Part shown: piece after piece, positions 1 to 6,128 of the stretch
How the letters are laid out: each line of letters starts with the position of its first letter
Position numbering within the stretch: the first letter of the stretch is position 1
Source of the DNA: Candidatus Methylomirabilis limnetica
GTDB lineage: Bacteria; Methylomirabilota; Methylomirabilia; Methylomirabilales; Methylomirabilaceae
Length of the DNA: 6,128 bases
Reading direction: 5' to 3'
Assembly: GCF_003044035.1 (NCBI RefSeq)
Contig: NZ_NVQC01000005.1
Coordinates: 1-6,128 of the forward strand
The notes under the pieces: generated by a model
The model's database searches: none
Seen by the model: the letters and a program-made list of their open reading frames with translations, nothing else
Told to the model about the DNA's origin: nothing
Translations under genes and position numbers: made by a program

Positions 1-16
1 ATCTATACTCCTGACG

Positions 17-127
17 AAACCCCTCCGCAATCCTTCGTAACCGGTAAATCCTGTTGCTGTTGCTTTTTCCCCACCTTCAGATATGATCCTTAATCAAACC
101 GGGCAAATTATGTGCCGGACGGTATTG
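17..127. repeat. Left arm of a perfect inverted repeat of at least 111 bp (partner 6018-6128)
   Basis: The reverse complement of 6018-6128, checked block by block, equals 17-127 with no mismatch. Pairing stops at 128/6017. The right arm runs into the window edge, so the true length is unknown. The inner end coincides with the first base of core copy 1 (127-137). Confidence 0.95.
60..87 (+). promoter_or_regulatory. Candidate sigma70-type promoter inside the inverted repeat, facing inward (mirror copy on the minus strand at 6058-6085)
   Basis: TTGCTT (60-65), 16-nt spacer, TATGAT (82-87): 3/6 and 5/6 matches to TTGACA/TATAAT. Sequence match only, no other support. Confidence 0.2.
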
Positions 128-416
128 GGACAGACACTATTTATCGTGACGATTCGTGGTGTGTACGGTCATGATCGTGCATGCCACGAATTACCCGAAC
201 CGTTGCATCCGGCCACCCGTATCATGCGAGACAACAAGGGAATGATCGCCAGGCGGTCTTTCGGAACGACAGCGATTCGAATGCGCACGATGACAGAGCG
301 GCCACTGCGAAGAGACGGGATCATCTGGGGGGGGGGTGCGCAGGACACTGGACGAGTAATACACGTGTCGCAGAGGGGAAGACCAAGAAGGGAAGTCAAT
401 AAATAGTGTCTGTCCC
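127..416 (+). mobile_element. Non-coding MITE-like element A (290 bp) bounded by inverted copies of the 11-nt core
   Basis: 127-144 GGGACAGACACTATTTAT is the exact reverse complement of 399-416 (18-bp perfect terminal inverted repeat). The body aligns to 2624-2908 with about 35 mismatches and 5 gap positions (hand alignment). The ORF open in A (83..406) is broken in copy B by a 1-nt indel and an in-frame TGA, so the conservation is not protein-coding. Confidence 0.75.
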
Positions 417-439
417 TATTTACTATATTTACTATTTAC
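417..439 (+). repeat. Short tandem repeat abutting core copy 2: TATTTAC TATATTTAC TATTTAC
   Basis: Units at 417-423, 424-432 and 433-439, starting on the first base after GTGTCTGTCCC. Confidence 0.9.
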
Positions 440-459
440 AAGAACAGCGAGAGAAAGTT

Positions 460-595
460 GTCATTGCGAACGAAGTGAAGCAATCTCGCATTGTTGCACT
501 GAGATTGCCGCGTACCCTGCGGGTGCTACTCAGAAACTGGCAAAGTGTCTGCCACCTGCGGGTCAGCCACCGCTGGATTGGGCACTCGCAATGAC
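460..595. repeat. REP-like nested imperfect palindrome
   Basis: The outer arms GTCATTGCGA (460-469) and TCGCAATGAC (586-595) are exact reverse complements. Inner hairpin: GCAATCTC (480-487) / GAGATTGC (501-508) with a 13-nt loop. CCTGCGGGT is repeated at 516-524 and 555-563. The overlapping ORF 406..594 looks like a by-product of the repeat. Confidence 0.6.
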
Positions 596-682
596 GTAAG
601 AAATCGAGTGGTTGCGAGGTCTATCGCTGTTCTTGGGCTGAAATACTTGCCGGACGCCTCAATGTGTTCTATAACTACTGAT

Positions 683-1021
683 ATGGATGATCAATACGTC
701 ACCCTCGCGCCGTCTCCTCTGATACTCCTGCCGGTCTACACCGGCATTACCTCTCTCGATGAGGCCGTTCGTGATCCGCGGGGGACCCGCCTGCTCTGGC
801 TTGAACTCCTGGTCAATGACGGCCTCGATCTTCGCCCGTGGTGGGAACGCCCGGAGGTTCGAGAGGCGTATCAGAAGGCATGCCGCTGGTACACCACGTA
901 CCGAAGCGTACTGGAAGCGGTACTGCCGCGCCCTCCTCTCCCTCCTGATCCTGGCCCGGTTGACCCCCGTGAGTACCGTCTGTTTGCGGAGGCAATAAGG
1001 TTTGTCTGCGCTCACGATTGA
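683..1021 (+). CDS. Hypothetical protein (112 aa from ATG 683), upstream partner of the nucleotidyltransferase gene
   Basis: Part of ORF 545..1021. The third-position GC bias typical of the other genes here begins about at ATG 683. The in-frame starts GTG 545 and ATG 662 lie in or next to the REP-like palindrome. There is no clear SD, so the start is uncertain. The stop overlaps the next gene by 20 nt. No family recognised. Confidence 0.45.
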   Translation: MDDQYVTLAPSPLILLPVYTGITSLDEAVRDPRGTRLLWLELLVNDGLDLRPWWERPEVREAYQKACRWYTTYRSVLEAVLPRPPLPPDPGPVDPREYRLFAEAIRFVCAHD

Positions 1022-1574
1022 TCAACTGACTGCGCTGCTTGCCGCCTACACCCATGAGACTGGGGTGCCTGTAGACCTTCTTCTGGTGGGTGGCCTCGCG
1101 CTCCAGGCGTATGGCTACACGGATCGCGCGACACAGGATGTGGACGGCGAGGTTGCCGGAGATCCTGAACACCTGAGCGCATTTCTGCGGCGACACCACG
1201 TCCCGGCCGACCTCGGAGAGAATCTCTCAAGCTGGTCAGTCATTGCCATGCCGCCTGGCTACCGCGATCGAGCCGTCGTACACCATACGCGACCTGGTCT
1301 TCGCCTGCGGCTCTTACACCCCACCGATTTCGTGATCGCAAAGCTCCGGCGTGGGACCGAGCTTGACCTGGACGATGCTGAGTATGTGGCGCGGCGGTTC
1401 CACGTGACTTCGGACACCGTGCGGCAGGCTGCGGAAGCGGCCCTCGCCGTCTCCCCGAAGGATACGGTGCTTTTCCTGTTCCGCATAACGGTCCAGGTGT
1501 TCTGTGCCCGACTGTCCAATGCGGGGACGCCCCCTTTGGAAAAGGGGGCGGGGGGGTTTTTACGGAACACTTAG
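1002..1574 (+). CDS. Nucleotidyltransferase-fold protein, AbiEii/DUF6036-like (190 aa)
   Basis: TTG start with GGAGG (988-992) 9 nt upstream. The N-terminal LLLVGGLALQAYGYTDRATQDVD fits the pol-beta-type signature (G-G/S, short spacer, D-x-D) as it appears in AbiEii/DUF6036-type proteins. HPTDFVIAKLRRGTELDLDDAEYV is typical of that group. The last ~15 codons run through a GC-rich palindromic repeat (PPLEKGAGGF...), so the native C-terminus may have been replaced. Confidence 0.6.
   Translation: MSALTIDQLTALLAAYTHETGVPVDLLLVGGLALQAYGYTDRATQDVDGEVAGDPEHLSAFLRRHHVPADLGENLSSWSVIAMPPGYRDRAVVHHTRPGLRLRLLHPTDFVIAKLRRGTELDLDDAEYVARRFHVTSDTVRQAAEAALAVSPKDTVLFLFRITVQVFCARLSNAGTPPLEKGAGGFLRNT
1528..1561 (+). 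repeat. GC-rich palindromic repeat unit (CGCCCCCTTT-GGA-AAAGGGGGCG) followed by G6T5; possible terminator-like hairpin
   Basis: The 10-bp stem 1528-1537 / 1541-1550 is exactly complementary, with a 3-nt loop, followed by GGGGGGTTTTT. It lies inside the 3' end of CDS 1002..1574, before its stop codon. Confidence 0.6.
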
Positions 1575-1606
1575 TGAGCGACAGGAAGGGAGAAACCCCC
1601 TTCAAT

Positions 1607-1625
1607 CCCCCTTTGCCAAAGGGGG
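1607..1625. repeat. Second GC-rich palindromic unit CCCCCTTTG-C-CAAAGGGGG
   Basis: 19-nt palindrome sharing the CCCCCTTT/AAAGGGGG arms with 1528-1550. The 10-mer TACGGAACAC also recurs at 1561-1570 and 1717-1726. Confidence 0.55.
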
Positions 1626-2130
1626 AGAAAAGACGGGTAATGACCAGATAGACCAAAGAGGAGGGGATATTAGATTCCTCCCTGCCTGTGCGTGGCTGTA
1701 CGCAGGCCGGTTCACCTACGGAACACCCGGAAGCACCTAAAAGAACTCTGCTAAGATAGGCTGCACTTACAGTGGCTTCCTGGCCGTCTGGAAAAGGAAA
1801 GTGGGAGGGTATTGCTCCCCCTCCCGCTTCGTCGTGATGTTGTTGACTCCCGCTAGACCTGCGGACCGTACTTGCCAAACGTTGCAATAATGTGGATCTC
1901 GTTTTTTCCTATCCCTTTTCCGTTTCTCCAGATTTTCCCTTTCAGCTCCTGCGCGTAGGAGCGTTATTTATTCTCAATTGGCCCCTGGGCCAAAAACAGA
2001 GGGATGTAGCCCATGACCGCGATTTGTCCCGAAGTTGCGGGAAAATGTCATTTACCGGATTATCCAGGCCGGTAGGCGTCAGAGCGATCTGGAGAGCAGT
2101 TCCATGAAAATCATTGAACCCGATCGCATT

Positions 2131-2196
2131 ATCGTGACCGCGAACAGCACGAATTGTCACGATAATAGTGTCTGTCCCTATTTTACCTATTTTATG
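2131..2196 (-). repeat. Inverted copy of the element left-end module (hairpin + core copy 3 + tandem TATTTTAYN units) without an A/B-type body
   Basis: Perfect 8-bp hairpin ATCGTGAC (2131-2138) / GTCACGAT (2156-2163) with a 17-nt loop, then AATA, then GTGTCTGTCCC (2168-2178), then TATTTTACC TATTTTATG (2179-2196). The reverse complement matches 127-175 of element A. Similarity to A/B is lost beyond the hairpin. Confidence 0.8.
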
Positions 2197-2198
2197 TC

Positions 2199-2238
2199 TA
2201 AGAAGGGATGTCAATAAATAGTGTCTGTCCCTATTTAC
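2199..2238 (+). repeat. Solo copy of the element right end (core copy 4)
   Basis: 2199-2238 matches 384-423 (the right end of element A plus its first TATTTAC unit) at 38 of 40 positions. Core at 2221-2231. No element body precedes it. Confidence 0.85.
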
Positions 2239-2603
2239 TCGGATCTGTGCACAAGTGGAGCGATAGGATCATAGTTAACTTCGACTCCCTTCTCTGCGCC
2301 GGGGGCCCCAATCACCAAGGCGACAGCACCTACTTCTTTGGCCTTGTCTCTGCACGGCCGCCAAGGTCTGTCGCAGCATCTATCAAGGAGACGGTCCGCT
2401 TAGCCTCTGAGTCGCCAAAACTCAAGAAAGAGCTACGACACGACGTGTTGGTCCGCGTGCCCCAGACAGGCACGGCGAGTGAGCCAGATCGTCCAGGAAG
2501 TCTTTGAGATCAATCCCGGGATTGCCAGAGTAACCTGTAGCGATTTGGCGGAGAACCTGATCCGACCCTACGGGTCCAAAGGACGAGGCTGGAGCTTGTG
2601 CCG

Positions 2604-2935
2604 TTAAATAAAAATAGAAAATAGGGACAGGCACTATCATCGTGACGATTCGTGATGCTTGCGGTCATGATCGTGCCTGTTACAGATTACCAGAACCGTT
2701 GCACCCGGCCACCCGTATCGTGTGACGGAACGAGGGAGTGATCGCCAGGCGGTCTTTCGGAACGACAACGATTCGAAAGCGGACGATGACAGAGCGGCCG
2801 ATGCAAAGAGACGGGTTCATCTGGGAGGTGCGCAGGACACTGGACGAGTCATACACGTGTGGCAGAGGGGAAGGCCAAGAAAGGATCTCAATAAATAGTG
2901 TCCGTCCCTATATCACCCCTATATCACCTATATCA
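2604..2935 (+). mobile_element. Non-coding MITE-like element B with both AT-rich flanks (core to core 2624-2908)
   Basis: The left flank 2604-2623 reads outward as TATTTTC TATTTTTA TTTAA. Then come core GGGACAGGCAC (2624-2634), hairpin 2639-2671, a body about 85% identical to A, core GTGTCCGTCCC (2898-2908), and TATATCACCCC TATATCACC TATATCA (2909-2935). Confidence 0.75.
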
Positions 2936-3051
2936 AGGATGGCTCACTGTCACCGAAGGGGAGTTGACGACACCCCGCATGAGGTGGACTGTAGGCGGAG
3001 CGTGAGTGTTTTGGTTCTCGTGAGTTGGACCATTAAAAAGGAGCGTCACGC

Positions 3052-3269
3052 ATGGGCGACCGGCTCTTAAGCGCGCAGGAGGTGGCGGCTCGGCTCAACC
3101 TGAAGGTGTGCACAGTGATGACTTGGTGGCGAAGGGCGACCTGTCAGCCCTCCGCTTTAGGAGAAAGCTCCGGATTCGGCCTGGCGCGGTGGATGCCTTG
3201 GTGACGGCGCGAGAACAGCCCGTGGCTGAGCACGGCGTTCAGAATCGGGTTTTTCTGCAGCCTCGTTAG
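3052..3269 (+). pseudogene. Excisionase/MerR-like HTH (HTH_17-type) DNA-binding protein, frameshifted
   Basis: AGGAG (3039-3043) lies 8 nt before ATG 3052. Frame 1 gives MGDRLLSAQEVAARLNLKVCTV, then nonsense to TGA 3202-3204. The -1 frame from about 3120 gives DLVAKGDLSALRFRRKLRIRPGAVDALV... to TAG 3267-3269. Joined together they match the excisionase-type pattern LLt..EvA..L.v...Tv..lv..G.L.a.r.gr..ri. This implies a 1-nt loss near 3118-3119, or a sequencing error. Confidence 0.6.
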
Positions 3270-3298
3270 GCATTCTTACGATTCTCTCATTTTAAATA

Positions 3299-3337
3299 GT
3301 TGCTGTCCCTATTATTCACTATTATTCTATTATTCAA
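3299..3337 (+). repeat. Degenerate solo end: core copy 7 (GTTGCTGTCCC) plus three tandem TATTATTC units
   Basis: Core variant at 3299-3309 (GT swapped to TG at positions 3-4), preceded by TTTTAAATA as in the right-end flank. It is followed by TATTATTCAC (3310-3319), TATTATTC (3320-3327) and TATTATTCAA (3328-3337). Confidence 0.7.
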
Positions 3338-3425
3338 CGTGTGAACCGATCCCACTTTTGAACGCGCGAGTTCTCGGTCATGGCCCTCTGGGCGGAACCG
3401 CGTGTAACGACACTGGAGTGACCAG

Positions 3426-4733
3426 ATGCGTCGTATTTTGTGCAGTCTCGCGGTCGTGCTGACCCCCATCCTGGCTTGGGCGGGGGTCGATCGCCCGCCG
3501 GTCACGTTTAATAAAGACGTCCTCCCGATCCTGCAGAGGAACTGTCAGGGATGCCACCGGCCTGGGGAAGCGGCGCCGATGCCGCTGCTGACCTACCAGG
3601 ATGCGCGACCTTGGATCAAGGCTATTCGTGATGCGGTCCTGCAACAGCGAATGCCGCCGTGGTTCGCCGACTCACAACACGGCAAGTTCGCCAACGATCG
3701 CTCGCTCTCGCAGGCCGAAATCGACACGCTGGTGGCCTGGGTCGACGGGGGCGCCCGCGAAGGAGACGCCGCCGATCTGCCGCCACCACGGGAGTTTGTC
3801 AAGGGATGGAACATCGGCCGACCGGACCTGGTCTTCGAAATGCCGAGGGAATTCCACGTTCCGGATTCCGGCACGATCCAGTATCAGTACGTTGTGATAC
3901 CCACCGGCTTCACAGGGGACAGGTGGGTACAGATGGCAGAGATACGTCCAGGCAATAGGGCGTTGGTCCATCATGTCATGGTGTACCTTCGCGAGCCGGG
4001 GTCGAAGTGGCTGCACTGGGCTAAGCCCGGCGAGCCGTTTGAGGTACGGAGCTTGCGAGACGGGTCGCGACGATTCGATCTCCTGGTCGGCTTTGTTCCG
4101 GGCAGTGTACCGCAGATGCTAAAACCCGGTCAGGCCAAGCTTATCAAGGCTGGATCCGACCTGGTTTTTGAGCTGCACTATACGGCGAACGGGAAAGCCG
4201 GGACGGATCGCACCCGTATGGGCCTGATTTTCGCCAAGGAACCGCCCGTGGAGCAAGTCAGTACTATTTGGGCCAAGAACCGCGTATTCGTGATCCCCGC
4301 CGGAGCGCCGAATCACCGCGTGGACGCCGAGCGGACACTTGATCATGACGTGACTCTACTCGCCCTGCTCCCCCACATGCATCTGCGGGGGAAATCTGTG
4401 CAGTACCGGGCAGTCTACCCGACGGGGGAATCACAGATCCTGCTCGATGTACCGAGATACAGCGTCAACTGGCAGCTTTCTTACTATCTGAAGGAGCCTC
4501 TACTTCTCCCCAAGGGGACGCGTATCGAGTGCACAGGCTACTTCGACAATTCAGCGAACAATCCCAACAATCCGAATTCGGCGGTCGCGGTTCGGTACGG
4601 TAAACAGAGCCAGGACGAGATGATGGTCTGCCTCATGGATGTGACTTCTCGACGCCGCGATGAATCCGGGGCTTCTATTCAAAAGGGAGATGGCGAGGTT
4701 CTGCAACGCCCGTCGCCCGAGCCGCCTGACTGA
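3426..4733 (+). CDS. Secreted cytochrome c domain fused to a copper type II ascorbate-dependent monooxygenase (PHM/DBH)-like domain (435 aa)
   Basis: GGAG lies 7 nt before ATG 3426. The Sec-type signal peptide is MRRILCSLAVVLTPILAWA. The heme c motif CQGCH is at 3543-3557. The full PHM-type ligand pattern has matching spacing: HH (aa 182-183, nt 3969-3974), H251 (4176-4178), HMH (aa 317-319, 4374-4382) and DEMM (Met 399/400, 4620-4625). It is the longest ORF in the window. Confidence 0.8.
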   Translation: MRRILCSLAVVLTPILAWAGVDRPPVTFNKDVLPILQRNCQGCHRPGEAAPMPLLTYQDARPWIKAIRDAVLQQRMPPWFADSQHGKFANDRSLSQAEIDTLVAWVDGGAREGDAADLPPPREFVKGWNIGRPDLVFEMPREFHVPDSGTIQYQYVVIPTGFTGDRWVQMAEIRPGNRALVHHVMVYLREPGSKWLHWAKPGEPFEVRSLRDGSRRFDLLVGFVPGSVPQMLKPGQAKLIKAGSDLVFELHYTANGKAGTDRTRMGLIFAKEPPVEQVSTIWAKNRVFVIPAGAPNHRVDAERTLDHDVTLLALLPHMHLRGKSVQYRAVYPTGESQILLDVPRYSVNWQLSYYLKEPLLLPKGTRIECTGYFDNSANNPNNPNSAVAVRYGKQSQDEMMVCLMDVTSRRRDESGASIQKGDGEVLQRPSPEPPD

Positions 4734-4965
4734 ATCCTTGGGATTTGGCGCGGCCGAATCAGCGATGGGTAGGACTCACGGTATCTTTCCGCGTTTGGTC
4801 GCAGTGATCGGGCTGTGCTATTTGCGCCAACGGGCCACGATGGGACGCAAGATCGGAGACTACATCGTACAGAACCACCTCAAGCCTGTCCGCTAACTAA
4901 CAGAGGGGATGGTCGGGCGGTCTTCCTTAAAGGTAGAAGGAAAGGTGCTCTGAGGCATGCCCGGC

Positions 4966-5178
4966 CTAACCGGTAAGGGGGTTGTGCTTCGCCAGGATCG
5001 GCTCCCGATAGCGCTGGAAGCCGTTACGCCAAATCTCCCAGAGGCGCTGATTCTTGAAGGTCCCTTCGGAATAGGCAGCCTCGGGGAGGCCAATTGCCCC
5101 GCTGACCTCCCCTGTTAGCATGATGGCACAGACGCTCACATTGCACCCGAACCATTGGCCGTAATGTCGCGCAGCGGC
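4966..5178 (-). pseudogene. Decayed radical-SAM SPASM-domain fragment (copy 2)
   Basis: The open frame reads ...GQWFGCNVSVCAIMLTGEVSGAIGLPEAAYSEGTFKNQRLWEIWRNGFQRYREPILAKHNPLTG*. It keeps the C-x10-G-x4 spacing of the SPASM motif, but Ala replaces the closing Cys. It also lacks the CX2CX5CX3C block. No radical-SAM core lies upstream. Confidence 0.5.
4993..5076. repeat. 84-bp direct repeat, copy 1 (partner 5357-5440)
   Basis: 77 of 84 positions are identical to 5357-5440 by hand alignment, at an offset of 364 bp. It encodes the shared QRL.EIWRNGFQRYREPIL segment of the two SPASM fragments on the minus strand. Confidence 0.9.
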
Positions 5179-5243
5179 TTATGTTTCGTCAGCGTTGGTT
5201 TCGTGTACGGTTGCTTTGGAGCCGACGTGACACCGTTCTTCAT
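5136..5243 (-). CDS. Small ORF, 35 aa (MKNGVTSAPKQPYTKPTLTKHKPLRDITANGSGAM); speculative peptide gene
   Basis: GGAGGAGG ends 6 nt before the ATG (5243-5241). The ATG overlaps the TGA of the upstream fragment as ATGA. Its 3' third overlaps the SPASM-like frame of 4966-5178 in a different frame, which argues against it being real. Confidence 0.2.
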   Translation of the reverse strand: MKNGVTSAPKQPYTKPTLTKHKPLRDITANGSGAM

Positions 5244-5572
5244 GCGTTTCCTCCTCCTTCCCAGGGTCGTTTCAGACAGTGACGATCGCCCACGCGCATT
5301 CCGAACTTCCCACCACCGCAGGTAGGGGGGTAGTAGCAGACGCTACACTCCTCGGTCAGGATCGGTTCCCGATAGCGCTGGAAGCCGTTACGCCAAATCT
5401 CCCTGAGGCGCTGATCCTTGATGGGCCCTTCGAAATCGGCCACAGCATACCACGTCAAGTCGGTCAGATCAACCCAGCGAGGGGCCCTCACGTCTTCCGG
5501 CTTGTCTGTTCCGTTGTGCCCCAGGTTATCGGCATTGGGGATCATGCGATCTCCCGGCGTCAAGTCTTCCAC
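5240..5572 (-). pseudogene. Radical-SAM SPASM-domain C-terminal fragment (copy 1, 110 aa ORF)
   Basis: The fragment ...DQRLREIWRNGFQRYREPILTEECSVCYYPPTCGGGK carries CX2CX5CX3 with Lys in place of the final Cys. The N-terminal 50 aa are unlike a radical-SAM core. A stop codon lies immediately upstream of GTG 5572. An alternative ATG at 5545 has GGGAG 5 nt upstream. Confidence 0.5.
5357..5440. repeat. 84-bp direct repeat, copy 2 (partner 4993-5076)
   Basis: See 4993-5076. Confidence 0.9.
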
Positions 5573-5990
5573 AATTTAACTGCTGTCTTCACGCAGTCAG
5601 GTTGGCCGCTCCATATATATGGTAGGCTACTGAGCATTGCTTCCCCGTCCTTGTACGCGAAAAACTGCCTTCAGCGTTGCTTTCCTCTCCTGGTTACATA
5701 CCATCGCATGCCGAAGGTGAAGCTTGAGCTTCAAGTTTGCTCTCTGATTGAGTGGCCAGTTGCCAGAAAGCGAGCTCTTGTTGGTAGTGGAAGCCCTTGA
5801 GCCCAGACATGTAGTGAATCTGGGCCTTCACCCATAGTGAAAGCGCGATGGACGATATCCTAAGTCGATTCGGTATCGACAAGCAAACTAAGGACACCGG
5901 CCGTGGCGTTATCCGGCGGCTACAGAAGCTGCGGTACCTGTACGGCGTGATCTGGGCGGAACTCCGATCAAAGGTGCGACTCCCTGTCCG

Positions 5991-6018
5991 AAAATTAAAA
6001 TAAAATAGGGACAGACAC
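5991..6018 (+). repeat. Left-end-type module truncated at the core: AT-rich flank + core copy 8
   Basis: AAAATTAAAATAAAATA (5991-6007) reads outward as TATTTTA TTTTAA TTTT. It is followed by GGGACAGACAC (6008-6018), which is joined directly to the inverted repeat instead of to the hairpin flank. Confidence 0.8.
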
Positions 6019-6128
6019 AATACCGTCCGGCACATAATTTGCCCGGTTTGATTAAGGATCATATCTGAAGGTGGGGAAAAAGCAACAGCAACAGGATTTA
6101 CCGGTTACGAAGGATTGCGGAGGGGTTT
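6018..6128. repeat. Right arm of the perfect inverted repeat (partner 17-127), truncated by the window edge
   Basis: See 17-127. Confidence 0.95.

Follow-up and report, generated by a model that had tools for sequence, protein, structure and literature searches.

The locus

The window is an entire contig of Candidatus Methylomirabilis limnetica, 6,128 nucleotides long, and eight copies of an 11-nt core are spread along it. Exact GGGACAGACAC lies at 127 (+), 406 (-), 2168 (-), 2221 (-) and 6008 (+), one-mismatch versions lie at 2624 (+) and 2898 (-), and a copy with two mismatches (GGGACAGCAAC) lies at 3299 (-). With up to one mismatch allowed, there are seven matches where 0.14 are expected by chance, and none of 200 shuffles reached seven. 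All eight copies listed in an earlier note on this DNA are therefore there, and its argument that chance recurrence is unlikely holds. We accept the copy at 3299 as genuine because a tandem array adjoins it and its AATA/TATT frame is preserved. Both features are missing from the other four matches with two mismatches (545, 560, 5125 and 5502, with 1.8 expected by chance).

When every copy is oriented as GTGTCTGTCCC, the flanks fall into the classes that the earlier note described. On the 5' side, copies 1, 3 and 5 read ...cgtcacgat(a)aata, copies 2, 4 and 6 read ...tcaataaata, and copy 8 has a long inverted repeat. On the 3' side, seven copies have tandem units starting with TAT, and copy 1 has the long inverted repeat. 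This repeat pairs 17-142 with 6003-6128 (126 nt). Its five mismatches are all core positions, which means that the core points the same way at the two contig ends while its surroundings are inverted. Outside the core, the arms form a perfect 110-nt inverted repeat. Arm X (17..126, +) adjoins the outer face of copy 1 and was delimited by self-comparison (L001 starts at the last shared 55-mer); arm X' (6019..6128, -) adjoins the inner face of copy 8 and was delimited by self-comparison and strain comparison. The X arm had no match among the fetched loci, the scanned metagenome contigs or Rfam.

The largest core-bounded features are two mini-units. Mini-unit 1 (127..416, +), defined by tblastn and blastn, reads as a transposase unit with an internal deletion of ~457 bp. 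It begins with core copy 1 (127-137) and a degenerate promoter region with a local hairpin (138-180), continues with relics of transposase residues 1-32 (181-270) and 183-225 (272-403; tblastn identities of 53% and 57% for the two pieces), and ends with a TAG stop (404-406) that overlaps core copy 2 (406-416). By blastn against the resident M. limnetica gene (L152), 124-270 corresponds to 5945-6090 and 273-421 to 6548-6693; the mini-unit can also be aligned to L092. Mini-unit 2 (2624..2908, +), defined by self-comparison, tblastn and blastn, is 86% identical to mini-unit 1, lacks a start codon and is bounded by copy 5 (GGGACAGGCAC, 2624-2634) and copy 6 (GTGTCCGTCCC, 2898-2908). The first reading of this DNA had missed that 127-416 and 2624-2908 are two copies (86%) of a single 290-bp element with inverted cores at its bounds.

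The remaining sites are partial. An inverted half-unit with the left end only (2126..2178, -; self-comparison) consists of core copy 3 (2168-2178) and the promoter/hairpin region, and adjoins a DUF6036 cassette; its single-strand DNA fold has z = -3.5. A half-unit with the right end only (2200..2231, +; 98% identical to 385-424) holds the last ~21 nt of the coding end and core copy 4 (2221-2231). Copy 7 (3299-3309) is a lone end (3299..3336, +) whose degenerate core, GTTGCTGTCCC, is also found in Omnitrophota arrays; it is followed by units TATTATTCAC / TATTATTC / TATTATTCAACG. Copy 8 (6008-6018) stands with units TATTTTA / TTTTAA / TTTT (5990..6018, -) facing into the segment. Outer-face tandem units also adjoin copy 2 (TATTTAC / TATATTTAC / TATTTAC, 417..440, +), copy 3 (TATTTTACC / TATTTTATG, 2179..2199, +), copy 5 (TATTTTC / TATTTTTA / TTTAACGG in minus-strand reading, 2600..2623, -) and copy 6 (TATATCACCCC / TATATCACC / TATATCAAGG, 2909..2935, +).

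Four cassettes lie between these sites. The first (441..2125, +) carries a small ORF and a DUF6036 nucleotidyltransferase (1002-1574), the second (2241..2599) lies between convergent sites and has no recognised gene, the third (2936..3298, +) has a frameshifted small HTH-like gene (3052-3269), and the fourth (3337..5989) encodes a 435-aa cytochrome-c-like protein (3426-4733) beside duplicated gene fragments. The window thus contains no intact transposase gene, only gene-less relics and ends—two 290-bp internally deleted units, a left half-end, a right half-end, one degenerate lone end and two ends joined to the 110-nt inverted repeat—all between small cassettes in a variable island.

The complete unit and its transposase

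GGGACAGACAC is the invariant centre of a terminal inverted repeat of ~21 bp, AAATA-GTGTCTGTCCC-TATTT, in which the frame consensus is partly a product of site selection, as the 17-mer used for the site census required ATA/TAT frames. The complete unit is ~0.74-0.75 kb and was found bracketed by this repeat in at least ten phyla. It opens with the repeat, followed by a sigma70-type promoter (TTGACA-N17-TAATnn) whose end is ~6 nt from the ATG, by the gene, and by a stop codon that overlaps the inverted repeat. The encoded protein, 225 aa long, is a Y1 HUH transposase of class 2 (RAYT/TIRYT type) whose C-terminus is an AT-hook-like RGRP tail. Judged by sequence, the window repeats are this unit minus ~457 bp of the gene.

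At three loci (L046, L092 and L126), inverted cores ~730 bp apart enclose ORFs of 224-225 aa that match Pfam PF01797 (Y1_Tnp; E 1e-14 to 1e-16) and no other Pfam domain. The top NCBIfam model for these proteins is REP-associated tyrosine transposase (80.6, 71.9 and 65.9 bits, with a cut-off of 80), and transpos_IS200 scores 25 bits with a cut-off of 55. The transposases are 224-226 aa long and carry the motifs NHVH, WQ and YVERNP; their agreement with the subclass 2.1 motifs of Quentin 2018 was judged by eye from the alignment rather than with the authors' HMMs. GRP and RGRP motifs are conserved in the tail, which hardly varies across the family, and Pfam detected no C-terminal HTH domain (Bac_DnaA_C, HTH_23 or HTH_28). 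An AlphaFold model (pLDDT 86.6) matched 4ER8 best (E. coli TnpA-REP with a REP hairpin; E 1e-7, identity ~18%), followed by IS608 and ISDra2 TnpA.

Searching with the protein first, we found exact cores at a Scalindua japonica gene (L150) and a gene of the Methylomirabilis cluster (L151). In both, as in L046, L092, L126 and L111, one core is found 54 nt ahead of the ATG and the other, in inverted orientation, overlaps the stop. The Omnitrophota transposase gene has a co-varying core, GTCGCTGTCCC. The core is exact across phyla although the proteins are only 47-63% identical, which argues for continued selection via recognition by the protein. Folded as a single strand, the site itself gives -2.3 to -3.9 kcal/mol (z 0 to -0.8), no better than shuffles and with no convincing hairpin, so the REP paradigm (hairpin plus GTAG) is not directly transferable; the left-end hairpin is restricted to Methylomirabilis copies and is not conserved elsewhere.

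The unit's anatomy changes how the flanks are read. The earlier note took their mixing for modular reassortment, but much of it is the ordinary layout of a single transposase unit. The "hairpin-type" flank is the left inner end (promoter), the "TCAATAAATA-type" flank is the right inner end (the 3' end of the coding region, whose stop overlaps the core), and the TAT-rich flank is the outside of the unit.

One could also read the core as an operator for the Y1 protein or another factor, with the TAT units as -10-like boxes controlling adjacent cassettes. The left-end repeat does lie directly upstream of the transposase's TTGACA-N17-TAATnn promoter, three window sites are followed by same-strand genes within 130-270 nt, and the near-invariant RGRP tail is AT-hook-like. 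However, a consensus scan of the window found no promoter at any core or array, and each site has units of its own sequence, whose number changes between near-identical strains, which fits a mutational footprint better than a conserved signal. Autoregulation at the left end would be compatible with the transposase-end reading and does not compete with it. We regard a primarily regulatory role as very unlikely.

M. limnetica has one intact full-length copy of the gene (PTL35238.1), outside the window at a conserved locus between thiI and NMO, and synteny around the transposase gene is kept in 6 M. limnetica-type contigs and 10 Omnitrophota samples. The right-end core of the M. limnetica gene is degenerate (GTGCCCGTACC), and the mini-units are only 76-80% identical to this gene, so any present activity in this organism is putative. 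The resident gene could work in trans.

Distribution across phyla

The census covered 120 loci from many phyla and 174 sites. Full units and mini-units number 4 each, 8 units measure 71-200 bp, and there are 21 doublets and 100 lone ends. Sites are mostly extragenic, with 22% in ORFs as against 80% of all bases. Across the sites, the centre (the core) is invariant and the arms are short, degenerate and A/T. The earlier note had proposed looking for a recombinase or transposase gene that co-occurs with the motif across genomes, and the Y1 transposase gene does so across phyla.

That note also likened the core to the spacer/overlap region of a recombinase site. On that reading, a site-specific recombination system of the tyrosine or serine type (integron attC, Xer/pdif or shufflon sfx) would use the 11 bp as its overlap region and invert or exchange cassettes. 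An asymmetric centre within a short palindromic frame looks the part, and so do cassettes that are bounded by alternating or convergent sites and vary in content between strains there. However, conservation runs the wrong way (the central 11 bp vary least, and the arms around them are short stretches of degenerate A/T), no ORF or Pfam match in the window is a tyrosine or serine recombinase, what the sites enclose in many phyla is the gene of a Y1 HUH transposase, and lone ends and doublets are dispersed throughout genomes. We therefore rejected attC, dif/pdif and sfx as candidates and give a recombinase core site hardly any credence.

Tandem units and strain differences

The TAT-rich units sit on the outer face of the repeat. 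They are tandem duplications with a start precisely at CCC|T and a C as last base. Tandem Repeats Finder placed five of the six arrays in the window directly next to a core. Duplications of 7-11 nt starting exactly at the outer boundary were found at 26 of 172 sites, compared with 1/172 on the inner side and 0/172 at a control position 25 nt farther out. For lone ends only, the comparison at equal A+T content was 14/87 versus 1/87 (p = 6e-4). The base preceding each repeated unit was C in 46 of 62 cases (74%, against a background of 17%). At an orthologous Omnitrophota locus with an identical protein in ten samples, there are 1-5 upstream and 1-2 downstream repeat copies in varying order; the array units share 27 nt and are nearly all delimited by CCC|TATTTATG, the one exception being unit "e", whose junction is not at C^T.

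When the window is compared with four strains or samples (L002, L007, L008 and L009), homology breaks off at six points, five of which (window 124, 439, 2183, 2237 and 6018) are at a distance of 0-23 nt from a core. L008 has one extra 14-nt unit (TATTTTAATGTCCC) in the copy 3 array (2179..2199), and L009 lacks 2179-2231, a deletion between 20-nt direct repeats. In L007 the DUF6036 cassette (441..2125) follows type I R-M/SIR2 genes and in L008 it follows cheR, a Fic cassette replaces window cassette 2241..2599 in L008 and L009, and L002, L008 and L009 share the same 28 nt as the copy 8 region, then have a third mini-unit in place of X'. Gene-less relics and lone ends mark the places at which strains differ in their gene cassettes. 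L002 also has a hybrid element whose crossover lies within window 211-225 / 2707-2721, not at the core, and its deletion arose by ordinary homologous recombination within the element.

The earlier note's proposal of breakage and rejoining at the core is therefore partly supported. Strain breakpoints near cores, the unit variation in Omnitrophota and the co-occurring transposase gene speak for the core as a place where DNA is joined to different partners, but the L002 crossover falls elsewhere, and the system is HUH/REP-like rather than a recombinase core site.

A proposed nick at the outer boundary

Our preferred explanation, which we consider likely from the sequence patterns and from related enzymes, is that the core is the terminal-repeat centre of a TIRtron/REPtron-like Y1 unit, with single-strand nicking and rejoining at C^T on its outer boundary. 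TnpA-REP enzymes cut single-stranded DNA at CT (or CA), 5' or 3' of the repeat (PMC8266576). By analogy with the solved and assayed TnpA-REP, the protein would recognise the core and nick the strand GTGTCTGTCCC^T at the outer boundary, and the 5' end held on the catalytic tyrosine would be rejoined to another C-3'OH, near or distant. Through such rejoining, a segment lying between two C^T positions would be duplicated or lost, giving tandem units. The same reaction could disperse lone ends and doublets and swap the DNA outside the repeat, giving cassette junctions, and the resulting repeats would also act as portable homology in ordinary recombination. We infer the C^T nick from sequence footprints and from distant relatives (~18% identity to 4ER8).

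Alternatively, the units could have the same identity but be dead relics, with all rearrangements driven by the host (RecA acting on 290-bp or 20-30-bp repeats, slippage in A/T-rich DNA) and the Y1 protein having no present role. The L002 crossover inside the element and the L009 deletion between direct repeats speak for this, the 27 nt shared by Omnitrophota units suffice for slippage, the window copies lack an intact gene, and one end of the resident gene is degenerate. Replication slippage between short repeats could indeed account for tandem arrays and changes in their copy number. However, the first-generation duplications had no prior repeat on which slippage could act, duplications start from a single face of the core (also among lone ends at equal A+T) and are absent 25 nt out, 74% of units end in C, and the exactness of the core across diverged proteins implies continued selection. 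A wholly passive mechanism thus seems unlikely to us.

Equally doubtful is a stronger version of the nicking explanation, in which an active Y1 enzyme uses CCC^T as a portable joining site. The enzyme would expand and contract its own flanks and excise or insert DNA between two sites, amounting to HUH-driven, integron-like cassette exchange in defence/toxin-antitoxin islands. The 5.9-kb segment, with its direct cores and perfect 110-nt inverted repeat, would then be a circle inserted at the centre of a long palindrome.

Comparison with known systems

TIRtrons (Di Nocera et al. 2013, PMC3733652; TIRYT, subclass 2.1 of Quentin et al. 2018, PMC6006769, median ~238 aa) are Y1 genes flanked by inverted repeats with consensus GGGGWSAS, accompanied by dispersed repeat families. 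Shared with our unit are a Y1 gene of ~225-240 aa with motifs NHVH, W[EQ] and Y..NP, bracketed by inverted repeats and not by GTAG-tagged REP hairpins, and dispersal as singles, dimers and groups. The G-run at the start of our repeat resembles their consensus but is not identical to it: AGGGACAG or CGGGACAG agrees with GGGGWSAS at 7/8 positions, the first G being missing. In contrast to TIRtrons, the present repeat is kept exact over many phyla, and unlike subclass 2.1, its protein has the RGRP tail where a C-terminal HTH was not detected. We did not find the GGGACAGACAC repeat with its A/T frame in the searchable literature. To our knowledge, boundary-anchored tandem units, a graded deletion series and strain-level array variation are undescribed for TIRtrons.

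REPtrons (RAYT/TnpA-REP; REP, BIME, REPIN) share the closest solved fold (4ER8), a syntenic gene between inverted short repeats and extragenic repeats as singlets and inverted doublets, and the inferred C^T cut matches the CT cleavage of the E. coli, Stenotrophomonas and Marinomonas enzymes. However, our sites have no 5' GT[AG]G tetranucleotide (the frame reads ATAG) and no stable hairpin, the NCBIfam equivalog scores are around or below cut-off, and the repeat is common to several phyla whereas REP families are lineage-specific. IS200/IS605 elements (IS608, ISDra2) also have the Y1 HUH fold and are small units whose gene is enclosed by two recognised ends. They set a precedent for "peel and paste" transposition of single strands through circular intermediates, with cleavage at sites defined by their sequence. 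They differ in having Y...Q and ~150 aa (here Y...NP, YVERNP, and 225 aa), subterminal hairpins (here true inverted terminal repeats of 18-21 nt) and many identical copies (here an intact gene at one conserved locus), and there is no tnpB here. Cassette systems (integron attC, Acinetobacter pdif) resemble the window in their small cassettes (including toxin-antitoxin-like genes), short conserved sites, variable island and strain differences at sites, but no integrase or Xer-type recombinase is present here, the site architecture is unlike attC or dif, and our sites are transposase-unit ends that are also scattered outside islands.

Implications

About a quarter of bacterial species have class 2 Y1 proteins (RAYT/TIRYT type). 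The present family provides an unusually clean handle on them: a 21-bp substrate that is exact over many phyla, a predicted CCC^T nick, and natural flank variants of an identical gene, whose units are nearly all delimited at that position. For annotation, the family accounts for short cross-phylum repeats and 290-bp "MITE-like" elements in NC10, Nitrospirota, Omnitrophota, Elusimicrobiota, anammox Planctomycetota and Desulfobacterota, and repeats of the GGGACAGACAC family break assemblies and flag variable islands.

Core copies in the window

A motif search for GGGACAGACAC found five exact copies and two with one mismatch where 0.14 are expected by chance; 200 shuffles never gave as many. This reproduces the eight-copy list of the earlier note (starts at 127, 406, 2168, 2221, 2624, 2898, 3299 and 6008), and the flank classes at each copy also agree with its description. 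The copy at 3299 has two mismatches yet retains the AATA/TATT frame and a tandem array, while the four other two-mismatch matches have neither and their number fits chance. A repeat finder added two features which that note lacked: 127-416 and 2624-2908 are one 290-bp element present twice (86% identity) with inverted cores at its ends, and the two ends of the contig are inverted repeats of each other over 126 nt, mismatched solely at the core's five asymmetric positions.

The transposase unit

In the fetched loci L046, L092 and L126, facing cores ~730 bp apart enclose an ORF of 224-225 aa which matches Pfam Y1_Tnp (E 1e-14 to 1e-16). Its top NCBIfam model is 'REP-associated tyrosine transposase', with a score at or slightly below the cut-off. 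The AlphaFold model of the protein (pLDDT 86.6) has 4ER8 as its nearest fold (E. coli TnpA-REP with a bound REP hairpin), followed by the IS608 and ISDra2 transposases; a PDB sequence search with the protein gave no matches, and these relatives emerged from the fold search only. The protein family has at least 7952 members at E≤1e-20. Its nearly invariant RGRP (216-219) and GRP (191-193) motifs are AT-hook-like and would presumably read the A/T frames.

Because the facing cores enclose one transposase ORF, the two kinds of 5' flank are the two inner ends of a single unit. The flank kinds are present as originally described, but much of their apparent reassortment is the ordinary anatomy of this unit. 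The kind ...acgaattgtcaa(n)aata carries a TTGACA-N17-TAATnn promoter that stops ~6 nt short of the ATG; the kind ...gaggaagacccaagaaag..aataaatag is the gene's 3' coding end (...RGRPKK..*), the stop codon of which overlaps the core's first base. A left-end hairpin conserved as in IS200/IS605 was considered and rejected, as the hairpin occurs in Methylomirabilis copies and is absent in other phyla, where the promoter is what is conserved. The A/T frames do not co-vary as a hairpin stem either: the mean complementary run was 4.56, barely above the 4.24 obtained with shuffled partners, so the frames are a conserved consensus.

Searching from the protein instead of the motif gave the same picture. 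Exact cores lie at both sides of the Scalindua japonica gene and of a Methylomirabilis-cluster gene, and an Omnitrophota gene (59% identical) is bracketed by the core variant GTCGCTGTCCC. The proposed search for a transposase that accompanies the motif across genomes has therefore yielded one, a Y1 gene bracketed by cores in several phyla.

Resident gene and relics in the window

The 90% cluster of the fetched protein P0014 includes M. limnetica PTL35238.1/WP_107563546.1 and M. oxyfera homologues. The neighbours of this resident M. limnetica gene, on a contig of 95 kb, are thiI and an NMO gene, and six assemblies have it at this position. Its upstream core, 54 nt away, is exact, and the core at its right end is degenerate.

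Both 290-bp mini-units derive from such a gene. In a tblastn search with the L092 protein, residues 1-49 aligned to 181-327 and residues 183-225 to 272-403 of the first mini-unit, and the second likewise aligned within 2683-2895. For residues 1-49, homology is clear only to approximately residue 32 (position 270), and the nucleotide match stops at the same point. In the DNA comparison, 124-270 and 273-421 correspond to positions 5945-6090 and 6548-6693 of the resident locus (L152). The nucleotide and protein alignments together identify the 290-bp elements as the unit minus ~457 bp, and the missing part takes in the HUH and Tyr motifs. The deletion series in the window continues with an inverted left end only (2126-2178), a right end only (2200-2231) and a degenerate lone end (3299). 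Methylomirabilis sp. bin48 has this mini-unit too, as do two contigs assigned to Patescibacteria bins. A search with the peptide of the fused relic found only other relic ORFs of 72-107 aa, and the resident full-length gene was reached via the P0014 cluster. Scanned against Rfam at a permissive threshold, the window gave a single meaningless eukaryotic lncRNA match (E 0.47), so the 290-bp repeat is not a known RNA.

Several samples retain the mini-unit ORF (72-73 aa; window 181-402; P0129, P0131, P0133), which joins transposase residues 1-32 to the tail out of frame; it may encode a truncated regulator or simply reflect high nucleotide identity. At 326-336, the first mini-unit has a run of 10-11 G where the second has GGGAGG, an expanded homopolymer which changes the reading frame of the relic.

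Census across phyla

We scanned 185,579 species genomes for the 17-mer ATAGTGTCTGTCCCTAT and obtained at least 120 loci. Approximately 70 matches are expected by chance in 596 Gb on two strands, and chance probably accounts for several single-match loci (Ruminococcus, Treponema, Flavobacteriales and others). Conclusions are based on multi-match assemblies and gene-linked sites: many assemblies have several matches, and their contexts have common features beyond chance. The matches listed include Elusimicrobiota, Nitrospirota, Omnitrophota, Brocadiaceae/Scalindua, Methylomirabilis, Desulfobacterota and other groups, and across phyla the 5' flanks are of two conserved kinds, ...acgaattgtcaa(n)aata and ...gaggaagacccaagaaag..aataaatag. 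Four matches in viral contigs are two duplicate pairs without the AAATA/TATTT frame typical of the family, and they look like chance.

The 120 loci listed hold 174 sites, among which are four full units, four mini-units of ~285 bp, eight units of 71-200 bp, 21 doublets (core, short palindrome, inverted core) and 100 lone ends. Doublets flank some genes (L075, L099), as in REPtrons. In the loci listed, sites are depleted in ORFs, with 22% inside compared with 80% of all bases.

Methylomirabilis-type mini-units or left ends (81-98% identity) were seen in L077 and L078 (DATMXF01, binned as Patescibacteria) and L107 (binned as Bifidobacteriaceae), contigs which are probably mis-binned. Methylomirabilis sp. 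bin48 has a second unit of ~110 bp between inverted cores (L114 258-366 and 3899-4009; L081 6511-6621), with an interior that is unrelated to the transposase gene and has its own hairpin (gagacggc/gccgtctc).

Tandem units on the outer face

The TAT-rich tandem units are invariably at the gene-distal face of the core. Tandem duplications (7-11 nt, ≥85% identity) start exactly at the core boundary on the outer face at 26 of 172 sites, on the inner face at one of 172 and, in a control 25 nt further out, at none of 172. The asymmetry holds for lone ends (14/87 outer vs 1/87 inner, p = 6e-4), whose inner side is under no constraint and has the same A/T richness. A C precedes the repeated unit in 46 of 62 cases, compared with a background of 17%, so the units run from ^T... 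to ...C^, and some include (T)GTCCC of the core.

Five of the six TRF arrays in the window adjoin cores. Strains differ in these units, L008 having an extra one of 14 nt at the 2168 site. At an Omnitrophota locus with an identical protein in ten samples, 1-5 upstream and 1-2 downstream repeat copies occur in differing orders, and nearly all units are cut at CCC/TATTTATG. The sequence 3' of the Scalindua gene reads CCC/TTGTTTTCC/TTGTTTTCC/TTGTTTTCCC/TTGTTTTC/TGG. A consensus scan for outward promoters in the TAT arrays found none.

Strain breakpoints and contig ends

Other strains and samples depart from the window at six breakpoints. At 124, L007 has TA units and hsdR in place of the left inverted-repeat arm (X); a Fic cassette follows directly after 2183 in L009 and after 2237 in L008; at 6018, L002 has a third mini-unit in place of the right arm (X'); and at 439, directly after the TA units, L008 continues into cheR-side DNA with no site. 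Cores ±25 nt make up ~8% of the contig and contain five of the six breakpoints, which is not chance. The sixth, a hybrid element in L002 with its crossover inside the element (within 211-225 / 2707-2721), is ordinary homologous recombination. The earlier proposal of breakage and rejoining at a fixed site is thus partly supported. Both processes operate, and short direct-repeat deletions do not discriminate between the two.

A perfect inverted repeat of ~110-111 nt (17-127 and 6018-6128; at least 110 nt long) flanks a 5.9-kb segment; the cores at the two ends have the same orientation, and the arms adjoin them at opposite faces. The independent SPAdes contig L001 corresponds to window 73-6055 and both starts and ends exactly at the last 55-mer common to both arms, so both arm-core junctions are in the reads. 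On the outward-reading strand both joints are C^AATACC. X gave two chance matches only in a 20-mer scan of JGI metagenome contigs and no BLAST match in all fetched loci. A hypothetical circle with the L002 junction, inserted into a palindromic site, would give the 5.9-kb arrangement.

Several other features of the region were seen. The 435-aa, 190-aa and 101-aa window proteins are exact matches to M. limnetica PTL37233-5. A DUF6036 nucleotidyltransferase and an upstream small ORF (545-1574) look like a toxin-antitoxin pair; the DUF6036 gene is preceded in L007 (1-9086) by SIR2, DUF87, Schlafen/AlbA_2 and type I restriction genes and followed in L008/L009 by the Fic cassette; this region is an island of defence and toxin-antitoxin genes. 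G+C self-complementary hairpins CCCCCTTTGGAAAAGGGGG and CCCCCTTTGCCAAAGGGGG (1530-1548 and 1607-1625; similar copy at L008 ~6851-6870) resemble paired terminators or a second family of small palindromic repeats. Just past the TA units is a nested inverted-repeat element (439-635; arms 439-454 / 620-635); 441-527 is 83% identical to a Nitrospiria contig (L129 2153-2239), and L002 (3700-3752) has the outer part only. A frameshift divides a small helix-turn-helix-like gene (3052-3269), which by eye resembles excisionase/MerR genes, into ORFs of 50 and 53 aa; the first has no Pfam match. An 84-nt direct repeat (92%; 4993-5076 and 5357-5440), at which short-read contigs L003-L006 stop, lies inside two minus-strand ORF fragments ('Radical SAM protein' by UniRef name) and is a duplicated gene fragment.

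Proposed mechanism and relation to known systems

The full repeat site, AAATAGTGTCTGTCCCTATTTAC, is the putative substrate of the Y1 protein. We infer that the protein nicks GTGTCTGTCCC^T and that the tyrosine-bound 5' end can be rejoined to another C-3'OH, which would produce duplications, deletions, the spread of lone ends and the exchange of outer flanks. For the TnpA-REP proteins of E. coli, Stenotrophomonas and Marinomonas, the cleavage site in single-stranded DNA is a CT (or CA) lying 5' or 3' of the repeat, and these proteins can also transfer strands (PMC8266576). In contrast to a simple REP model, the site's hairpin fold is no better than that of shuffled sequence, and the GTAG tag is absent.

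The closest described kind is TIRtron/TIRYT (Di Nocera et al. 2013, PMC3733652), assigned to subclass 2.1 by Quentin et al. 2018 (PMC6006769). Like it, the present family has the NHVH/WQ/Y..NP motifs, a protein of similar length, inverted repeats as flanks and families of dispersed repeats. Its repeat agrees with the TIRtron GGGGWSAS consensus at 7/8 positions, the first G being absent. It departs from TIRtron/TIRYT in lacking the HTH tail, in the cross-phylum conservation of its core, in its boundary footprints and in arrays that vary between strains. The motif was not found in the searched literature, where text matches were unrelated eukaryotic primer sequences only and TIRtron/TIRYT is rarely mentioned. 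We therefore regard this as a new family within a known, barely studied kind.

Follow-up and report, generated by a model that had tools for sequence, protein, structure and literature searches.

Repeated elements of about 290 bp in Candidatus Methylomirabilis limnetica as probable deletion derivatives of a Y1/HUH tyrosine-transposase unit

The stretch of Candidatus Methylomirabilis limnetica DNA analysed here (contig NZ_NVQC01000005.1, positions 1 to 6,128; hereafter the window, 6,128 nucleotides in full) carries two copies of a conserved element of about 290 bp, which we call A and B. A preliminary description, made from the sequence alone, left two explanations standing: a non-autonomous transposon of the MITE kind, or a structured RNA associated with a mobile element. 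What are these copies, and how did they come to lie here? We find that A and B are very probably non-autonomous, internally deleted copies of a Y1/HUH tyrosine-transposase unit of the RAYT-like TIRtron/TIRYT kind, and not an RNA. The repeat is real and its explanation is ordinary: the copies are decayed and derive by deletion from a tyrosine-transposase unit of a kind that is known but has been little studied.

Two elements and their ends in the window

Aligned end to end by BLAST, A and B are 86.1% identical (E=5e-88), which agrees with the ~85% estimated earlier by hand. The terminal inverted repeats of A extend over 21 nt on each side (124-144 and 399-419, 95% identical) and contain the perfect 18-bp termini that had been noted (127-144 and 399-416). 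Two further observations were confirmed: the G10 tract of A is 4 nt longer than its counterpart in B, and longer also than that of all other copies, and the central block said to hold three changes does show 3 differences between A and B, around 244-303. This block is the meeting point of two conserved coding stretches, ...NDRQAVFRND and (A)IRxxTMTxRP..., which are discussed below. The impression that conservation is patchy was not upheld, since the longest invariant run measures 6 columns, against an expectation of 6.5 by permutation (16-28 copies).

The outermost 17-mer, ATAGGGACAGACACTAT, reads as two ATAGKGWC half-sites. Allowing up to 3 mismatches, it occurs at 8 sites in the 6.1-kb window, where 0.01 would be expected: on the forward strand at 124, 2621 and 6005, and on the reverse strand at 403, 2165, 2218, 2895 and 3296. 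In addition to the ends of A and B, these sites mark two isolated end fragments and two solo repeats that the preliminary description had overlooked. The coordinates of all features are collected in Table 1. The left end of A has its unaltered ATAGGG form in strain variant L164. Sequence X, which occupies the ends of the window, was looked for in the fetched loci and in viral contigs, JGI metagenome contigs and plasmids, and matched none of them.

Table 1. Positions of elements A and B, their parts and the isolated ends in the window
Feature	Position	Strand	Remarks
Element A, internally deleted tyrosine-transposase unit (candidate mini-TIRtron), 296 nt	124-419	+	76-81% identity to L081 and L121
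A, left terminal inverted repeat ATTGGGACAGACACTAT	124-140	+	Outermost 3 nt changed where sequence X abuts
A, degenerate promoter-like stretch: GTGACG, 17 nt, TCATGA	146-174	+	Left-end comparison; TTGACA in full-length relatives
A, remnant of transposase codons 1-30 (MPRITRTVASGHPYHARQQGNDRQAVFRND)	181-270	+	Alignment with N-terminus of 225-aa protein
A, deletion junction CGGAACGAC / AGCGATTCG	262-279	+	Break between 270 and 271; 455 nt of parent absent
A, remnant of codons ~182-199 (AIRMRTMTERPLRRDGIIW)	272-328	+	Different frame from codons 1-30
A, G10 tract	327-336	+	4-nt expansion private to A; GGGAGG-like in 27/27 other copies
A, remnant of final 18 codons (GRVIHVSQRGRPRREVNK, then stop), including AT-hook-like RGRPRK	350-406	+	
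A, right terminal inverted repeat	403-419	-	
A, outer tandem junction stutter (TTACTAT ATTTACTAT TTA), period 9	420-438	+	
Element B, second candidate mini-TIRtron, 291 nt	2621-2911	+	
B, left terminal inverted repeat	2621-2637	+	
B, lost start codon	2677		CTG
B, deletion junction	2766/2767		
B, C-terminal remnant	2842-2898		
B, right terminal inverted repeat	2895-2911	-	
B, outer junction stutter ATCACCCCTATATCACCTATATCA, period 11	2912-2935	+	
Isolated left-end fragment, repeat and ~40 nt	2126-2181	-	Inverted relative to A and B; ends just before ATG; 85% over 59 nt
Isolated right-end fragment, repeat with 18 interior nt	2200-2234	+	98% identity to 385-424; absent in strain variant L165
Solo terminal repeat, slightly degenerate	3296-3312	-	Stutter at 3313-3335
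Terminal repeat, inner side replaced by sequence X	6005-6021	+	Complete third mini-element follows in L002, L163 and L165

A full-length parent and a single deletion

The link to a transposase surfaced only through full-length relatives that were located by means of the terminal 18-mer. A Pfam search of the short ORFs returned nothing, and when the 73-codon ORF of A served as protein query, the only matches were eight small, near-identical ORFs, on contigs that bear the ~292-nt element in unrelated surroundings. A profile search with the same ORF matched 546 proteins, in each case through ORF positions 1-33 only. The 18-mer, in turn, was found in at least 120 stretches when one genome per species was searched, compared with ~17 chance matches calculated for uniform base composition; in viral contigs it had no match. 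Among the matches listed, the hosts include Elusimicrobia, Omnitrophota, Nitrospirota, Ca. Methylomirabilis, Brocadiaceae, Desulfobacterota and others, and the repeats occur as 89 unpaired copies, 24 inverted doublets (41-69 nt), 10 pairs at 71-200 nt, 6 pairs spaced 290-294 nt and 6 pairs spaced 744-849 nt.

Each of the 744-849-nt units has the 17-mer inverted at its two ends and encloses one ORF. The parent unit, of ~747 nt, consists of an inverted repeat, a TTGACA-type promoter-like stretch, the gene for a Y1/HUH tyrosine transposase of 225 aa and a second inverted repeat; its end has a conserved 21-bp sequence, AAATAGGGACAGACACTATTT, and the DNA immediately outside the repeats is A/T-rich. 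In the full-length units the ATG lies 55-58 nt inside the outer edge of the repeat, and in most of them a TTGACA hexamer follows 4-7 nt past the repeat. The promoter scan called nothing in A or, in the full-length locus L121, at the position where a promoter would be expected (spacer of 15 or poor -10 box), and the label of promoter therefore rests on the conservation of TTGACA among relatives.

The full-length ORFs encode 223-230 aa, begin with MPRIARIV.GHPYHVTQRGN and share the motifs NHVHFIV, HLWQGRF and RYVERNPVRA. In the parent protein, the HUH motif corresponds to H60-V-H62 and the tyrosine motif to R-Y119-VERNP, and WKWSS is also present. The full-length protein matches the Pfam family Y1_Tnp (PF01797, 'transposase IS200 like') with E=6e-17 and 62 bits, well over the cut-off of 23. 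Two NCBIfam models score below their cut-offs, REP_Tyr_transpos with 74.2 bits (cut-off 80) and transpos_IS200 with 25.3 bits (cut-off 55). A sequence search of the PDB with the 225-aa protein gave nothing at E<=0.01. When the C-terminal tail was scanned against Pfam at E<=10, no HTH was detected and AT_hook alone appeared, as a weak match with E=0.35 and 11.3 bits (cut-off 17.4).

The short copies, A and B among them, align with two parts of the full-length loci L121, L081 and L041, nt 1-147 and nt 603-748, and with nothing between. The deletion amounts to 455 nt, and its break points in the parent carry GAACGA / GAAACGA microhomology. It takes out codons ~31-182, and with them both the HUH motif and Tyr119, so that the window copies retain only codons 1-30 and ~182-225. 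The earlier statement that no reading frame is conserved is thus correct in that no single frame runs through the element, but it missed the transposase remnants, which are recognisable on either side of the junction in two frames.

Together with those obtained by scanning metagenomes for a junction-specific pattern, the short copies collected number 28, and their flanks all differ. Every one of them has the junction, an extra 1-nt deletion and a -35-like hexamer degraded from TTGACA to GTGAC. Neighbour-joining places them in a single star-like clade, the sister of the full-length L121. Such a clade, distributed over 28 flanks, points to a deletion that happened once, with amplification afterwards. 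The intact L121 and the short copies L017, L043 and L046 come from one MAG (JANGEZ01, Ca. Methylomirabilis sp. bin48), an argument from a shared genome that is weaker because MAG bins can be contaminated; within the window, no full-length partner was found. Pairwise identity between short copies is 87% at the median and does not exceed 94%, so the burst is old and shows no sign of current activity. The terminal repeats have changed somewhat less than the interior (1.03 vs 1.73 changes per site, P~0.04, considering only copies that were not found through the repeat).

These results bear out the substance of the transposon proposal in the preliminary description. A cognate full-length element with an intact transposase gene and matching ends exists, and the short copies lie in 28 flanks. 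A classical MITE they are not: no target-site duplication was seen, and the enzyme is of the Y1/HUH rather than the DDE type.

Spread, recombination and alternative readings

The history that we propose has three steps. A single 455-bp deletion between short direct repeats would have produced the short form, which retained its two ends and, next to each, ~130 nt of subterminal sequence. The short form would then have been amplified in a Methylomirabilis-like lineage, presumably mobilised in trans by the enzyme of an intact copy through the shared ends, and the copies would afterwards have undergone neutral decay. We infer both the mobilisation in trans and its chemistry: the tyrosine enzyme would recognise the ends and move the intervening DNA, and the short form would be a parasite of the long one. 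An enzyme-less derivative that has both ends, was amplified from a single origin and coexists with an intact copy lends indirect backing to the idea that the ends may be sufficient in cis, with the enzyme acting in trans. Movement is deduced from the many contexts and was not directly seen, as there is no target-site duplication or clean empty site. No direct repeat was found across the flanks of the 28 copies. Among the fetched loci, the search for an empty site yielded no spanning site, and joined flanks produced artefacts only; a single tentative paralogous comparison turned up, L155 vs L068. The lack of a target-site duplication is what is expected of HUH/Y1 elements.

It is improbable, in our judgement, that no transposition took place and that the copies spread by segmental duplication and homologous recombination alone, or arose by repeated microhomology deletion of resident full-length copies. 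The microhomology at the ends of the deletion and the missing duplication and empty site would suit such a history, and recombination between copies is directly visible. In two locus pairs, the members agree in the left flank and for ~40-110 nt into the element, beyond which the sequence is that of another copy with another right flank, and L002:6-297 is a chimera in which the left part of A is joined to the remainder of B. Entire cassettes distinguish the strain variants of the window region from one another, and the break points coincide with repeats (2183/2184, 2237 and 5991). The cassettes in the window and its variants comprise a DUF6036 nucleotidyltransferase, Fic, HTH and restriction-modification; A adjoins a type I restriction operon in L164 and is absent from L163, and in both L163 and L165 a Fic cassette stands in place of window positions 2238-5990. 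Against spread without transposition, homology between copies in 28 unrelated flanks reaches no further than the repeats or a few AT-rich nucleotides past their edge, and the secondary changes, namely the 1-nt deletion and the degraded hexamer, are common to the short copies, which form one clade, and absent in full-length units. We retain the deletion derivative as the explanation of the copies, which today would serve mainly as dispersed homology, with recombination between them shuffling small accessory cassettes.

The short ORF itself could be a functional small protein, for example a truncated DNA-binding inhibitor of the transposase. Its 72-73 codons comprise 30 aa from the transposase N-terminus, a linker and often the C-terminal RGRPRK tail. 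We regard this as very improbable. An ORF of 72-74 codons is intact in 13 of the 28 copies, gene callers predict it in 8 contigs, and a second 1-nt deletion in the consensus brings back the native C-terminal frame. On the other hand, the ORF is in decay: the ATG is lost in 9/28 copies and early stops are present in 4/28, the C-terminal frame differs between copies, and the stop is trivial because TAA/TAG overlap at the repeat. Variable sites are distributed evenly over codon positions 1, 2 and 3 (22, 22 and 20 of 30), total changes number 77, 67 and 39 so that an excess at third positions is absent, and the copies are less alike in amino acids (61-79% identity) than in nucleotides (83-91%). 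Finally, the -35-like hexamer is degraded and the promoter scan calls none.

A structured non-coding RNA tied to a mobile element, the other proposal of the preliminary description, has become most improbable. Both strands do fold better than shuffles (z = -4.65 and -5.15), and a 16-pair hairpin (columns 28-70) over the promoter-like region and the start codon shows mostly G-U-compatible variation. The low folding energy on both strands stems, however, from the terminal repeats and from this lineage-specific hairpin, which is missing in most full-length relatives and is confined to the short lineage and, in part, L121. With permissive thresholds over the whole window, Rfam gave no match at E<=1 inside the elements, and the sole match outside them, below threshold, was SMAD5-AS1_2 (E=0.47). 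Collecting homologues did not reveal covariation: the RNAalifold covariation term is -0.21 kcal/mol for 16 copies and -0.57 kcal/mol for 28, and any double change occurs in just 3/82 and 5/67 pairs, in a single sequence each. None of 5 pair measures beats shuffled alignments (49 to 248 of 500 shuffles attain the observed value), the predicted fold in the middle of the element shifts as sequences are added, and the candidate helix ATCAT/ATGAT of the preliminary description appears in neither consensus fold (16 and 28 copies). The gene remnant accounts fully for the sequence.

An integron- or shufflon-like system, with the 17-mers as recombination sites and the ~290-bp units as spacers or attachment regions, would agree with the mosaics of small accessory cassettes, the break points at repeats and the two half-sites of the 17-mer, but it is scarcely credible and was set aside, since the arrays have no accompanying recombinase gene, the repeats are unlike attC (GTTRRRY), the units are transposase-gene remnants, and switches fall inside the element where both partners are whole, as homologous recombination predicts.

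Relation to known systems

TIRtrons or TIRYTs are RAYT-like genes with flanking inverted repeats that share GGGGWSAS, and their repeats are also found solo, as dimers and in clusters (Di Nocera 2013, PMC3733652). They correspond to TnpA-Y1 subclass 2.1 (Quentin 2018, PMC6006769) and to RAYT Group 1 (Bertels 2017, PMC5581495). Members of subclass 2.1 have NHVH, W[EQ] and Y[IV]xLNP motifs, a length of ~238 aa, a serine motif in the proximal tail, no REPs and a C-terminal HTH-type domain (Bac_DnaA_C, HTH_23 or HTH_28) (PMC6006769).

The parent unit resembles this description in several respects. Its Y1/HUH gene (NHVH, WQ, Y-x-x-x-N-P, WSS) lies at a fixed distance between inverted repeats, and the repeats likewise occur alone, as dimers and clustered, with a patchy spread across phyla. 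Judged by motifs, the likeness to subclass 2.1 includes NHVH, HLWQ, YVERNP (with R for L), WKWSS and a length of 223-230 aa. The repeat core AGGGACAG agrees with GGGGWSAS at 7/8 positions, with A for the first G. Plasmid homologues that are 33-38% identical show this layout too, with related ends, represented by TTAAAAGGGGTCAGACCCC on an R. rubrum plasmid, AAAGGGGACAGATT... / AAAGGGGACAGATTTATTTTCCC... on a P. aeruginosa plasmid and AAAGGGGACAGA... in a distant plasmid homologue; their ends match GGGGWSAS exactly (GGGGTCAG, GGGGACAG). There are also differences. The repeat here opens with ATAGGG and not GGGG, the parent tail has a conserved AT-hook-like RGRPRK instead of an HTH, and the hosts are Methylomirabilis, Nitrospirota, Omnitrophota, Elusimicrobia and others. 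The window holds deletion derivatives without the catalytic core, and such mini-elements are absent from the TIRYT papers in the literature searched. By its sequence features, the parent would fit the little-studied TIRtron/TIRYT kind, subclass 2.1.

With REPIN/RAYT systems, the parent shares a homologous Y1 enzyme (REP_Tyr_transpos 74 bits, below the cut-off of 80), a gene placed between inverted short repeats that elsewhere form hairpin doublets of ~48 nt (24 in the sampled loci), and short repeats that depend on a gene in trans. It differs in that the repeats have neither a GT[AG]G foot nor a G+C-rich stem, that the same repeat crosses phyla instead of being species-specific, and that the copies hold gene remnants. 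In folding calculations, a single repeat with its A/T arms can fold, as a single strand, into a weak hairpin of -3.4 to -5.1 kcal/mol; the hairpin of a doublet is strong, at -24 kcal/mol. Such predicted hairpins would be compatible with recognition on single-stranded DNA.

Like MITEs, the short elements are non-coding, have terminal inverted repeats, carry the ends of an autonomous partner and went through a burst of single origin followed by decay; unlike MITEs, they lack a target-site duplication and have an HUH tyrosine enzyme as partner in place of a DDE transposase. The IS200/IS605 family has in common with the parent the Y1_Tnp fold family and the lack of a target-site duplication. In contrast to that family, the parent has the tyrosine motif Y...NP (YVERNP) and not Y...Q, there is no tnpB, and inverted repeats form its ends in place of two like-oriented subterminal hairpins.

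For annotation, the assignment of A and B removes a false RNA candidate and a spurious family of ~72-aa 'hypothetical proteins', and it accounts for assembly breaks and rearrangements at repeats in these organisms. RAYT-like tyrosine transposases are very widespread. To our knowledge, TIRtrons have been described only by comparative genomics; the literature searched, where mentions are few, contains no experimental transposition of them. The 21-bp end and the junction stutter offer concrete substrates and read-outs for work in vitro.

We also raise, as a tentative and rather unlikely possibility, that the repeats belong to a mobile system that crosses phyla, where the strongly conserved 21-bp end is the target of a Y1/HUH enzyme that has an AT-hook-like tail, works by a chemistry of its own and leaves the stutter as its footprint. 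If so, that chemistry would be unlike that of both IS200/IS605 and DDE elements, and the 292-bp gene-less derivative would be the first natural minimal substrate and would show that whatever lies between two such ends is moved in trans. It would also open a direct route to testing how RAYT-like enzymes spread their repeats.

Two smaller observations concern the borders of the elements. The tandem stutter just outside the repeats is present at 49/189 ends and is polymorphic between near-identical strains. Next to the stutter of A, a MITE proper with a 9-bp duplication occupies positions 439-635 of the window.

Distribution of the terminal 18-mer and element ends

The exact 18-mer ATAGGGACAGACACTATT borders tyrosine-transposase genes at loci spanning L013-L132, in Elusimicrobia, Omnitrophota, Nitrospirota and Methylomirabilis, and the proteins of these genes share only 47-57% identity with the transposase of L121, a full-length unit with an intact gene. 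Two outer A's next to the 18-mer are likewise conserved, even though they lay outside the search pattern. The same 18-mer is also found in hairpin doublets of 41-69 nt, with 24 of these among the matches listed. A few of the matches, in Parasalinivibrio, Pelistega, Methanomethylovorans and a Bifidobacteriaceae bin, are probably due to chance or misbinning. The ends serve short elements of more than one type, since two elements of ~117 nt in the Methylomirabilis bin carry the terminal repeats of the mini-elements around an interior that is unrelated to the transposase gene.

Coordinates of features in the window and at compared loci
Feature	Location	Remarks
Small repeat, ~197 nt	window 439-635	ends CAAGAACAGCGAGAGA / TCTATCGCTGTTCTTG; unrelated to mini-elements
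DUF6036 nucleotidyltransferase pair	window 545-1574	119-aa and 190-aa ORFs
Self-complementary 19-mers	window 1530-1548, 1607-1625	CCCCCTTTGGAAAAGGGGG, CCCCCTTTGCCAAAGGGGG
Two overlapping short ORFs	window 3052-3269	between right repeat of element B and solo repeat at 3296
ORF fragments	window 4966-5139, 5240-5572	minus strand; hold 84-nt repeat
84-nt direct repeat	window 4993-5076, 5357-5440	92% identical
Stutter sites, window	420-438, 2182-2198, 2607-2620, 2912-2935, 3313-3335
Stutter sites, other loci	L079:1325-1371, L080:356-402	examples among many
~117-nt elements	L071:6508-6624, L099:3896-4012	Methylomirabilis bin

Tandem stutter beyond the terminal repeats

Immediately beyond the terminal repeats, we observe a tandem array of two to four units, referred to here as the stutter, in which each unit joins 4-6 nt of the flank to the repeat's first 3-5 nt (...NNNNATAG(G)). 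The stutter is present at 49 of 189 repeat ends, across many phyla; the inner side has it in 3 of 189, and shuffled flanks give an expectation of 4.25. The number of units varies among near-identical strains; for example, the strain variant L163 has an additional TTTAATGTCCCTAT at window position 2182. The stutter may be the footprint of enzyme action, or of slippage.

Possible rearrangements at the repeats

At the position of element B, a JGI contig (L002:6-297) holds the left ~100 nt of element A joined to the remainder of B, and the A-derived part includes the ATT junction, whose ACAGT flank is X-like. Either copies have recombined here, or the assembly of the contig is chimeric. Sequence X itself occupies both ends of the window (1-123 and 6022-6128) as two inverted copies of one sequence, which are 100% identical over 107 nt and 96% identical over 126 nt when the motif is included. 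X lacks an ORF, and searches of Rfam, plasmids, viral contigs, JGI metagenome contigs and the retrieved loci found no match to it. Both copies adjoin the 11-nt repeat core GGGACAGACAC, which is in direct orientation. This arrangement resembles either a terminal repeat that has received an insertion with inverted-repeat ends and an 11-bp duplication, or a pair of insertion-sequence copies in inverted orientation.

Accessory cassettes and a MITE

The region is built as a mosaic of small cassettes, accessory or toxin-antitoxin-like in nature. The DUF6036 pair recurs, 99% identical, in three or more distinct neighbourhoods (the window; L163, L164 and L165): with chemotaxis/histidine-kinase genes, with a type I restriction operon and with a Fic cassette. 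The two 19-mers are 58 nt apart, at and directly past the end of the DUF6036 gene. The minus-strand ORF fragments are similar to the C-terminus of a radical-SAM/SPASM protein, with a weak Pfam SPASM match (E=0.086), and are probably duplicated gene fragments. Taken together, the overlapping short ORFs resemble an excisionase-type HTH gene broken by a frameshift, at a Pfam HTH_17 E-value of just 0.14. The ~197-nt repeat is a classical MITE: a 95%-identical copy (L138:870-1064) sits within a mini-element and is flanked on both sides by a 9-bp duplication (GGGTAATCC).

Follow-up and report, generated by a model that had tools for sequence, protein, structure and literature searches.

Transposons of the IS200/IS605 group, among them IS608 and ISDra2, carry similar subterminal hairpins at both ends and have no terminal inverted repeats, and their transposase TnpA recognises these hairpins on the top strand of the lagging-strand template. 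They insert 3' of a fixed tetra- or pentanucleotide and duplicate no target sequence. Single-strand transposons of the IS608 type have one strand biased to the G-rich strand. For IS10 and IS50, fold-back inhibition of transposase translation in read-through transcripts is known.

The family of TIR-associated tyrosine transposases (TIRYT) owes its name to inverted-repeat tips that take the place of hairpin structures (PMC3733652, PMC6006769). A TIRtron consists of a TIRYT gene lying between inverted repeats with the TIR motif GGGGWSAS (Di Nocera et al. 2013, PMC3733652), and TIRYT members have mostly been placed in TnpA-REP subclass 2.1, whose C-terminal HTH-like extension belongs to Bac_DnaA_C, HTH_23 or HTH_28 (Quentin et al. 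2018, PMC6006769). A further point of comparison is provided by the REPIN/RAYT systems (Bertels and Rainey 2011, PMC3116915; Nunvar et al. 2010, PMC2817692).

The hairpin lies in an internally deleted TIRtron

The window analysed in this study is an entire 6128-bp contig (C28) of the 2.55-Mb Candidatus Methylomirabilis assembly (genome label G000). The original prediction described a hairpin with an 8-bp stem and a 17-nt loop at 143-175 and 2639-2671 and, inverted, at 2131-2163, and both the sequence and a pattern search confirmed all three copies. The stem, ATCGTGAC / GTCATGAT, includes one G-T pair in the first two copies and, as had been noticed, a Watson-Crick G-C pair at that position in the inverted third; it begins 4-5 nt beyond the 11-nt core of the element tip (GGGACAGACAC), again as predicted. 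Genome-wide, the pattern search for the hairpin gave 44 matches, with a loop of 17 nt in 39 of them; at least 3 of the 44 lie outside the repeat and are due to chance. The features of the window are the following.

1-126, plus strand: right end of an IS4-like DDE element, abutting the tip core at 127-137, which is its 11-bp target duplication
127-416, plus strand: MITE copy 1, a gutted TIRtron, with the 11-nt core at 127-137 and its inverse at 406-416; the terminal inverted repeat extends to about 17-19 nt
143-175, plus strand: reported hairpin (helix A), stem 143-150 / 168-175, loop 151-167
146-151, plus strand: putative weakened -35 box, TTGACA at this place in gene copies; overlaps stem positions 4-8 and the first loop base
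151-192, plus strand: competing hairpin (helix B), 151-169 pairing with 174-192; 19 bp including 5-6 G-T/G-U pairs; encloses the ATG at 181-183
169-174, plus strand: putative weakened -10 box in the 17-nt register (168-175 region), within the 3' stem arm
181-183, plus strand: former transposase start codon, 5-6 nt past the -10 box, in a leaderless layout
417-445, 2179-2199, 2909-2937 and 3313-3345: tandem duplications at tips
2131-2178, minus strand: solo left-end MITE fragment, with the hairpin at 2131-2163 (G-C for G-T) and the tip core at 2168-2178
2200-2231, plus strand: solo right-end MITE fragment, tip core at 2221-2231
2624-2908, plus strand: MITE copy 2, hairpin at 2639-2671
3240-3312: variant tip
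6019-6128, minus strand: right end of a second, inverted copy of the IS4-like element, adjoined by the tip core at 6008-6018

The hairpin forms the left subterminal part of a MITE of about 296 bp, of which this genome contains approximately 40 copies and seven other Methylomirabilis genomes contain further copies. Identity to the window copy is about 86-92%, the inverted tips measure 17-19 nt, and ATA/TAT adjoins the tips in the flanks. A relaxed search with the tip 17-mer (up to 3 mismatches) yielded 107 matches, about 40 of them in MITEs. As the three hairpins of the window are members of this one repeat family, their agreement reflects common descent and not independent recurrence. The tree of the copies is star-like, and some copies occupy orthologous sites in different species, which together indicate that the burst of amplification is old. 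Empty insertion sites, sought in relatives to define the tips and the target duplication, were not found, the flanks lying in variable regions or in truncated genes; a scan of the window against Rfam returned nothing relevant.

The source of this repeat is a transposase gene. A full-length 750-bp element with the same tips, located at G000:C1:75370-76118, encodes a 225-aa protein (gene at 75388-76062, minus strand), and a tblastn comparison of the full-length TIRYT protein with MITE copy 1 placed residues 1-49 on positions 181-327 and residues 184-225 on 275-403. By descent, the MITE is a TIRtron (a TIRYT gene between inverted-repeat tips) with an internal deletion that spared the N- and C-terminal coding ends. 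The 225-aa protein matches Pfam Y1_Tnp with 63.2 bits (cut-off 23); it scores 75.3 bits with the NCBIfam RAYT model NF047646, under the curated cut-off of 80, and 26.1 bits with the IS200 equivalog model NF033573, for which the cut-off is 55. Residues H60 and H62 of the HxH motif and Y119 are invariant in a 10-sequence alignment of the transposase, and the nearest solved structure is that of TnpA-REP, 4ER8. An extension of about 75 aa at the C-terminus is conserved, and the Pfam HTH families gave no match at E values up to 1. Judged by these similarities, the element belongs to a class that is already known, TIRYT/TIRtron with a predicted RAYT-like Y1/HUH transposase. The original prediction had proposed looking for Y1/HUH genes linked to full-length copies, and a Y1_Tnp gene is what lies between the same tips in the 750-bp elements. 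Its suggestion of an HUH enzyme holds for the element, with its Y1_Tnp domain, HxH motif and catalytic tyrosine, but not for the hairpin as a folded recognition structure.

One intact 225-aa gene is present in this genome, and intact copies occur in four other genomes, apparently at conserved loci. Five full-length copies are flanked on both sides by tips with GGGACAGA or GGGGACAG. The family is widespread: of the first 600 pattern matches in a species-level genome set, 584 were confirmed as relatives. In most loci listed from other phyla a tip lies approximately 50-62 nt before the ATG.

The resemblance to described TIRtrons comprises the Y1/HUH gene, the GGGGWSAS inverted repeats at a fixed distance and the occurrence of tips as moderately abundant repeats, whether single, paired or clustered. 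Two differences stand out: the abundant repeat in this genome is the 296-bp shell of the gene and not the bare tip, and Pfam detects no C-terminal HTH. With the REPIN/RAYT systems (PMC3116915, PMC2817692) the element shares a single-copy, vertically inherited Y1 gene at orthologous loci and many non-autonomous derivatives; unlike them, it has no GTAG-tagged REP hairpin, and its non-autonomous derivative is a gene with an internal deletion, whereas a REPIN combines two inverted REPs around a short spacer. The possibility that the tips themselves are REP-like hairpins was ruled out, as GTAG is absent and the mean self-complementarity in the family corresponds to a z of -0.16.

Promoter-like motifs coincide with the hairpin

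At the stretch occupied by the hairpin, gene copies carry TTGACA-18 nt-AATGAT with a TG extension, which amounts to 10 of 12 promoter matches; read in the 17-nt register, the downstream hexamer is TAATGA, followed by the ATG 5-6 nt further on. We extended the comparison to 90 loci of the TIRYT family from many phyla (L022-L145). A promoter-like match scoring at least 8.5 was present in 57 of the 90 loci, compared with 20.3 +/- 4.1 in shuffled sequences. Within these 57 loci, the spacer is 17 nt in 37, the distance from the -10 box to the ATG is exactly 6 nt in 31, and the -35 box reads TTGACA, TTGACT or TTGACG in 35. The resulting family layout is of the sigma-70 type and lies about 10 nt inside the left tip: a -35 box TTGACA, a 17-nt spacer, a -10 box TAnnnT, some 6 nt and the ATG. 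Because no Shine-Dalgarno sequence fits into 6 nt, this layout implies a leaderless mRNA. We infer from the conservation of the motif in the family that it is likely to be an active leaderless promoter.

The hairpin overlaps these motifs almost completely. Its 5' arm covers positions 1-5 of the -35 box, its 3' arm covers the -10 box, and the loop corresponds to the spacer minus one base on each side, so that what had been described as an invariant 17-nt loop can be put down to the length constraint usual for promoter spacers. The length of 17 is indeed constant, as the original prediction expected, in copies where indels are rare everywhere. MITE copy 1 retains no promoter-like match. In the 18-nt register, MITE copies with A at 151 still show 9 of 12 matches, which indicates that the promoter has been weakened and is not necessarily dead. 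A search for an intrinsic terminator was negative, with neither a T-run nor a match.

The promoter layout, the flank duplications described below and the orientation bias are mentioned in neither PMC3733652 nor PMC6006769; the word "promoter" is used 0 times in the latter, and the former declines promoter analysis. The promoter reading and the leaderless layout, both drawn from sequence comparison, appear to be new.

The stem lacks conservation, compensation and stability

Outside the MITEs, the stem is not a conserved feature. Gene copies from three genomes pair at 6 of the 8 stem positions in the same register (ATCTTGAC / GTAATGAT), this genome's own gene copy pairs at 3 of 8, and 23 loci of other clades average 3.13 of 8 pairs, compared with 3.27 after the arms had been exchanged at random between loci (p 0.85). 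Two stem substitutions separate the MITE from the 6/8 gene copies: T to G at position 1 of the -35 box and A to C at position 2 of the -10 box. The first of these, at 146, creates the G-T pair. The derived G at 146 occurs in 49 of 50 MITE copies and the derived C at 170 in 47 of 49; the G-T pair itself is found in 49 of the 50 aligned full-length copies. Since the family consensus has T and A at these positions, the MITE state is derived, and the change weakened the promoter and completed the palindrome. That nearly all copies have both derived bases in common indicates that they arose once, in the founder.

The behaviour of the stem after amplification points in the same direction. Stem columns are 93-95% conserved, compared with about 92% for the whole element, and stem breaks fall on terminal branches of the copy tree. 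When covariation was examined, as the original prediction had proposed, the stem changes in 50-58 copies proved to be mostly uncompensated transitions; the single compensated pair belongs to one copy, which is assembled at both ends of C40. After one old burst with a star-like tree, a lack of covariation is weak evidence when taken alone. The expectation that only one strand would tolerate wobble pairs was not borne out either, with 11 cells carrying changes tolerated on the top strand only and 20 carrying changes tolerated on the bottom strand only. Stem disruption without compensation and wobble changes on both strands are the outcomes that the prediction itself had listed as speaking against it. 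Folding of helix A is weak in comparison with dinucleotide shuffles (-4.3 kcal/mol as DNA, z -0.55; -9.9 kcal/mol as RNA, z -0.96), 32% of shuffled versions of the 296-nt element contain a stem of equal quality (loop 3-30 nt), and nothing comparable folds at the right end (z -0.25 to -1.6).

In our judgement, the hairpin is probably the remnant of a promoter, a lineage-specific by-product, and most likely no DNA-folding signal. A sigma-70-type promoter between the left tip and the transposase ATG would have supplied both arms as its -35 and -10 boxes and the loop as its spacer; the founder's T-to-G and A-to-C substitutions would then have weakened this promoter while completing the 8-bp stem, and all MITE copies would have inherited the founder state and decayed neutrally thereafter. 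We infer that the hairpin as such plays no part in mobilisation. If it descends from a promoter, the hairpin itself is of little importance, and the main gain is a sharper picture of the barely studied TIRYT elements, which appear to carry a fixed leaderless promoter and whose gutted copies can persist at orthologous sites across species.

A competing helix on the top strand

Helix A shares its bases with helix B, which, owing to its 5-6 G-T/G-U pairs, forms only on the top strand. The three ATCGTG-like hexamers at 143-148, 152-158 and 174-179, which the earlier reading of the sequence had pointed out and which are present, are the arms of these two mutually exclusive helices. As RNA, positions 121-200 fold with -32.7 kcal/mol (z -3.85), a value matched by 1 of 200 shuffles. 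The minimum free energy structure contains helix B in 46 of 50 copies when folded as RNA and in 22 of 50 when folded as DNA, and helix A in 1 of 50 and 12 of 50, respectively. Across the copies, 88% of helix B cells are paired on the top strand, the mean fold z over all MITE copies is -1.8, and the gene copies have a weaker version of 8-9 bp (z -1.2 to -1.7).

These values raise the main alternative, namely that a top-strand structure at the left end, chiefly helix B, was selected, the reported hairpin being its alternative conformer. According to the folding analysis, helix B as RNA could mask the start codon in read-through transcripts or stabilise transcripts that contain the MITE. Its top-strand specificity with 5-6 G-U pairs, the enclosed start codon, the RNA fold z of -3.85, its place in the minimum free energy structure of 46 of 50 copies and the weaker version in the gene copies all favour such a role. 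The layout also resembles that of IS10 and IS50 in having an upstream segment, missing from the native transcript, that is complementary to the region around the start codon; fold-back inhibition requires the 5' arm of helix B to be absent from the native transcript, as it would be if that transcript were leaderless. Helix B differs from the structures in those elements by being clade-specific and strongest in copies that have lost the coding capacity for the protein. Against such a role stand the lack of conservation of helix B in 23 other clades, the absence from the MITE of any gene to protect and a mean z over copies of only -1.8. In addition, its 3' arm is limited by codons 2-4 of the conserved N-terminus, so that the complementarity may be partly fortuitous. 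We therefore regard selection for this structure as unlikely. A start-codon fold-back common to the whole family was ruled out, since folding of the 23 loci from other clades gave a mean z of -0.16 for the top strand and -0.18 for the bottom strand.

Some of the changes that distinguish the MITE bear on both helices: both MITE-specific stem substitutions restore pairing, and others, at 158, 167, 177 and 179, extend helix B. Such changes could mean selection for the founder's top-strand structure, in a comparison that is partly circular because the helices were defined from the MITE sequence.

Strand orientation and possible recognition by the transposase

The orientation of the MITEs was compared with local strand composition. 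On large contigs, the top strand lies on the locally G-rich strand in 27 of 33 copies, or in 28 of 33 with 50-kb windows; after copies were collapsed to clusters, the values were 15 of 21 (p 0.08) and 16 of 21 (p 0.03). Loci in other genomes were concordant in orientation in 10 of 10 cases, about half of them orthologous to loci already counted. Long ORFs are co-oriented with the G-rich strand in 70% of cases, and the MITEs follow the orientation of their neighbours only loosely, so that gene orientation alone predicts about 54% concordance and does not explain the bias. The bias is suggestive: it fits insertion into the lagging-strand template, and it suggests a single-stranded DNA substrate, on which top-strand hairpins containing G-T pairs could form. 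The single-strand mechanism that the original prediction had raised finds suggestive support in this bias for the element, but not for the hairpin. To our knowledge, there has been no earlier hint that tip-bearing Y1 elements move via single-stranded DNA at replication forks; should the bias hold in complete genomes, it would be the first. As an observation it is new, though still suggestive, and it is absent from PMC3733652 and PMC6006769.

Against this background, the hairpin at 143-175 might be a subterminal single-stranded DNA recognition hairpin of the Y1/HUH transposase, comparable to the left-end hairpin of IS200/IS605 elements or to a REP bound by TnpA-REP, that would place cleavage at the nearby tip. 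The cognate enzyme is of the Y1/HUH type with TnpA-REP (4ER8) as its nearest solved relative, the stem stands 16 nt from the tip in an IS608-like geometry, the G-T pair makes it specific to the top strand, that strand tends toward the G-rich strand and hence the lagging-strand template, and the amplified MITE founder had a perfect stem whereas the gene copies have not. Set against these points, the right end has no partner hairpin, the stem is not conserved across a family that is named for its inverted-repeat tips (PMC3733652, PMC6006769), and at least four other repeat families, which have no hairpin, terminate in tips of this type. Moreover, stem changes lack compensation, wobble changes occur on both strands, and the weak fold is out-competed by helix B. 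The comparison with the IS200/IS605 group leads to the same view: the Y1/HUH enzyme, a strand-specific G-T stem near one end and the suggestive replication-linked orientation bias are shared, but the element described here has 17-19-bp inverted tips, a hairpin at one end only and a stem unconserved among its relatives. We consider recognition of this hairpin improbable, and the view of it as a folded recognition structure finds no support, the stem being unconserved, the other end having no comparable hairpin and the constant loop being explained by the spacer.

A narrower version would confine such a function to the founder, which might have evolved a subterminal fold on the top strand (helix A alternating with 151-192) that, on the lagging-strand template, aided the Y1 transposase in finding or orienting the left end. 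If this were true, the element would be a hybrid of inverted-repeat tips and an IS200-like hairpin, and this would account for the amplification of the shell but not of the gene. We give this version, too, little credence. The further suggestion that a tyrosine recombinase (integron integrase or XerCD) uses the hairpin with its core as an attC-like or dif-like site on folded DNA is hardly credible. Sites of this kind are bottom-strand folds with extrahelical bases and have a linked tyrosine recombinase, and the general layout is all that speaks for the suggestion: numerous tips in the same orientation, interspersed with small accessory genes (in the window and at G000:C33:126-138 kb). A scan of nine ORFs of the window against Pfam detected no recombinase, the tips represent inverted repeats belonging to a Y1 transposase gene, and the repeat between them is a gutted copy of that gene.

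Variant tips and flank duplications

A variant tip (core of the GGGACAGCGAC type, followed by TATT) terminates at least four other repeat families, none of which has the hairpin; it is found at 3240-3312 in the window, at C3:58429, C20:2101 and C36:166 in G000, and in three other families. One end of a variant-tip family sits directly past a small HTH gene at 3052-3270. These families look like one-ended, tip-terminated cargo units.

Tandem duplications of 7-15 nt straddle the tip, comprising the final 0-6 nt of the inverted repeat and the adjoining flank, at 25 of 61 element tips genome-wide. Random positions carry such a duplication in 2.6% of cases, and the inner side of the tips in 0 of 61. 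Similar arrays flank TIRYT genes in many phyla.

IS4-like insertions and other repeats of the window

The long palindromic target that the original prediction derived from 17-142 and 6003-6128 consists of two inverted ends of the IS4-like DDE element inserted in tips. The copy of this element on C35 has a Pfam DDE_Tnp_1 match, its inverted ends are about 27 bp long, and 6 of 7 copies lie in tips. Followed across contig ends, the element abuts the 11-nt core in opposite orientations at its two ends, as expected of an 11-bp target duplication of the core. It is also present at the starts of C10, C13, C22, C25, C31, C35 and C39. A search for it in four related genomes did not find it. That the MITE might derive from this IS4-like element was ruled out, because the element adjoins the core in either orientation and the body of the MITE is a remnant of the Y1 gene. 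The left end of the IS4-like element contains the start of a DUF4338/DruA-like ORF.

A small palindromic repeat, C5-T3-N4-A3-G5, occurs in the window at 1530-1548 and 1607-1625, at the end of C16 and elsewhere in the genome. One IS4-like copy is inserted beside a GGGATTAAGG motif that is related to this palindrome. Finally, an 84-nt direct repeat with 92% identity, at 4993-5076 and 5357-5440 on the minus strand, lies inside two short ORFs with similar C-termini. Neither of these ORFs has a Pfam match, and the two may be duplicated fragments of one small gene.
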